From: a bacterium
Lineage (GTDB): Bacteria > SAR324 > NAC60-12
Reading direction: 5' to 3'
NCBI GenBank assembly: GCA_965205865.1
Contig: CBDBHR010000030.1
Span: 576,001 to 640,000, forward strand
Length of the DNA: 64,000 bases
Below are positions 1-64,000 of the stretch, piece after piece. Every line of letters begins with the position of its first letter. Within the stretch, counting starts at the first letter, position 1. The translations under genes and the position numbers were made by a program. Under the pieces are notes generated by a model. That model was given only the letters and a program-made list of their open reading frames with translations. It was not told the origin of the DNA and did not search any database.

Positions 1-540
1 ACACCATTTACGAAAGATGCCGTCGGCGTAGATATTTCGTCTTCCATGCTCGCAATCGCAAGTCGTGAACTTCCACACGTCGAATTGATAGAAGCTGATC
101 TCACCCGCGATGATCGATTTGGCAACCGAAAATTTGACCTTATTACTGCTTTTCGTTTTTTCCCCAACGCTGAACCAGCGCTGCGAATGGATGCGTTCAG
201 AGTTCTGGTTCGACACTTAAGTTTCAAAGGGGTACTGATTTTCAATAACCACAAGAATAGCGGAAGCCTGGCTCGCCGTATAACAATAGCCCTAGGAAGA
301 ATCGACCCGGACAAGCGATCGGATTCCGACCGGTTCATGTCTCGTCAAGAGGTTTTCGAACTTGCGGTACGGGCAGGCCTGCGAATTACCAACGAATACC
401 CTTTGGGAGTACTTCCTTTTACGGACCGTCACATGTTTAAACCCCCGGTTCTGCTAGAAGGTATTGAGTTGGTACTAAGCCAAGTGGGATTTGTCAAACC
501 ATTGGCTCAGAATCTGATCTACCTTTGCCGGCATGTTTGA
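1..540 (+). CDS. Class I SAM-dependent methyltransferase (5'-partial)
   Basis: Frame open from base 1: TPFTKDAVGVDISSSMLAIA...EADLT...FDLITAFRFF, typical SAM-MTase motifs. Confidence 0.85.
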   Translation, partial: TPFTKDAVGVDISSSMLAIASRELPHVELIEADLTRDDRFGNRKFDLITAFRFFPNAEPALRMDAFRVLVRHLSFKGVLIFNNHKNSGSLARRITIALGRIDPDKRSDSDRFMSRQEVFELAVRAGLRITNEYPLGVLPFTDRHMFKPPVLLEGIELVLSQVGFVKPLAQNLIYLCRHV

Positions 541-900
541 CCGTGAGTTATTACCGATTTCTCGGGACCTCAACCATCCTTCGGAACTAGACGAATGAAA
601 ATGCACAAATTAAAAACCGCAGTTGTCATGGGACCACGGTTCAAGTTCCGAAAGAACTAGCAGAGCTTTTTGTAAATGCTGACTGATGAGCGAGTCTCTG
701 ATGCGCAACGAGCGATTACCGAGATGCTTCAAGTTCAAGATAACGAGCAACGATGGTCATTGATCATCCCCACAGTTGTACTTCAAGGGAATCTCCTGAT
801 TTCTACCAATTTCGGAGCTTTCAGAGTGATCGGCTCAAGCCTCTTGCGGGTGGACATGGTTGCAACGAGCCCGTCTTTTCAAAACATGGCCGATCAATAG

Positions 901-2034
901 GTGAGGCATAAACACGTTCTCTTTCTGATCCCTTCCCTTCGTGGTGGCGGAGCCGAACGCGTCATAACGACGCTTCTCCGGCATCTGGATCGATCGAGTT
1001 TCAAATTGACACTCGCGCTTGTGGATGCGCGGGACGCAGTTTTCCTGAATGAAGTCCCCGCAGACGTTGAGTTCATCGACCTGCGTTGCCGAAGAGTGCG
1101 TGACGCACTGCCGAAAATAGTTGCAATGATCTGGAAGCGGCGCCCAGACGTGGTTTTCTCGACGTTGGGTCATTTGAACTTGGCCCTGGCCCTGCTTCGG
1201 CCACTACTGCCGCGACATCCGCGCTATATTGCGCGGGAAACGAACATCGTCAGTCAGATTTTGGTTGCTCACGGAAACCCCTGGCTTTGGCGATGGATGT
1301 ACCGGCACTTTTATGGCAATCATGATGCTGTCGTATGTCAATCGCAGGACATGCTGGATGATCTGGTTGAAAATTATGCGTTTCCCGAGGAGCGGGCTAC
1401 CTTGATTTATAACCCGGTTGACTTTGAGCGCATACGGCAGTCGGTTGAGGAAACATGTCCCGACTATTTCTCCACGTTCAAAAGGCATTCGGATATCGTT
1501 CAATTGGTTGCGGCTGGTAGATTAGTCGATCAAAAAGGATTTGACTTGCTCATTGATGCCATAACACTACTGCATGACGACCGTATTCGGTTGACTATTC
1601 TCGGTGTAGGGCCATTATGCACAAGCTTGGAACGACTTGCGCAAGCCAGGCGCGTAGCAGATCAAGTGCAGTTTGCTGGTTATCAGACAAACCCCTACGC
1701 TTGGTTTGCCCGAGCAGACGCCTTCGTCCTTTCCTCGCGCTATGAGGGCTTTCCTAATGTCGTGCTGGAGGCTTTGGCTTGTGGCACGCCGGTCATTGCC
1801 ACCCCGGCGCCAGGTGGAACGCGTGAAATACTGGATAGCATTCCGCAATGCATAGTGGCGGAAGAGATCAGTTCGAATTCGCTGGCGGATGCTATTAACG
1901 AGTGGCTGAAGAGTAGTCGGGACCGGGTTCCCGAATACGCGGTCGTACCCTATCGACTATCGACCATCATGCCTCGCTATACGCGACTTTTCACGGGAGA
2001 GGTAGAGCGTGAAGCTGGCAAGGATCGGATATGA
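901..2034 (+). CDS. Glycosyltransferase family 4
   Basis: GGGAERV N-terminus, AGRLVDQKGFD, SSRYEGFPNVVLEALACG. Confidence 0.92.
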   Translation: MRHKHVLFLIPSLRGGGAERVITTLLRHLDRSSFKLTLALVDARDAVFLNEVPADVEFIDLRCRRVRDALPKIVAMIWKRRPDVVFSTLGHLNLALALLRPLLPRHPRYIARETNIVSQILVAHGNPWLWRWMYRHFYGNHDAVVCQSQDMLDDLVENYAFPEERATLIYNPVDFERIRQSVEETCPDYFSTFKRHSDIVQLVAAGRLVDQKGFDLLIDAITLLHDDRIRLTILGVGPLCTSLERLAQARRVADQVQFAGYQTNPYAWFARADAFVLSSRYEGFPNVVLEALACGTPVIATPAPGGTREILDSIPQCIVAEEISSNSLADAINEWLKSSRDRVPEYAVVPYRLSTIMPRYTRLFTGEVEREAGKDRI

Positions 2035-2153
2035 CCAGTGTCGGAACCAAGGAATGATTTTCGCTAAACTCCGACGACATAGCAAGTTGAATCGATTCAG
2101 AGAAATTCCACACCGGAGAGTGTTCAGGTTCACACACCTGTTAGAAAAGAGGG

Positions 2154-3644
2154 TTGAACGAAATGGATAACAACACACTCATCAACACACAAGTGGTAAT
2201 TCGTCATACCGGCACCGTGGCTTATCCTGCTTTTCCCTATAATCCGCCGCGCCGGTACCCGGAGTTCTCGACATTCGACGTGCAAGTCGACGAGACGAAT
2301 CATATCTATGAAGCTGTGCGGAACGTACTAGCCGACCTGCAACTCGATCGGGACAACTTCGACCACCCTTTGTGGAATCCTCTAGGGAGTTTCATCAAGA
2401 GCGGTCAACGGGCCTTGATCAAGCCCAACTGGGTGCTCCATGCGAACAGACTGGACGGGTCGATAGAATCCCTTATAACCCACACCTCGCTGATCCGAAC
2501 TATGATGGATTATCTTTTACTGGCGCTGAATCAGGAGGGTACCATAGAAATCGCAGATGCGCCATTACAGGGTTGCGACTTCGCCGAACTCCTGCGTCGC
2601 AATCTGGTCATGGAACTGCTTGAGGAGTACATAACACGGTTTCCCGCGGTAACGTTTACCGTCCTAGATCTGCGCAAGACAATCATGAGCGGAAAGGAAA
2701 AATGGTTCGGAGGGTTTGAAAAACAGACGGCACAAAGTGGTGACCCACGTGGTTATGCGCTGGTCGATCTCGGACAAGCGAGCTTTCTCGCGGAGATACA
2801 GGACAAATTCCAGCGATTTCGTGTTACTGAGTACGATTATCGCCTAATGCTTGAGCATCATAACGAAGAGAAGCACGAATATCTGGTTGCCAACTCTATT
2901 CTTTCGGCCGACTTCATCGTCAACCTGCCGAAGCTGAAGTGTCACATGAAGGCGGGCATAACCGGCGCGCTGAAAAATCTCGTAGGAATCAATGGGCATA
3001 AGGAATATCTACCTCACCACACCAACGGCTGTCCAGCCAGGGGAGGAGACCAATACAAGCACAACAGTGCGTTGAAGCCATTGATTAACCGACTGTACGA
3101 TGACTATTGGTCCAAGGTCAACGATCGTGGAACGCTGCATAACGTCTTGGAAGCGTATTTTATCCGAGCCCTGCGTCTTGCTTCGAAATTGCTGGACAAA
3201 GATCACAGGTTCGAAGGTGGCTGGTCAGGTAACGACACTATTCCAAGGACGACCCTGGATCTGAACCATCTGCTTTACTTCCATGACCCGGCCACACGTG
3301 ACTTTTCGCCGATACCTCTACGAAACATACTCCACATCGTTGACGGGGTGATTGCGGGTGAAGGTTACGGCCCGCTCACGCCAACTTCGAAGGCGGCGGG
3401 CGTCGTTTTGGGAGGATGGAATCCTTTGTTGGTTGACGTATGCGGAGCAAGACTCATCGGGTTCGACCCCATGAAAGTACGACTTCTCCGGTACGGGTTC
3501 AGCCATGAGAAAAGCCGGTTCTCAATCCCCCCGGCATCATTTTGGGATATTCTAGTCACTGAAGACGGTGAACTGAAGCAGTTAACGCACGTGCCCAGTT
3601 TAGGTTTTACGATACCCGATGAATGGAAAAATGCAGCGATTTGA
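2154..3644 (+). CDS. DUF362 domain-containing protein
   Basis: LIKPNWV, ADAP, NLPKLKCHMKAGITGALKNLVG, IVDGVIAGEGYGP. Confidence 0.8.
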   Translation: MNEMDNNTLINTQVVIRHTGTVAYPAFPYNPPRRYPEFSTFDVQVDETNHIYEAVRNVLADLQLDRDNFDHPLWNPLGSFIKSGQRALIKPNWVLHANRLDGSIESLITHTSLIRTMMDYLLLALNQEGTIEIADAPLQGCDFAELLRRNLVMELLEEYITRFPAVTFTVLDLRKTIMSGKEKWFGGFEKQTAQSGDPRGYALVDLGQASFLAEIQDKFQRFRVTEYDYRLMLEHHNEEKHEYLVANSILSADFIVNLPKLKCHMKAGITGALKNLVGINGHKEYLPHHTNGCPARGGDQYKHNSALKPLINRLYDDYWSKVNDRGTLHNVLEAYFIRALRLASKLLDKDHRFEGGWSGNDTIPRTTLDLNHLLYFHDPATRDFSPIPLRNILHIVDGVIAGEGYGPLTPTSKAAGVVLGGWNPLLVDVCGARLIGFDPMKVRLLRYGFSHEKSRFSIPPASFWDILVTEDGELKQLTHVPSLGFTIPDEWKNAAI

Positions 3645-4947
3645 TTGTTTGGCGAAGTACCAGTTGTATCGTCTGCTGAAGTGGCGAAACTACCGGGACT
3701 ATACAAAACGCATACGCACCATGACGAACCAGGACCCATCTGCGCTTTCTCGCAAATATCTTGATCAACTTCTATCGTTCTGCAGTGAGCACAACACATA
3801 CTATGCGGAGTATCTCGCCGGTAGACGTGAACTCAAGAACCTACCTGTATTAACGAAGGAAGTTATCCGCGGGAGGTTCAATGACCTACAAAGTACGAAA
3901 CAAACGTCGCGGACTTACAGGAACAGCTCCGGCGGCTCGACCGGTAAACCGGTGATCTTGGTCCAGGACAATTCCTATAGCAGTTGGTCGAACGCGACTC
4001 AAGGTTTCTATTTCCGCGAATTTCTTGGTGTCGAGATGTTCGGCGCCAAGAGTATCTGGCTATGGGGTTCGGAGCGGGATACTTTCAAGCTGAGCTCTCG
4101 AAAAGCTAAACTCGGGTTGTTCCTTCAGAATCGTCTGCTCCTCAATACTTTCGATACGAGTGAGCAACGCTGGTTGGAGTATATCGAAAATATCCGTTCC
4201 TACCGTCCGTGCTATGTGGCCGGATACGCCGGCTCGCTCTATCAGCTAACGCGGGTGGCTCGCAAACATAATGTTCGTCTGTATAAGCCGGATTTTGTCT
4301 ATTCTGCGGCTGAGATGTTGCGCGACTTCATGCGAAGGGAAATCGAAGAACAATTCAATGCGAAAGTCTACGACTACTACGGTTCGAGGGAAGTCGGTGC
4401 CATTGCGGGCGAATGTTCAGCGGGTCGTCGACACGTATTCGTCATGAACAATTTGATTGAGATTCTGGATGATGAGGGTCATCCGATGGTGAATGGAAAA
4501 GAAGGCAGGATCACAATCACGAATCTTCACAACTATTCTTTTCCCATGATCCGTTACGACATCGGAGATAGCGGCGCGATTCGTTTCGACGAGTGCCCGT
4601 GTGGCTCGTCGCTGCCGGTTCTTGAAAAATTGACGGGCAGGATAACGGATCATTTTCTCTTGAGAGATGGTGGACTCGTTCACGGTGAATATTTCACTCA
4701 TCTGTTTTATTTTCGGAACTGGGTTGAACAATTCCAGGTCGATCAAGTCGACTACAACCGTATCAGGATTTTTGTCGTAGTGGACGCCCCAGTCAACGAC
4801 CATGACGTAGATGATATCAACGCGAAAATCCGCTTGGTAATGGGCAAAGACTGCGCTTTGGAATGGCAGTACGTGGATTCAATCGAAAAGACGCCACAGG
4901 GAAAGTATCTTTTTACGCGCTGTCTCATTGATGAATCGGCAGGATGA
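3619..4947 (+). CDS. Phenylacetate-CoA ligase family / CapK-like adenylate-forming enzyme
   Basis: SSGGSTGKP P-loop, YYGSREVG, PMIRYDIGD, GRITD. Confidence 0.88.
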   Translation: MNGKMQRFDCLAKYQLYRLLKWRNYRDYTKRIRTMTNQDPSALSRKYLDQLLSFCSEHNTYYAEYLAGRRELKNLPVLTKEVIRGRFNDLQSTKQTSRTYRNSSGGSTGKPVILVQDNSYSSWSNATQGFYFREFLGVEMFGAKSIWLWGSERDTFKLSSRKAKLGLFLQNRLLLNTFDTSEQRWLEYIENIRSYRPCYVAGYAGSLYQLTRVARKHNVRLYKPDFVYSAAEMLRDFMRREIEEQFNAKVYDYYGSREVGAIAGECSAGRRHVFVMNNLIEILDDEGHPMVNGKEGRITITNLHNYSFPMIRYDIGDSGAIRFDECPCGSSLPVLEKLTGRITDHFLLRDGGLVHGEYFTHLFYFRNWVEQFQVDQVDYNRIRIFVVVDAPVNDHDVDDINAKIRLVMGKDCALEWQYVDSIEKTPQGKYLFTRCLIDESAG

Positions 4948-5084
4948 GCGAGGTCATCATACTATTATGCCCCTCACCGACATCGGTCTGGAGTTCGAGT
5001 TTTGGAAGAAAGGTCGTAAAACACGATGAGTCACAGTTGTCAGCGAAAAAATCCGAATTTTTCGAAGGGAAAAGAAAAGGAAAA

Positions 5085-6221
5085 TTGAAGTTGATCGTAG
5101 TTATCACCGGTCTTTCCACCGGCGGCGCTGAAATGATGTTGCTCAAAGTTCTGGAGAACATTGATCGTCATCGATTTTCTCCACATGTCATTTCACTGAC
5201 GACAAAAGGGGAGATCGGCGACTGTATTGAAGCGCTGGGAATACCGGTCGAAGCGCTTGGCATGAAATCCGGTTGTTTCAGTCCGGTAAAGTTCTTACGA
5301 CTTGTCTACATGCTCCGAGAATTGAATCCGGATGCCATCCATACCTGGATGTATCATGCGGATTTGTTGGGCGGGTTGGCAGCACGCTTGGCAGGGGTCC
5401 GGACCGTTGGTTGGGCAATCCATCACAGTAATTTTTCGTCGTCACACAATAAGCGATCAACCTTATGGGTTATGAAGGCGTGTTCGCTCTTGTCTGATCG
5501 AATACCGAGAAAAATTCTATGCTGTTCTCGAGTGGCGATGGATATTCATATTTCTGCCGGATATGACAAAGGAAAGATGGTCGTCATCCCCAATGGATTC
5601 GACATCTCTCGGTTTCTCCCGGACGCAAACGCTCGTATCTCGGTACGTTCCGAATTGGGGTTGCGCAAAGACACCCCGCTCGTCGGGTTGATTGCACGCT
5701 TCGACCCGCAGAAAAATCATGAGGGCTTCTTCGAAGCCGCCGCGCGAATACATCAAAGCCTTCCCGACGCCCATTTTTTACTGGCAGGCGCTGGGGTGAA
5801 GGACAACAACCCCGCGTTGCGTCGCGCGATAAAGCAGGCTGGAGTGGGAACAAATACCCACCTTCTTGGAAAACGTGAGGATATTTCTCGTTTAATGGCT
5901 GCTCTGGACGTACTCGTTTCTTCTTCTTCTTTTGGTGAGGCCTTCCCCAACGTGCTCGGTGAGGCCATGGCTTGCGGCGTGCAATGCGTGGTCACGGAAG
6001 TTGGGGATTCAATGGAAATCGTAGGAGAGACGGGTCGGGTCGTGGCAGTGGGAGATATGGACGGATTGGCTCATAACATCGTCGAGATTTTGCAATTGTC
6101 TTACGAGGAACGCCGAGCCATGGGAGCAAAAGCGCGGGAAAGAGTTCGAGCGAGATACGAAATCGAAAGCGTGGTCAAACAATATGAAAGATTCTATGAA
6201 AGCCTAATGAGCAAGAGCTGA
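5085..6221 (+). CDS. Glycosyltransferase family 4 (WbnK-like)
   Basis: ITGLSTGGAEMML, HTWMYHADLLGG, GEAFPNVLGEAMACG; start estimated at TTG 5085 (ORF open from 4944). Confidence 0.9.
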   Translation: MKLIVVITGLSTGGAEMMLLKVLENIDRHRFSPHVISLTTKGEIGDCIEALGIPVEALGMKSGCFSPVKFLRLVYMLRELNPDAIHTWMYHADLLGGLAARLAGVRTVGWAIHHSNFSSSHNKRSTLWVMKACSLLSDRIPRKILCCSRVAMDIHISAGYDKGKMVVIPNGFDISRFLPDANARISVRSELGLRKDTPLVGLIARFDPQKNHEGFFEAAARIHQSLPDAHFLLAGAGVKDNNPALRRAIKQAGVGTNTHLLGKREDISRLMAALDVLVSSSSFGEAFPNVLGEAMACGVQCVVTEVGDSMEIVGETGRVVAVGDMDGLAHNIVEILQLSYEERRAMGAKARERVRARYEIESVVKQYERFYESLMSKS

Positions 6222-6222
6222 T

Positions 6223-6448
6223 ATGTGTGGACTGACGGGCTTTTTTCAATACGATTCCTGGTTGCGCTTGGCCATTTCGGGATTGGGCGGAGGCGTTGCT
6301 GGACGAACCACCTTTACGGTAAGAAGGATTTTTCAATCCAGGACCTATCCGGCAGAAATGGGTAGAGTATCTGAATCGTCAACGTAATTGGCAATATCAC
6401 CTATGGGACGTGTTGATCTTTCAGATCTGGATGGAGGCGTCTCGCTGA
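6223..6448 (+). pseudogene. asnB: Asparagine synthase (glutamine-hydrolysing) remnant with large internal deletion
   Basis: MCGLTGFF N-terminus joined to C-terminal DSWLR/PFRDWAEALLDE..*EGFFNP..NWQYHLWDVLIFQIWME; also a frameshift and a stop. Confidence 0.8.
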
Positions 6449-7567
6449 AATCAACAAAGGTCGTCATCGCTTCCAACTCCGCCTGGAGCATCGTCAATTT
6501 CCGGGCTGGTCTCATCCGAGCCTTACTGGATTCGGGTTTCGAAGTGGTCGCGGTAGCTCCGCCCGACGAATTCACGGCCCAACTGTTCGATCTGGACTGC
6601 CGTTACCTGCCGTTGCCGATTGACGGCTGTGGTACTCATCCCGGACGCGATCTTCTTTGATGTGGCGATTTTGGCGGTTGTTACGACGCGAACGACCGGA
6701 CGTGTACCTGGGATATACGGTGAAACCCAATGTGTACGGTTCATTGGCTGCCCACGTATTGGGCATTCCAGTAATCAACACTATTACAGGTCTTGGTGTG
6801 GTCTTCATGAAGAAAAACTGGTTGACTCTGCTCGTACGTAGATTGTATCGACTATCCCTGATTCGCTCGAAGACGGTGTTTTTTCTTAACGAGGATGACC
6901 GTCAGTTGTTCATCGAAGACGGATTAGTGCAGTGCAAAAAAACGGACACGCTGAAAGGGGAGGGTTACTGAGTGATCTCGATGGATTCAAACTCACACCG
7001 ATTTCTCCTAATAACGAGCACCGATTTCGTTTTTGTTGATCTGCCGTATGCTCTGGGAACAAGGGGGTAGGCGAATATCGTGGAAGCGGCACGCATCGTC
7101 AAGCGCTGTTTTACCAAGCGCTGATTTCTGTTTGTTGGGGTTTCTCGATGTTCAAAATCCGTCCGCAATTGTCAGTAGTCAGATGGATGCGTGGATAGCT
7201 GAGGGCGTAGTGCGCTATCTTGGCGCCAGGCGACGACGTGCGCGGGGAGATCGAGGCGGCGGATTGTATCGTGCTACCCTCCTACCGTGAAGGGATGCCA
7301 CGCACGTTGTTGGAGGCCTCGGCTATGGGACGCCCCATTATCACGACCGATGCGGTGGGCTGTCGTGAGGTAGTGGACGACGGAGTGAACGGTTTTCTCT
7401 GCCGGGTGCAAGACGTGGATGACCTGGCTGAAAAGATGGAACGAATGCTGGCGCTCAGCCGGGAAGAAAGAAGCGAGATGGGTCGGCGTGGACGAGAAAA
7501 GATAGAACGGGAATTCGACGAGCGACTGGTGATTGATCGCTATCTGGAGGTAATTTCTACGCTATGA
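6445..7567 (+). pseudogene. Glycosyltransferase family 4 (CapM-like), several frameshifts
   Basis: Consecutive fragments NSAWSIVNFR / YTVKPNVYGSLAA / RMLW / VLPSYREGMPRTLLEA in different frames. Confidence 0.85.
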
Positions 7568-7680
7568 ATCTCAAATTGGGGACGCATTGAACAATCTGCG
7601 CTTTCCTGAGTCGTAGTGGGAACGGAATGTCATAGCCAATGGCGATTTTTATACCAATTCCGCATCAGAAAATCGCAGTC

Positions 7681-7779
7681 ATGAATAAACCCCGCATTGT
7701 GGATAACTATGAGTTCTGTGTGAATTGGATTCTGAATCAGTCGAGTGGAAATAATCTCAGCGTGCTTGACTGGGTGTAA
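7681..7779 (+). pseudogene. Possible N-terminal fragment of a SAM methyltransferase
   Basis: MNKPRIVDNYEFCVNWILNQSSGNNLSVLDW*, ending where a VLDxGCG motif would start. Confidence 0.25.
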
Positions 7780-7795
7780 AGAACTCAAGAGATAT

Positions 7796-9097
7796 CTATA
7801 ACAAGATGACGTTGTCTTTTTTTCCAGTTACGTGGCGGGTTCCGTTGCGCGTGTCGAAGATGACCGGCGCATACTCAACGAGCATGTCGTAGTCGAAGGT
7901 GGAATGGGCGGTGAGAATGAGGCAGGCGTCACATGCAGTCAATAATGCGGGAGTCAGCCGCCTGGCAGTATACTGCATATCCCCCACTGTCAGCCTTGCA
8001 GTGAATGGGTCCACGTAGAGGAGTTCCGCTTCTTCTTTTTGTAATAATTCCATGACCTTGGTTGCCGGAGATTCGCGTGGGTCACTGACGTCGGCCTTAT
8101 AGGTCACTCCCATGACGAGAACCGTTGCTCCATTCAAACATTTTCCACGTCGATTGAGCAGGCGTTGCAGTTTGCTGACGACAAAATACGGCATTCCGTC
8201 ATTGATTTCTCCCGCCAACTCGATAAACCGCGTGCGCAGATCGTATTCTTTCGCTTTCCAGGATAAATAATATGGATCGAGAGGAATACAGTGTCCTCCC
8301 ACCCCTGGTCCGGGGTAAAAAGGCATGAATCCGAAATTTTTGGTAGCGGCCGCTTGAATCACTTCATACACGTCGACGTCCATGCGGTCGCAAAGTAAAG
8401 CGAGTTCATTGACGAGCGCGATATTGACCGATCGAAAGACGTTTTCGAACACCTTGGTCATTTCCGCGACTCGAGTAGAGGAGACGGGAAAGATATTGCT
8501 GATGGATTGTTCATAAAAGATGCCTGCCAATTCGCAACAAGCTGGAGTCATGCCGCCCACGAGCTTGAAGGTGTTATGGGTCTTGAACGAGGGGTTGCCA
8601 GGGTCGACGCGTTCAGGTGAAAAGGCAACATGGAGATCTTGTCCCACTCGAAGCCCGCTTTTGGTCAATTCAGGCGCAATGATTTCTTCGGTCGTACCCG
8701 GATAAGAGGTGCTTTCCAGGACGACCAGCATGTTGGCATGGGAGTAGCGAGCGATGGTTTTGGTGACTTTGACAATGGCGCTGATGTCAGGTTCCTTATT
8801 GGCGGTCAGGGGTGTCGGCACGCAGATCAAGACGACGTCGCATTCGCTCAAGCAGGCAAAGTCCGTCGTGGCCGACAGGCGTCCTGCCCTTACCGTTTCG
8901 CGTAATTCGTCCGCATCGACGTCCGCCAGATAATTCACTGCCGCGTTGACTTTCTCGACTTTGTCCTCGTTCTCTTCGATTCCCCAGACTCGAAATCCTG
9001 TTTTGGCTTGCAAGACGGCCAGTGGTAATCCCACGTAACCCAAGCCAATGACTGCAATGACAGAAGACCGCGTTTCTATTTTTTCTCTCAGACTCAT
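7796..9097 (-). CDS. Nucleotide sugar dehydrogenase (UDP-GlcNAc/ManNAc 6-dehydrogenase, WbpA/WecC family)
   Basis: GLGYVGLP, CVPTP, ESTSYPGTT, SPERVDPGN, GPGVGGHCIPLDP, YKADVSDPRESP. Confidence 0.92.
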   Translation of the reverse strand: MSLREKIETRSSVIAVIGLGYVGLPLAVLQAKTGFRVWGIEENEDKVEKVNAAVNYLADVDADELRETVRAGRLSATTDFACLSECDVVLICVPTPLTANKEPDISAIVKVTKTIARYSHANMLVVLESTSYPGTTEEIIAPELTKSGLRVGQDLHVAFSPERVDPGNPSFKTHNTFKLVGGMTPACCELAGIFYEQSISNIFPVSSTRVAEMTKVFENVFRSVNIALVNELALLCDRMDVDVYEVIQAAATKNFGFMPFYPGPGVGGHCIPLDPYYLSWKAKEYDLRTRFIELAGEINDGMPYFVVSKLQRLLNRRGKCLNGATVLVMGVTYKADVSDPRESPATKVMELLQKEEAELLYVDPFTARLTVGDMQYTARRLTPALLTACDACLILTAHSTFDYDMLVEYAPVIFDTRNGTRHVTGKKDNVILL

Positions 9098-9367
9098 ACT
9101 TCTTTCTTTTAGATCTCCCACAGGTGAGTTCTGATTGGGCGCGAGCTTGTCTGTAACTACTTTATCCGGGTTGCAAACTCAACGTCTTTTCTTTTGGAAA
9201 GCCGTCTCTCTGCTCAAACAGATCGAATGTCATTTCTCAAACGCCCTTGCGATTTTATATGCAAGATGACGTATAACGTTGAAATCAAATTCACATACGA
9301 TTGGATCACCGCTGGCGTCTCCGGGGTCAGCTGAATTCCCACTTCAAGTGAACCCCCGGACCAAGGA

Positions 9368-10370
9368 ATGGCGCGTATGGACAATGGAAAAACAATGACC
9401 CCCAGTTATCTCGTTACGGGAGCCGCCGGGTTCATTGGCAGTCGGGTGGCGGAGTTGTTGCTGGATGGTGGCGCGGAAGTTACCGGCGTCGACAATCTGA
9501 ATCACACCTACGACGTCCGGCTTAAAGAGTGGCGGCTCGCCCAACTCGATACCCGGGAGGGGTTCAGCTTCCGCAGAGTGGACATCTTCGACCCAAGAGC
9601 AGTCGACGGTCTCTTCGCGAAGGGCTTCGACGCCGTGGTCAACCTGGCGGCTCGGGCCGGGGTGAGAGCATCGGTGGAAGACCCGCAGGCGTATATCGAC
9701 TGCAACGTCAGCGGTACGCTGAACCTGCTGCGGGCATGCAAGGCGTATGACGTGCCCAAATTGGTACAGGCGTCGTCTTCCAGCGTCTACGGTTCGAGAA
9801 GCACGCCGCCGTATCGCGAAGACGCCGTTACCGACTGGCCACTCTCTCCATACGCGGCGTCGAAGAAGGCCTGCGAAGTCCTCTGCTACCCGTACCACCA
9901 TCTGAACGGCACCGACGTCACTGCCTGCAGGTTTTTCACGGTTTACGGCCCTGCCGGACGCCCCGACATGGTGCTCTTCCGAGTGGTGCAATGGATCGCC
10001 GAGGGACGCCCCGTCCTTGTCTACGGGGACGGGCGGCAAGAGCGGAACTTCAGCTACGTGGACGATGTGGCGCGAGGCGTGGTTGCGGGATTGAGGCGAG
10101 TGGGTTTCGAAATAGTGAATCTGGGCTCCGACCGGTCGGTGAAGTTGATTGACGCCATCTCGCTGGCCGAGAAGCTGCTGGGCAGGAAGGCGAAGATCGA
10201 GTATCTGCCCGGCAATCCGGCAGACGTGTCGCTCCAATCCGGCAGACGTCACGAAAGCAAAAAACCTGCTCGACTGGGAACCGCAAGTGGACCTGGAAGA
10301 GGGGCTCAGCAAAACAGTGGCCTGGTACCTGGAAAACCGCCAATGGGCCAAGGACTTGGTCACGCTGTAG
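9368..10370 (+). pseudogene. NAD-dependent epimerase (UDP-glucuronate 4-epimerase-like), frameshifted near 10235
   Basis: TGAAGFIG, SSSSVYG, YAASKK, FFTVYGPAGRPDM; C-terminus ADVTKAKNLLDWEP...DLVTL* lies in another frame; visibly GC-rich. Confidence 0.85.
10254..10370 (+). repeat. Epimerase 3' end, copy 1 (117 bp)
   Basis: 102/117 identical to 11242-11358 by manual alignment. Confidence 0.92.
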
Positions 10371-10463
10371 GGACAAATTGTGGTATGATACATAACATGT
10401 ATTATAAAATTGGACGTCAATATCATGCAAACTGAATAGGATACGAACATTTAATCTGTCCCT
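10369..10463. repeat. GGGACAG/CTGTCCC-type inverted-repeat element
   Basis: agggacaaatt ... aatctgtccct (10/11 complementary). Confidence 0.5.
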
Positions 10464-10525
10464 TTTTTTCAGCTGATTTGATTTCTAAACCAGAAAATCG
10501 AACATTTATGTAAGATTGTAGTAAT

Positions 10526-10759
10526 ATGAATGGCGCGGAATTGATAAGACGAATCAGGAAGCTGGGAAAAGAAACCGATACAACAGTACGATTCGAGTCG
10601 AGGCATGGAAAAGGCAGCCATGGTCGACTTTATTATGGCCCAAATTTTACGACAGTCAAAGATCGGAAAAAAGAAATAAGAGCTGGTTTACTGCATGCGA
10701 TGCTTGACCAACTTGGACTCACACTTGATGACATTACACGAAATCAGAGGTCTTTATGA
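10526..10759 (+). CDS. hicA: Type II TA toxin, HicA family
   Basis: 77 aa, GKGSH motif, overlaps hicB-like gene. Confidence 0.85.
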   Translation: MNGAELIRRIRKLGKETDTTVRFESRHGKGSHGRLYYGPNFTTVKDRKKEIRAGLLHAMLDQLGLTLDDITRNQRSL

Positions 10760-11187
10760 AGCTCGAATATTCACTTAACCTCACCCCACAAGAGGATGGC
10801 AGTTATCTGGTTTCTTTTCCTGATATTCCCGAAGCGCTTACGGATGGGAAAACAAGAGAAGACGCCTTATCAGCCGCATCAGATTGTCTCATCGCGGCTC
10901 TGGGGGGGTATATCAGTGAACGGCGTGATATCCCCAAGCCATCTTTTCCAGGGACCGGTCAAGCAACAATCATTGTTCCCCCATTGATCTCCGCGAAATT
11001 AGCACTTTATCAAGCGATGCGTGAATCCAATACTACACTCGTCACCTTGGGAAAAAGACTTGATTTGAGTGAAAGCGCCGTACGCCGTTTACTTGATCTT
11101 GACCATCGATCACATATCGGACAAGTCGATGCGGCTCTTTCCGCTTTGGGCAAACGATTGACTGTTGAAGTTCAAGACGCTGCTTAA
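10756..11187 (+). CDS. hicB: Type II TA antitoxin, HicB family
   Basis: YLVSFPDIPEALTDGKTREDAL, C-terminal HTH (RRLLDLDHRSHI). Confidence 0.9.
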   Translation: MKLEYSLNLTPQEDGSYLVSFPDIPEALTDGKTREDALSAASDCLIAALGGYISERRDIPKPSFPGTGQATIIVPPLISAKLALYQAMRESNTTLVTLGKRLDLSESAVRRLLDLDHRSHIGQVDAALSALGKRLTVEVQDAA

Positions 11188-11241
11188 CAGCCAGTACTTT
11201 GTCAACGTTATAGTGTCGAGTCTAAAGGGTTGAAAATCAGT

Positions 11242-11358
11242 AAAGCAAAAAGATTGCTCGATTGGGAACCGCGAGTGGATTTGCAAGAGGGGCTCATCAA
11301 AACGGTGGCCTGGTACCTGGAAAACCGCGCATGGGCCAAGGACCTGGTCACGCTTTAA
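11242..11358 (+). repeat. Epimerase 3' end, copy 2 (orphan gene tail)
   Basis: Encodes KAKRLLDWEPRVDLQEGLIKTVAWYLENRAWAKDLVTL*. Confidence 0.92.
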
Positions 11359-11448
11359 AAAACATATAGTTGACTTCACATTGGAATTCAATGTAGTACA
11401 TTGTAAAATTGTTTTTATAGACGAGAAAAATGCAGCGATAATAACAAC

Positions 11449-11521
11449 GTCTTTTCCACGAAAACAGAAATCCGGGGATTTAAGCTCCTTCCCTCCGGAT
11501 CCCCGCGTTCGCGAGGATGAC
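11449..11521. repeat. Degenerate GTCAT..GGATCC-type REP-like hairpin
   Basis: Right arm ggatccccgcgttcgcgaggatgac resembles the 17441 and 62464 copies; left arm decayed. Confidence 0.6.
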
Positions 11522-11587
11522 AATTGACAAATCTCGTAACTAAGATAACTGCGTAGTATTTTAAAACCATAAACGCGGAGAAAAGAC

Positions 11588-11837
11588 ATGGCGATAAATA
11601 CTGAATTATTGAAGCGTATCACCGTGCGTTCAGACGTCTTCGGTGGCAAACCCATTATTCGTGATATGCGCATGTCCGTGCAGCACATCCTGGGAATGCT
11701 TGCTGCAGGTGAAACCGCAGAAATGATCTTGGAGGAATACTCATTTTCTAGAGCCTGAAGATATCCAGGCATGCCTTATATACGCCCACCGTTCACTGGC
11801 TGGTGAACATGTACATGAGTTGGGTGCAGTACGCTGA
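11588..11837 (+). pseudogene. DUF433 family antitoxin, +1 frameshift
   Basis: RITVRSDVFGGKPIIRDMRMSVQHILGMLAAG..ILEEY, then (other frame) LEPEDIQACLIYA; extra T in a T run near 11745. Confidence 0.85.
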
Positions 11838-11898
11838 ACTCTATGAAATTTTTTCTCGACGTCTGCGCATCGTCTCGCAGTTTACGAGCAATGTTAAC

Positions 11899-12952
11899 GG
11901 CTCTATTTGCGTTTAGTATTGGTCACCCCAAAGCACAGTTGAGATAGGCCACCGGTGGGATTGAATTTCCCTGTTTTTCAAGGCATCGCCTCCATCCCAA
12001 GTAATTGGGGAGGTATTTTGTTGCAACCCCATTGAATCGGTGCATCCAGCCTTTTAATCGGCTGTCATATGCGTTGACATTTTGAATGTGATAGACCTTG
12101 TCCATGACCCTGCTCTCATTGGAGGCGATCAGCCGGACATGCGCGACTTTCTCAGTGTTCGCGAATGCCCGATAAGATTTGTTTCCCTCCGTGCAAAGGA
12201 CCGCATCCTGTGCCAAGACAGGCTTGAGCACTTTGGTGATCGAGACTTCGCTGAGGTCTTTCAGCACTTCGTCCGTCATCTCTCCGTGGCGATCCCTTGC
12301 GATCAGAACCGGGATTTGCTCTGCCTACAACCCCCGCTTCGTGGCCTTGCCGCCCCTTTTGCGAGCTCTGCGCTCCAGGTTCCGCGAACCTTTGAACGAC
12401 TCCAGGAAGAAGGTCTCGTCGGCCTCGACTATCCCCTTGAGGCTACTGTCCTTCTTGTCCCTCAACCCACGCAGGAATCGGTGACGCCACCGGAAACTGG
12501 TAGTGGTGTCGATCCCGCATTTTCTGGCCGCTTTGCGGATACTCAAGCCGTCAACCATCGCCTTGGAATACTCCAGCCACTTCTCCTTTTTCCGCAGGTG
12601 CGCCAAGGGAGTTCCAGTGGCTGCGTTGAAGGTCTTCCGGCAGCTTTTACAACGGTAGCGTTGCATCCCGTGTGATCTTCCCCACCTTTGAAATTGATTA
12701 TGCTTGCAATGGGGACAGTGCTCGTCCCCGCTGAAGCGCTTCTCGAGTGTCTCTACCACTGCCTCGCCTTCATCCTTGATTCGCAAAACATGGGACAGCT
12801 TCCTTTTTTGTGCCGGACTCAACTCCTCAAGACGTGAAAGATATTCTTTGAATTCAGTATGATCCATCTCCTTCTCCTATAAAAATTTAGCGGTTAAAGG
12901 AAACAGTATGACAGATGTAAAAAAACTATCAATATTAATCGCAAACAGAGCC
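11899..12952 (-). mobile_element. IS1595 family insertion sequence (1054 bp)
   Basis: 23-bp TIRs ggctctatttgcgtttagtattg / ggctctgtttgcgattaatattg; 8-bp TSD atgttaac at 11891-11898 and 12953-12960. Confidence 0.93.
11923..12867 (-). pseudogene. IS1595 transposase with in-frame TAG
   Basis: CPHC..RYRCKSC zinc ribbon, EADETFF, HIQNVNAY, GVATKYL; two ORFs in the same frame separated by a stop at 12325. Confidence 0.88.
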
Positions 12953-13339
12953 ATGTTAACCGACTTGGGTTACGACGTCATCTCGGGCTTGGAAATAGAT
13001 CCCCGAGCCTCTGATGAAGTGTTGCTTGGACTTGCAAACCAAGAAGAACGCGTGCTCATCACTGAAGTCAAAGACTTCGGTGAACTGGTCTATTTACGTC
13101 ACTAACCACATCCGTGCATCATTCGATTTGTCGATATGCGGGTTGATAGAGAAAACAGCCGCCATGAAAAAGCTGATTGAATGTCATTCGGATGCGATGA
13201 AAAAGGGCTCTATCATAGTAAGTGACACAGCGACGGGTAAGAATACGTCCCGGACGGCTAGCGTGTGAGGTGAAGATATGTTTGTTTTCCTGATCGACCA
13301 AGCCCAACCTGCGCTCATCACAGGACGCAGGTACTGATA

Positions 13340-13855
13340 ATGAAACCACGTCCTTTTTCCAACATCATTTTGATCGGGATGCCCGGGGCCGGGAAAAGTA
13401 CGATCGGGGTGATTCTTGCCAAACAAAGCGCGAGGGATTATGTGGACACGGACGTTTTGATTCAACTTGCGGAAAAGAAGTCGCTCCAGCAGATCCTGGA
13501 CGAAGCGGGATACATGGAGTTACGCCGGATTGAAGAGCGGGTTTTGCTGGAATTCGATTGCCGGAATCATATCATTGCCACGGGAGGGAGCGCGGTCTAT
13601 AGCGACGCGGCCATGCAACATCTGAAAGCAAACGGGATTGCAGTCTTTTTGCAGGTCGAACTGGAAGAATTGAAAAAACGCTTGATCGATATGGACACGC
13701 GAGGGATCGCTCAAAGACCGGGTCAGAGTTTTGCGGAGCTCTATCAAGAGCGACAACGTTTGTACCGGCGATATGCGGATCTCACCATTGATTGTACTCA
13801 CAAGGGACAGGAGCAAATTTCAATGGCGATCTGCGAGCAACTCAATCCACGTTGA
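13340..13855 (+). CDS. aroK: Shikimate kinase
   Basis: LIGMPGAGKST, DTD, IATGGS, ERQRLY. Confidence 0.92.
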   Translation: MKPRPFSNIILIGMPGAGKSTIGVILAKQSARDYVDTDVLIQLAEKKSLQQILDEAGYMELRRIEERVLLEFDCRNHIIATGGSAVYSDAAMQHLKANGIAVFLQVELEELKKRLIDMDTRGIAQRPGQSFAELYQERQRLYRRYADLTIDCTHKGQEQISMAICEQLNPR

Positions 13856-13861
13856 AAAACG

Positions 13862-15379
13862 CTACGCGCTACAAAGCGCCTGAACCAGACCCTCGATGTT
13901 TTGTTGCTCGGGAACGAGGGTAACCTCGAGTTGATACCGGCGGGCGGTTTGCGCAGTGATCTCACCAATACATGCAATGCGGGGAGTATGCTTTTTCAGA
14001 GCGATTCTCCCTGCCTCGGGGAGCAACTCGAAGAAATTCCTGACGGTGGAGGAACTGGTAAAAGTGATCCAGTCCAGTTCCCCGTTCTGCAGTAATCCGA
14101 CAAGCGGGTCCATGTCCACCACGGGGAGAACATTGCGGTAGACCGGGGTCGCATGGACGATGCCGCCCCATCGGGTCAGCGTTTGCTCCAGGATACCTCG
14201 TGACTCTTCTGCTCGTGGTAGCCAGACCTGTTGTCCCTGCCAGCAGAAAGGCCGCAGCGCGTCGATCAATCCCTCACTCTGAAAATGACGGGGAACCACG
14301 TCTGCGGTGAGAAAAAACTCTTCCAGATACCTGGCGCTGGAACCCCCCACGCAAGCAATCCGGCACGAGCCGAACACCCTGCCATCCATTCCCAACTCCC
14401 GCAAGCGTTCCATACTCCTTTCAATCCCGTTGATACTGCTGAAGACAACCCAATTCATTTCGCTCGAATTACCGGCAATGCGGTCGAATGCCTGCCAGGA
14501 TCGAGGAGCTTCCATCGAAATCGTGGGACAGGTCGTCACTCGAGCTCCTGCCGCGACCAGCTTTTCGGAGAGAGAAAAAGTCCCCGTTTCAGCCCGCGTG
14601 ACGAGGACGCGTTGGCCAAAAAGCGGTTGTTTTTCAAACCAATTGAAGCGCTCGTAAAACTGGCAGACCTCACCAATGACAGTCAGCAGCGGAGCCGTGA
14701 ATTGTCGATCGTTGACTTTTTGGACAATCGTTTCCAGAGTTCCCTGCACCGAACGTTGATGCGGCCAGGTTCCCCATTGGATTGCCGTGACCCGGGTGCG
14801 GGGATCGCGTCCCGCGGCAATCAGGCGTTCCATGACGTTCCTTAAAACCGTCAATCCCATCATGACGACGATGGTGCCGATCCGGGCGATCGCCTCCCAG
14901 GGAATCATGGTTTGCGGCTTGTCCGGATGTTCGGTGCCCGTTAAAAAAACGACGTTGGAACTGATGTCCCGGTGAGTGAGAGGAATGCCCGCATAGGCCG
15001 GTACGGCGACTGCTGAAGAAACGCCCGGTATCACTTCAAAGGGCAGATTGGCTTCAACGACTGAGGCCAATTCTTCTCCGCCTCTGCCAAATATGAAAGG
15101 ATCCCCTCCCTTCAGACGGACGACAATTTTATTTTCCAGGGCTTTTTGAACAATCAGTTCGTTGATATGCTGCTGAGAGATCGTGCGTTGGCCATGCCGT
15201 TTGCCTGCATCGATCAACTCCGCGCGAGGGGCATGTCGCAGGAGGAGGGGATTTGCGAGGAAATCGTAGATCACCACGTCCGCCTGCTGCAGAACTTCCC
15301 GCGCCTTGAGAGTGAGCAGACCGGGGTCGCCGGGACCGGCTCCAACCAAATATACTTTACTTCTGGAATGGGACATCAT
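13862..15379 (-). CDS. cobA: Uroporphyrinogen-III C-methyltransferase / synthase fusion (CobA-HemD)
   Basis: LVGAGPGDPGLLT, RLKGGDPFIFGRGGEE, VLVTR, FTSSSTV. Confidence 0.93.
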   Translation of the reverse strand: MMSHSRSKVYLVGAGPGDPGLLTLKAREVLQQADVVIYDFLANPLLLRHAPRAELIDAGKRHGQRTISQQHINELIVQKALENKIVVRLKGGDPFIFGRGGEELASVVEANLPFEVIPGVSSAVAVPAYAGIPLTHRDISSNVVFLTGTEHPDKPQTMIPWEAIARIGTIVVMMGLTVLRNVMERLIAAGRDPRTRVTAIQWGTWPHQRSVQGTLETIVQKVNDRQFTAPLLTVIGEVCQFYERFNWFEKQPLFGQRVLVTRAETGTFSLSEKLVAAGARVTTCPTISMEAPRSWQAFDRIAGNSSEMNWVVFSSINGIERSMERLRELGMDGRVFGSCRIACVGGSSARYLEEFFLTADVVPRHFQSEGLIDALRPFCWQGQQVWLPRAEESRGILEQTLTRWGGIVHATPVYRNVLPVVDMDPLVGLLQNGELDWITFTSSSTVRNFFELLPEAGRIALKKHTPRIACIGEITAQTARRYQLEVTLVPEQQNIEGLVQALCSA

Positions 15380-15466
15380 TAATACAAGTGAGATTGTGAG
15401 AGCGTTCGGCTATCAACGCTTTGATGATGAATAGTTGTCGTAAAAAATTAAAAACCCCCTCCCCTA

Positions 15467-16645
15467 GTGTGTCGCTCTTTTATTAATGTGTAAAAAAATC
15501 CTTGGTTTGCTATACTACGAGCTGTCCTTTTTTTTGCATATATGGAGACAGCATGAGAAAAGCACCAAGTATAAAACTGACCCGGGAAGAACGGGATGAA
15601 TTGGGCAAAACCGCACGCCGTCATACCGGAGCGATGCGAGACACTCGTCGTGCGCGCATCATCCTGTTGGCTGCTGATGGCCTTAAGAATCAAGAAATTG
15701 CCAAAACGCTTGGAACCAGCGGTAATGCCGTTGGAAAGTGGCGACGGCGCTTTGTTGAAAAAGGAATAACAGGTCTCAATGATGATCCGCGGCCTGGCAG
15801 GACACGCATTTATGGAGCGGATAAAATCGAGGAGATTGTGAAGAAAACCATTGAAGAGAAGCCTGAGGACCGTACCCATTGGAGCACGCGATCGATGGCC
15901 AAGGCAGTTGGCGTAGGCAAGACAACCGTCGGTAAAGTATGGAAGGCCCATCGCCTCAAGCCTCATCTGGAAAAAACATTTAAGTTGTCGCATGATAAGC
16001 ATTTCACTGCGAAACTGAAAGATGTCATCGGTTTGTACATGAATCCTCCTGAGAAAGCGCTGGTCTTGAGCGTCGATGAGAAATCACAAATCCAGGCACT
16101 CGATCGCACCCAGCCAGGTCTGCCACTGAAACCAGGGCGCAATGGCACCAGAACTCATGATTATATCCGTCATGGCACCTGCTGTCTGTTTACTGCTTTG
16201 AATACGCAGACAGGGGAAGTGCTCGCTCGCTGTGAAAAACGGCACCGACACCAAGAGTATCTGCGCTTCCTGCGTCTTATTGACAAGACTACCTCGAAGC
16301 AACTGCAGGTACACTTGATCCTGGACAATTACGCCACCCACAAACATCTTAAGGTGAAAGAATGGCTCAAAAAACACCCGCGATTTCACCCGCATTTCAT
16401 TCCTACTTCCTCCTCATGGCTGAACATGGTGGAACGCTTTTTTGGCAAGATCACTGCAGAACGGATTCGACGAGGCGCCTTCAAAAGCGTGCTCGAGTTG
16501 ACCGAAGCCATCCATAGTTACATCGAGACACACAATCGCAACCCAAAACCCTATGTCTGGACTAAAACTGCCGAAGAAATTATCAACAAACTCAAACCTG
16601 TCTACCAAATGACCAATAATACAATGTATTAAACAGGCAATACAC
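15467..16645 (+). mobile_element. IS630 family insertion sequence
   Basis: TA|gtgtgtcgc...gcaatacac|TA; imperfect TIRs with TA duplication. Confidence 0.88.
15553..16632 (+). CDS. IS630 family transposase
   Basis: PRPGR, THWSTRSMA, VDEKSQIQALDRTQP, ILDNYATH, SSWLNMVERFF. Confidence 0.95.
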   Translation: MRKAPSIKLTREERDELGKTARRHTGAMRDTRRARIILLAADGLKNQEIAKTLGTSGNAVGKWRRRFVEKGITGLNDDPRPGRTRIYGADKIEEIVKKTIEEKPEDRTHWSTRSMAKAVGVGKTTVGKVWKAHRLKPHLEKTFKLSHDKHFTAKLKDVIGLYMNPPEKALVLSVDEKSQIQALDRTQPGLPLKPGRNGTRTHDYIRHGTCCLFTALNTQTGEVLARCEKRHRHQEYLRFLRLIDKTTSKQLQVHLILDNYATHKHLKVKEWLKKHPRFHPHFIPTSSSWLNMVERFFGKITAERIRRGAFKSVLELTEAIHSYIETHNRNPKPYVWTKTAEEIINKLKPVYQMTNNTMY

Positions 16646-16647
16646 TA

Positions 16648-17113
16648 GCCCCTCCCTCGAGGGGAGGGGGATTCTTTTGACAAAATTTCCCGTCGCTGAC
16701 CTCTCCCTCGAGGGGAGGGGGATTCTTTTGACAAAATTTCCCGCCGCTAAGCTCTCCCTCGAGGGGCGGGGATTCATTTGAAATCGTTTACACTCATACA
16801 CCTTCCACAAATTACCCCTCCCCTAGCCCCTCCCTCGAGGGGAGGGGGATTCTTTTGAAATCGTTTGCACTCACGCACCTTCCACAAATTACCCCTCCCC
16901 TAGCCCCTCCCTCGAGGGGAGGGGGATTCTTTTGACAAAATTTCCCGCCGCTGACTTCTCCCTCAAGGGGAGGGGGATTCTTTTGACAAAATTTCCGCCG
17001 CTGACCCCTCCCTCGAGGGGAGGGGGATTCTTTTGACAAAATTTCCGCCGCTGACCCCTCCCTCGAGGGGAGGGGGATTCTTTTGAAATCGTTTACGCTC
17101 ATACACCTTCCAC
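16648..17113. repeat. Mosaic array of 8 palindromic cores (CTCCCTCGAGGGGAGGGGGATTCTTTTGA) with two linker types
   Basis: Linker order A-A-B-B-A-A-A-B'; A = caaaatttcc(c)gccgctgac, B = aatcgttt..caccttccacaaattacccctcccctag. Confidence 0.92.
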
Positions 17114-17314
17114 GACCTGCCGGTACGCCCGCCGGATTCCCAGGAGTAGCAATGCGTCTTGGCTGAGTCCATAGTGCCGGGCCAGCAATGCGTGGACGGT
17201 TTTGAAATCCTGCTCATGCGCTTTCTTTTGCTCAAAAATCACTTGCAGGTCATCAACGATATGTTGGTAACGTATTTTCCGAGGGGGAACGTTGGTGGTC
17301 AGTTTGCGCTTCAT
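17099..17314 (-). CDS. Hypothetical 71-aa protein
   Basis: ATG with upstream AGGGA, natural-looking composition; no family recognised. Confidence 0.5.
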   Translation of the reverse strand: MKRKLTTNVPPRKIRYQHIVDDLQVIFEQKKAHEQDFKTVHALLARHYGLSQDALLLLGIRRAYRQVVEGV

Positions 17315-17406
17315 CGATATTCCCTGATCAATTCAGGCATGCAATCACGGATGCAGGAAAATAACCAGATTCACATGGCTCGACAAGACAATTTATACGA
17401 AATCTT

Positions 17407-17558
17407 GGGCACCTTTCATTTTCCAGTTTACAACTCCCCTGTCATCTTCGCGAAGGCGGGGATCCATCTTCGTGAATAATACTGGATTCCTGCCTGCGCA
17501 GGAATGACAACAAAGGCGGCAAACTGTAAACTACTTTTTTCTATTTTTGAAGGGTCCC
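17407..17558. mobile_element. MITE-like element carrying a REP-like hairpin (17441-17508)
   Basis: 7-bp direct repeat aaatctt at 17400 and 17559; ends gggcacctttca / tgaagggtccc; inner agtttaca/tgtaaact and gtcatcttcgcgaaggcggggatcca..tggattcctgcctgcgcaggaatgac. Confidence 0.6.
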
Positions 17559-17689
17559 AAATCTTCATTAAAATGTCGAGTTCAAGCAAAGGAGTTCAGT
17601 TGGCCGGGACGAAACCCCGCCCTACCATAACGTCGTTTCCGCGAACGCGAAATTCAGGGGCTTGGGTATGGGTATTTTCTTAAAAAAAC

Positions 17690-17719
17690 TTGCAAAGCCA
17701 TCCTCTTCGAGGTTAATAT
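17690..17719 (+). promoter_or_regulatory. Putative sigma70 promoter of the tRNA operon
   Basis: TTGCAA-18 bp-TAATAT preceded by an A tract. Confidence 0.5.
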
Positions 17720-17778
17720 TGCCTTTCGTCAACAACCCTTCTTAAAACAGGGGACGGGAAGGCCCTCCGGCAGATCAG

Positions 17779-17864
17779 GGAGGGGTGGGTGAGTGGTTGA
17801 AACCGGCGGTCTTGAAAACCGTTGAACGCGAGTTCCGGGGGTTCGAATCCCTCCCCCTCCGCCA
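17779..17864 (+). tRNA. tRNA-Ser(TGA)
   Basis: GGAGGGG/CCCCTCC acceptor stem, loop CTTGAAA, long variable arm, GGTTCGAATCC, CCA. Confidence 0.95.
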
Positions 17865-17887
17865 GGGTTCCGGATCTTCCCTGACTT

Positions 17888-17977
17888 GGAGAGATGACTG
17901 AGAGGCCGAAAGTGGCAGATTGCTAATCTGTTGTACTCGCAAGGGTACCGAGGGTTCGAATCCCTCTCTCTCCGCCA
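17888..17977 (+). tRNA. tRNA-Ser(GCT)
   Basis: GGAGAGA/TCTCTCC acceptor stem, loop TTGCTAA, long variable arm, CCA. Confidence 0.95.
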
Positions 17978-17985
17978 CCTCGCAC

Positions 17986-18062
17986 GCGCTCGTAGCTCAG
18001 TTGGATAGAGCATCTGATTGCGGTTCAGAAGGTCGCAGGTTCGAATCCTGTCGGGCGCGCCA
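17986..18062 (+). tRNA. tRNA-Arg(GCG)
   Basis: GCGCTCG/CGGGCGC acceptor stem, anticodon arm TCTGA-TTGCGGT-TCAGA, GGTTCGAATCC, CCA. Confidence 0.92.
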
Positions 18063-18238
18063 CTCGATTCATCTCCACTACAACCGCTTTTGAGTCCAAT
18101 ATAACGGAAAACAAACTGTATTTTCAATAAGAAATTTTCCGTGTAAAGAGCAATGAAGGACCAGCGAAAGCGACCACCCGATAAAGTGCGCAGGCAGGCA
18201 TTCCCGCCGCGGTCGTCACCCTCGAGCAGGGAAGTATC

Positions 18239-19006
18239 GTGAACAAACTCACCGCCATCATTCCTACTTTCAATGAAGAACGGAATATCGAAGACGTTAT
18301 CAAATCGCTGTCTTTTGCCGACGAAATAATGGTCGTCGACTCCTTCAGTACCGACAGGACGATCGAGATTGCCCGCCGCTATACCGACTTTATTCTACAG
18401 CGGAAATACGAGAACAGCGCCTCACAAAAAAATTGGGCCATTCCACAAGCCAACTATGACTGGATCCTGCTGGTCGACGCGGATGAACGAGTGACCCCGC
18501 AATTGAGGGATGAAATCAGAAGCGTTTTAAGGAGTGACAGTGATCCTGTCGCATTTTGGATTGGACGCAGCAATTTTTTTATGGGGAAAAAAGTACGTTT
18601 CAGCGGTTGGCAGGGAGATGGCGTTATCAGGCTATTCAGGAGGGACGAGTGTCGCTATCAGAATAAACGGGTTCATGCTGAAATTGAAACAGACGGGAAA
18701 ATCGGGTTTCTTAAAAACAAATTGAATCATTATACTTATGCCGATCTCTCCCGGTACATAAAAAAATCAAATTATTATTCCACCTGGGGAGCATACGACA
18801 GGGTCGAAAAAGTAAAGAAGGTCACTTTATATCACTTGTTGATAAAGCCCGCGGCCCGATTCTCGAGACATTATGCGTTCAGACTGGGGTTTCTGGACGG
18901 CAGAGTAGGGTTCATTATCTCCGTACTCTCGGCTCAGCAAGTTTTTATGAGAAACCTCAAATTGTGGCGGATAAAAAATGGCGAAGAATTCGATAAAAGT
19001 AAATAA
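18239..19006 (+). CDS. Glycosyltransferase family 2 (LPS beta-1,4-glucosyltransferase-like)
   Basis: IIPTFNEE, VVDSFSTDRT, LVDADERV, RLGFLDG. Confidence 0.9.
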   Translation: MNKLTAIIPTFNEERNIEDVIKSLSFADEIMVVDSFSTDRTIEIARRYTDFILQRKYENSASQKNWAIPQANYDWILLVDADERVTPQLRDEIRSVLRSDSDPVAFWIGRSNFFMGKKVRFSGWQGDGVIRLFRRDECRYQNKRVHAEIETDGKIGFLKNKLNHYTYADLSRYIKKSNYYSTWGAYDRVEKVKKVTLYHLLIKPAARFSRHYAFRLGFLDGRVGFIISVLSAQQVFMRNLKLWRIKNGEEFDKSK

Positions 19007-19235
19007 TTCCGCAATCACCGAGAGCGTATAGGCGTCATCATATTTTTTTAAAAAATTCTTGATACTTCCAAAGTTGAGAGTAGCCTAACTTTTTTTCAAC
19101 ATAGAGTCGGTTGATCGTACCCGGCAATCCATGTGATTTCGATATTTGTTTGCTCTCTCGAGCTGCCGGTTCCATGAGAGTGAATCGAGAAAGGAGTCAC
19201 AATCTTTTAAATACATGCAACGAACAGGAGGAAGC

Positions 19236-20168
19236 ATGAAATTTGGTGTTCAAGTAAATTGTTATAATACGACCTGGGATGAGATCCGCAGGTCAATTGA
19301 AACGATGGAGGCGGGACGATGGAATAGTCTGTGGTTTGCCGACCACTTTCTGCCACCCATCCCGGGTTCGGTTCCAAACTCAAAAGAAGAACTCTTGACG
19401 GCGTTTGAAGGGTATACCCTGATCGCCGTAGCGGCAGGAATGACAGAAAAACTGAGGCTTGGTCATTTGGTGTTGGGCAACACGTATCGCAATCCGGCAC
19501 TGCTCGCGAAAATGGCAGCCACGTTGGACCAGGCTTGCAAGGGGCGTTTCACCTTGTCACTCGGCGCGGCCTGGTTCAAACGGGAACACGAAGCATTCGG
19601 CTGGGATTTCCCCACGATGAAGGAACGGCAGGATCGATTCCAGGAAGCGTGTGAAATGATTCGCATGCTCTTCACCGCCGATGCTCCGGTCGACTACAAC
19701 GGCGAATACTATCGACTCGACAATGCCCCGCTTTCTCCCGGTTGTTATCAACAACCGCACATTCCGATCATGGTGGGAGGCACGGGAGAACGTCGCACGT
19801 TGCGTACGTTGGCGATGTTTGGTGACGTCTTCAATCTCGATGGTTGGGCGGGTCAAGGCATGTCCATGGATGTCTTCCGACATAAGATCGGCGTATTGAA
19901 TAAACATTGCGAGAACATCGGTCGCGACCCGGCGGAAATCAAACACACCCTGCTTTGTCCATTGCAGGTCACGGAGGACCAGGCCTCCGAGGAAGCCTTC
20001 CAAAAACGATGGGGGCCCGGAGCGATGTGCGGGTCTCGAAGCCATGTCGTCGATCGCATCGGTCAGTTCGTGGAGGAAGGTGTCGACGAGATTATATTTG
20101 GCCATCTTCCCACCGGCAACGTGGAAGCTTATCAGCGGGTGGAAGAAGAAATCGTTGCGGTCTTCTGA
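19236..20168 (+). CDS. LLM-class flavin/F420-dependent oxidoreductase
   Basis: WFADHF, LGNTYRNPALLAKMAATLD, IMVGGTGERRTLR; AGGAGG RBS. Confidence 0.88.
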   Translation: MKFGVQVNCYNTTWDEIRRSIETMEAGRWNSLWFADHFLPPIPGSVPNSKEELLTAFEGYTLIAVAAGMTEKLRLGHLVLGNTYRNPALLAKMAATLDQACKGRFTLSLGAAWFKREHEAFGWDFPTMKERQDRFQEACEMIRMLFTADAPVDYNGEYYRLDNAPLSPGCYQQPHIPIMVGGTGERRTLRTLAMFGDVFNLDGWAGQGMSMDVFRHKIGVLNKHCENIGRDPAEIKHTLLCPLQVTEDQASEEAFQKRWGPGAMCGSRSHVVDRIGQFVEEGVDEIIFGHLPTGNVEAYQRVEEEIVAVF

Positions 20169-20189
20169 GCGATTGCCGGCGTAATCAGA

Positions 20190-21380
20190 TTAAAAAAAGG
20201 CGTGTCTCCCAGGTGGATGGGCGAGGATGGCTTCTTCATTCAAATCAGTGCCCCAACCGGGGCCTGTGGGTATATGAAATTGTCCGTCCTCGATCAGCGG
20301 AACGTTGGTGACGATGTCATCCTTCCAGGGCACGTCGTCGATATCGATTTCCATAATACGAAAATTCGGTACTGCGGCGCATAAATGGGCACTCGTGATG
20401 GAAGAAAGGTGCCCATAAAAATTGTGGGGGGCCACGTTGATTTCGTAGGCCTCCGCCAGTGCGGCAATTTTGAGCGATTGCCAGATTCCATTCCAGCTGA
20501 CGTCGATGATGGCGACGTCCATCGCGTAATGTTCAAAATAGGGTTTGAAACCTCGCAATCCATACAAGGACTCGCAAGAAGCAATCGGGGTTCGCACCGC
20601 GTCTCGAATCATTCTCAAAGAGGGGGGATCGAAGAGATCTATTTCGAACCAGGTCAGTCCGAGATCATCGAGAGCATGCGCCACTTGTAAATAACCTTCC
20701 GTCTTGAAATTGAAATTCAAATCGAGGTGAATGCCCAAATCCGGCCCTGCCCCTTCTCGCAGGGCGAGGAGTTGCTCCCTCAGTCCATCGATGATTGCTT
20801 TGTCCGCGTTCAGTTCAGGCCAGCCCGGCGTTTTCGAGAAACCCGCTCCATACACTGTGGGTGAGTCGCCCAGAATAAAGATATTGGTTTTCAAAGCCTT
20901 GAATCCTTTTTCGCGCACCTCCCGAGCCAACGAAATCAAATCTTGCATGCTTCGTACCGGGGGTTTTCCTACTGCGGCAGCCGATTGTTCTCTGATGCGG
21001 GTCGTGCCGCAATGAGACCAATAGAGTGGTAAACGATCCCGCACGGCTCCCCCCAGCAGTTCATAAACAGGGACGCCGAGTGACCGCGCCTTGATGTCGA
21101 GCAGGGCATTTTCGATGGCGGCGATTGCTTGCCGGTTGACGCCTCCCGGCGCCTGCCGGGTCAGGGAATACAATTGCTGGCTCAGGCTTTCATGGGCGCA
21201 TGGGTCGCTTCCCAGAATGATATGAGCCAATCGTTCAATGACCCCGCTCAGTCCGGGGCTGCCATAGCCTTCGTTGTATTCGGAAATGCCGGTCAAGCCT
21301 TCGTCGGTGGTCAGTTTCAAAAATGAAAACGTTCGCCATCCCGCGTCACAATGCAATGTTCGATAACCAGTGAGTTTCAT
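20190..21380 (-). CDS. Mandelate racemase/muconate lactonizing family enzyme (galactonate dehydratase-like)
   Basis: ENALLDIKA, KALKTN, DLNFN, WFEID, APHN. Confidence 0.88.
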   Translation of the reverse strand: MKLTGYRTLHCDAGWRTFSFLKLTTDEGLTGISEYNEGYGSPGLSGVIERLAHIILGSDPCAHESLSQQLYSLTRQAPGGVNRQAIAAIENALLDIKARSLGVPVYELLGGAVRDRLPLYWSHCGTTRIREQSAAAVGKPPVRSMQDLISLAREVREKGFKALKTNIFILGDSPTVYGAGFSKTPGWPELNADKAIIDGLREQLLALREGAGPDLGIHLDLNFNFKTEGYLQVAHALDDLGLTWFEIDLFDPPSLRMIRDAVRTPIASCESLYGLRGFKPYFEHYAMDVAIIDVSWNGIWQSLKIAALAEAYEINVAPHNFYGHLSSITSAHLCAAVPNFRIMEIDIDDVPWKDDIVTNVPLIEDGQFHIPTGPGWGTDLNEEAILAHPPGRHAFF

Positions 21381-21454
21381 GGATATGCCTCCTTGTTCGA
21401 GAATTCATCAGGAACCCGCTTTACGCAGGATTCATAGAAGTAAGGTGAGTCGAA

Positions 21455-22810
21455 TTATTTTTCCAAAAGCCTTTCCGCCATAAAGACGACAGGATGGATA
21501 ACCCGCAGGGGAAAGTCCCGGGACTGAATACCTGCCCGGATTTGGAAGAGACATCCCGGATTTCCGGTGACCAAGGTGCGAGCTTCGGGAAAACGGGCGA
21601 TGCTTGCTGCCACCGAATCCAATTTGCGGGCAAGAACGGCATTGGCCAATTCCGGTTGCGTTAAATTATAGATACCTGCGGAACCGCAACACCAGTCGGA
21701 TTCGCTGAGAGAATGCAGGGTGACGCCGGGAAGACGGTTCAGCAGTTTTTGAGGATTTTTATTGATCCCCTGAGCATGTTGCAAATGGCAGGGCGCGTCA
21801 TAGAAAATCACCTCCTCGTCCCGTTTCCAGGGAAGGTTTTTGACAAAATCGGGAACCCGGGATAAAAATTCGAGGATATCGATCGCCTTGCTTTGCAAGG
21901 TCTGCCAATCTTGTTGGGGAGCGGCATCTTTTTGCGCAAACAAGTGATGGTACTCTTTCAATTGGGCGCCGCATCCGGCCGCATTGGTGATGATGGCATC
22001 CCAGGGCTTATTTCCGAAAACGGCAAGATTTTGCCTGGCCAAACGGCGGGCTGTCTGGCGGTCACCACTATGGACGTGCAGGGCGCCGCAGCAGGTTTGT
22101 TCCTTGGAGACAACCACTTCACAACCGGCGGCCCGCAGCAAATTCAAGCTTGCTTCATGCGTGGCTACTTCGGAAACGTCCATGATGCAGCCCGTAAAAA
22201 ATCCCACCTGAAAGCGAGTTTTCTGGCGGTGGCTTGGTGCCAGAGAACCTTTGGCGGCATATTTCAATTTGAAGGAACTGCCCGAGAATTGTGGCAACAT
22301 GCTCTGCGCGCTGACGAGGCGCCGGGGGAGTATCTTGCGCAGGACCCTGTGGGTAATAAGCCGGGGTATCCCCGAGCTGATGTAAATTTTCATGATCACG
22401 CTGACCGACCGCAACAATCCGGTCGAGATCAAAAGATGCTTCAAAAACACTTTACGCAACAATCTTTCCTTGAAACTCTGAGATACCTTCTCCTGGATGA
22501 TCCCCCGCGTCTTTTCCAACAATTCCCCGTAGCGCACATTTGAGGGACAAGCGCTTTCACATGCCCGGCAATCCAGACAGCGGCTCAAAGGGGCGATCAC
22601 GTCTTCATTCAATTCAAGTTCGTTTTGCCAGAGTCCTCGCATGAGAAACAGCCTCCCCCGCGGAGAATCCTGTTCCATTCCCAGTTCGCGATAGGTGGGG
22701 CAGACGTCCAGGCACAAACCACAATGCACGCACGAAAGGATGCCATCGAAGTCAACATTTTCAAATAAGAACGGACGGTTCCGCTCACTGCGGAGGGGCA
22801 AATCGCTCAT
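21455..22810 (-). CDS. glcF: Glycolate oxidase iron-sulfur subunit
   Basis: CVHCGLCLDVCP, CLDCRACESACP, two CCG domains; downstream of glcDE. Confidence 0.88.
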   Translation of the reverse strand: MSDLPLRSERNRPFLFENVDFDGILSCVHCGLCLDVCPTYRELGMEQDSPRGRLFLMRGLWQNELELNEDVIAPLSRCLDCRACESACPSNVRYGELLEKTRGIIQEKVSQSFKERLLRKVFLKHLLISTGLLRSVSVIMKIYISSGIPRLITHRVLRKILPRRLVSAQSMLPQFSGSSFKLKYAAKGSLAPSHRQKTRFQVGFFTGCIMDVSEVATHEASLNLLRAAGCEVVVSKEQTCCGALHVHSGDRQTARRLARQNLAVFGNKPWDAIITNAAGCGAQLKEYHHLFAQKDAAPQQDWQTLQSKAIDILEFLSRVPDFVKNLPWKRDEEVIFYDAPCHLQHAQGINKNPQKLLNRLPGVTLHSLSESDWCCGSAGIYNLTQPELANAVLARKLDSVAASIARFPEARTLVTGNPGCLFQIRAGIQSRDFPLRVIHPVVFMAERLLEK

Positions 22811-24039
22811 AGGGATTTTCCTTCGTCGAGTTCATAAAAAGGCGCGTGAAATACGGCGGCAGGATCCAATTTCCGTTTGAGGGATTTCATCAGCGAGTAG
22901 GCTTTCGGGATCGCAAACCCCTCCAGATACTCATTACCCAAGCCCGGGGCCGAATTGATCAAAGAGAGGGTTGCCGACGTATCTTCCAGCTGATTTTTTA
23001 CGGTAGTGAGCAGTTTTTTTTGGAATTCCACTGATTCATTCCGGTGGATCAAATGAAAATCACCTCCGATAGGATGGACAATCGCGCAGGGGCGCCCCTC
23101 GTGGGAGCCCACCAAGGTGTGGAGGCCCACGAGGGGCGCCCCTCCTTTCGTTTGATCGAGCATTTCCGCGGTGGAAACTACGCCATAGAGATGGAGATAA
23201 GCGTTTCCCAGTCGCAGGGGCCTCAAGACGTCCGGGAGAAATCCGAAAAATCGTTGCTGTCCGGGAAGGACTGCCAGGTTTCCCGGCGTTTTTCCTTCCG
23301 GCAGGACTTCGCAATTCCCGGAAAAAATAGCGCGCAAATCTTTTTCAATGCGTTTTTGTCGTACGTCGATACCTGAAAAACCTATTCCGACAACCCAGTC
23401 TGCCGATCCGGTTGAGATTGCTTCCACCCAATCAAGCGGGATCATTTGTTCTTGAAGCTCTTTTACTTTTGCGAGCCATTGGTTGTTCGTGAAGCTAAAA
23501 TAGAGCGCCGAAGCGCCGGGGGGTCGAGGCAGGACTTTGAAATTGACGGCGGTGATGACTCCCAAGCCTCCCCGGCTGCCGAGCATCATCCTGCTGAGAT
23601 CGTAACCGGTCACGTTCTTCACGACACGCCCCCCTGCTTTCACCAGTTCACCTTTACCATTGACGTATTCGATGCCGATAATCGAGTCGCGCAAACCACC
23701 GCCATTCATGCGATTGGCGCCTGAATCATTGCATGCCACGATACTGCCGATGGTGGAATTGGGATACCAGGGGTTGAAGGGGAGAAACATTTTTTTTTGA
23801 TTGATGAGGGATTGCAGGTCCCGGGCGCGCATGCCTGCTTGCACGCCAATCACCATATCATCCGCATCAAAAAAAAGAATTTCTTTGAGATTGCGGGTCG
23901 ACAAGACGTCCAGGTCGTTCTCGGAGCAGCGCGAATTCGAACCGCGAATGACAAAAGGCCGGTTTTGTTGGATGCGATTGTCGACCCATGCCTGCAGGTT
24001 GGCTGATTTTCGGGGAGAATAGGTTTTGTTCAGATTCAC
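22807..24039 (-). CDS. glcE: Glycolate oxidase FAD subunit
   Basis: GGRVVKNVTGYDL, LKRKLDP; GTG start overlapping the glcD stop. Confidence 0.82.
   Translation of the reverse strand: MNLNKTYSPRKSANLQAWVDNRIQQNRPFVIRGSNSRCSENDLDVLSTRNLKEILFFDADDMVIGVQAGMRARDLQSLINQKKMFLPFNPWYPNSTIGSIVACNDSGANRMNGGGLRDSIIGIEYVNGKGELVKAGGRVVKNVTGYDLSRMMLGSRGGLGVITAVNFKVLPRPPGASALYFSFTNNQWLAKVKELQEQMIPLDWVEAISTGSADWVVGIGFSGIDVRQKRIEKDLRAIFSGNCEVLPEGKTPGNLAVLPGQQRFFGFLPDVLRPLRLGNAYLHLYGVVSTAEMLDQTKGGAPLVGLHTLVGSHEGRPCAIVHPIGGDFHLIHRNESVEFQKKLLTTVKNQLEDTSATLSLINSAPGLGNEYLEGFAIPKAYSLMKSLKRKLDPAAVFHAPFYELDEGKSL
23086..23145. repeat. GTAG-type REP doublet inside glcE
   Basis: Perfect 18-bp inverted repeat aggggcgcccctcgtggg (23088-23105) / cccacgaggggcgcccct (23126-23143). 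Confidence 0.8.
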
Positions 24040-25472
24040 GCATGCACTCCGCTTTTGGCCTGAACGAACTTGGTCTCCATGCATTTACCGGGAGTGGGAA
24101 AGATTTTTCCGGGGTTGAGGAGGTTGAGCGGATTGAAGAAAGTACGAACCCAGGTCATGTTGTTCAGATCCGTTTCTGAAAACACCTGTGACATCATTTC
24201 TATTTTTTCCAGACCAATGCCATGCTCTCCCGACAAGGATCCTCCCAGCGAAGCGCAGATATTCAGAATTTCCCGCCCGGCTTTATCCGCGTTTTTGATT
24301 TCTTGCGGTTCCTTGTAATCGTACAAAATGAGAGGGTGCAGATTGCCATCGCCCGCATGGAAGACGTTGGCGATGGTCAAATCGTATTTCCGACCTATGG
24401 CCAGGACTTGCTCCAGCACCTCGGGCAGGGCGCTGCGGGGAATGACGCCATCTTGCACGTAGTAACTCGGAGAAATGTTGCCAATTGCGCCAAATGCCTC
24501 TTTTCTCGCTCTCCAGATCAATGCGCGTTCCTCTTCACTTTGCGCACGCCGGACGTCCGTGGCATTGTTGTCCTGCAGGACTTTGGCAACCCGGAAGGCT
24601 TCCTCTTCTATGCCCTCCTGCAGATCTTCCAATTCCACTAACAGGACGGCTTCCGCATCGAGAGGGAAACCGGGAGCGATCGATTTTTCAACGGCCTGGA
24701 TGACCACGTTGTCAATCATTTCCATGGCGGCGGGAATGATACCTTGCCGAATCGTGCCGGAGACTGCTTGACAAGCATCCCGGACGGAAGAAAAGACGCC
24801 AAGGAGAGTTATTACTTTTTCCGGAAGCGGCGTCAGACGGCAAATGACCTTGGTGACGATCCCGAAGGTACCTTCCGACCCAACAAAGAGTCCCAGCAGG
24901 TCCGGTCCGGGGGCGCCCCAGTGTTTGCCACCCAATTCGACCACTTCCCCGTTGGGAAGCACCGCCTCGATTCCCAAAACATGGTTGACGGTTACTCCGT
25001 ACTTGAGGGTATGCGGTCCTCCCGAGTTTTCCGCGACGTTGCCTCCCACCGTACAAGCTTTCTGAGAAGAAGGGTCCGGCACGTAATAATAGCCGTTGGG
25101 TTTGACATGTTCCGAAATTTTCAAATTGACCACCCCGGGACCGACACTGATGGAACGATTGAGAAAATCGATCTCATGGATTTGACGGAAACGAAACATT
25201 TCGAGGATCACGCTTTCTTCTTTGGGAATTGCGCCACCGGACAAACCCGTACCGGCCCCTCGCGGCAGGAAGCTGATACGATTGCCGTGCAACAACTTGA
25301 CGACGGCCACCAATTCTTGCCGGTTTCCGGGAAAAACCACGCCCATCGGCATTCCGGAATACAGAGTCAGCGCGTCCGATTTGTAGGTATATAAGGTGAC
25401 CGGGTCGTCTTTGACCCATTGCGCGCCCAAAATTTCGACCAGCGCCTTCTTTATCTTTTGATCAAATGCCAT
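24036..25472 (-). CDS. glcD: Glycolate oxidase subunit GlcD
   Basis: RGAGTGLSGG, PDPSS, ENSGGPHTLKYG, HAGDGNLHP, GEHGIG. Confidence 0.92.
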   Translation of the reverse strand: MAFDQKIKKALVEILGAQWVKDDPVTLYTYKSDALTLYSGMPMGVVFPGNRQELVAVVKLLHGNRISFLPRGAGTGLSGGAIPKEESVILEMFRFRQIHEIDFLNRSISVGPGVVNLKISEHVKPNGYYYVPDPSSQKACTVGGNVAENSGGPHTLKYGVTVNHVLGIEAVLPNGEVVELGGKHWGAPGPDLLGLFVGSEGTFGIVTKVICRLTPLPEKVITLLGVFSSVRDACQAVSGTIRQGIIPAAMEMIDNVVIQAVEKSIAPGFPLDAEAVLLVELEDLQEGIEEEAFRVAKVLQDNNATDVRRAQSEEERALIWRARKEAFGAIGNISPSYYVQDGVIPRSALPEVLEQVLAIGRKYDLTIANVFHAGDGNLHPLILYDYKEPQEIKNADKAGREILNICASLGGSLSGEHGIGLEKIEMMSQVFSETDLNNMTWVRTFFNPLNLLNPGKIFPTPGKCMETKFVQAKSGVHA

Positions 25473-25556
25473 TTTTTCGTTCTCTTTGTTGGTAACAGTC
25501 GATGCACTTTTAAAATTGAAATCAGATTTACAGTAAATCTCGACTTTAGTCAAAAT

Positions 25557-26522
25557 TTAAGTGACCACGCGCAACTCCGGATTGATATTCCAACAGGCCA
25601 CTTTATGGCGGGAAAAATTTTCAAGCAGAGCAGGGGGATTCTGTTGACAAATGTTTTGGCGCAGGCTGCAACGGGAATAAAATCCACACCCTTTTGGCAA
25701 GTCCAGGGGGGAGGGTATTTCTCCCTGCAGAATTTTCAGTCCCATCGCTTTTTTGGCGAGGGTGGGCATACTTTGCAACAAGGCATGGGTGTATGGATGC
25801 TGAGCTCGGGAGCGAAGCGTTTTTTCCGGCAATTCTTCAACAATTTTTCCCAAGTACATGACGAGGATACGGTCACAAAAAAAATCCACGATTTCCAAGT
25901 CGTGGGAAATGAAAAGGAGACTTAGCTGGTGGTGCTGCTGCAGATCTTTCAATAAATTGAGAATCTGGGCTTGAATGGAAACATCCAGGGCGGAAACGGG
26001 TTCATCGGCAATCAACAATGTTGGTTTCGCACTGAGAGCGCGGGCGATTGCAATCCTCTGGCGTTGTCCGCCACTGAATTCATGGGGATATTTTTTCAGG
26101 GCGCTTTGGGGCAAGCCAACTTCCTCCAGCAGCGTTTTGCAAACCGTGGTCACGTCACTCGAGGGTTGATGCATGCGGATCATTTCGCTCAGAAGCGCCG
26201 CGACTGTCATTTTGGGATTGAGAGATGAAAAAGGATCCTGGAAGACCATCTGAACCCGGTGGTAATAACGCCGGCGTGGATAGCGGCGGATGGCGACCTC
26301 ATCCAGTTGGATTCGACCTGCCGAAGGTTCCAAAATTCTCATAATCAAGCGGGCCAGGGTGGATTTGCCACATCCCGATTCTCCCACGATACCCAGAATT
26401 TCGCCTGCTTCCAATTCGAAAGAAATCCCATTCACCACTGCCGCCCGGCTGGTTTCCCTCAACAAGACGCCGCTATGAATGGGAAAATGTTTGTAGAGAT
26501 CGTCGACTTTCAGTAGGGCCAT
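25557..26522 (-). CDS. Oligopeptide/dipeptide ABC transporter ATP-binding protein
   Basis: GESGCGKST, YPHEFSGGQRQR, HPYT, GCGFYSRC. Confidence 0.92.
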   Translation of the reverse strand: MALLKVDDLYKHFPIHSGVLLRETSRAAVVNGISFELEAGEILGIVGESGCGKSTLARLIMRILEPSAGRIQLDEVAIRRYPRRRYYHRVQMVFQDPFSSLNPKMTVAALLSEMIRMHQPSSDVTTVCKTLLEEVGLPQSALKKYPHEFSGGQRQRIAIARALSAKPTLLIADEPVSALDVSIQAQILNLLKDLQQHHQLSLLFISHDLEIVDFFCDRILVMYLGKIVEELPEKTLRSRAQHPYTHALLQSMPTLAKKAMGLKILQGEIPSPLDLPKGCGFYSRCSLRQNICQQNPPALLENFSRHKVACWNINPELRVVT

Positions 26523-26584
26523 ATTTCTCGAGTGGAAACGGTATTGGCGGAATCATCTCCGATTTTCCGCAAGCTGCATGAAAG

Positions 26585-27028
26585 CTACCATCCTTTTTCA
26601 CCCTGACAGACGATTCTATTTTTACGAATGCGAAAAGCCCGTGCGACGACACGCTCATCGAGGAAGGCGAAACGCTCCGCTTTCAAGGGAATTCCAAAGC
26701 TCCCGTCAGAACGCAAAATGACGCGGGTATTGGGAGCGGTAAAAAAGGTTTGCATGCCATAATCATGCAAGGGCCGCGAAGGATCAATCCCTTTCTCGGG
26801 AACGATGCTTTCACCGGTTCGCAGGACACAGACGAAGCGATCTTCATCACCCACCGAATGACTTTTAAGCCGGAAGTCGGTAACAAGCTTGTGCACCAGC
26901 CTCCTGCGATAGGAATTCATCGGTTGAAATTCCAGCATTTCTTCGTCGGATTCAATAAATTCTTTGAGATCCTGATAAACCGAATTTAAAAATTCTTGAT
27001 CTTCTTTGGTCAGTGGATTGTCCATCAT
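26585..27028 (-). CDS. R3H domain nucleic acid-binding protein
   Basis: PMNSYRRRLVH..LKSHSVG. Confidence 0.8.
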   Translation of the reverse strand: MMDNPLTKEDQEFLNSVYQDLKEFIESDEEMLEFQPMNSYRRRLVHKLVTDFRLKSHSVGDEDRFVCVLRTGESIVPEKGIDPSRPLHDYGMQTFFTAPNTRVILRSDGSFGIPLKAERFAFLDERVVARAFRIRKNRIVCQGEKGW

Positions 27029-27203
27029 GGGGAATATTTAGAACGGCGATTTTTAGATTGAAATTCGGGTTCCGCGTGGCACTTTTTGTTTACGAAAATC
27101 CGCATTGCATAAGATTCATACAGGCGACGTCATTGAAAATATAATGAGAGCGGAATGAACACGCAAGCGAATATTGAAGCGGGCATTATGGGGAAGTCGG
27201 TAA

Positions 27204-27698
27204 TCAGGATTTGAAATAGTGGAGAAGGCGATGGATTCCAATGAGGAGCAGGCCTATCAGGGGGATTGCGTACCAGAAGGTGAGCTCAAACTCCAGGCGG
27301 AAAGCAAATCCCAAAAGGAGCAGGCTGCCACCAAAAACCCATCCCAGGCGCATCAGGTGACGACGGATCAAAAGGGATTTATGGTGAAAATCGTCTGTTG
27401 ATTCAAGCCACAGGTAAAATCGTTGCAAATCCCAAACGGCCAGAGCCGCGATCATGCCTGCTATAAAATACATTTCCCCCGCGCTTCGTAAGACCCCTGC
27501 AAGGGAGACCAGGACCAATAACAGCAAACAGAAATTTCCCACCCAAGGGCGATTGGAGTGAACTCCCCAACCCCAAAATGCCCCGAGAGACAGTAGGCAG
27601 AACAGACCTCTGCTTCCCCAAACAGTGGCAGCCCCGATTCCCACCCAGCCAGATAGCAGGATGATCAAAAACAAAATATGGTATCTGTTGAAATTCAT
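27204..27698 (-). CDS. Hypothetical membrane protein
   Basis: Several hydrophobic segments; overlaps the DUF58 gene stop. Confidence 0.7.
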   Translation of the reverse strand: MNFNRYHILFLIILLSGWVGIGAATVWGSRGLFCLLSLGAFWGWGVHSNRPWVGNFCLLLLVLVSLAGVLRSAGEMYFIAGMIAALAVWDLQRFYLWLESTDDFHHKSLLIRRHLMRLGWVFGGSLLLLGFAFRLEFELTFWYAIPLIGLLLIGIHRLLHYFKS

Positions 27699-28978
27699 CC
27701 CCACCCCTGATGTTGTTGCCACACGCGAAATCGTGAGAAATGGAGCTGCAATGCCTGCTCAAAGCTCGATTGTACATCCCAGGAAACGACAAAAATTCCC
27801 TGTTGCAGCAATTTTTGCGCGACCAGAGTTTGTTCGATTTTTGCGACACGCCTGACCATCGATTGCTGGCGGATCGTGGAATGCTCCTCCAGCAGCGTGG
27901 CCGTGAAATCCGTCAATACCACCATCAGCTGATACCCCCGCGCCCGCAAACGAATGAGGGCGGAAATATCCTCGAGACGGAGAGGGCTGATGAGAATAAT
28001 TTGGGAATGGGGTGGAAAAAATCGAGTGGGAATGTTTTCCATTTTTTGAAATACCTGGTGCGTTCCTTCTCTGGCATTGCTCAGGGAATGGAATATTTTC
28101 TCCCGTTGGTATTTTCCATATCCCGGGAGAGTCCATTTCACGATCGTTCCGTAGATGAGCAGACCCACCCGATTTCCCCCGGACAGCAACGAGTCCGCCA
28201 AAGTGGCAGTCGCGTCCACTGCGTAGCTCAGGTAGCGGGATTGGGGATGCCGGGGGTAGCGAGCTTCTCGCTCATCGAGGATCAGGCCAATATCCGCAAC
28301 CCGTTCCTGTTCATAAGTATTGGTGAAGAACAACTCGGGGTTTCTGGCGCAGGCGTGCCAATTGATGCGGCGCAAAGAGTCACCGGGTTGGTATTCCCGC
28401 ACTTCAAAAAACTGGGTGCCCGCGCCCTGTACGCGGGATGGGTTGACTCCGAGCCTCTGCAAGGGACGATTCAAAGGCAATGGTATTTTTCTCAGTTTAT
28501 CGACTTTGGGCAAGACAATCAGATTTTTGGAATGGCACAGATTGGCGACTTTCCTGCGGAGGTGAAAGTGATCAAAGACGGTAACGGTCATGGCGCTGAA
28601 ATTGAATTCTCCCGGTTTGACCTCGACCGTATAGACCAATTCGATCGTTTCTCCGCTTTCAAAGGTTGTCGACATTTGGAGATTTCCCTCGACCAACTCG
28701 ATATTTTCGGGAAGCAAATCCTCGATATGCGCTTCTTCCAACCGTCCGGCGCCGCGATTGGTAATCCGGTTTGTGACTGTCACTCGATCCCCACGGAGGG
28801 CGCGGTTGTCGCTCAGTGTTCTTTGCAAAGATAAATCGATGGCGGAAGGGAAGCGCAGTATACTCGAGGCGATATACAAGGCATAAGGCAGCGCGGCTGC
28901 CAGGAGAAGAGATTCGCGAGCAAATATCCCGGCAAGGGCGAGCAGATAGAAGATCAGAATGACGATTTGCAGGTTCAT
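27695..28978 (-). CDS. DUF58 domain protein
   Basis: VREYQPGDSLRRINWHA; follows MoxR. Confidence 0.9.
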   Translation of the reverse strand: MNLQIVILIFYLLALAGIFARESLLLAAALPYALYIASSILRFPSAIDLSLQRTLSDNRALRGDRVTVTNRITNRGAGRLEEAHIEDLLPENIELVEGNLQMSTTFESGETIELVYTVEVKPGEFNFSAMTVTVFDHFHLRRKVANLCHSKNLIVLPKVDKLRKIPLPLNRPLQRLGVNPSRVQGAGTQFFEVREYQPGDSLRRINWHACARNPELFFTNTYEQERVADIGLILDEREARYPRHPQSRYLSYAVDATATLADSLLSGGNRVGLLIYGTIVKWTLPGYGKYQREKIFHSLSNAREGTHQVFQKMENIPTRFFPPHSQIILISPLRLEDISALIRLRARGYQLMVVLTDFTATLLEEHSTIRQQSMVRRVAKIEQTLVAQKLLQQGIFVVSWDVQSSFEQALQLHFSRFRVWQQHQGWG

Positions 28979-29928
28979 TACAGAGGCTGATTGATCACGG
29001 GAACCGGAATTTTTTGAAGGATCCGACTGATCACTTGACGATCCGCAAATTTACTCGACCAGAGCTGGGGTACCAGCAACAGCCGGTGGGCCAGTGATTC
29101 GACGGCAAATTGCTTGATGTCGTCGGGGATGACATAATCTCTCCCCTGTTGGCAGGCCCAGGCTCGGGCTGATTTGAAAAGAGCCAGTGAACCTCGCGGG
29201 CTGGCGCCGATGGTCACCTGAGTATCTATGCGCGTTTCCCGCACGATTTGCACGATGTATTTTTCCAAATCCGCATCCAGAAAAACGTCCTCGATGATAT
29301 GACGGGCAGCTATCAACTCGGCCCGGCTGGTTTTTTGATGAATGGTCACTTGTTCCTGTTTGCGAAGTTTTCGATTTTGCAGAATCATCTGCTCCACCTC
29401 GAGGGTAGGATAACCGACTCTCAATCGCATCAGGAATCGATCCAACTGGGCTTCCGGGAGCGGGAAGGTGCCTTCGAACTCTATTGGATTCTGCGTGGCC
29501 AGGACGATGAATGGTTCCGGCAACGGCATTCTTTCGCCTTCCAAGGTCACCTGACCCTCTTCCATGGCTTCCAGGAGAGCTGATTGGGTTTTGGGGGATG
29601 CTCGATTGATTTCGTCTGCCAGGATGACGTTGCTGAAAATCGGGCCTTTGTGAACATCAAACTGTCCCCGCTCCCTGTTGAAAATATACCCTCCCACAAT
29701 ATCGCTGGGGAGCAGATCGGGTGTGAATTGTATCCTGCGAAATTCCAGGCCCAAAGCTGCCGCCATACTGCGGACCAAGGTGGTTTTTCCCAATCCGGGA
29801 TTGTCCTCGAAAAGCACGTGCCCGTTGACCAAAATGGCGGTCATGACCATTTCCAGCAACTGCCGTTTCCCCAGAATCGCATGTTCCACTTCATCAATGA
29901 CACGCTTGCTCAGTTCGTCGATTTTCAT
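28978..29928 (-). CDS. MoxR family AAA+ ATPase
   Basis: PGLGKT, RIQFTPDLLPSD, DEINRASPKTQSALLE, LPEAQLDRF. Confidence 0.95.
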   Translation of the reverse strand: MKIDELSKRVIDEVEHAILGKRQLLEMVMTAILVNGHVLFEDNPGLGKTTLVRSMAAALGLEFRRIQFTPDLLPSDIVGGYIFNRERGQFDVHKGPIFSNVILADEINRASPKTQSALLEAMEEGQVTLEGERMPLPEPFIVLATQNPIEFEGTFPLPEAQLDRFLMRLRVGYPTLEVEQMILQNRKLRKQEQVTIHQKTSRAELIAARHIIEDVFLDADLEKYIVQIVRETRIDTQVTIGASPRGSLALFKSARAWACQQGRDYVIPDDIKQFAVESLAHRLLLVPQLWSSKFADRQVISRILQKIPVPVINQPL

Positions 29929-30367
29929 GGCTTTCCCATAGACCAGGTTCGGTTGAATGTAAGATTGAAGAAAAACCGGGGACGCGGACTCGATTCGTCA
30001 CTCTGGTTTCGAGGTGGATAGCGTTGGACTTGTTCCACGTCGCCGAATTCCGCAACGATGACATCGGACTTGTTTTTTATTCCTGAAATATCGAATGATA
30101 GCAAAGGCATAATTCTGTCGGAATTCGATATTGGGTAGCGCCCCGTGATTTTCTATTTTAGTCACCCTGGATCGCCAGCAAAGTGGATTGCTGGTCTTCG
30201 CCAGGAATGACAACTCGATGAGACGCATAACTGCAAAAATCGCGCACCTAACATCAGTTAATAGCACAAGGTCGATAGTGATGGAATGGACAGGGAAGAA
30301 AAAATATGATATCAGCAATAATTGAACGGAAAAAAAACGTATCGCACCTGTATGAAGGGCACTGTCG

Positions 30368-31816
30368 ATGAGCAAATCAACACACATTCAAGAGATTGCG
30401 CAACAACGGGAAAGTTGGCTTCAAGCGATTTGGGCGCACCAAGTGTTCGATAAAAAAAATCTGCGAAGCACTGATGGAGAAAAGATCGAAATCGGCTTTC
30501 CCGGATGGCTCAATAAAGGGGTTGGCCCGGATTTTCACGATGCGCAGATTGTGATAGGTGACAGGCAATTTCATGGATCGGTGGAGGTGCATCTACAATC
30601 CTCTGCCTGGCATACTCACAAGCATCAGCAAAACCCCGCGTACAATTCCGTGATATTACATATTGTGCTCGATCAGAATACTTTCCGGCCCATCGAGAGA
30701 GAAGATGGGATTGCCGTTGCCGAGTTGGAACTTCGCGCGCGCTTGCGCAAGAATGTACTCTCGATGCTCGCAGACGAAAACGAATTGTTGGAACGATATG
30801 ACCATTTGCCCGGACGTTGTGGAATGATGGTGATGGAATGGGGGGCCATGCCACTCGAGCAACTGTTGGGACATGCGGCAGAAAACCGCATGCAGCGTAA
30901 AGTCGACCGGGTTATGCAGCAGTGGGACGGCCATGCACCGGAACAACTGCTATTTCAATTGATCTTCAAAACACTGGGCTATAGCAGCCATTCCCATTCC
31001 TTTGAAGAATTGGCCCAATTGCATCCGATCTCGGAACTGTACCCCTTGCTGCAACAACCCTATCGCGTGGCAAGAACGGAGATTTTGTCACGCTGGTTTG
31101 GGGCTTGTGATCTTTTTTCAAGAAAGAGTCCCCGTTTCGTCCACTCGACGTTGCGAAAAGAATACCATCAGTGGCAAGAAACCTGGCAACGGCAGTCCTC
31201 GAAACAAAAAATTGCCGGGAAATTCGTGATGACGTCTCGTCCGCAAAATTTACCGGAGCGCCGTTTGATCGGAATGTTTCATCACCTCTACCGTCTGAGT
31301 ACGGAGGGATTGTTGAAAGGCTGGTTGAAAGTCTTAACGGAACTGGAAAGCCTTTCGGCGGAAACTTCATTGAAGAAAAAGACCCTGGAACGAACCTCGG
31401 AATTGTTTGCCACGCCCGATTGGGAAATATGGCAATCCTTTCTGGGTTTGCCAACTTCTCATAGTTCCTCCAGCGCCCAGTTGATCGGGAAAGATCGACA
31501 GCTCGTTATCTGGGCCAATGCGATCATTCCTTTTTTTCTGGCATATGCCCGCCATGAAAAATGGATCGCCTTGGAAAAACTGCTTTTCCGTCTCTTCCTC
31601 GTCCTTCCTGCGGAATCGGCCAACCACCGAACACGTTTCATGGAAAAAAGACTGTTGCCATTTCCTGCGATTACCCTGAAACACAAAACCCTTCGCATTC
31701 AACAGGGATTACTGCAAATCCATCAGGATTTTTGCCAGAGTTTCGATCAAGGCTGCCGACAATGCCAATTGCTTCATTTTCTTGAACAATTTCATCGCGA
31801 TCAGCCCTCCTGCTGA
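30368..31816 (+). CDS. DUF2851 family protein
   Basis: GPDF, GSVEVH, WHTHKH, YNSVILHIV, RPQNLPERRL, QQGLLQIH..C..C. Confidence 0.8.
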   Translation: MSKSTHIQEIAQQRESWLQAIWAHQVFDKKNLRSTDGEKIEIGFPGWLNKGVGPDFHDAQIVIGDRQFHGSVEVHLQSSAWHTHKHQQNPAYNSVILHIVLDQNTFRPIEREDGIAVAELELRARLRKNVLSMLADENELLERYDHLPGRCGMMVMEWGAMPLEQLLGHAAENRMQRKVDRVMQQWDGHAPEQLLFQLIFKTLGYSSHSHSFEELAQLHPISELYPLLQQPYRVARTEILSRWFGACDLFSRKSPRFVHSTLRKEYHQWQETWQRQSSKQKIAGKFVMTSRPQNLPERRLIGMFHHLYRLSTEGLLKGWLKVLTELESLSAETSLKKKTLERTSELFATPDWEIWQSFLGLPTSHSSSSAQLIGKDRQLVIWANAIIPFFLAYARHEKWIALEKLLFRLFLVLPAESANHRTRFMEKRLLPFPAITLKHKTLRIQQGLLQIHQDFCQSFDQGCRQCQLLHFLEQFHRDQPSC

Positions 31817-31896
31817 TTCCGGAATCCTCCAATGGAGCAACCATGGCTCCGTCAAGGAGGATCCGGGAAAGCGACAGAATCAAACCTCTGCGACTT

Positions 31897-32315
31897 CTTC
31901 CGAAATTTCAGGAGCTTGCGGGGCTTCCGAAATTTCAGGAGTTTGCAAAGTTTGCGGGGCTTTCGGGGCTTCCGAAATTTCAGGAGTTTGCAAAGTTTGC
32001 GGGGCTTTCGGGGTTTCCGAAATTTCAGGAGTTTGCGAAGTTTGCGGGGCTTTCGGGGCTTCCGAAATTTCAGGAGTTTGCAAAGTTTGCGGGGCTTTCG
32101 GGGTTTCCGAAATTTCAGGAGTTTGCGAAGTTTGCGGGGCTTCCGAAATTTCAGGAGTTTGCAAAGTTTCCGGGGCTTTCGGGGCTTCCGAAATTTCAGG
32201 AGTTTGCAGGAGTTTGCGAAGTTTGCGGGGCTTTCGGGGTTTCCGAAATTTCAGGAGTTTGCGAAGTTTGCGGGGCTTTCGGGGTTTCCGAAATTTCAGG
32301 AGTTTGCGAAGATTT
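31897..32315 (-). repeat. 45-bp coding tandem repeat (9-bp subunits) at the rpoC 3' end
   Basis: gaaatttcagga at 31902, 31929, 31974, 32019, 32064, 32109, 32145, 32190, 32245, 32290. Confidence 0.95.
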
Positions 32316-35300
32316 TGGAATTTTTCGAGTTACTATGATTTCCGGGGCACGTATATAAGAGACGTCTTTAAATCCGGAATAGCCTGTTCCCGCAGGGATC
32401 AGTTTCCCCAGAATAACGTTTTCCTTCAAGCCACGGAAGGTGTCGTATTTCCCCCCTAAGGCGGTATCGGTGAGAACCTTCGTGGTCTCTTGAAAAGACG
32501 CGGCTGAAATGAAGGAGTCGGTACTCAAAGCGGCCCTGGTGATTCCCAAAAGTACCGGTCTCGAACGCGCCGGTATCATGCCTTTATCAATCATTTCCTG
32601 ATTCTTCTGATTGAATTTGCTTCGCGAAACCACTTCTCCAATCAAGAAAGTCGAATCTCCCGAATCTTGAATGAAAACCTGCTTGAGCATTTGGCGGACT
32701 ATCACTTCAATGTGTTTGTCATTGATGCCGACGCCTTGCAGACGATAGACTTCCTGCACTTCATCCACCAGATATTTTTGCAGATCTTTGATTCCTTTGA
32801 CTGCAAGGATATCATGTGGGTTGGGAGATCCATCGATCAAAGGTTCCCCCGCCCGCACATATTCCCCTTCATGGACAGTGATATGCTTTCCCCGGGGAAT
32901 GAGATATTCTTTGGACTCGCCTTTCTCATCTTCGGGTTGAATGATGATTTTTTGTTTCCTTTTTACATCTTTGCCGAAATTGACGATGCCATCGATTTCG
33001 CTGATTACGGCTTGGTCTTTGGGAATGCGAGCTTCGAATAATTCCGCCACTCGAGGCAATCCTCCCGTGATATCTTTGTTTTTCGCCAGTTCTCTTGGAA
33101 TTTTGGCGAGAATATCACCCGCATGAACCTCCTGACCATCTTCTACCACCAACTCGGCCTTGACAGGCAGAGAGAAAACGGCGGGACCGTCATTAGTGTT
33201 TTTTATGGTACGACCACCGCTGTCACGAATCGAAACCTGAGGATGCATGTCGGGATCCGGAGATGCCAGAATCGCGTGCCGTACCAAACCCGTGGCTTCG
33301 TCCACCTGTTCTCTGACGGTTTGTCCTTCAATGATGTCATTGAAACGAATGTATCCCGAAACGTCCGTCAGAATAGGAACGGAGAAGGGATCCCATTCGG
33401 CAATCTGATCACCTTGAGTGACGTTGGCTCCCTGCTCGAATTTGATGATTGCGCCCAGTGGGAGGGGATGTCTTTCTTTTTCCCGTCCATTTTCGTCCAC
33501 AATGATGGCTTCGCCCCGCCGTCCCAAGACCGTCCAGAAGCCCCTCTCATTCTTCACCTCCTTTAAATCTTTGAGGTGTAGAATTCCGCTGAATTTGACA
33601 TCCCACGTGTTTTGTTCCGCACGACGGCTCGCTGTGCCACCAATGTGGAAAGTACGCATGGTGAGTTGGGTTCCGGGTTCTCCGATGCTTTGCGCGGCAA
33701 TCACTCCCGCGGCCTCTCCCATATTGATCAGGGTTCCCCGCGCAAGATCCCGTCCGTAGCATTTTCGACAAATGCCGCGTTCCGTCATGCAAGTCAACAC
33801 GGAACGGATTTTCAACTTTTCGATTCCAGCCCGGTCGATTTTATGCACCACGTCTTCGGTCACTTCCTGACCAGCCCGCACCAGAAAATGGGATTCATCA
33901 TCAGGATCCACCACGTTTTCCAACACAATTCGTCCCAAGATCCGTTCCGAAATCGGTTCAATGACCTCTCCCGATTCAATGAGGGCAGTGATATCGATGC
34001 CATCGAGGGTGCCACAATCTTCTTCCATCACCACGCAGTCCTGCGCCACGTCCACCAGACGGCGGGTAAGGTATCCCGAATTGGCGGTTTTGAGCGCCGT
34101 ATCAGCCAATCCTTTGCGAGCGCCATGAGTGGAAATGAAGTACTGTAAGACGTCCAAGCCCTCACGGAAGTTGGCAGTGATTGGATTCTCGATGATTTCC
34201 CCGGAAGGTTTGGCCATCAGCCCGCGCATGCCGGCCAATTGCTTCATCTGCTGGGCGCTGCCCCGTGCTCCGGAGTCGGCCATCATGAAAATGGAATTGA
34301 CTTTTTGGGTGCCATCCAAATCCACGATTTCTTCCGTCAGGCCTTTTAGCATCTCTTCAGCAATTTTTTCGGTGACGCGTGCCCATATATCGATCACTTG
34401 ATTGTATCGCTCTCCGTCAGTAATCAACCCATCTTGATATTGAGAATTGATTTGATTGACTTTTTGTTGCGCTTCGTTGAGCAAAATACCTTTCAGAGGA
34501 GGGATGACCATGTCTTGCATGCCAATAGAGAATCCTGCATTGGTCGCAAAGGCGTATCCCAGATTTTTTAGTGAATCCAACATTTGGACCGTCTTGACAC
34601 TACCTGCTCTCCGGTAGCAAATATCGACCAGTTCTCCCAATTGTTTCTTATTCAAATGCCGGTTAATCAAGGAAAAGGGCACTTCCTTGGGAATGACTGA
34701 TGCCAGGAGGATTCTACCCACCGTCGTATCGAAAATCTCACCATCGATGCGGACTTTGACTTTTGCCTGCAAATCCACCTTCTTGTGATCATAGGCGATG
34801 CGCACTTCGTCAGGATTGGAAAATATCTTGCCTTCTCCCGCAACGCCGTCACGTTCGCGGGTGATCCAGTAAAGTCCCAATACCATATCCTGATTGGGCG
34901 CCATAACCGGCTTTCCATTAGCAGGCGACAAAATATTGCTGGTGGCCATCATCAGAATTTTCGTTTCCAGTTGAGCTTCCACGGAAAGAGGGATATGCAC
35001 CGCCATTTGGTCGCCATCGAAATCCGCGTTGAATGCGGTACAAACCAAAGGATGAAGTTGGATCGCTTTTCCTTCAATCAGAACGGGTTCAAAGGCCTGG
35101 ATACCCAAGCGGTGCAAAGTGGGGGCGCGATTGAGCAACACCGGATGATCGACTATCACTTCTTCCAGAATCGCCCAGACCGCCGGTGAGCCTTCCTCTA
35201 ATTTCTTTTTTGCCATTTTGATGGTTGGAATCTCGTTGCCATCAATGAGTTTGTGATAGATGAATGGTTTGAACAATTCCAGAGCCATTTTCTTGGGAAG

Positions 35301-36398
35301 TCCACATTGATGAAGCTTCAACTCCGGTCCCACGACAATGACGGTTCTGCCGGAATAATCGACCCGTTTTCCCAACAGATTTTGACGAAAACGTCCCTGT
35401 TTCCCTTTAAGCATATCACTGAGCGACTTCAAGGGGCGTTTATTGGTTCCCATGATCGGACGTCCTCTTCTGCCATTGTCGAAGAGGGCATCGACTGATT
35501 CTTGCAACATCCGTTTTTCATTTTTGATGATAATGTTGGGAGCTCTCAATTCGATCAATCGTTTCAGCCGGTTATTGCGATGAATGACCCGGCGGTACAA
35601 ATCATTGAGATCACTGGTTGCAAAACGGCCTCCTTCCAAGGGAACGAGGGGACGCAACTCTGGTGGCAAAATGGGCAGTATATCGACAATCATGGAATCC
35701 GGCGCATTTCCGGAAAGTTTGAGAGCATTGATGATATTCAATCGTTTGACAATGCGTTTGCGACGCGCTTCGGAGCCGGTTTCTCTCAATTCCCGGTGCA
35801 ACGATTCGCTCAAAGCCATCGGGTCAATGCGCCGGAGAAGCAATCGCACTGATTCAGCGCCCATTCCCAATTCGAGGTCGGAGAATTCTTCCAGCAATTC
35901 CCGGTATTTATCCTCCTCCACTATATCTTTTTCCTTCAAACCGGAAGCGCCGGGTTCCAGGACAATATAAGAATCGAAATAAAGCACGCGTTCCAAATCA
36001 CGTAGCGTCATATCCAACACGGTGCCAATCCGGCTGGGCACGCCTTTCAGAAACCAGACGTGTGAAACCGGAGAGGCAAGCTTGATATGCCCCATTCTTT
36101 CCCGACGGACTTTCGATTGAATCACTTCCACTCCACATTTTTCGCAAGTGATTCCGCGGTGTTTCATCCGCTTGTATTTGCCGCAATTGCATTCATAGTC
36201 ATGGGTTGGCCCAAATATCTTGGCACAAAACAAACCATCACGCTCCGGCTTAAAAGTCCGGTAGTTGATGGTTTCAGAAGTTTTCACTTCCCCGTTCGAC
36301 CAGGACAAGACATCCTCATGGGTAGCAATATTGATCCTGACGGCGGTGTAATCTTTGGGACTCATGGTGAGTTCGAATAAACTTTTTAAAGAAATCAC
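32196..36398 (-). CDS. rpoC: RNA polymerase subunit beta' (may extend to 31880 if the repeat frameshift is an artefact)
   Basis: NADFDGD, Zn motifs, [13 protein letters not shown]; start estimated at GTG 36398 after GGAGA. Confidence 0.97.
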
Positions 36399-36465
36399 GT
36401 TGTTCTCCAACTTAGGGGTGACTCTTAAAATCGAGAGAAGAAACAGCTTCCAAAAAAAACGCTTA

Positions 36466-39400
36466 TCAGAGAACTTCCTCCTCCAATTCATTCTCGGAAG
36501 AAACTGTTTCGACATTTTGTAATAATTCAATATTCAGACACAGGCTTTTGAGTTCACTGATCAAGACCTTGAAGGACTCGGGAATGCCGGTATCCAAATG
36601 CTGGATTCCCTTGATAATCGTTTCGTACATCCGGTTCCGTCCCTGGACATCGTCGGATTTGACAGTCAGCAGTTCCTGCAGCGTGTAAGCTGCCCCGTAG
36701 GCTTCCAATGCCCACACTTCCATTTCTCCAAAACGCTGGCCGCCAAACTGGGCTTTCCCCCCAAGGGGTTGCTGTGTCACCAGGGAATATGGCCCGATAG
36801 AGCGGGCATGGATTTTTTCATCAACCAAATGGTGCAGTTTGAGGATGTATGCGTAACCCACGGTAACTTTCTGACTGAAACGTTCTCCCGTCAAGCCATC
36901 ATACAACCAAATTTGCCCGGATTTCGGAAGTTCCGCCAATTTCATCATGGTGTGGATGTCATCTTCCGTGGCGCCATCAAATACGGGAGTGGCCATATGG
37001 ATGCCGTTGCGACATTTGTGGGCAAACTCGAGAAATTCTTCGTCACTGAGACGGTTGAGATACTTGGTCACTTCAGGAACATTATAAATTTGCTTGAAAA
37101 ACCTTCTCAGTTTGTTGACCGGATGGTTTTTTTCCACAAATTTTTGCACCTTTTCTCCCAATTCGTGGGCAGCCCAACCGAGGTGGGTTTCCAAGACCTG
37201 ACCAACATTCATGCGGGAGGGGACGCCCAGGGGATTCAAGACGATATCAATCGGAGTCCCGTCTTCCTGGAAAGGCATATTTTCTACCGGTTGGATTTTT
37301 GAGACAATCCCTTTGTTTCCATGCCTGCCCGCCATTTTGTCGCCCACCGCCAACTTTCTTTTGGTGGCCAGGTAAACTTTGACCATGCGAATAACCCCCG
37401 GAGGCAATTCGTCACCTTTGGAAATTTTTTCGCATTTGTCTTGATAAATGTTTTCCAGCAAATACATTTGCGAAAGTGCGTTGCCGACCAGAATTTCAAG
37501 CTGCTGATTGCTTTCAGCATTGTCGGTTTTGACCGAATTCCAGTTTTTCAACGGGAGGATTCCCAAATTTTCTTCAGTGATAATAGTTCCCGACGCCAGG
37601 AAGATTTCTCCTTTGGCAACACTGATTTTCCTGGTCAGTTTTTTGTTCTGAATGAGAGGAAGAGCCATTTTGAGCAAATTGCGTCTTACAATTCTCAATT
37701 CATCTTCATGGTCCTTTTTATAGGTTTCCAGCAGTTCCCGTTCGTTTTCCATTGTGCGTTTGTCTCGTTCGACGCCACCACGGTTGAAAACCACCACATC
37801 GATGACAACGCCCTCCACTCCTTGATTGACTCGTAACGACGTATCACGAACATCTCCCGCTTTTTCACCAAAAATGGCGCGGAGCAGCTTTTCTTCGGGA
37901 TTGAGTTGACTCTCGCCTTTGGGAGTGACCTTTCCTACCAGGATATCACCGGGTCTCACATAGTTTCCCACGCGCACAATGCCGCTATCATCGAGCTGCG
38001 CAAGCGCTTCTTCACCGACATTGGGAATATCACGCGTGATTTCCTCCTTACCCAGTTTCATATCTCGGGCTACCATGTCAAAAATATCGATATGGACCGA
38101 GGTGAAGCGATCTTTATGCAGCAGCTTTTCGGAAACCAGAATGGAATCCTCGAAATTGTAACCATTCCATGGCATGAAAGCGATCATGATATTTTGCCCG
38201 AGGGCCAATTCACCGTTGTCGCAACTGGAGCCATCCGCAATGATATCTCCGGCAGAAACCCGCTCTCCTTTCGTCACCAGGGGACGCTGGTTGATACAAG
38301 TATTCTGGTTGGATCGTCGATATTTGGTGAGATGATAAATATCGACATTGGCCGGCACGACGGAACCTTCTTTGGAAAGGTCGACGTCCGCTTGAATCAC
38401 AAGCCTTCCGGCATCCACGCTATCAACGATGCCGGATCGTTTTGCCACCACGCATGCCCCGGAGTCCAAGGCGGTCTGATATTCGACGCCTGTCCCGACA
38501 AGAGGCGCTTCGGAACGAATGAGGGGCACTCCCTGACGTTGCATGTTGGAACCCATCAAAGCCCGGTTGGCATCATCGTGTTCCAGAAAGGGAATGAGGG
38601 ATGCCGCCACCGAAACCAATTGACAGGGAGCCACGTCGATAAAGTGGACGTCGTTTTTGGGAACCATGCCATATTCCCCGCCTTTTCGAATTGAAACAAA
38701 TTCTTCAACGAATTCTTTTTTTGCGGTCAATTGGGCATTGGCTTGCGCAATATTGACCGCATCTTCTTCGATGGCGGAGAAAAACCTGACCTCGTTGGTA
38801 ACTTTTCCCTCTTTGACCCGGCAATAAGGGGTTTCAATGAAACCAAAGCGATTGATGCGGCCGTGAGTGGCTAAGGACGCAATCAATCCGATGTTAGGAC
38901 CTTCCGGCGTTTCAATGGGACAAATGCGCCCATAATGGGAAGAGTGCACGTCTCGCACATCAAAGCCGGCTCTTTCCCGGGTCAAACCTCCCGGTCCCAG
39001 CGCACTCAGTCGTCGTTTGTGCGTGATTTCCGAGAGGGGATTGGTCTGGTCCATGAATTGAGACAACTGGCTGCTACTGAAAAATTCATGGATGGCCGCA
39101 GCCACCGGTTTGGCATTGACGATATCATGGAGCATCATGGTTTCGGTATCTTGCAGACTCATTCTTTCTTTAATTGCCCGCTCCATATGAACCAGCCCTA
39201 TACGGAATTGATTTTCCAACAATTCTCCCACGCTACGAATTCTGCGATTGCCCAGGTGGTCGATGTCGTCGATGGCGCCCTGACCTTCTTTGAGCAACAA
39301 AAGGTATCGTACGGAGCCAAGGATATCTTCATGAGTGAGGGTCGATTGATCAAGGGGATAATCCAATTGCAGCTTCTTGTTGAGCTTCAAGCGTCCTACT

Positions 39401-40653
39401 TTCGACAGGCTGTAACGCGCAGGATTGAAAAAGAAATTTGTTATCAAGGTATTGGCAGCCTCCAAAGTGGGAGGATCGCCGGGTTTCAGTTTTTTATACA
39501 ATTCGATCAATGCGGCATCCGGAGAAGTGATTTGATCGATAGCCAGCGTGTCCCTCAGACAAGAGCTGATCGTTTTGGCGGCAATGTGCAGGACTTCGAC
39601 TATTTCTACTTTGTGAGCAAGCAATTTTTCTAATATTGCTTCATCGATAAGGCTGTTGCATGCCAACAACAGTTCCCCTCTTTCGCCATAAATATCACGA
39701 GCCGCATATTTTCCTTGCGCATCCTCCCGGGTGATCTTGATTTGCTCGATTCCGGCTTTTTTCATGCGTTGCACGAGTTTCTCGGTGAATTTTCGCCCGA
39801 CTTTCACCAAGGTTTCCCCGCTTTGAGGATCCTGGATTTCGTGGGCAGCCCGCTGGTTGACGGTTACCAGAGGATCGACGTATTTAAAAAACTCTTGCTT
39901 CCCGCGGTCCCCTGTATGATGGGCATTCCGTAAATCGATTTTTTCGAATTGATAAAACGATTCCAGGATTTGTTCCGTCGTGTACCCCAAGGCTCTCAAG
40001 AGTATGGTGGCGGGAAATTTCCGGCGACGATCGATACGGACATAGAGGATGTCTTTGGTATCAAATTCGAAATCGAGCCAAGAACCCCGTTGTGGGATAA
40101 TGCGGGCGGAATAAAAATTCTTCCCTCCCGTGTTGACTTTTGTCTTATCCAGAGAGAAAAAAAGTCCCGGACTCTTATGCATCTGACTGACGATGACCCG
40201 TTCCGTTCCGTTGATGATGAACGAACCAGTGGGTGTCATGAGGGGAATATCTCCCAGATAAATATCCTGTTCCTTAATGTCATGAATGTGCTTTACTTCG
40301 GAAACATTGTCCTTTTCCCAAACGATCAACCGTAAGGCGGCACGCAGTGGCGCAGCATAGGTTACCCCCCGAATCCGACACTCTTCCACCAAATATTTGG
40401 ATTCTCCGAGCCGGTAATGCACATATTCCAGGGTGGAAGAGCCGCTAAAATCTGAAATCGGAAAGACCGAGCAGAAAACAGCTTGCAGCCCTTCTTCCTC
40501 GCGCTGGTCGGGCGGAGTGTTTTTTTGTAGGAAACGTTCGTAGGAATCCAGTTGGATTTTCAATAAATTAGGCACTCCGATTGGCGCCTCGATACGACCA
40601 AAAGAACGCCTGATGCGATGACGATTGCTCAAGTCGGTTGACATAACGCTCAC
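36466..40653 (-). CDS. rpoB: RNA polymerase subunit beta
   Basis: [41 protein letters not shown]. Confidence 0.98.
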
Positions 40654-41138
40654 TTTGCTGAATGATTACCAAATCATTGCGTCGCAGCGTATTCTCCACT
40701 CGATGTATACGATGCGACACAATCATGTTTTAACTGAATTTGTTTTCGTAACCCAAAATCCTTGAAAAAATTCCGGATTTCAAAGTATGTATTTGTTTAA
40801 ACGTCGTAAAAAAATTCGAGAACTTCTTAGACTGCGCGCAAGAAGACATCTCCGGCGTAAGAAATAGTGACAAGGAGGGAAAAATGGATGAAGCAAAACT
40901 CATACGGTTTATTCATCACTCGAATGAAATTGTGAGGTAAAGTCTGGAATAGTAACATAAATTTTTGAAGAGGCAAGAAAATAAGAAACGTTGTCCGGGA
41001 TTTTTTAAAAAAAATGGGACCCCAGGCTGCGGTATTAAAAAAAGACTGCTGAGCACAAAGAATTGCTTGCGCTTATCTGCCACAGGTATTAGAAGACATG
41101 ACAATTTTTCTTAAGAAACAAGAGTCGTGAGTTCGTAT

Positions 41139-41216
41139 TTCATCCCGGACTCGATCCGGAATCCGGTCTGCGCAAACCCTTGAAAAACTCCGGATTCCCG
41201 ATTTCGCAAGAATGGC
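41139..41216. repeat. Degenerate GTCAT-type REP-like hairpin
   Basis: tcatcccggactcgatccggaatccgg..ccggattcccgatttcgcaagaatggc. Confidence 0.5.
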
Positions 41217-41322
41217 AAAGCGTTCCAAGCAGCCTTAATAATTGAATGACTTACGAGAACTTACAACTGTCGAGTCAAGAAAAGAAAAACGACAAATTTG
41301 TTACAATCCGGGTATTGATCAA

Positions 41323-41754
41323 ATGTTTGCTAAAGTTCACATCATTTCGTCCTTCATCTGTCTGCATTGCTGCAAGCAGTTTCGTATGGAAATCGGACTG
41401 TTGGAAAATTTCGTCTTTGGTTTGCGGGATATGACTTTTGAAGAAGTGATGGACGAATTTCCGGAGGTAATGGAAGAGATGGAAAGGGATGAATTTCAAA
41501 AATCGGTATTCAGCCGATTCATTTTTGAACATGGACCCCATGACGTGCGATTTCTTTATACGCCTGTAGATCATATGTCACGAATCGTAGAAATGCGAGC
41601 AGGTCATTATAAGCAGGTGATCAGCTTATACCAACAATATCAAGCAGTGGGACGCAGTGTTAAAAATGCGCTGCAACAGTCCGGAATTTTTCATCCTCCG
41701 ACTTTGAAAAATAAAGAGAATCGATTTTATTGGGAGGGGAAGAAAAAAAGATAA
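41323..41754 (+). CDS. Hypothetical protein
   Basis: ORF divergent from rpoB; start uncertain (41323 or 41387). Confidence 0.6.
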   Translation: MFAKVHIISSFICLHCCKQFRMEIGLLENFVFGLRDMTFEEVMDEFPEVMEEMERDEFQKSVFSRFIFEHGPHDVRFLYTPVDHMSRIVEMRAGHYKQVISLYQQYQAVGRSVKNALQQSGIFHPPTLKNKENRFYWEGKKKR

Positions 41755-41821
41755 TCGATTTTTGGCGGATTCGCATGGCTTTCAATCCCCTGGCCAAACC
41801 GGCAAGCAAGGTTTCGAGATT

Positions 41822-42655
41822 TCAGATTCCCAGCGGATAGACAAGAAACAGACTGTTTCTTTCGACCCAGCCTTTTTGGGTAGGCTCGAACCGGATTTTG
41901 ATCCATTGCTCCATTTCCTCTTCAATGGTCACTTCCGTTCCCGCGTGTAGCCGAAAAAGAACCGTGGATTGTCTGTGAGGGGCTGAAAAAACCACACTTT
42001 CTTGCGGCAGAATCGTTGCGGTGGGAAGAGGCGCCCACCATTTGATTAAGAGCCCGACGAATAACAACAAAGTCAATCCTCCGGAGAGAAACACTAACCA
42101 GGAAAGGATTTCCCTGCGGTAAAAAAGCCGGACCAACGCTCCTCCCCAAAAGGTTCCACTGGCTACCACAAGCAACAAAAACCACTCTTGGAGAGTCATG
42201 GGACTACTCCATTCCCGAAAAACTTCTCTCCAGGACGATCCTGGATTTTCCCGGCGATCTATTGTTTGCAGGCGGGCATAATTCAGGTTCGCAATCAGAT
42301 CTTCGTGACGCGGTAGATACTGGAAAGCCAGCAAGTAATAGCCAATGGCTTTACCCATATCGTTCAAACGGAAATAAGCGTTACCCAAATTATAGTATAG
42401 ATGGCCGTTGATATGTCCCCTGGCAAGCAAGGTTTCATAAGACGTCACTGCCTGCAAAAAGCGTTGTTCCCGATAAGCTTGATTGGCGGCAACCCAAACA
42501 GAAATACTCTGCTGTTCCTGAGCTTGCCCTTTTTGCGGAAAACTGCTCATGTTCACGAGCGCTCCAATGCCTGCGAGGATTGCCAGGTATTTCAAAGAGG
42601 GAAATGTTTTGAGAAAGGAAAGGGTTTGAGGCAACCGGAGAAGGGGTACTATCAT
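41822..42655 (-). CDS. BatE-like TPR + SH3 membrane protein
   Basis: LYYNLGNAYFRL, ANLNYAR, LHAGTEV..WIKI..GWV. Confidence 0.8.
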   Translation of the reverse strand: MIVPLLRLPQTLSFLKTFPSLKYLAILAGIGALVNMSSFPQKGQAQEQQSISVWVAANQAYREQRFLQAVTSYETLLARGHINGHLYYNLGNAYFRLNDMGKAIGYYLLAFQYLPRHEDLIANLNYARLQTIDRRENPGSSWREVFREWSSPMTLQEWFLLLVVASGTFWGGALVRLFYRREILSWLVFLSGGLTLLLFVGLLIKWWAPLPTATILPQESVVFSAPHRQSTVLFRLHAGTEVTIEEEMEQWIKIRFEPTQKGWVERNSLFLVYPLGI

Positions 42656-44421
42656 TTCAATTGTGTTTCCAGATGTTTTACGATTTCCTGGCCGGACCGG
42701 TAAATTTGTTCTTTGCCATCTTCGGCAAGAGAGCTTGCCGCATATTGGGTCATTTCACAACGCTCGAGTAGATCATTCCATTGCTGAATCAATTCCGCAT
42801 CCATATCCTTGGTTGACAGCCACTTGCTGATTTCCCGGGAGGTGAGCGCTTCTCCGTTTTTACCGGTCTTGTCCCCTACATAATTCTTCAATGCCTGCAT
42901 TAAAGCTTCGGCAAATATTTGATTGTCCGGCATCTTTTCGTAAAGCTGCTTGACGGTTTTTCGAAAAGTGGGAAATGCCTGCTGACTGCGGATCTTGTCT
43001 TGATTGACCGTCGAGCGTTCGATCTTCCATTTCCATAACCATCCTCCTGCAAATCCCAAAGGTGCCAGGAAAAATAGGGAGCCATATATCAGTAATCCTG
43101 TCACTCCCCATTTGCTGTTTTGCAACGCCGCGATATCCTGATGGACCGGGAGGAGGTCTTCCCCCAGTCGTTTCACAACGTGTTTTTGGGCCTGAGGCGC
43201 AGTTCCACCAACTGCTCTCAGTTCTTGCGCCTCCCCCGCAATCACGGAGATAGGAGGAATGTCTGCTCGCGCTGTTTCAAATGATTGGGTCTGCGGATTG
43301 AAAAAGGAAATCGAAAGAGGAGGGAACGCAATCGTTCCTGTTTTGTGAGGAACTAGGGCCATTACAAAGACAGCCTTGCCAATTTGACGATTCCCTTCCA
43401 ATTCGTTGTGAACAATTGGTTGGTCTTCGTAAATTTTCAGGTTCTCCTCCAGGCTTATTTCAGGTTTTTGAATCATCTCGGGAGGCCCGCTTCCGCTGAT
43501 AGTGATCGTCAATGTTGCGGATTCCCCTACTTTGATTGCAGCTTGGGAGAGATTGGCTTGAATATCAAACTCTCCGACCAAACCATAAAAACCTTCGGGT
43601 TGGCTATTAGCGGGGATTGGTAAAACGTCAAGGCTCAAGGGTTTCGTTCGCAGTTGGAAAGACTGGAGTTGTCCGCCAAGAATCGAATTTCGGAGATTTT
43701 TATAGACGGAATCCTTCTGTGACGCCTCGACCAGCCGCTGTCCGTCCAAGGTGGCAGGAGGTAAGTCGAATTTTCCCGTTTTATGAGGAAAAAGGATCAG
43801 TTGAACCGTATAAATTTCGAAGAGCAGTCCCCCCATATTTTTAATCACCGACTCTTTCTGGGCCGATTCTTTCACCTGAAAGGCGCTGAAGTCCGGACGC
43901 CTGAAATTCAGATTCCTCACTTGCAACCCCTGGCGGATATACAATTCGAAGGTGTAGAGCAACTGCTGACCCGGATAAGCGTGGGAGAGGGAAAGGAATT
44001 GATTGACAAAGGCCAGTTTCTGCTCCAGCGGAGTTTCGGAGACTTGGGATACATGCAGGTGAATGGGTTCGCTCCGATATTGCCGGCCTTCGATGTTGAT
44101 GGAAACGGCCGGGATGGTCAATCGCCCCGTCTTAAGAGGAATGAGGTGATAATTGAAATCGATTTGGGAACTCGTTTCGCCATTGATCCACTGGGTTTGG
44201 GAAGATTGCCCCAGATATTGGATCCGGAAATCCGGTGAGGACGGTACTTGGGGACGGGTGGCATTGTTATAGTTATTGACAGTGAGAGTGAGTTGGAAAT
44301 AATCCTCGATGGATCCCCGGGTTTTATCAACGGAAGCAATGAATTCTACCGCATGGACCAGGGGTTGGCATAGCAGTCCAACCAGAATGAGAGGGAGCAT
44401 CAGTAAGAGACGACGTTGCAT
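42652..44421 (-). CDS. BatD family protein
   Basis: Signal peptide, ASVDKT, QWINGE, GLVGEF, C-terminal TM segment. Confidence 0.85.
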   Translation of the reverse strand: MQRRLLLMLPLILVGLLCQPLVHAVEFIASVDKTRGSIEDYFQLTLTVNNYNNATRPQVPSSPDFRIQYLGQSSQTQWINGETSSQIDFNYHLIPLKTGRLTIPAVSINIEGRQYRSEPIHLHVSQVSETPLEQKLAFVNQFLSLSHAYPGQQLLYTFELYIRQGLQVRNLNFRRPDFSAFQVKESAQKESVIKNMGGLLFEIYTVQLILFPHKTGKFDLPPATLDGQRLVEASQKDSVYKNLRNSILGGQLQSFQLRTKPLSLDVLPIPANSQPEGFYGLVGEFDIQANLSQAAIKVGESATLTITISGSGPPEMIQKPEISLEENLKIYEDQPIVHNELEGNRQIGKAVFVMALVPHKTGTIAFPPLSISFFNPQTQSFETARADIPPISVIAGEAQELRAVGGTAPQAQKHVVKRLGEDLLPVHQDIAALQNSKWGVTGLLIYGSLFFLAPLGFAGGWLWKWKIERSTVNQDKIRSQQAFPTFRKTVKQLYEKMPDNQIFAEALMQALKNYVGDKTGKNGEALTSREISKWLSTKDMDAELIQQWNDLLERCEMTQYAASSLAEDGKEQIYRSGQEIVKHLETQLK

Positions 44422-44424
44422 ATC

Positions 44425-46386
44425 CTAACCTGCCTCCGTTAAGCGAGCCTGAGTGGATTCGAGTTCGATGGTCAATTTTTCCCACATTTGGAGGTCTGCG
44501 GAAAGCTGGACAGTCAGCTTTTCTTTTTGTTGCCGCAAATCGCGGATTTGTTCAGGCTCGGTGATTTTATAAAAATCAAGACCACTGAATTGCGTATCGA
44601 TCGCCACAATTTCATTTTCCTGCAATGCGATGGATTTTTCCAATCGCATATTTTTTTTTGAGAGTTGGCTCACCAGGCGCTTCAACTCCTTTCGTTCTGC
44701 AAGAGTAAGGATTTTTGCAGGTACTTTCTTTTTTTTCTGTTTCTTTTTTGCACGAAAATCAACCGTGTCACGTTCCAGGTAATCTATCTCGTAATAATTC
44801 ACATACTCCGCATAAGTGCCTTTGAAGTTTCGTACTCCCTTCTCAGTCAATGCTAATACTCGGGTCGCCACATTGGACACGAAGCGTCGGTCATGGGTCA
44901 CGAACAACAATGTTCCTTGATAGGCATTCAAAGCATCTTCCAACGCTTCCACTCCCTGAAGATCGAGATGGTTGGTGGGCTCATCAAAGATCAAGACGTT
45001 CCCTTTTTCCAGCATCATTTTGGCAAACAGTAAACGGGCGGTTTCCCCTCCGCTGAGCGCTTCCAATTCTTTGTGGACATCATCTCCCGAAAACAATACC
45101 CGGCCCAATAATCCACGTATCGCGCCGATGCTTTCCTGTGGCGCGAATTGATAAAGCCACTCGTAAACACTTTTCTTTTCCGTAGAATGGAGGCGTGCAA
45201 AAATAGAGCTATGGTCCTGGGCAAAATAGGAGTAATGGGTTTCGTATCCCCATTCGCATGTGCCAAGGTCGGCTTTCAACTCCTCTACCATGATTTTCAA
45301 CAAAGTGGATTTGCCGATGCCGTTGGGTCCGATGACAGCCACTTTGTCCCCTCGCATTGCCGTAAAATCCACTTGGCGTAAGACACAATGAGTCTCGAAG
45401 GATTTGGAAATGCCTCTCATCTTCAGCACTTCCTGGCCGGAGTGCCGAAATTGTTCAAATCGCAAGTGGGGAGACACGCGGGATGTTTGCTTGATTTCGG
45501 GAAACTCGATCCTTTCGATTTGTTTGACACGGGACTGGGCTTGACGGGCTTTGGTCGCTTTAGCGCGGAAGCGGTCCACAAATGCCCGCATTTCTGCTTG
45601 CTTTTTCTGCAGACGGACATGTTCCTTGTGTTTTTGTTCCATCATCTGCGTTTTATTTTCCACAAACAGATCGTAATTGCCGTTATAAAGATCAACCGTT
45701 TCGAAATCCACATCAACGATATGCAGGCACACCGCATTGAGAAAGTCCCGGTCGTGTGAAACCATCAGGATGGTTCCCGGAAAAACGTTGCTCAAGAAAT
45801 TTTCCAACCAGGCAATAGAAACAATATCCAAATGGTTCGATGGTTCATCCAGCAGCAACACATCAGGCTCCTGAAACAAGAGTTGGGCCAGTAAAACCCG
45901 GAGCTTGAATCCTCCCGAAAGCTTACTCATCAGGTCAAAATGGTATTCGGAGGCAATACCCAGTCCCGACAACAGTTCGGATGCGAAACTTTCCGCATTG
46001 TAGCCGTTTTGATGCCCAATGATTTCTTCCAATTCTCCCAAACGGTGTCCAGTCTCGGCTTCCATGACTCCCTGTTCCAGCAGCCGTTCTTTTTCCCGGA
46101 GCGCCTTCCATAGAACGGGTTTCCCCTGCAAGAGGACATCGATCACTCGCTGGGACTCGTATTGAAAATGATCTTGACGCAATGTGCCGAGCTTCATTTC
46201 CGGGGAAAAGGATATTTCTCCGTCAACGGGCCGTTCTTCTGCGGAGATCAGGCGTAGCAGCGTAGTCTTTCCGGAACCATTGGCTCCGACGATGCCATAA
46301 TGCTTGCCGGGGTCGAAACGCAAGGTGACGTTTTCAAATAAAACATTTTGACCATATCGCATGGTCAGGTTTGATAAAGCAATCAT
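44425..46386 (-). CDS. ABC-F family ATPase
   Basis: Two ABC domains, LDEPSNHLD, KARQAQSR linker, no TM segments. Confidence 0.92.
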   Translation of the reverse strand: MIALSNLTMRYGQNVLFENVTLRFDPGKHYGIVGANGSGKTTLLRLISAEERPVDGEISFSPEMKLGTLRQDHFQYESQRVIDVLLQGKPVLWKALREKERLLEQGVMEAETGHRLGELEEIIGHQNGYNAESFASELLSGLGIASEYHFDLMSKLSGGFKLRVLLAQLLFQEPDVLLLDEPSNHLDIVSIAWLENFLSNVFPGTILMVSHDRDFLNAVCLHIVDVDFETVDLYNGNYDLFVENKTQMMEQKHKEHVRLQKKQAEMRAFVDRFRAKATKARQAQSRVKQIERIEFPEIKQTSRVSPHLRFEQFRHSGQEVLKMRGISKSFETHCVLRQVDFTAMRGDKVAVIGPNGIGKSTLLKIMVEELKADLGTCEWGYETHYSYFAQDHSSIFARLHSTEKKSVYEWLYQFAPQESIGAIRGLLGRVLFSGDDVHKELEALSGGETARLLFAKMMLEKGNVLIFDEPTNHLDLQGVEALEDALNAYQGTLLFVTHDRRFVSNVATRVLALTEKGVRNFKGTYAEYVNYYEIDYLERDTVDFRAKKKQKKKKVPAKILTLAERKELKRLVSQLSKKNMRLEKSIALQENEIVAIDTQFSGLDFYKITEPEQIRDLRQQKEKLTVQLSADLQMWEKLTIELESTQARLTEAG

Positions 46387-46599
46387 GGGGCACAACAAAC
46401 AGAAATGAAAATGGATTGAAATATCATTTGATTACGCTAATTTGAATCTTGCGCTTTAGAGACGAACAGACGCTTCTGGTGAAATACATGGCTCAAAGCA
46501 ACTGTCGGGTTAATCCATACAGGCTGCACGGGTTGACTTGGTTTGAGTGAAAATCCATGTTCGTTGGTTGAGAATGATCAGCAATTAGGAGGAAATTCC

Positions 46600-46980
46600 A
46601 TGCCTGCCAGCAAGGACATGCAAATACTGGTTGTCGACGATTTTTCCACAATGAGGCGGCTTTTAATAGATGTATTACGCCAGCTTGGGTTCAATAATAT
46701 CATAGAAGCCGATGATGGAACAACTGCCATGGTAAAACTGTCTTCTGAGAAAATCGACTTGGTGATCACCGACTGGAATATGCCAAAAATGACGGGAATG
46801 GAACTATTGAAGAATATTCGCGCAGATGCCGGATTAAAGTCCATTCCGGTATTGATGGTCACCGCAGAGGCATTTCAGGAAAATATCATTGCCGCCGTAA
46901 AAGCCGGGGTGAGCAATTACATAGTCCAGCCCTTCAACGCAACAATCCTGGCTGATAAAATCAATACAATATTCTCTTGA
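46600..46980 (+). CDS. cheY: CheY-like response regulator
   Basis: ILVVDDFSTMRR, TDWNMPKM, LMVTAE; AGGAGG RBS. Confidence 0.88.
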   Translation: MPASKDMQILVVDDFSTMRRLLIDVLRQLGFNNIIEADDGTTAMVKLSSEKIDLVITDWNMPKMTGMELLKNIRADAGLKSIPVLMVTAEAFQENIIAAVKAGVSNYIVQPFNATILADKINTIFS

Positions 46981-47066
46981 ATAAAAGAGCATTCATCATA
47001 TTTTGAAATTCCGGACATGCGGGAGGATTGGCGCGAGTTTTTCTGACGCAATTGCTGTTACCAGGG

Positions 47067-48014
47067 TCAGTTTTCAGCGTCCGGACAACGAGCCTTCCGT
47101 ATAATTTTTCCCAGTTCCCGGAAATGGTAATTGAGCACGTTCAAGATGATTCCGATACCAAAACTGCCGAAGCTCAAAAGCATGCATGCCGATGAGAGAA
47201 CGGCGGTGGGTACTTTATCGACATACCGGTCTTCCAAAAAATCAATAATGACCGTTATTCCGGTTCCCAACGAGAGGAATCCAAAAAATAATCCGATAAA
47301 TCCAAAAAACGTGAAGGGTTTATAAGCTTTGGCAATCGTCATTATCTGCGAAAGCACGCGACAGCCATCACGGAAGGTATGAAGCTTCGAGTACGATCCG
47401 ACCGGCCGCTCCCGATAGGGGACTGGTATTTCCCGGATCGTGAAGCCATGATCCAGCGCTCTCAGGGTGAGTTCTGTTTCCACCTCGAATCCCGAGGAAA
47501 GCACCGGAATCGTTTCAACAAATTCCCGAGTGACCCCCCGATAGCCCGACATGATATCGTTCAGACGGCTTTGGAAAATCCAATTGACAAGAGATTTGAC
47601 AAGATTGTTGCCAAAAACATGAAAGCGTGGAAACGATTTGGATTTGTCGGTACGCTCTCCCATACGAGTCGCCACAGTCATACCCGCATCCCCTGCAAAC
47701 AAAGGTTCCAGAAGGGACGAGGCGTATTCTGCAGGATAGGTGTCGTCTCCATCGACCAGCAAATAATAGTCGGCGTGAATTTTTTTGAACATGGAGGCGA
47801 TCACGCACCCTTTTCCAAGACTTTTTTCCTCCTGTACCACCGCACCGGCCTGGCGAGCAATCTCCGGAGTTTGATCATTACAGTTGTTGTCAAAAACATA
47901 AATGTCCGCTTCAGGCAACTGTCGCTGAAAATCGCGAATGACTTTGCCAATCGTCAATTCTTCATTGAGGCATGGAATCAAAACCGCAACTTTGACGTCA
48001 TCAGTTGAATTCAT
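47067..48014 (-). CDS. Glycosyltransferase family 2 (polyprenol-phosphate sugar synthase-like)
   Basis: IPCLNEE, VDGDDTYP, GFEVETE, YRERP..SKL, two C-terminal TM segments. Confidence 0.9.
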   Translation of the reverse strand: MNSTDDVKVAVLIPCLNEELTIGKVIRDFQRQLPEADIYVFDNNCNDQTPEIARQAGAVVQEEKSLGKGCVIASMFKKIHADYYLLVDGDDTYPAEYASSLLEPLFAGDAGMTVATRMGERTDKSKSFPRFHVFGNNLVKSLVNWIFQSRLNDIMSGYRGVTREFVETIPVLSSGFEVETELTLRALDHGFTIREIPVPYRERPVGSYSKLHTFRDGCRVLSQIMTIAKAYKPFTFFGFIGLFFGFLSLGTGITVIIDFLEDRYVDKVPTAVLSSACMLLSFGSFGIGIILNVLNYHFRELGKIIRKARCPDAEN

Positions 48015-48043
48015 GGGTTTCAGGAGTTCCTCGAGTTGCGCGA

Positions 48044-48718
48044 TTATCTGCTATACTTCTTTTTCAGTTCTCGCAATTCCTGTTCAATCTCACGAGACGC
48101 AGAGGATTTTATATCGGTATTGTCGGAATGGGTTTCCCTTCTTGCCGAAGTACCGGATTGTTTCATTTTTTTCAATTCAGCCTCGATTTCTTCCATGATG
48201 GAATGATTATTATCCTGAAAAGACCGGGGTTCTCCGGTGGGTTCCGTATCCTCTTCTTTCCAGGCAGTAACAAATTCCTGAAAAACTTTCAAAGCCCAGT
48301 CGACCAGCAACTCTAATGGATCTTTGAATTGGAGTCCGAACTTGCCGAGCAACTCTTCCACATCAGCCAGCAAATTTTCCAACGAATCGTCAGTCGTTTC
48401 CGTAAAGGGTTCAGAGGAGGGGCGCCTGTAGGTGGTTCTGGTTGTTTTAGAAGCACGAGACTGTTGTCGGAATCTTTGTTGCTCAGCCGAGTTGCTTTGA
48501 AATTGAAGATCATAGCTGCGACGCCTGGATGGATCATTCAACGTTTCATAGGCTTTGGTCAGTAAAATGAACTGTTTTTGTAACTTCTGCTTTTCTTCCG
48601 GGTTTTTATTGTGATACAAGTCGGGGTGACAACGCTTTGCTTCCCGACGGAAAGCTTTGCGGATCTCATCGGAAGAAGCGTGGGGCGCAATTTTCAAAAT
48701 TTGATAATAATTCATCAT
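48044..48718 (-). CDS. J-domain (DnaJ-like) protein
   Basis: NYYQIL, HPD, AYETLNDPSRRRSYD. Confidence 0.88.
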   Translation of the reverse strand: MMNYYQILKIAPHASSDEIRKAFRREAKRCHPDLYHNKNPEEKQKLQKQFILLTKAYETLNDPSRRRSYDLQFQSNSAEQQRFRQQSRASKTTRTTYRRPSSEPFTETTDDSLENLLADVEELLGKFGLQFKDPLELLVDWALKVFQEFVTAWKEEDTEPTGEPRSFQDNNHSIMEEIEAELKKMKQSGTSARRETHSDNTDIKSSASREIEQELRELKKKYSR

Positions 48719-48751
48719 AAACTCAAAACTTTACCGTAAAGGAGACAGTCT

Positions 48752-49354
48752 ATGCGCATTGTCTACTTCGATTTGGAAACAAAATACTCTGCAGATGAAG
48801 TGGGAGGTTGGAACAACATTGAAGACATGGGGATGTCTGTCGGGATTTTGTGGGATACTTCAGATACGCAATTTCATATCTACTTGGAAAATCAGATTCA
48901 GGAACTGATTGATCACTGCAAACGGGCTGATTTGGTGGTTGGTTTCAATCATATTGGATTTGATTTTCGAGTAGTTGCAGGAGTATTGCGCGCTAGTACC
49001 GATGAACGCCGCCGTCTGTATACCGAACTGGTGGAATTGAACAACCTGGACATGCTCTCGGAACTCAATAAAATTTTAGGACATCGCCTGAAACTGGATA
49101 CGATTGCTCGTCCCACTCTGGGCGTTGGTAAATCTGCTGATGGATTGCAAGCATTGCAGTGGTACAAAGAAGGCAAACTCGACAAGATCGTTAAATACTG
49201 CAAAGACGATGTTGCCGTGACCCGTGATGTGTACCATTATGCTCTGGAACATGGAGAACTTCTCTATGAATCCTATAGTGGGATAAAAACCGTCAAAACC
49301 CCATGGTCTTTGGAAAAGCCAAAAAAAGAAATTGAACAAATGTCTTTATTTTAA
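48752..49354 (+). CDS. Ribonuclease H-like (DEDD exonuclease-type) domain protein
   Basis: YFDLET, VGFNHIGFD, YCKDDV. Confidence 0.82.
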   Translation: MRIVYFDLETKYSADEVGGWNNIEDMGMSVGILWDTSDTQFHIYLENQIQELIDHCKRADLVVGFNHIGFDFRVVAGVLRASTDERRRLYTELVELNNLDMLSELNKILGHRLKLDTIARPTLGVGKSADGLQALQWYKEGKLDKIVKYCKDDVAVTRDVYHYALEHGELLYESYSGIKTVKTPWSLEKPKKEIEQMSLF

Positions 49355-49705
49355 TAGGGTTTTTATAACCCGCAAGCACTACTTTTCGATGTAGTGTCTG
49401 ACCGGGAACCTGTTTCCCTCTCTTCTGTCCGTGAGAGCCTTGCTCCGGGGCAAAACAAAAAAAGTGCGGCGTGGATTCCCTCCCGTCGACATTATTCTTT
49501 CGCGGTAAATCTAGTCGAATGTAAGGAAAAGCACAAGAATTGAGAAAAAAGCGCTTTTCATTTTAAGAAGATTTTGCCATAGTCAGCAGATTATTTCCGT
49601 AAATAAAAATAAAATCAATGACCCTGTGAGAATGAATTTTTAAGGTTCGTTTGAATTTCGGATCATGCCCTGGTGATAGTAATTTTTTAAAATGAGGAGC
49701 GATTC

Positions 49706-50819
49706 ATGACCAATGAAAAGATCAACACGTCCATTGAAAATATTGCGGAACGTTTGAGCAATTTAGAAAGGTATCTTTGAATTCCCTGCCAAAGAAGAGG
49801 AGTTGAAGGCTCTCGAAAAAAAATCCTCCCAAGATCATTTTTGGACCCTGCCCCGGGAAGAACAAACACCCATCCTGAAAAAAATTGCGCAACTTGACGA
49901 TATCCTCAAAGAACGGGATGCCCTGCTGTCCCTGCAGGAGGACTTGGTCACCGCCTATGAGTTGTATCAAGAATCGGAAGACCCTGAGTTTATGGAAGAG
50001 ATGCGGCTGAATTGTCAAAGGCTGGATACGCAACTGACCCACCTGGAAATCCTCAACTTATTTTCCGACGATCATGATGAAGGCGATGCGATTGTTACCA
50101 TTCACCCCGGAGCAGGTGGCACGGAGTCGGCAGATTGGGCATTGATGCTTTACGAAATGTATGGACGCTGGTGCAACCGGAACAAGTATAAAATGCTATT
50201 GATGGACCTGTTGCCAGGAGAGGAAGCGGGCATCAAATCGGTTACCTTTGGAATTTCAGGGAAGTATGCCTATGGACATTTAAAAACAGAAATTGGGGTC
50301 CATCGCCTGGTGCGAATCTCTCCTTTTGATGCCAATAAAAGGCGACACACCTCCTTTGCTTCAGTGTTTGTTTATGCCGATATTGAAGAAGAGATAGAGA
50401 TTGAGGTCAAAGCCGACGACATCAAAGTCGATACTTACCGAGCCAGTGGAGCCGGGGGACAGCATGTCAATACGACAGATTCGGCAGTGCGTATCACTCA
50501 CTTTCCCACCGGCATTGTCGTGCAGTGTCAGAATGAGCGTTCGCAACACAAGAATCGCGCCATCGCTATGAAAATTCTGAAAGCCCGACTTTATGAGTAT
50601 GAGCAAAAAGTGTTGAATCAAGAAAAGGACAAACTGAACAGCATGAAGCAAGATATTGCTTGGGGCAGTCAGATTCGCAGCTATGTTTTGCATCCCTACC
50701 AGATGGTCAAGGACCATCGTACGAATTTTGAAATGGGAAATTCCAATGCAGTGCTCAATGGCCAGATTGACGAATTCATCAAAGCGGCTCTTTCACAAAA
50801 GGCGTATACCCGGGTTTAA
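49706..50819 (+). CDS. prfB: Peptide chain release factor 2 with programmed +1 frameshift
   Basis: 24 codons then CTT TGA (49775-49780); +1 frame carries SPF and GGQ motifs. Confidence 0.95.
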
Positions 50820-50827
50820 GTGAAGAT

Positions 50828-51211
50828 TTAGTCTGCTTCCAGGTGTTGCAGCAACCATGCTTTGATTTCTCCGGTGATCGGATAAGATCCCTGCTCCCGC
50901 AACGAACCCCCTGCTTCCTCGAGAGCATCCAACAGCATCTTTTCCGGGATTTCCTTGATCTTGCCGACGACTTTGGAAATGGTTTTTCCCTGCTCTTTGA
51001 GCAACAGATGAGCTACTCCATCCCAAACTTCAATGTAAAAAAAATACCCTTGCATCGCATCGGAGCGGTGCTTGAACCGCAATAGATCCTTCAGGGAATG
51101 AATTTCTTGTTGGTTGTGGATTTCAGCGACCATTGCCGGAGTCACATGCCACTGGATATTGTCAATGATTTTGCGATTAGTTCTCAATTTCCGCAAGGCG
51201 AGCAATTTCAT
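50828..51211 (-). CDS. Hypothetical protein (DVU0772-like by recollection)
   Basis: IQWHVTP, YFFYIEVW, YPITGEIKAWL. Confidence 0.6.
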   Translation of the reverse strand: MKLLALRKLRTNRKIIDNIQWHVTPAMVAEIHNQQEIHSLKDLLRFKHRSDAMQGYFFYIEVWDGVAHLLLKEQGKTISKVVGKIKEIPEKMLLDALEEAGGSLREQGSYPITGEIKAWLLQHLEAD

Positions 51212-51291
51212 GAAGATTTCCCACTTATGGTCGAGTAAAAAAACACTGAGGAACAAACCTTAAATAACCTGTAATTCTTACAATGGTGTGA

Positions 51292-51368
51292 GCAAAATTG
51301 GGGGACATGTACAGCGGCATCCCAACTCTACTGTTTTATGCCTGCTGTTACGTGTCCCCTAATTTTGC
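51292..51368. repeat. Long GGGGAC/GTCCCC-type inverted repeat
   Basis: gcaaaattgggggacatgtacagcggcat ... atgcctgctgttacgtgtcccctaattttgc. Confidence 0.75.
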
Positions 51369-51761
51369 GTATCCATACTTCTAACTTATTTAAATTTCAT
51401 TCCTGAAAGGCTTCGATGCCGGAAGCGGTTTAAAATCCCTTTCAAAAAGGACGAGCGCGCTCCCTGCGTGGCGCAGTCTCAGAGAGATTATCCGCGAGAC
51501 CGCTCAAAAGAAGTTTTGCGGCGAGAGCCAACAATTTTTTCAATATCAAAACAAATCGAATCTGTCTATAATTTCTGATTTTAATTCTCATTGAGATGCG
51601 ACGTTCATTCCTTGCATTACGAAGCTGGGCTTTCCATAGCTGCCACGGTAATGACATTTTATGTTCCCTTTTTCACCGTTGTCCACTCAATGCAACCTTA
51701 CTTGTCAGAAAATAAAATAAATTCATCAATCGTGAAAAAGAAACCTATTAGTTCCTCATTG

Positions 51762-53159
51762 ATGTCGAGCAATCGGAAGACTGAAATATTTGCCTTAAAA
51801 CGGACTTCTACATTAAGGGAAATCCGACTGCTCTTCAGTCTGGGGGCGCCTCTTATCCTGGCGCAAATGATTCAGACTTCGATGGGTTTTGTCGATACGA
51901 TCATGACGGGTCATTTCAGCGCAGTCGATTTAGCGGCCGTGGCTGTAGGGGAAAAGAGCATGATCGCTATCATTTTTGTTGGTGTCGGGTTGATCAGCTC
52001 GTTGCAAGTACTCGTTGCGAGGCTTCACGGCGCAGATGCGGAGCCTGGAAAGATTGGACTGCAAGTTGTACAAGGAATTTGGGTCGGTCAGATTTATGGA
52101 ATTTTAGCATGGGTGATTGTCAGAAACATGCTTCCCTTTATGACGTTTCTGCAAATTGAACCCCGGGTTTTTGACTTGGCGCAAGAATATATGAAAGCCT
52201 TCTCCTGGGGACTGCCGGCCACATTTTTATTTGCCTCCTTGCGGGGATATTACGAAGGGAGCTCCATCAGTCGTCTTACATTCTATTTCTGCCTAATCGG
52301 CCTGGCAGTGAACATCTTGGGCAACTATACTTTGATATTCGGTAATTTTGGCGCACCTCGACTGGGAGCGGTGGGCGCTGGCTGGAGCAGTACCATGGCC
52401 AACTGGGTGATGGTGGGTGGGTTATTGATTTATTCTCTGGTCAATAAAAAAGTAGCCAAATGCCAAATATTCTCCCGGCTCGGGAAAATTTCATGGCAGG
52501 GGATCCAACCGATTATGCGGATTGGCGCCCCGATAGGAATCAGCGTCTTCATCGAAGTATCCATCTTTGTCATTTTTTCTCTGTTGATGGTTCGTTTTGG
52601 CATCGACGTTCTGGCTGCCAATCAAATTGCCATCAACTATCTGGGTTTCATTTACATGGTACCCCTTGGCTTGGGGATGGCATCGACAACCAGGGTGGGG
52701 ATTGCATTGGGAAGAAATAATTTGAGGCAGGCGCGTTTAATTGGCGTGCTCAGTATTGGATTTGGAGGCTGTCTGATGCTGATGAGCAGCATCATTCTCA
52801 TTTTGTTTTCTCAACAGATTGCGGGAGTGTTCACAAATGATGCGGCCTTGCTGGTGATTGCGGCGAAATTTCTCGTTCTGGGAGCGTTTTTCCAGATTCC
52901 GGATGGCATTCAGGCAACATCAGTTGGCGTGTTAAGAGGATGGAAGGATACCCGGGTGACTATGATTATCATTTTCATTTCATTTTGGGTTATCGGCTTG
53001 GGTTCGGGCTACTATCTGGCATTTGTATTGGAATATGGTCCTGAAGGATTGTGGTACGGTTTGATCCTGGGACTGAGCGTGCAAGCAGTTTTATTATGCG
53101 GCAGACTCTACCACATCAGTCATCGTCGATTGCTGCACCTGAAAAACCCATCAAATTGA
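51762..53159 (+). CDS. MATE family efflux transporter (NorM-like)
   Basis: MGFVDTIMTG, GAPRLGAVGAG, FQIPDGIQ, LRGWKDT; start uncertain. Confidence 0.9.
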   Translation: MSSNRKTEIFALKRTSTLREIRLLFSLGAPLILAQMIQTSMGFVDTIMTGHFSAVDLAAVAVGEKSMIAIIFVGVGLISSLQVLVARLHGADAEPGKIGLQVVQGIWVGQIYGILAWVIVRNMLPFMTFLQIEPRVFDLAQEYMKAFSWGLPATFLFASLRGYYEGSSISRLTFYFCLIGLAVNILGNYTLIFGNFGAPRLGAVGAGWSSTMANWVMVGGLLIYSLVNKKVAKCQIFSRLGKISWQGIQPIMRIGAPIGISVFIEVSIFVIFSLLMVRFGIDVLAANQIAINYLGFIYMVPLGLGMASTTRVGIALGRNNLRQARLIGVLSIGFGGCLMLMSSIILILFSQQIAGVFTNDAALLVIAAKFLVLGAFFQIPDGIQATSVGVLRGWKDTRVTMIIIFISFWVIGLGSGYYLAFVLEYGPEGLWYGLILGLSVQAVLLCGRLYHISHRRLLHLKNPSN

Positions 53160-53177
53160 AGATCATAACAGGCATTT

Positions 53178-54674
53178 ATGGAAATTCCCCTTATCTCCTT
53201 GGATAAAATCACAGCAATCATCCGGGGGCGAACAATTTTGCCGGACACCTCATGGCAGGTCTACCAAAATCAAAACTGGGCGGTGATAGGTCCCAATGGC
53301 TCCGGAAAATCATCGCTGTGTCGCATACTACTGGGAGAACTGCCTGTCTGTCGGGGCCGTATGAAACGAGATCCGCAGCTTTATGCTCAAAATGGAATGG
53401 CCTATGTTTCGTTTAACGTCCAACAGCAACTGATGATTCGGGAAGACCGGGAAGATATTGCGCGGGCATACAAAGGCGCGGTGGATGAAGTCACCACGGT
53501 TCGAGAAATTATCATGGCCGTCAAAGCCAATGAGCTGGATTCTGCCGGTTTCGAGAAAATTGTAACTCAACTCCATATGCAACATCTTGCGGATCATGGC
53601 GTTCGCACTTTGTCTCATGGAGAAATCCGCAAAATGATGATCGCGCGCGGGATGGCGAAAAGACCCCGGCTTCTCATTCTGGATGAGCCTTTTGACGGAT
53701 TGGACGCGGCGTCTCGAGTGATGCTTTCCGAAACTATCAACTATCTGATGGAGCATGATTTGAAAATGCTCCTCATCACCCACCACTTGGAGGAAATTCC
53801 TGAAAAAATCACCCACGTCTTATGCTTGAAAGATTGTAAAATTTTCTTGCAAGGGAAAAAGGAAAACATCTTGAACTCCCCGTCCCTCAAATGTCTTTAT
53901 GAGGGGCATGAACTGAACCGAAAACTCCTGCCAAAATTCGACAATTCCCGGCAATTGCTGGAACAGGCGCCCGGCGAAGATTTGGTTTCCATGAAAAATG
54001 TGAGGGTTCGATATGGTGCGATGACGGTGCTGAGCGGGCTCAATTGGACAATGAAAAAAGGCGAGCACTGGGCAATTATGGGTCCCAATGGCGCAGGGAA
54101 ATCGACGTTGTTGAATTTGATTTCCGCGGACAATCTGCAAGCCTATTCCAATGAGATTTATCTTTTTGGTAGAAGAAGAGGGACGGGAGAGAGCATTTGG
54201 GACATAAAAAAGAAGATCGGAAAAGTCTCAGCAGAGTTTCAGATACGCTATTACAGTCATCTGAGTACCGCGCACGTGATTCTTTCCGGATTTTTTGATT
54301 CGATCGGACTCTACCGGCAATTCACTTCGGAGCAGCGTTTGACTACCTTGCAGTGGATACGGATACTTTCCCTCGAAGACAATGCTGATACCCCATTCGA
54401 CCAGCTTTCCCAAGGACAGCAGCGCATGGTATTGCTCGCCAGGGCGATGGTCAAATCCCCGTTGCTGCTTATTTTGGACGAGCCCTGCCAGGGACTGGAT
54501 TATGCCAATCGAAGAAAAGTCCTCGATTTGGTCGATTTTATAGCAGAAAATACTGAAGTTCATGTCCTGTATGTGACGCATCACATGGATGAGTCCCTAT
54601 CCTGTATCAATAGAGTCCTGCAATTCAAACGCTCGTCTCAAGGATTTTTTCAGACTCGGATCAAGGCCCTTTGA
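53178..54674 (+). CDS. ModF-like tandem ABC ATP-binding protein
   Basis: Two Walker A motifs, LFGRRRGTGESIWDIKK, LDEPCQGLD. Confidence 0.85.
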   Translation: MEIPLISLDKITAIIRGRTILPDTSWQVYQNQNWAVIGPNGSGKSSLCRILLGELPVCRGRMKRDPQLYAQNGMAYVSFNVQQQLMIREDREDIARAYKGAVDEVTTVREIIMAVKANELDSAGFEKIVTQLHMQHLADHGVRTLSHGEIRKMMIARGMAKRPRLLILDEPFDGLDAASRVMLSETINYLMEHDLKMLLITHHLEEIPEKITHVLCLKDCKIFLQGKKENILNSPSLKCLYEGHELNRKLLPKFDNSRQLLEQAPGEDLVSMKNVRVRYGAMTVLSGLNWTMKKGEHWAIMGPNGAGKSTLLNLISADNLQAYSNEIYLFGRRRGTGESIWDIKKKIGKVSAEFQIRYYSHLSTAHVILSGFFDSIGLYRQFTSEQRLTTLQWIRILSLEDNADTPFDQLSQGQQRMVLLARAMVKSPLLLILDEPCQGLDYANRRKVLDLVDFIAENTEVHVLYVTHHMDESLSCINRVLQFKRSSQGFFQTRIKAL

Positions 54675-54719
54675 GTGATATCTGTGCCAATCCTTGCCAG
54701 GTTTCAAAGGGAACGGCAG

Positions 54720-56468
54720 TTATTCTCGAAATTGCATTTCATAGAATTGTTGGTACCTTCCTCCATTTTCCATCAAGGCTTCGTGATTACCAATTTCGAC
54801 GATTTTGCCATCTTCCAGCACACATATACGATCGGCATGGCGGATGGTGGAAAGCCGGTGGGCAATTACAAAGGAAGTGCGGTTTTGCATCAGATTTCTA
54901 ATAGCCTGCTGGACTGCAATTTCTGACTCGGAGTCCAAAGAGGAAGTGGCTTCATCCAAAATCAATATGGGCGCATCTTTGAGCAGGGCGCGAGCAATTG
55001 CAAGCCGCTGACGCTGTCCACCGGAGAGTTTGACCCCTTTTTCCCCAATGAGTGTCTGATAGCCTCGTGGTTGGGCTAAAATGAAATCATGGGCATTGGA
55101 TGCCTTGGCGGCAGCCAACATTTTACCCTCCGGACATTCCGGGTGGCCATAGGTGATGTTATTGAGAATCGTATCGTTGAAGAGGATGGTTTCCTGGGTC
55201 ACGATGGAAATAAGGGCGCGGAGTGATTGTAACTGCAGTCGTTTGACGTCATGACCATCGATTTTCAGATAGCCCTCGGTGAGGTCGTAAAAACGCGGAA
55301 TCAAGTTGACGAAGCTGGTTTTACCGGCCCCACTGCTTCCCACTAAGGCAATTACTTCTCCTTTCTGGACTTCCAGATTAATATCCTGAAGAGCAGGTCG
55401 GTCTTGTGTTTCATATTGAAAGCGCTGAATCCGGATTTCGATTTTTTCCTCGAGAGACAGCAGTTCGCAGGCGTTCGGATGGTCCTGTATTTCAGAATGG
55501 GTGTCCATGATGGCATGCACCCGTTGTATTGCTGCAGCGCCTTCCTGAAGTTTTAAGTTGAAACCATTGAGTTTTTTAACAGGGTCGTTGAGCATGAAAA
55601 ACAGCAAAAAAAATGATCCTAAATCGCCCATGGTGATTGTCCCTTGTTCATAGAGATAACCTCCATATATAAAGATCATCGCTCCCGCGAGGGCGCCAAC
55701 GATTTCAATGGTAGGCGAAGAGTACGCGGTGATCAATATCGAACGAATGTTGTGATTATAGAGTTGGTCATCGTTTTCCCGGAAGCGATCTACTTCATAT
55801 TTTTTCATACTAAAGGCCTGCACCACTCGAATACTGGTGAAGGTTTCCATTAAAAAATTCGCCAATGCCCCAAAACTGATTTGCCGTTTTCCAATCGCCC
55901 GCTTGTTGCGTCTGCCAAAGCTGAGGATGCAAATGAGGGCAATCGGGATAATAATCAAAAGGAAAAGGCTCAATTGCCAACTGCGGAAAACCATCATGCC
56001 CATCAGTATGAAAACAAGGGGAATATCCCGAAAAGGGCCGGTGATTCCAACGTTGAGAGCTTCTTGAAGCACTTGAATGTCGTTGGTGAATCGCGCAATC
56101 AAGTCCCCGGTTTTCGATTTGTCGAAAAAGGAGAGCGACAATCCCTGCATATGTTCAAACAATTGTGTTCGCAAGGCGGACAACAGGCGTTGCACCATCA
56201 ATCCCATGCTAAAGGTCTGTCCAAAAGCAAATACCCCCTTCATGGTGAAAACGAACACAATGGCGATTCCCACCATGTAGAAATTTTCCAGCCTCGGTTT
56301 GTGTTCAATGGCATCGATGATATCTTTGGCGTACCATCCTGGTGCTGCCGTGAATAGATTGTATGCCAAGGAACAAAAGACGCTGACGACAATCCATCCT
56401 TTATAAGGAAGGACCAAGTTCAGGAGGCGCCTGATGTCCCCCAGTTTATTTTTATTGATTTTTTTCAT
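54720..56468 (-). CDS. MsbA-like ABC exporter
   Basis: N-terminal TMD, GSSGAGKT, LSGGQRQR, LDEATSSLD. Confidence 0.88.
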   Translation of the reverse strand: MKKINKNKLGDIRRLLNLVLPYKGWIVVSVFCSLAYNLFTAAPGWYAKDIIDAIEHKPRLENFYMVGIAIVFVFTMKGVFAFGQTFSMGLMVQRLLSALRTQLFEHMQGLSLSFFDKSKTGDLIARFTNDIQVLQEALNVGITGPFRDIPLVFILMGMMVFRSWQLSLFLLIIIPIALICILSFGRRNKRAIGKRQISFGALANFLMETFTSIRVVQAFSMKKYEVDRFRENDDQLYNHNIRSILITAYSSPTIEIVGALAGAMIFIYGGYLYEQGTITMGDLGSFFLLFFMLNDPVKKLNGFNLKLQEGAAAIQRVHAIMDTHSEIQDHPNACELLSLEEKIEIRIQRFQYETQDRPALQDINLEVQKGEVIALVGSSGAGKTSFVNLIPRFYDLTEGYLKIDGHDVKRLQLQSLRALISIVTQETILFNDTILNNITYGHPECPEGKMLAAAKASNAHDFILAQPRGYQTLIGEKGVKLSGGQRQRLAIARALLKDAPILILDEATSSLDSESEIAVQQAIRNLMQNRTSFVIAHRLSTIRHADRICVLEDGKIVEIGNHEALMENGGRYQQFYEMQFRE

Positions 56469-56504
56469 CGACGTGGCTTGTAGGAATCAAAATGAGAATT
56501 TGTC

Positions 56505-57947
56505 TTAGTCTTTCAGCCATCCCCAGGACGTGGCTCCCCTGCTGTCTTTGAGTTGTATCCCGATTGCCTCGAGTTGGTCCCGGATAAAATCAGCATCCGC
56601 ATAATCGCGGTTATCCCGGAAACGTTGCCTCAGCTTGATTATCAACTGCATCACTTGCTCCAATTTTTCACCAGATTTCACGGAGGGTTGCGAAGCTGGA
56701 GGAATCAAACCGAGCACCTCTCCACCCAATGTTGAAAACAGATATTCGGCATCCGCCAATGCGCCGGGATCAGGAGAGGGATCATTGAGAAGTTTGTTGA
56801 CTGCCTTTGTCAAATCAAAAAGTGCGGCCAACGCCTGAGGTGTCGCAAAATCATTATCCATAGCGTTGCAGAAACGTTGGCGGTATTCTTGAAAATATTG
56901 ATGGGGCGGAACCGTTTCGGCAGGAAGCCGCTCCCGTAAAGCGGCGATTACCTGATGCAAGCGCATCAAGGCGATTTGCGCGGATTCAAGCGCCTCTTCA
57001 CTGTAATCGACCACGGAGCGGTAATGACTGGCAATGATGAAATAGCGCACTGCCAGGGGACCAAATTTTTGACAAGCCTCCTCCAGGGTTATGGAATTTC
57101 CCCGTGACTTGCTCATGCTCTGTCCGTTGACCTCGAGTATGTTGCTGTGCATCCAATACCTGGCAAAGGATTGACCCAGACTACGCGCTTGGGCCAATTC
57201 ACATTCATGATGGGGAAATTTGAGATCCATCCCTCCCCCATGAATGTCGAACTCATCGCCCAGGTACTTGGTGCTCATCACGACACATTCGGTGTGCCAA
57301 CCCGGGTATCCAAAACCCTTCCAGGGGTCTTCCCAGCGCATCACGTGACCGGGTTCCGCGTGTTTCCAAAGGGCAAAGTCATTTGGATTGCGTTTTTCGG
57401 AACGGCTTTGCACCCTGGTTCCACTCAACATTTTCTCTTGACCGCGATTGGACAGGCGACCGTAGGCTGAATCACGGGAAATATCAAAATAGATAGAACC
57501 ATTGACTTCATAAGCGTCTCCCTGCGCCACCATTTGCCGGATCGCTTGCAATTGTTCCGGGATGTGGCCGGAGGCCCGCGGGGAAATATCAGGACGTCGC
57601 GCTCCCAAGCGATCCATCATATCGAAATAGCTGCGGGTGTAATATTCAGCAATGGCCATCGGTTCTTTATTGGCTTCTCGTGATTTCTTGAGAATTTTGT
57701 CCTCCCCGTCATCGGCATCGTCCACCAAATGGCCCACATCGGTGATATTTTGCACATAGAAAGTCTGGTAACCCAGGAATTGAAAGTAGCGCAAGATCAG
57801 GTCAAAACCGATATATGTTTTCCCGTGTCCTAAATGAGACTCACCGTATACGGTAAGACCGCAGACATATAGGGAGACATGACCGGGTCGGGTCGGGATG
57901 AATGTTTCCTCTTTTTTAGAAAGGGAATTGTAAATTTTTAAAGGCAT
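56505..57947 (-). CDS. cysS: Cysteine--tRNA ligase
   Basis: [37 protein letters not shown]. Confidence 0.96.
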
Positions 57948-58224
57948 GCAATCATCCTTTCTTTTTTTAAGATTCCTATTCTCCGAAACATCAGGACTTT
58001 ATTGCGTTTTCAGGTGTGATGACAATTCGAACATTGGAGCGATACCCAGGATTGTGTTTCTTTTTTGTTTTTTAATATCAAAGCTTATGATATCTTGGAA
58101 GATATTTGTCTTTTTTGTCCTTCAGGGTGTTATGACTCCGGATCTGCCAGCAGTAGGAAGCATTATAACACCATAAAGTACTCCTTGAAATAAAATTGCC
58201 AGAGAAGCCGTTGAGGAAGACGCA

Positions 58225-58707
58225 ATGAAAAGTATTGATCAAGGTGACTATTTTTCAGGCATAAAGTTTCAAAATTCAGAAGACGACGACACACTGTTGA
58301 AATCGGCGGTGGAGGCCCTCCCCGAAGAAGTGAGCGCAAAAGACGATCCGGAAAAAAGGGGGATGAATGCTTCCGTGCGTCCATCCGCCGTTCGCCCCGG
58401 GAGAAAAAGAGCCTCCCGTAAAAATGAACTATCGAAAAGTCCCGACGCAATTCTGGATCTTCATGGAAAAACAAAAGAAGAAGCCCTCATATTAGTGCAA
58501 AGCATTGTCATGGGCAGTCACCGACAGCGTCAACGTAGTATATTAATCATTACAGGCAAAGGCCATCATTCGGGAGAAGGCGGCCCTGTTTTAAATCAAG
58601 CGGTTCGTTCATGGCTACAACGCCATGGTCATCCCTATATCAAGGATTTTTCTTCAGCCCCACCGCGCTATGGAGGAACGGGAGCACTTTGGGTGGACCT
58701 GTGCTGA
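58225..58707 (+). CDS. Smr/MutS family protein
   Basis: LDLHG, IITGKGHHS, GGTGALWV. Confidence 0.9.
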   Translation: MKSIDQGDYFSGIKFQNSEDDDTLLKSAVEALPEEVSAKDDPEKRGMNASVRPSAVRPGRKRASRKNELSKSPDAILDLHGKTKEEALILVQSIVMGSHRQRQRSILIITGKGHHSGEGGPVLNQAVRSWLQRHGHPYIKDFSSAPPRYGGTGALWVDLC

Positions 58708-58719
58708 AACAACGCCGGC

Positions 58720-61242
58720 CTAACGGATTTTGTGAGGCATTGGCTCGATGGGCACCGGTTCCACATGCCAGATATCTTTGGCATATTCGACAATAGTGCG
58801 GTCTGCAGAAAAATTCCCCGCGTTGGCGGTATTGAGTATCGAACTACGTGTCCATTCAGATTGGTCCAAGTATGCCTGGCTCACATTTTCCTGACAAGAC
58901 AGGTAGCTGGAAAAATCCGCCAACAGCATGTAGGCATCGTCATAGACAAGTGATTTGTAGAGGTCATTGTACAAGTGGGGGTCCTTTCGATTGAAATATC
59001 CGCTGTTGATCATCTCCAATGCTTCCCGCAACTCCAATTGGATATTTGAGCTGAGGTTTTGATAATAAATGCGGGGATTGTAGTTTTTTTGCTTTATTGC
59101 CATCACCTCTTCCGCAGACAATCCGAAAATAAAGATATTGGCATCTCCTACTTTTTCCCGGATTTCAATGGTCGCGCCATCCATCGTTCCAATGATCAGG
59201 GAGCCATTGAGTGCGAATTTCATATTGCTGGTGCCCGATGCTTCTGTTCCTGCAGTGGAAATATGTTCTGAAATGTCAGTGGCGGGGATCACTTTCTCTG
59301 CAAGAGAAACCCGGTAGTTTTCCAGGAAAACGACTTTGAGTCTCCCTTTGATGAGTGGATTGTTGTTGACGATTTTTGCCACATCACAGGCCAATCGAAT
59401 GATCAATTTGGCCATGTAATAGCCCGGAGCCGCTTTTCCTCCCAAAATGATTGTGCGGGGGACGAAGAAAGTTGTCGGGTTGGCGCGTATCCGATTGTAG
59501 AGCACGATTACATGCAAGACATTCAACAATTGCCGTTTGTATTCGTGAATACGCTTGACCTGCGTATCAAACATTGTTTCCGGGTTGAGCTCGACCTTAT
59601 GTACTCGTTGCACGTACTCTGCGAACTGTCGTTTTTTTTGTTGTTTGACGGCCTGCCAGTCCTTTTGAAAGTCGGTATCGTCTGCCAAAGGGATCAGTTG
59701 CTTCAGAAGAATCGGGTCTGTGATCCATCTCTCTCCAATGCGCTTACTGATCAATGAGGAAAGTTCAGGATTGCAGTTCAATAGCCAACGCCGGTGGGAG
59801 ATGCCATTGGTTTTGTTTTGGAAGCGCTCGGGATAAAACTCGTAGAAATCTTTGAATACCGCGCTTTTCAACAAATTGGTGTGCAAACTTGCCACCCCAT
59901 TGACCGCATGACTGCCAATGATGGCCAAATGAGGCATACGAACTTGTTTGACGCTTCCTTCCTCAATCAGGGACAAGCGTTCCAGCCTTTTCCAATCTTG
60001 CGGATGATTTTGCTTGACCGATTCCAGGAATTTTTCATTGATTTCATAAATGATTTGCAAATGACGGGGTAGCAGACGGCCAATCATACCGACCGGCCAT
60101 TTTTCCAAGGCTTCGGGAAGCACCGTATGGTTGGTGTAGGCAAAGACCCGGGTGGTGATATTCCAGGCAATATCCCATTGGTATCCTTCCTCATCCAGTA
60201 AAATCCGCATTAACTCCGCAATAGCAATGGAAGGATGCGTATCATTCAATTGAATGGCAACCTTCTGCGGAAAAAGTTCAAAACTTTGATGATTGACTCT
60301 ATATTTTTGGATGATGTCTTGCAGGGATGCGCAAACAAAAAAGTATTGCTGCTTGAGACGCAGTTCTTTTCCTGAAAAATTCTTGTCATTGGGATAAAGC
60401 GCCTTGGAGATCGTTTCAGTGTTATGTTTTTCTTCCACGGCACGCATGTGATCGCCTTTGTTGAAGAGTTCAAAGTCAAAATCCTGCGATGCTTTCGCTT
60501 GCCAGAGCCTTAAGTTGTTCACCGTGCGCGTGCGAAATCCTGGAATCGGAACATCATAGGGCATGGCCAATACTTCATACGTGTCTACCCATTCATATCG
60601 TTTCCGATCAGCAGCATCGCGGTACTCGCGCACTCGTCCATAAAATCGTACGGAAAACATGTGTTCAAATCTTGGAATTTCCCAAGGGTAACCGGTTACA
60701 AGCCAGTTGTCCGCGTACTCCATCTGGGCATTGTTTTCAATTTTTTGCTCAAAAATACCGTAGTCATAGCGAATCCCATAGCCATAGGCCGGTAATTGCA
60801 AAGTCGCCATGGAATCCAGAAAACAAGCTGCCAACCGTCCCAAACCTCCATTTCCGAGACCGGCGTCGTGCTCCAACTCTTCCAACTCTTCCAACTCGTA
60901 ACCAAGTTCATCCAGGGCATCCTGGCATACCTGCAGCAGATTGAGGTTGATCAAATTGTTCCGCAGGCTGCGTCCGATCAAATATTCCAGAGAAAGGTAG
61001 TAGACCCGTTTGCAGTCCTTTTGCCTGTAGGTTTGTTGGGTATCGTTCCAAAATTCCACTAAACGGTCTCGAATGGCCAGAGCCAGGCTTTCGTAGACAT
61101 CCATGTCATTCACCGTGTAGCGGTTTTTGCAGATGGAAAATTCCAGGTGGTTAGCCAGGGACTGCATGATTGCTTGTTTGTCCATTGCTCGGTAATCACC
61201 AACCAATTTCCAGATTTCATTCAATTTTGTCTTAGACTGCAT
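58720..61242 (-). CDS. glgP: Glycogen/starch phosphorylase
   Basis: GLGNGGLGRLAACF, QLNDTHP, KRIHEYKRQ, EASGTSNMK. Confidence 0.96.
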   Translation of the reverse strand: MQSKTKLNEIWKLVGDYRAMDKQAIMQSLANHLEFSICKNRYTVNDMDVYESLALAIRDRLVEFWNDTQQTYRQKDCKRVYYLSLEYLIGRSLRNNLINLNLLQVCQDALDELGYELEELEELEHDAGLGNGGLGRLAACFLDSMATLQLPAYGYGIRYDYGIFEQKIENNAQMEYADNWLVTGYPWEIPRFEHMFSVRFYGRVREYRDAADRKRYEWVDTYEVLAMPYDVPIPGFRTRTVNNLRLWQAKASQDFDFELFNKGDHMRAVEEKHNTETISKALYPNDKNFSGKELRLKQQYFFVCASLQDIIQKYRVNHQSFELFPQKVAIQLNDTHPSIAIAELMRILLDEEGYQWDIAWNITTRVFAYTNHTVLPEALEKWPVGMIGRLLPRHLQIIYEINEKFLESVKQNHPQDWKRLERLSLIEEGSVKQVRMPHLAIIGSHAVNGVASLHTNLLKSAVFKDFYEFYPERFQNKTNGISHRRWLLNCNPELSSLISKRIGERWITDPILLKQLIPLADDTDFQKDWQAVKQQKKRQFAEYVQRVHKVELNPETMFDTQVKRIHEYKRQLLNVLHVIVLYNRIRANPTTFFVPRTIILGGKAAPGYYMAKLIIRLACDVAKIVNNNPLIKGRLKVVFLENYRVSLAEKVIPATDISEHISTAGTEASGTSNMKFALNGSLIIGTMDGATIEIREKVGDANIFIFGLSAEEVMAIKQKNYNPRIYYQNLSSNIQLELREALEMINSGYFNRKDPHLYNDLYKSLVYDDAYMLLADFSSYLSCQENVSQAYLDQSEWTRSSILNTANAGNFSADRTIVEYAKDIWHVEPVPIEPMPHKIR

Positions 61243-61541
61243 AGGTATTTTTTTCAATGCATGGACTTCTCGATTTTTCTGGAAGATGCCAATCAAATAC
61301 AAGCGAAAAGGCGACATGCCCGAGGATCATGACTTCCGGGAATTCTTTATTTCGCCATACGCGGATGATTGCCGCTTCGCCACTGTAAACTACTTGGAAA
61401 GCAAATGGCATGCAATCCTTTTTGAGAAGGACGGTGACAAGGATATCATGGGTGATTTGGCATTTATCGTGCAAAAAAAGTTTAAGATTCTGACACCCTC
61501 AGCTGCTTGCCATCAAATATTGCGCTGTTTCAATAGGCTTC

Positions 61542-62394
61542 ATGGACAATTTCTTTCATTCCCTCATCAATAGCATTCCGGAAACCCAGGCAATCGTGTT
61601 TCAATCCATCCTCATTGTTTGTGGACTCTGGATTATACGAACCGTGATACTGAAGTTAACGGTCGCCAAAATCAAGAATGACCATACCCGCTATATTTGG
61701 CGTCAGGTCGTACAATATGCCGTGATTCTCTTGGGGATTGTGCTCTTTTTCCGTTTATGGTTCAGCGGCATTCAATCGATTCTCACTTTTCTGGGTCTCA
61801 TCTCGGCGGCAATCACCATTATCCTCAAGGAACCCATCCTGAACTTGTTCGCGGGTCACTATCATTTGGAGGGAGCTATTCAGTGTCGGAGAACGCATTG
61901 AAATCGGGAAATACAAAGGAGACGTGATCGACATGGGTTTGTTTTATTTCACATTGATGGAAATCGGCAATTGGGTCGATGCCGATCAAAGCACCGGACG
62001 ACTTCTCAAGGTTCCCAATGGGATTGTGATCACGGAGGGCGTGGCCAATTACAGCCGCGGACTGCCTTATGTCTGGAACGAAATTCCTATAATGCTCACG
62101 GGAGACAGCGATTGGAAAAGCGCAAAAACTCTGCTGCAGTCGATTGCCGAAAAGCATACGGAGAACCTGAACGCTGCTCAGAAAAAAGACTTTCGTAAAA
62201 AAGCCGGAGCCTATGTTATTTCTCCTATCCTCACTCCCACGGTATACACCAGCCTCGAAGAAAAAGGTATTTTATTGACGATTCGTCACCTTTGCGAACC
62301 ACGCCATCGCCGCAATATCGAAGAAGATATTTGTGAGAATATATTGGAGACGTTCCTCCTCCATTCCAATATCAACTTGCTCTATCGCGCCTGA
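61542..62394 (+). pseudogene. MscS family mechanosensitive channel, 1-nt frameshift near 61854
   Basis: TM N-terminus to NLFA, then other frame IIWRELFSVGERIEIG..GDVIDMG..QSTGRLLKVPNG; may be a sequencing error. Confidence 0.8.
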
Positions 62395-62415
62395 TGATCT
62401 CTCCAATTTATTTTC

Positions 62416-62607
62416 CCTGAGTTCGACATAAATCTTCAATAATATGAGTATCCTAGTTTATATGTCATCCTCGCGAAAGCAGGGATCCGGATTTCAGTCT
62501 GGCTGCATACCTCTGGATTCCTGCTTTCGCAGGAATGACAAGGTTTCTCTAAGATATGAAGATTTTATAACATATTGAATTTATTAAATTCTTATCTCGA
62601 ACTCAGG
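62416..62607. mobile_element. MITE-like element carrying a REP-like hairpin (62464-62539)
   Basis: 16-bp TIRs cctgagttcgacataa / ttatctcgaactcagg (1 mismatch); 8-bp direct repeat ttattttc at 62408 and 62608. Confidence 0.8.
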
Positions 62608-62895
62608 TTATTTTCCCTGAAACGCCGGTTTGCGTTTCAAACGACGGGAAGACGCATCTACTGCAATTTTTCTATTTTACCATATGGATATAAACGAAGC
62701 GCCACTCCAAAGCAATTCATAGAAAAAGGTAAGTGGCCATGACAGGAACATTTCTAAAATGAACATTGTCAGCGGGACGCGAATCATGTTAAATACAGTA
62801 ACGAGTCTCCCCAATTGCTTGCGACAAACAGGATCCGTTGGGCGGACCGGACATTTTGAACAACAGCGCCTTCAATATAAAAAAGAGAGAAGACC

Positions 62896-63663
62896 ATGAA
62901 ATTGAAAGATAAAATTGCCGTAGTGACGGGAGGAGCTAATGGAATTGGCAGGGCCATGGCCTTACGTTTTGTAAAAGAAGGGGCAAAGACGGTGATGATC
63001 GCCGATTTGGATGCTGCCCATTCCCAGGTAGTGGCAAAAGATATTGGCGCCGAGAGTATGCGGGTGGATGTCAGCCGAGAGGACGACATTGTCTGCCTGG
63101 TGGAGAAAACAGAAAAACAATTTGGTCCGATCGACTTGTTTTGCTCCAATGCCGGAATCTCCGTCGCAGGGGGATTTGAAGCGTCCAATACGGATTGGCA
63201 ACGGATTTGGGAGATCAATCTGATGGCCCACGTCTACGCCGCGCGCGCAGTTGTCCCTGCCATGATTGCCCGGGGTGGTGGCTATCTCTTGAATACCGCT
63301 TCTGCGGCGGGACTGTTGAATCAAATCGGATCCGCCCCTTATGGAGTGACCAAGCATGCGGCTGTCGGCTTTGCCGAATACCTTGCAATTTCCTATGGTT
63401 CTCGAGGCATTAAGGTTTCGGTTCTTTGTCCACAAGCTGTCCGTACAAACATGACGGGCGGTTTGCTAAATGGGGGCGTTGCCGGGGTGGACGGCATGCT
63501 TGAACCGCAAGAAGTTGCCGACTGCGTGATCAGGACGCTGGATGAAGAACGTTTTCTGGTTTTGCCGCATCCGACCGTTTTGACTTATATGCAGCGTAAA
63601 ACTTCCGACTATGACCGCTGGCTCAATGGCATGCGACGTTTGAATGACCGTTTCAGTATTTAA
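62896..63663 (+). CDS. Short-chain dehydrogenase/reductase
   Basis: TGGANGIG, SNAG, YGVTK. Confidence 0.92.
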   Translation: MKLKDKIAVVTGGANGIGRAMALRFVKEGAKTVMIADLDAAHSQVVAKDIGAESMRVDVSREDDIVCLVEKTEKQFGPIDLFCSNAGISVAGGFEASNTDWQRIWEINLMAHVYAARAVVPAMIARGGGYLLNTASAAGLLNQIGSAPYGVTKHAAVGFAEYLAISYGSRGIKVSVLCPQAVRTNMTGGLLNGGVAGVDGMLEPQEVADCVIRTLDEERFLVLPHPTVLTYMQRKTSDYDRWLNGMRRLNDRFSI

Positions 63664-63723
63664 TTTTCTTTTCAAATCTTTTTTTCAACGAAATATTTCA
63701 ACTTCAGAAAAAGGTATAATTCA

Positions 63724-64000
63724 ATGATTGATCTTTATTTTTGGCCAACGCCCAACGGATGGAAAATCACCATCATGCTCGAAGAATGCAACTTGCCTTA
63801 CAATTTGATCCCCGTGAATATCGGACGAGGGGATCAATTCAAAGCGGAATTTCTCAAGATCAGTCCCAATAACCGCATGCCCGCCATAGTGGACCATGAT
63901 GCGGAAGGGAACGTGATTTCTATTTTTGAATCAGGGGCTATCTTGATGTATTTGGCAGAAAAAACCGGGAAATTCATGCCATCGGAGTTGAATAAACGCT
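63724..64000 (+). CDS. Glutathione S-transferase (YfcG-like), 3'-partial
   Basis: MIDLYFWPTPNGWKITIMLEE..ISPNNRMPAIVD..FESGAILMYLAEK. Confidence 0.9.
   Translation, partial: MIDLYFWPTPNGWKITIMLEECNLPYNLIPVNIGRGDQFKAEFLKISPNNRMPAIVDHDAEGNVISIFESGAILMYLAEKTGKFMPSELNKR

Follow-up and report, generated by a model that had tools for sequence, protein, structure and literature searches.

The C-terminal domain (CTD) of Pol II is a disordered, S/T/P-rich tail of tandem repeats that forms the C-terminal end of its largest subunit, the homologue of bacterial beta'. Its unit is the heptad YSPTSPS, and in yeast the coding array is reported to be genetically unstable and to change in length (PMC7341143). 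Bacterial beta' subunits carry acidic low-complexity tails after the motif ..IPAGTG.., unstructured in composition and variable in length among lineages. The tail of bacterial SSB consists of a proline-rich linker of variable length and a short conserved acidic-hydrophobic tip. Reports of bacterial coding VNTRs mostly concern surface or secreted proteins. Such intragenic minisatellites have near-identical copies of a 3n unit, a number of copies variable among strains and a disordered product; tandem repeats in general are reported to be linked to disorder (PMC7230257; 10.1101/339663).

The rpoC gene analysed here, located within a 64,000-nucleotide stretch of DNA (the window) from an uncultured bacterium, ends in a tail at the same position and of the same acidic, predicted unstructured composition as other bacterial beta' tails, but differs from these by a regular 15-aa tandem array with strain-level copy-number variation. 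It has the 3n unit, the near-identical copies and the strain-variable number of an intragenic minisatellite, together with a product predicted to be disordered, but unlike the usual bacterial coding VNTRs it lies inside an essential cytoplasmic core enzyme. The linker and the acidic tip may be comparable to those of SSB, and beyond the genus the beta' tip is only weakly conserved. An S/T/P-rich repeated tail with an unstable array at the end of the largest subunit recalls the Pol II CTD, as a reading of the DNA letters alone (hereafter the sequence-only reading) had suggested. This likeness held only for position and repetitiveness: the unit is a strongly acidic 15-mer without Tyr (no aromatic residue in five tails), the tail is not homologous to the CTD, and the repeat is not conserved in the lineage, being absent from the same-genus relatives, from 6 of 13 members of its protein cluster with a complete C-terminus and from all 19 family relatives read. 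It is limited to a single clade at the species level, evidently can be dispensed with, and is of independent origin. We consider it likely, with a probability of roughly 0.8, that this is a single rpoC of which the beta' tail has expanded into an array, forming a tolerated spacer, and that the frame break found in the array is a one-off event.

Structure of the rpoC gene and its repeat array

The minus-strand ORF at 32196..36530 encodes RpoC, with a translation closing ...QTSQTPANS*. All five Rpb1 domains (1-5; PF04997, PF00623, PF04983, PF05000 and PF04998) were detected by Pfam above the cut-offs and in canonical order at residues 62-1336 of the 1444-aa ORF translation, in which NADFDGD, the defining catalytic motif of beta', is readable. 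The conserved core extends over 32382..36398 (minus strand), from the GTG start, placed by the sister proteins with the N-terminus MISLKSLF, to the final conserved motif ...GKLIPAGTG. Directly upstream is rpoB (36466..40653, minus strand; a 1395-aa ORF with Rpb2 domains by Pfam), and the convergent neighbour on the plus strand (30368..31816) encodes a DUF2851 protein of 482 aa, as identified by Pfam. All four matches of a 400-aa C-terminal query in genome G000 fell at this locus. The gene is thus rpoC by its Rpb1 domains 1-5, NADFDGD motif, rpoB-rpoC operon context and single copy.

Ten 'EISE' units were recognised at the end of rpoC, delimited at a 12-nt anchor in each unit (10 anchors), with spacings of 45, 55, 45, 36, 45, 45, 45, 45 and 27 nt in the 5' to 3' order of the gene; the ten-unit tail of the sequence-only reading, which had listed the same spacings from the opposite end, was thereby confirmed. 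Besides its 10 occurrences in the array, the anchor has a single further match in the genome of 4.74 Mb. Tandem Repeats Finder detected a 45-nt period of 8.8 copies (86% matches, score 573) at 31914..32311, and a 10-nt period of 3.1 imperfect copies at 32197..32226. On the minus strand, the tail begins with an unrepeated leader of 28 aa (32298..32381), alignable to the same-genus tail YSGFKNVSYRHIPEIIISHRPSGTPHTP, and continues into nine tandem units (31910..32297) of the lengths listed above, with the consensus PEISE(A/T)PKAPQT(S/L)QT. It closes with the ancestral C-terminal end EISEEVAEV and a stop at 31880..31882 (together 31880..31909), the same end being present in all six intact sister tails. 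Four nucleotide sites vary among the units of the window and all four change an amino acid, by which selection is neither proven nor excluded. Just past the downstream stop, between the convergent genes, a hairpin without a U-run (31808..31879, minus strand) folds with a dG of -32.9 kcal/mol (z -2.3; 5 of 200 shuffles folded equally well), and it was not among the calls of a consensus terminator scan. Further ORFs overlap the array on the plus strand (31782..32459, 31832..32338 and 31843..32358) and on the minus strand (31880..32164); as candidate genes these were rejected, and they are taken as by-products of the stop-free repeat.

In five tails, P amounts to 17-20%, E to 15-22%, T to 10-17% and S to 9-16%, aromatic residues are absent, and the net charge is -10 to -22. 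The tail frame gave no Pfam match, and a single-sequence AlphaFold2 model of the tail was devoid of secondary structure (pTM 0.11, pLDDT 60.8). From these three observations the acidic, proline-rich tail is predicted to be disordered, in agreement with the S/T/P-rich disordered tail proposed before, here rich also in E and Q; composition and a single-sequence model point only weakly in this direction.

Turnover of the tail among relatives

The 90%-identity protein cluster of P0004 has 17 members, 15 of them listed and 13 with a complete C-terminus. Among these 13 complete ends, six are unrepeated, six carry intact repeats and one, that of the window itself, is truncated. The six intact alleles, all from other assemblies, encode the tail in a single frame and in five distinct layouts, measure 103-139 aa after IPAGTG and all end with EISEEVAEV. 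In-frame units, nearly identical to each other and differing in copy number among close strains, are what defines a coding minisatellite; the comparison of RpoC C-termini proposed by the sequence-only reading thus yielded intact repeat tails, and its claim of length variation by gain and loss of units was borne out. In the other six members, which are more distant and among which is the same-genus genome G001, the tail lacks repeats, measures 37-40 aa and has PEPSEEFAEI or a close variant at the end; the tail of G001 itself is 37 aa long and ends with PEPSEEFAEI. The DNA of G001 already contains a small 'ACTCCG..ACTCCG' duplication, a putative seed from which the unit can grow. Over the 1338-aa core, 0-19 positions differ inside the repeat clade, against 98-120 between this clade and the unrepeated group. 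Small differences within the clade and large differences outside it indicate a single origin of the repeat followed by quick turnover: as judged from these alignments, the repeat arose once, out of the ancestral C-terminus, and its length evolves much faster than the core.

We propose that a short acidic beta' tail expanded, in one species-level lineage, into an array of a 45-nt (15-aa) unit. Its copies derive from the ancestral gene end (...TPHTPEPSEEFAEI in the same-genus relative), and their amplification would be due to slipped-strand mispairing or to unequal recombination. With unit and 9-nt sub-repeats both divisible by three, gain or loss of copies leaves the frame intact, and sister strains accordingly carry different in-frame layouts, all retaining the ancestral end. 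The product would be an acidic, proline-rich and unstructured tail of about 100-160 residues, hanging off the solvent-exposed C-terminus of beta' and taking no part in catalysis. Such a tail would be a tolerated, near-neutral spacer, at most tethering the conserved acidic end farther from the enzyme.

Within the family, the repeat was found in none of the 19 other genomes of which the loci were read. The tails of these 19 relatives measure 23-80 aa, and in all 19 a Glu is located at position -2 to -4 from the end, followed by small or aliphatic residues. Scanning of genome contigs with the last 134 aa gave distant RpoC loci of a further 80 species of mixed phyla, several of them Desulfobacterales and the nearest genomes not among them, with generally variable and acidic beta' tails of 9-236 aa. 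A regular array was seen in none of the 99 other beta' tails read, as judged by eye without a repeat finder. When 5.8 billion proteins (longer proteins only) were searched with the tail, one RpoC cluster was matched; four other matches, to three BMC-domain proteins and one RCC1-like protein, were rejected as homologues, their similar P/E/T linkers being taken as compositional likeness. The JGI metagenome scan with the tail gave no further alleles, only four weak compositional matches of 31-40% identity. The literature searched, for the most part titles and openings of abstracts, held no description of a tandem-repeat C-terminal tail on bacterial beta'.

The 10-nt duplication and its cause

The unit of 55 nt corresponds to one of 45 nt with a 10-nt string copied a second time at 32207..32198. 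This second copy of the tandem duplication (32198..32207, minus strand; first copy 32208..32217) shifts the frame by +1, and translation stops at the premature TGA of 32196..32198, confirming what the sequence-only reading had claimed of this site. The assembled protein is 1400 aa long, ends with QTPANS and is identical to cluster member P0018. Located in unit 2 and not 3n in length, the duplication leads, in this assembly, into a frame with TGA in every unit and cuts the protein after two units. Past the stop, the tail continues out of frame (31883..32203, minus strand) for 107 open codons, with undecayed repeat units, up to EISEEVAEV and the stop at 31882..31880; across its whole length (100%), this continuation shows 73% identity to the tail that P0004 encodes in frame. 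With the duplication removed, the tail of the window, counted from its first EISE, comes to about 135 aa, which bears out the estimate of about 140 aa made before for its extent to EEVAEV* at 31880. When one 10-nt copy was removed in silico, the frame between stops grew from 1445 codons to 1547, a comparison of lengths only; from the sister GTG start, the protein would be about 1502 aa, against 1400 aa as assembled.

Only one of the seven repeat-bearing sequences, that of the window, carries the break, indicating that it is neither programmed nor a feature of the lineage. Of the 'internal frame switch' noted before, the frameshift therefore stands, but not the switch. A programmed +1 ribosomal frameshift at TCC-TGA, by which short and long forms of beta' would be made side by side, is hardly credible. 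Slipping by +1 at the stop would indeed re-enter the tail frame, but none of the other six sequences with the repeat requires a shift, their tails being encoded in a single frame, and the site is not conserved. No slippery run, Shine-Dalgarno-like stimulator upstream of the stop or stimulating downstream structure was visible on inspection of 40 nt around 32196..32230, and re-pairing of the P-site tRNA after a +1 slip would be poor. The pattern among relatives argues instead for a one-off 10-nt duplication, either a recent mutation of the strain or a consensus error.

Four public runs (X1, X3, X5 and X8) of the 24 listed were compared, all in the form of Logan contigs, which fragment into pieces of 39-75 letters inside the array. 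The junction 32207|32208 of the duplication is bridged by no listed Logan piece, absent cover proving nothing either way. Cover is lacking at 32162..32209 in X8 and from about 31949 to 32236 in X3 and X5, gaps that are not evidence against the duplication, and by depth arithmetic X1 may be without cover at 32194..32209. In X3 and X5, G>C was observed at 32270, which would replace the Q of the first unit by E, the residue of P0009/P0011, a hint that these two runs contain the P0009/P0011 allele. The RNA runs X17-X20 contain part of the stretch, and no claim on expression is drawn from them.

As to the origin of the duplication, we see an even chance that it is an artefact of assembly or consensus and that the organism makes the full tail of the protein of about 1502 aa, ending with EEVAEV. 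Both the isolation of the break among the seven repeat-bearing sequences and the undecayed state of the units downstream from it fit an artefact, and frame breaks are found elsewhere in the same genome. From 187 ORF queries taken from 400 kb of G001, 128 orthologues of at least 70% identity were identified, 118 in one piece and 10 not; seven of these 10 are split between adjacent frames, and the four of the seven that were checked by nucleotide showed length changes of +34 nt, from a tandem duplication, and of +1, -1 and -2 nt. A frame break within the array likewise affects a second gene with tandem repeats (G000:C29, L125 2044..4929 and 4975..6000+). Frame breaks other than that of rpoC lie near 585,200 on C28, near 331,400 on C29 and near positions 10,250 and 61,854 of the window. 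A clean 10-nt tandem duplication is, however, atypical of homopolymer-type consensus error, and the 34-nt duplication, located in unique sequence, resembles a real mutation, so that the genome may simply hold many young frameshifts.

Only a little short of even is the chance that the duplication is a real and recent mutation of the strain, leaving a beta' truncated after two units and without its acidic end, a loss that would be tolerated because the tail is dispensable. The array is prone to slippage, relatives live with tails of 9-40 aa, and other genes of this genome are disrupted by short indels and by the 34-nt duplication. A reference-free test of the whole genome gave nine non-3n tandem duplications of which the removal restores a long frame, that of rpoC included, but also eight of which the removal breaks one; nine against eight means no genome-wide excess and no sign of a special duplication process. 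Exact tandem duplications likewise did not differ in density, at 99 per Mb in G000 and 85 per Mb in the 400 kb of G001. Against a real mutation, the truncated form is present in no independent assembly, and the undecayed downstream frame would require a very young event.

Possible roles of the repeat tail

That the tail is a near-neutral spacer is opposed by the conservation of the EIS(E/Q) and QTP cores of the unit in all alleles, and by that of the frame and the terminal EEVAEV in all six intact ones, which could reflect selection for a function. One such function would be that of a multivalent docking arm, with EISE..TP motifs and an acidic tip recruiting a partner of RNA polymerase, by the same logic as the Pol II CTD or as tails made of a disordered linker and an acidic tip; the repeat number might set avidity or reach, and Ser/Thr phosphorylation might exert control. 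The kept unit core and tip, and the Glu near the C-terminal end of all 19 family relatives, agree with this, but the Glu may merely reflect acidic composition and shared ancestry. The exit point of the beta' tail is presumably homologous to the RPB6-adjacent exit. This would place the tail beside omega/RPB6, which the C-terminal exit of the largest subunit adjoins according to one report (PMC7700224). We nevertheless regard the docking arm as unlikely, the repeat being absent elsewhere in the genus and family and number and residues (T/A/S, Q/E and K/E) varying freely from layout to layout. Still less probable, and in our view a speculation, is a CTD-like and possibly phospho-regulated arm beside omega that would recruit a lineage-specific partner of transcription or RNA processing, or decoy a phage RNAP-binding protein, with its repeat number tuned by slippage and the duplication as a reversible off-switch. 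A phase-variable contingency locus does not match this structure: the 45-nt unit and the 9-nt sub-units keep the frame, and the 10-nt event lies outside any homogeneous 10-nt tract.

For annotation, the 1400-aa RpoC on record is probably a mis-assembled or freshly truncated form of a protein of about 1500 aa. If the array is merely tolerated, as we favour, the C-terminus of an essential and conserved enzyme can freely gain more than 100 residues of fast-mutating repeat, and the tail is also a fine-scale marker of strains within this lineage. If it is functional, it would be a bacterial invention, made independently, of a docking tail built from repeats on RNA polymerase's largest subunit.

The rpoC gene and its C-terminal array

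A single open frame at 32196..36530 on the minus strand was translated to a complete RNA polymerase beta' subunit, and Pfam analysis detected the five Rpb1 domains (1-5) arranged in order, with domain 5 ending at residue 1336 of the ORF translation. This is an ordinary RpoC-family gene, with the RpoB ORF upstream (36466..40653, Pfam) and a convergent gene for a DUF2851 protein downstream (30368..31816, plus strand, Pfam). Sister RpoC proteins start with MISLKSLF, which corresponds to GTG at 36398 in the window, indicating that the assembled product is 1400 aa in length; this product is identical to cluster member P0018. When the last 400 residues of RpoC were searched against the 4.74-Mb genome, a match was observed at the rpoC locus only, indicating that this is the only rpoC in the genome.

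The tail of the ORF gave no match in the Pfam scan of the rpoC translation. By Tandem Repeats Finder, a 45-nt period (8.8 copies, 86% matches, score 573) was detected over 31914..32311, together with a 10-nt period (3.1 copies) at 32197..32226. We divided the array into units at a 12-nt anchor opening each unit, which is present in ten copies in the array and in one copy elsewhere in the genome. The spacings in gene order were 45, 55, 45, 36, 45, 45, 45, 45, and 27 nt, the same list as in the sequence-only reading but read from the opposite end. In the 55-nt unit, a regular stretch of 45 nt is followed by a repeated copy of its last 10 nt (32207..32198), and this duplication causes a +1 shift that brings TGA at 32198..32196 into frame. 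One base further, the frame contains 107 open codons of perfectly regular units, ending with EISEEVAEV and a stop at 31882..31880; when one 10-nt copy was deleted in silico, the stop-to-stop frame grew from 1445 codons to 1547. Every element of the original observation, namely the repeat units, the 10-nt duplication, the stop and the downstream frame to EEVAEV, was thus borne out. Besides the coding frame, the unit has two others. One carries TGA in every unit, and therefore a +1 event always truncates the product within 15 codons; the other is open and would encode a basic repeat. A hairpin (dG -32.9 kcal/mol, z -2.3) was identified immediately past the downstream stop, between the convergent genes; it has no U-run and is absent from the list of a simple terminator scan.

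Tails of sister alleles and relatives

Search of the out-of-frame tail against 5.8 billion proteins identified one RpoC cluster, represented by P0004 (1469 aa), with 73% identity over the whole query. Among the 15 members listed of this 17-member cluster, two are fragments and 13 have a complete C-terminus. Six of these are unrepeated (1376-1379 aa), with tails of 37-40 aa ending in PEPSEEFAEI or a close variant; six carry the repeat intact in a single frame (P0004, P0009, P0010, P0011, P0013, and P0015; 1442-1509 aa); and one, the window's own protein, is truncated at 1400 aa with the end QTPANS. The six intact tails represent five distinct layouts of 103-139 aa after IPAGTG, the last conserved motif, and all end with EISEEVAEV. 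Variability in tail length, which had been predicted from the sequence, was thus seen directly between strains. The 1338-aa core differs at 0-19 positions among repeat-bearing proteins but at 98-120 positions between these and the unrepeated ones. The repeat thus has a single origin, in one species-level clade, and its subsequent changes in the number of units, in their length (9, 12 or 15 aa) and in residues (T/A/S/V, Q/E, K/E) have been much more rapid than those of the core.

The tail after IPAGTG was also read in 19 further genomes from this family. These beta' tails are 23-80 residues long and mostly acidic, and none carries the window's repeat. The tail of G001, a relative of the same genus, consists of 37 residues, YSGFKNVSYRHIPEIIISHRPSGTPHTPEPSEEFAEI; its start aligns with the leader of the window's tail and its end with the out-of-frame end PEISEEVAEV. 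Inside the G001 tail DNA a small duplication is already present: two stretches of nine bases, each opening with ACTCCG, encode TPH and TPE. The array is therefore an amplified ancestral C-terminal segment, with 31880 as the ancestral stop.

In a wider sample of 80 species, with the nearest genomes left out and named matches from mixed phyla including several Desulfobacterales, beta' tails are 9-236 residues long, usually acidic and of low complexity, and a regular tandem array was recognized by eye in none of the 80. In other genera of the family, the rpoC 3' ends (L015 of G018 and L017 of G012) encode Ala/Glu/Lys/Arg-rich tails of 63-80 aa. These are probably helical, and they represent another type of low-complexity expansion at this site. 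Open frames past the last conserved beta' motif extend for about 75 (L084), about 145 (L087), and 236 (L100) residues in loci labelled Solirubrobacterales, Gaiellales, and Coriobacteriaceae, respectively. The L100 and L087 extensions contain a helix-hairpin-helix-like segment (..GIE.V.DLL..T...L..I.G.G.K..EE..), which hints that beta' has acquired an extra folded domain in some Actinomycetota.

The frame break

The sequence-only reading included an internal frame switch. As a programmed event this did not hold, because the break is confined to one of the seven repeat-bearing sequences; the other six need no shift, and by inspection neither a slippery run nor a Shine-Dalgarno-like stimulator is present at the site. 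Programmed frameshifting is therefore close to excluded. The 10-nt duplication is then either an artefact or a real young mutation, to which we assign roughly even odds. In four public runs (Logan contigs, fragmenting inside the array), no listed piece spans the duplication junction. From 400 kb of G001 we took 187 long ORFs as queries against the window's genome and found orthologues at ≥70% identity for 128, of which 118 aligned in one piece and 10 did not. Seven of these 10 are split between neighbouring frames, so that 7 of 128 look frameshifted in the assembly; in the four analysed at the nucleotide level, the changes are one tandem duplication of 34 nt and three indels (+1, -1, and -2 nt). 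Together with a second tandem-repeat gene, on contig C29, that is likewise broken inside its array, these indicate many small frame breaks in the assembly or genome, and the rpoC break is not special. A reference-free count of tandem duplications of non-3n length gave no sign of a particular duplication process, since removal restores a long frame in 9 cases and breaks such a frame in 8.

The 34-nt duplication, defined relative to G001, is clean and lies on contig C28 at about 585,160-585,230, frameshifting the orthologue of a 310-aa protein. Compared with G001, two further genes of the window carry frameshifts, a +1-nt indel in one and a -2-nt indel in the other, at about 10,236-10,264 (C30:586,236-586,264) and about 61,853 (C30:637,853). 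The C29 gene (C29:328543-332500; L125 2044..4929 and 4975..6000+) encodes a very large membrane-anchored repeat protein of 961 aa plus at least 342 aa, with 45-nt repeats of the PEKEQVAQAPEKPA type followed by an array of about 117/234 nt. Its frame breaks within this array, around L125 4915-4975, at a place lacking short stretches that neighbouring units have.

Nature of the tail

The tail begins directly past the final conserved segment of beta'. As background, the C-terminal end of beta' is exposed to solvent and accepts tags, and topologically it would match the place where the Pol II linker and CTD leave the enzyme. Five tails contain P 17-20%, E 15-22%, T 10-17%, S 9-16%, and Q 7-14%, with a net charge of -10 to -22 and no aromatic residues. 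An AlphaFold2 model built from a single sequence shows no secondary structure (pTM 0.11, mean pLDDT 60.8), weak evidence that is consistent with disorder. BMC-domain shell proteins of Lacrimispora-like bacteria (P0005-P0007) have P/E/T/K-rich repeat linkers 45-53% identical to the rpoC tail by composition, probably convergent low complexity.

The tail can be placed among the coding tandem repeats that give rise to disordered regions, a general class treated in PMC7230257 and 10.1101/339663. No description of a tandem-repeat C-terminal tail on bacterial beta' was found in full-text literature searches. The tail is no CTD, since its unit is a 15-mer without Tyr instead of a heptad and is not conserved. 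The proposed likeness to the Pol II CTD stands for position, repetitive character, class of composition, and an array that is genetically unstable, the last being stated for yeast in PMC7341143.

Some constraint on the tail is suggested by persistence of the EIS(E/Q) and QTP cores of the unit, by retention of the frame and the terminal EEVAEV in all intact alleles, and by the ends of all 19 family relatives, where Glu at -2 to -4 precedes small or aliphatic residues. For these reasons we retain the reading of the tail as a docking arm, which we nevertheless consider unlikely; shared ancestry and an acidic composition could account for the terminal Glu. The boldest version of the docking-arm reading, in which the tail is a CTD-like platform possibly regulated by phosphorylation, is more doubtful still. 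The best reading is that the tail is a tolerated, nearly neutral coding minisatellite. In-frame blocks would be gained and lost when the 45-nt units and their 9-nt sub-repeats mispair by strand slippage or recombine unequally. The product would be a flexible acidic spacer without catalytic role, which at most may set the conserved acidic end at a greater distance from the enzyme.
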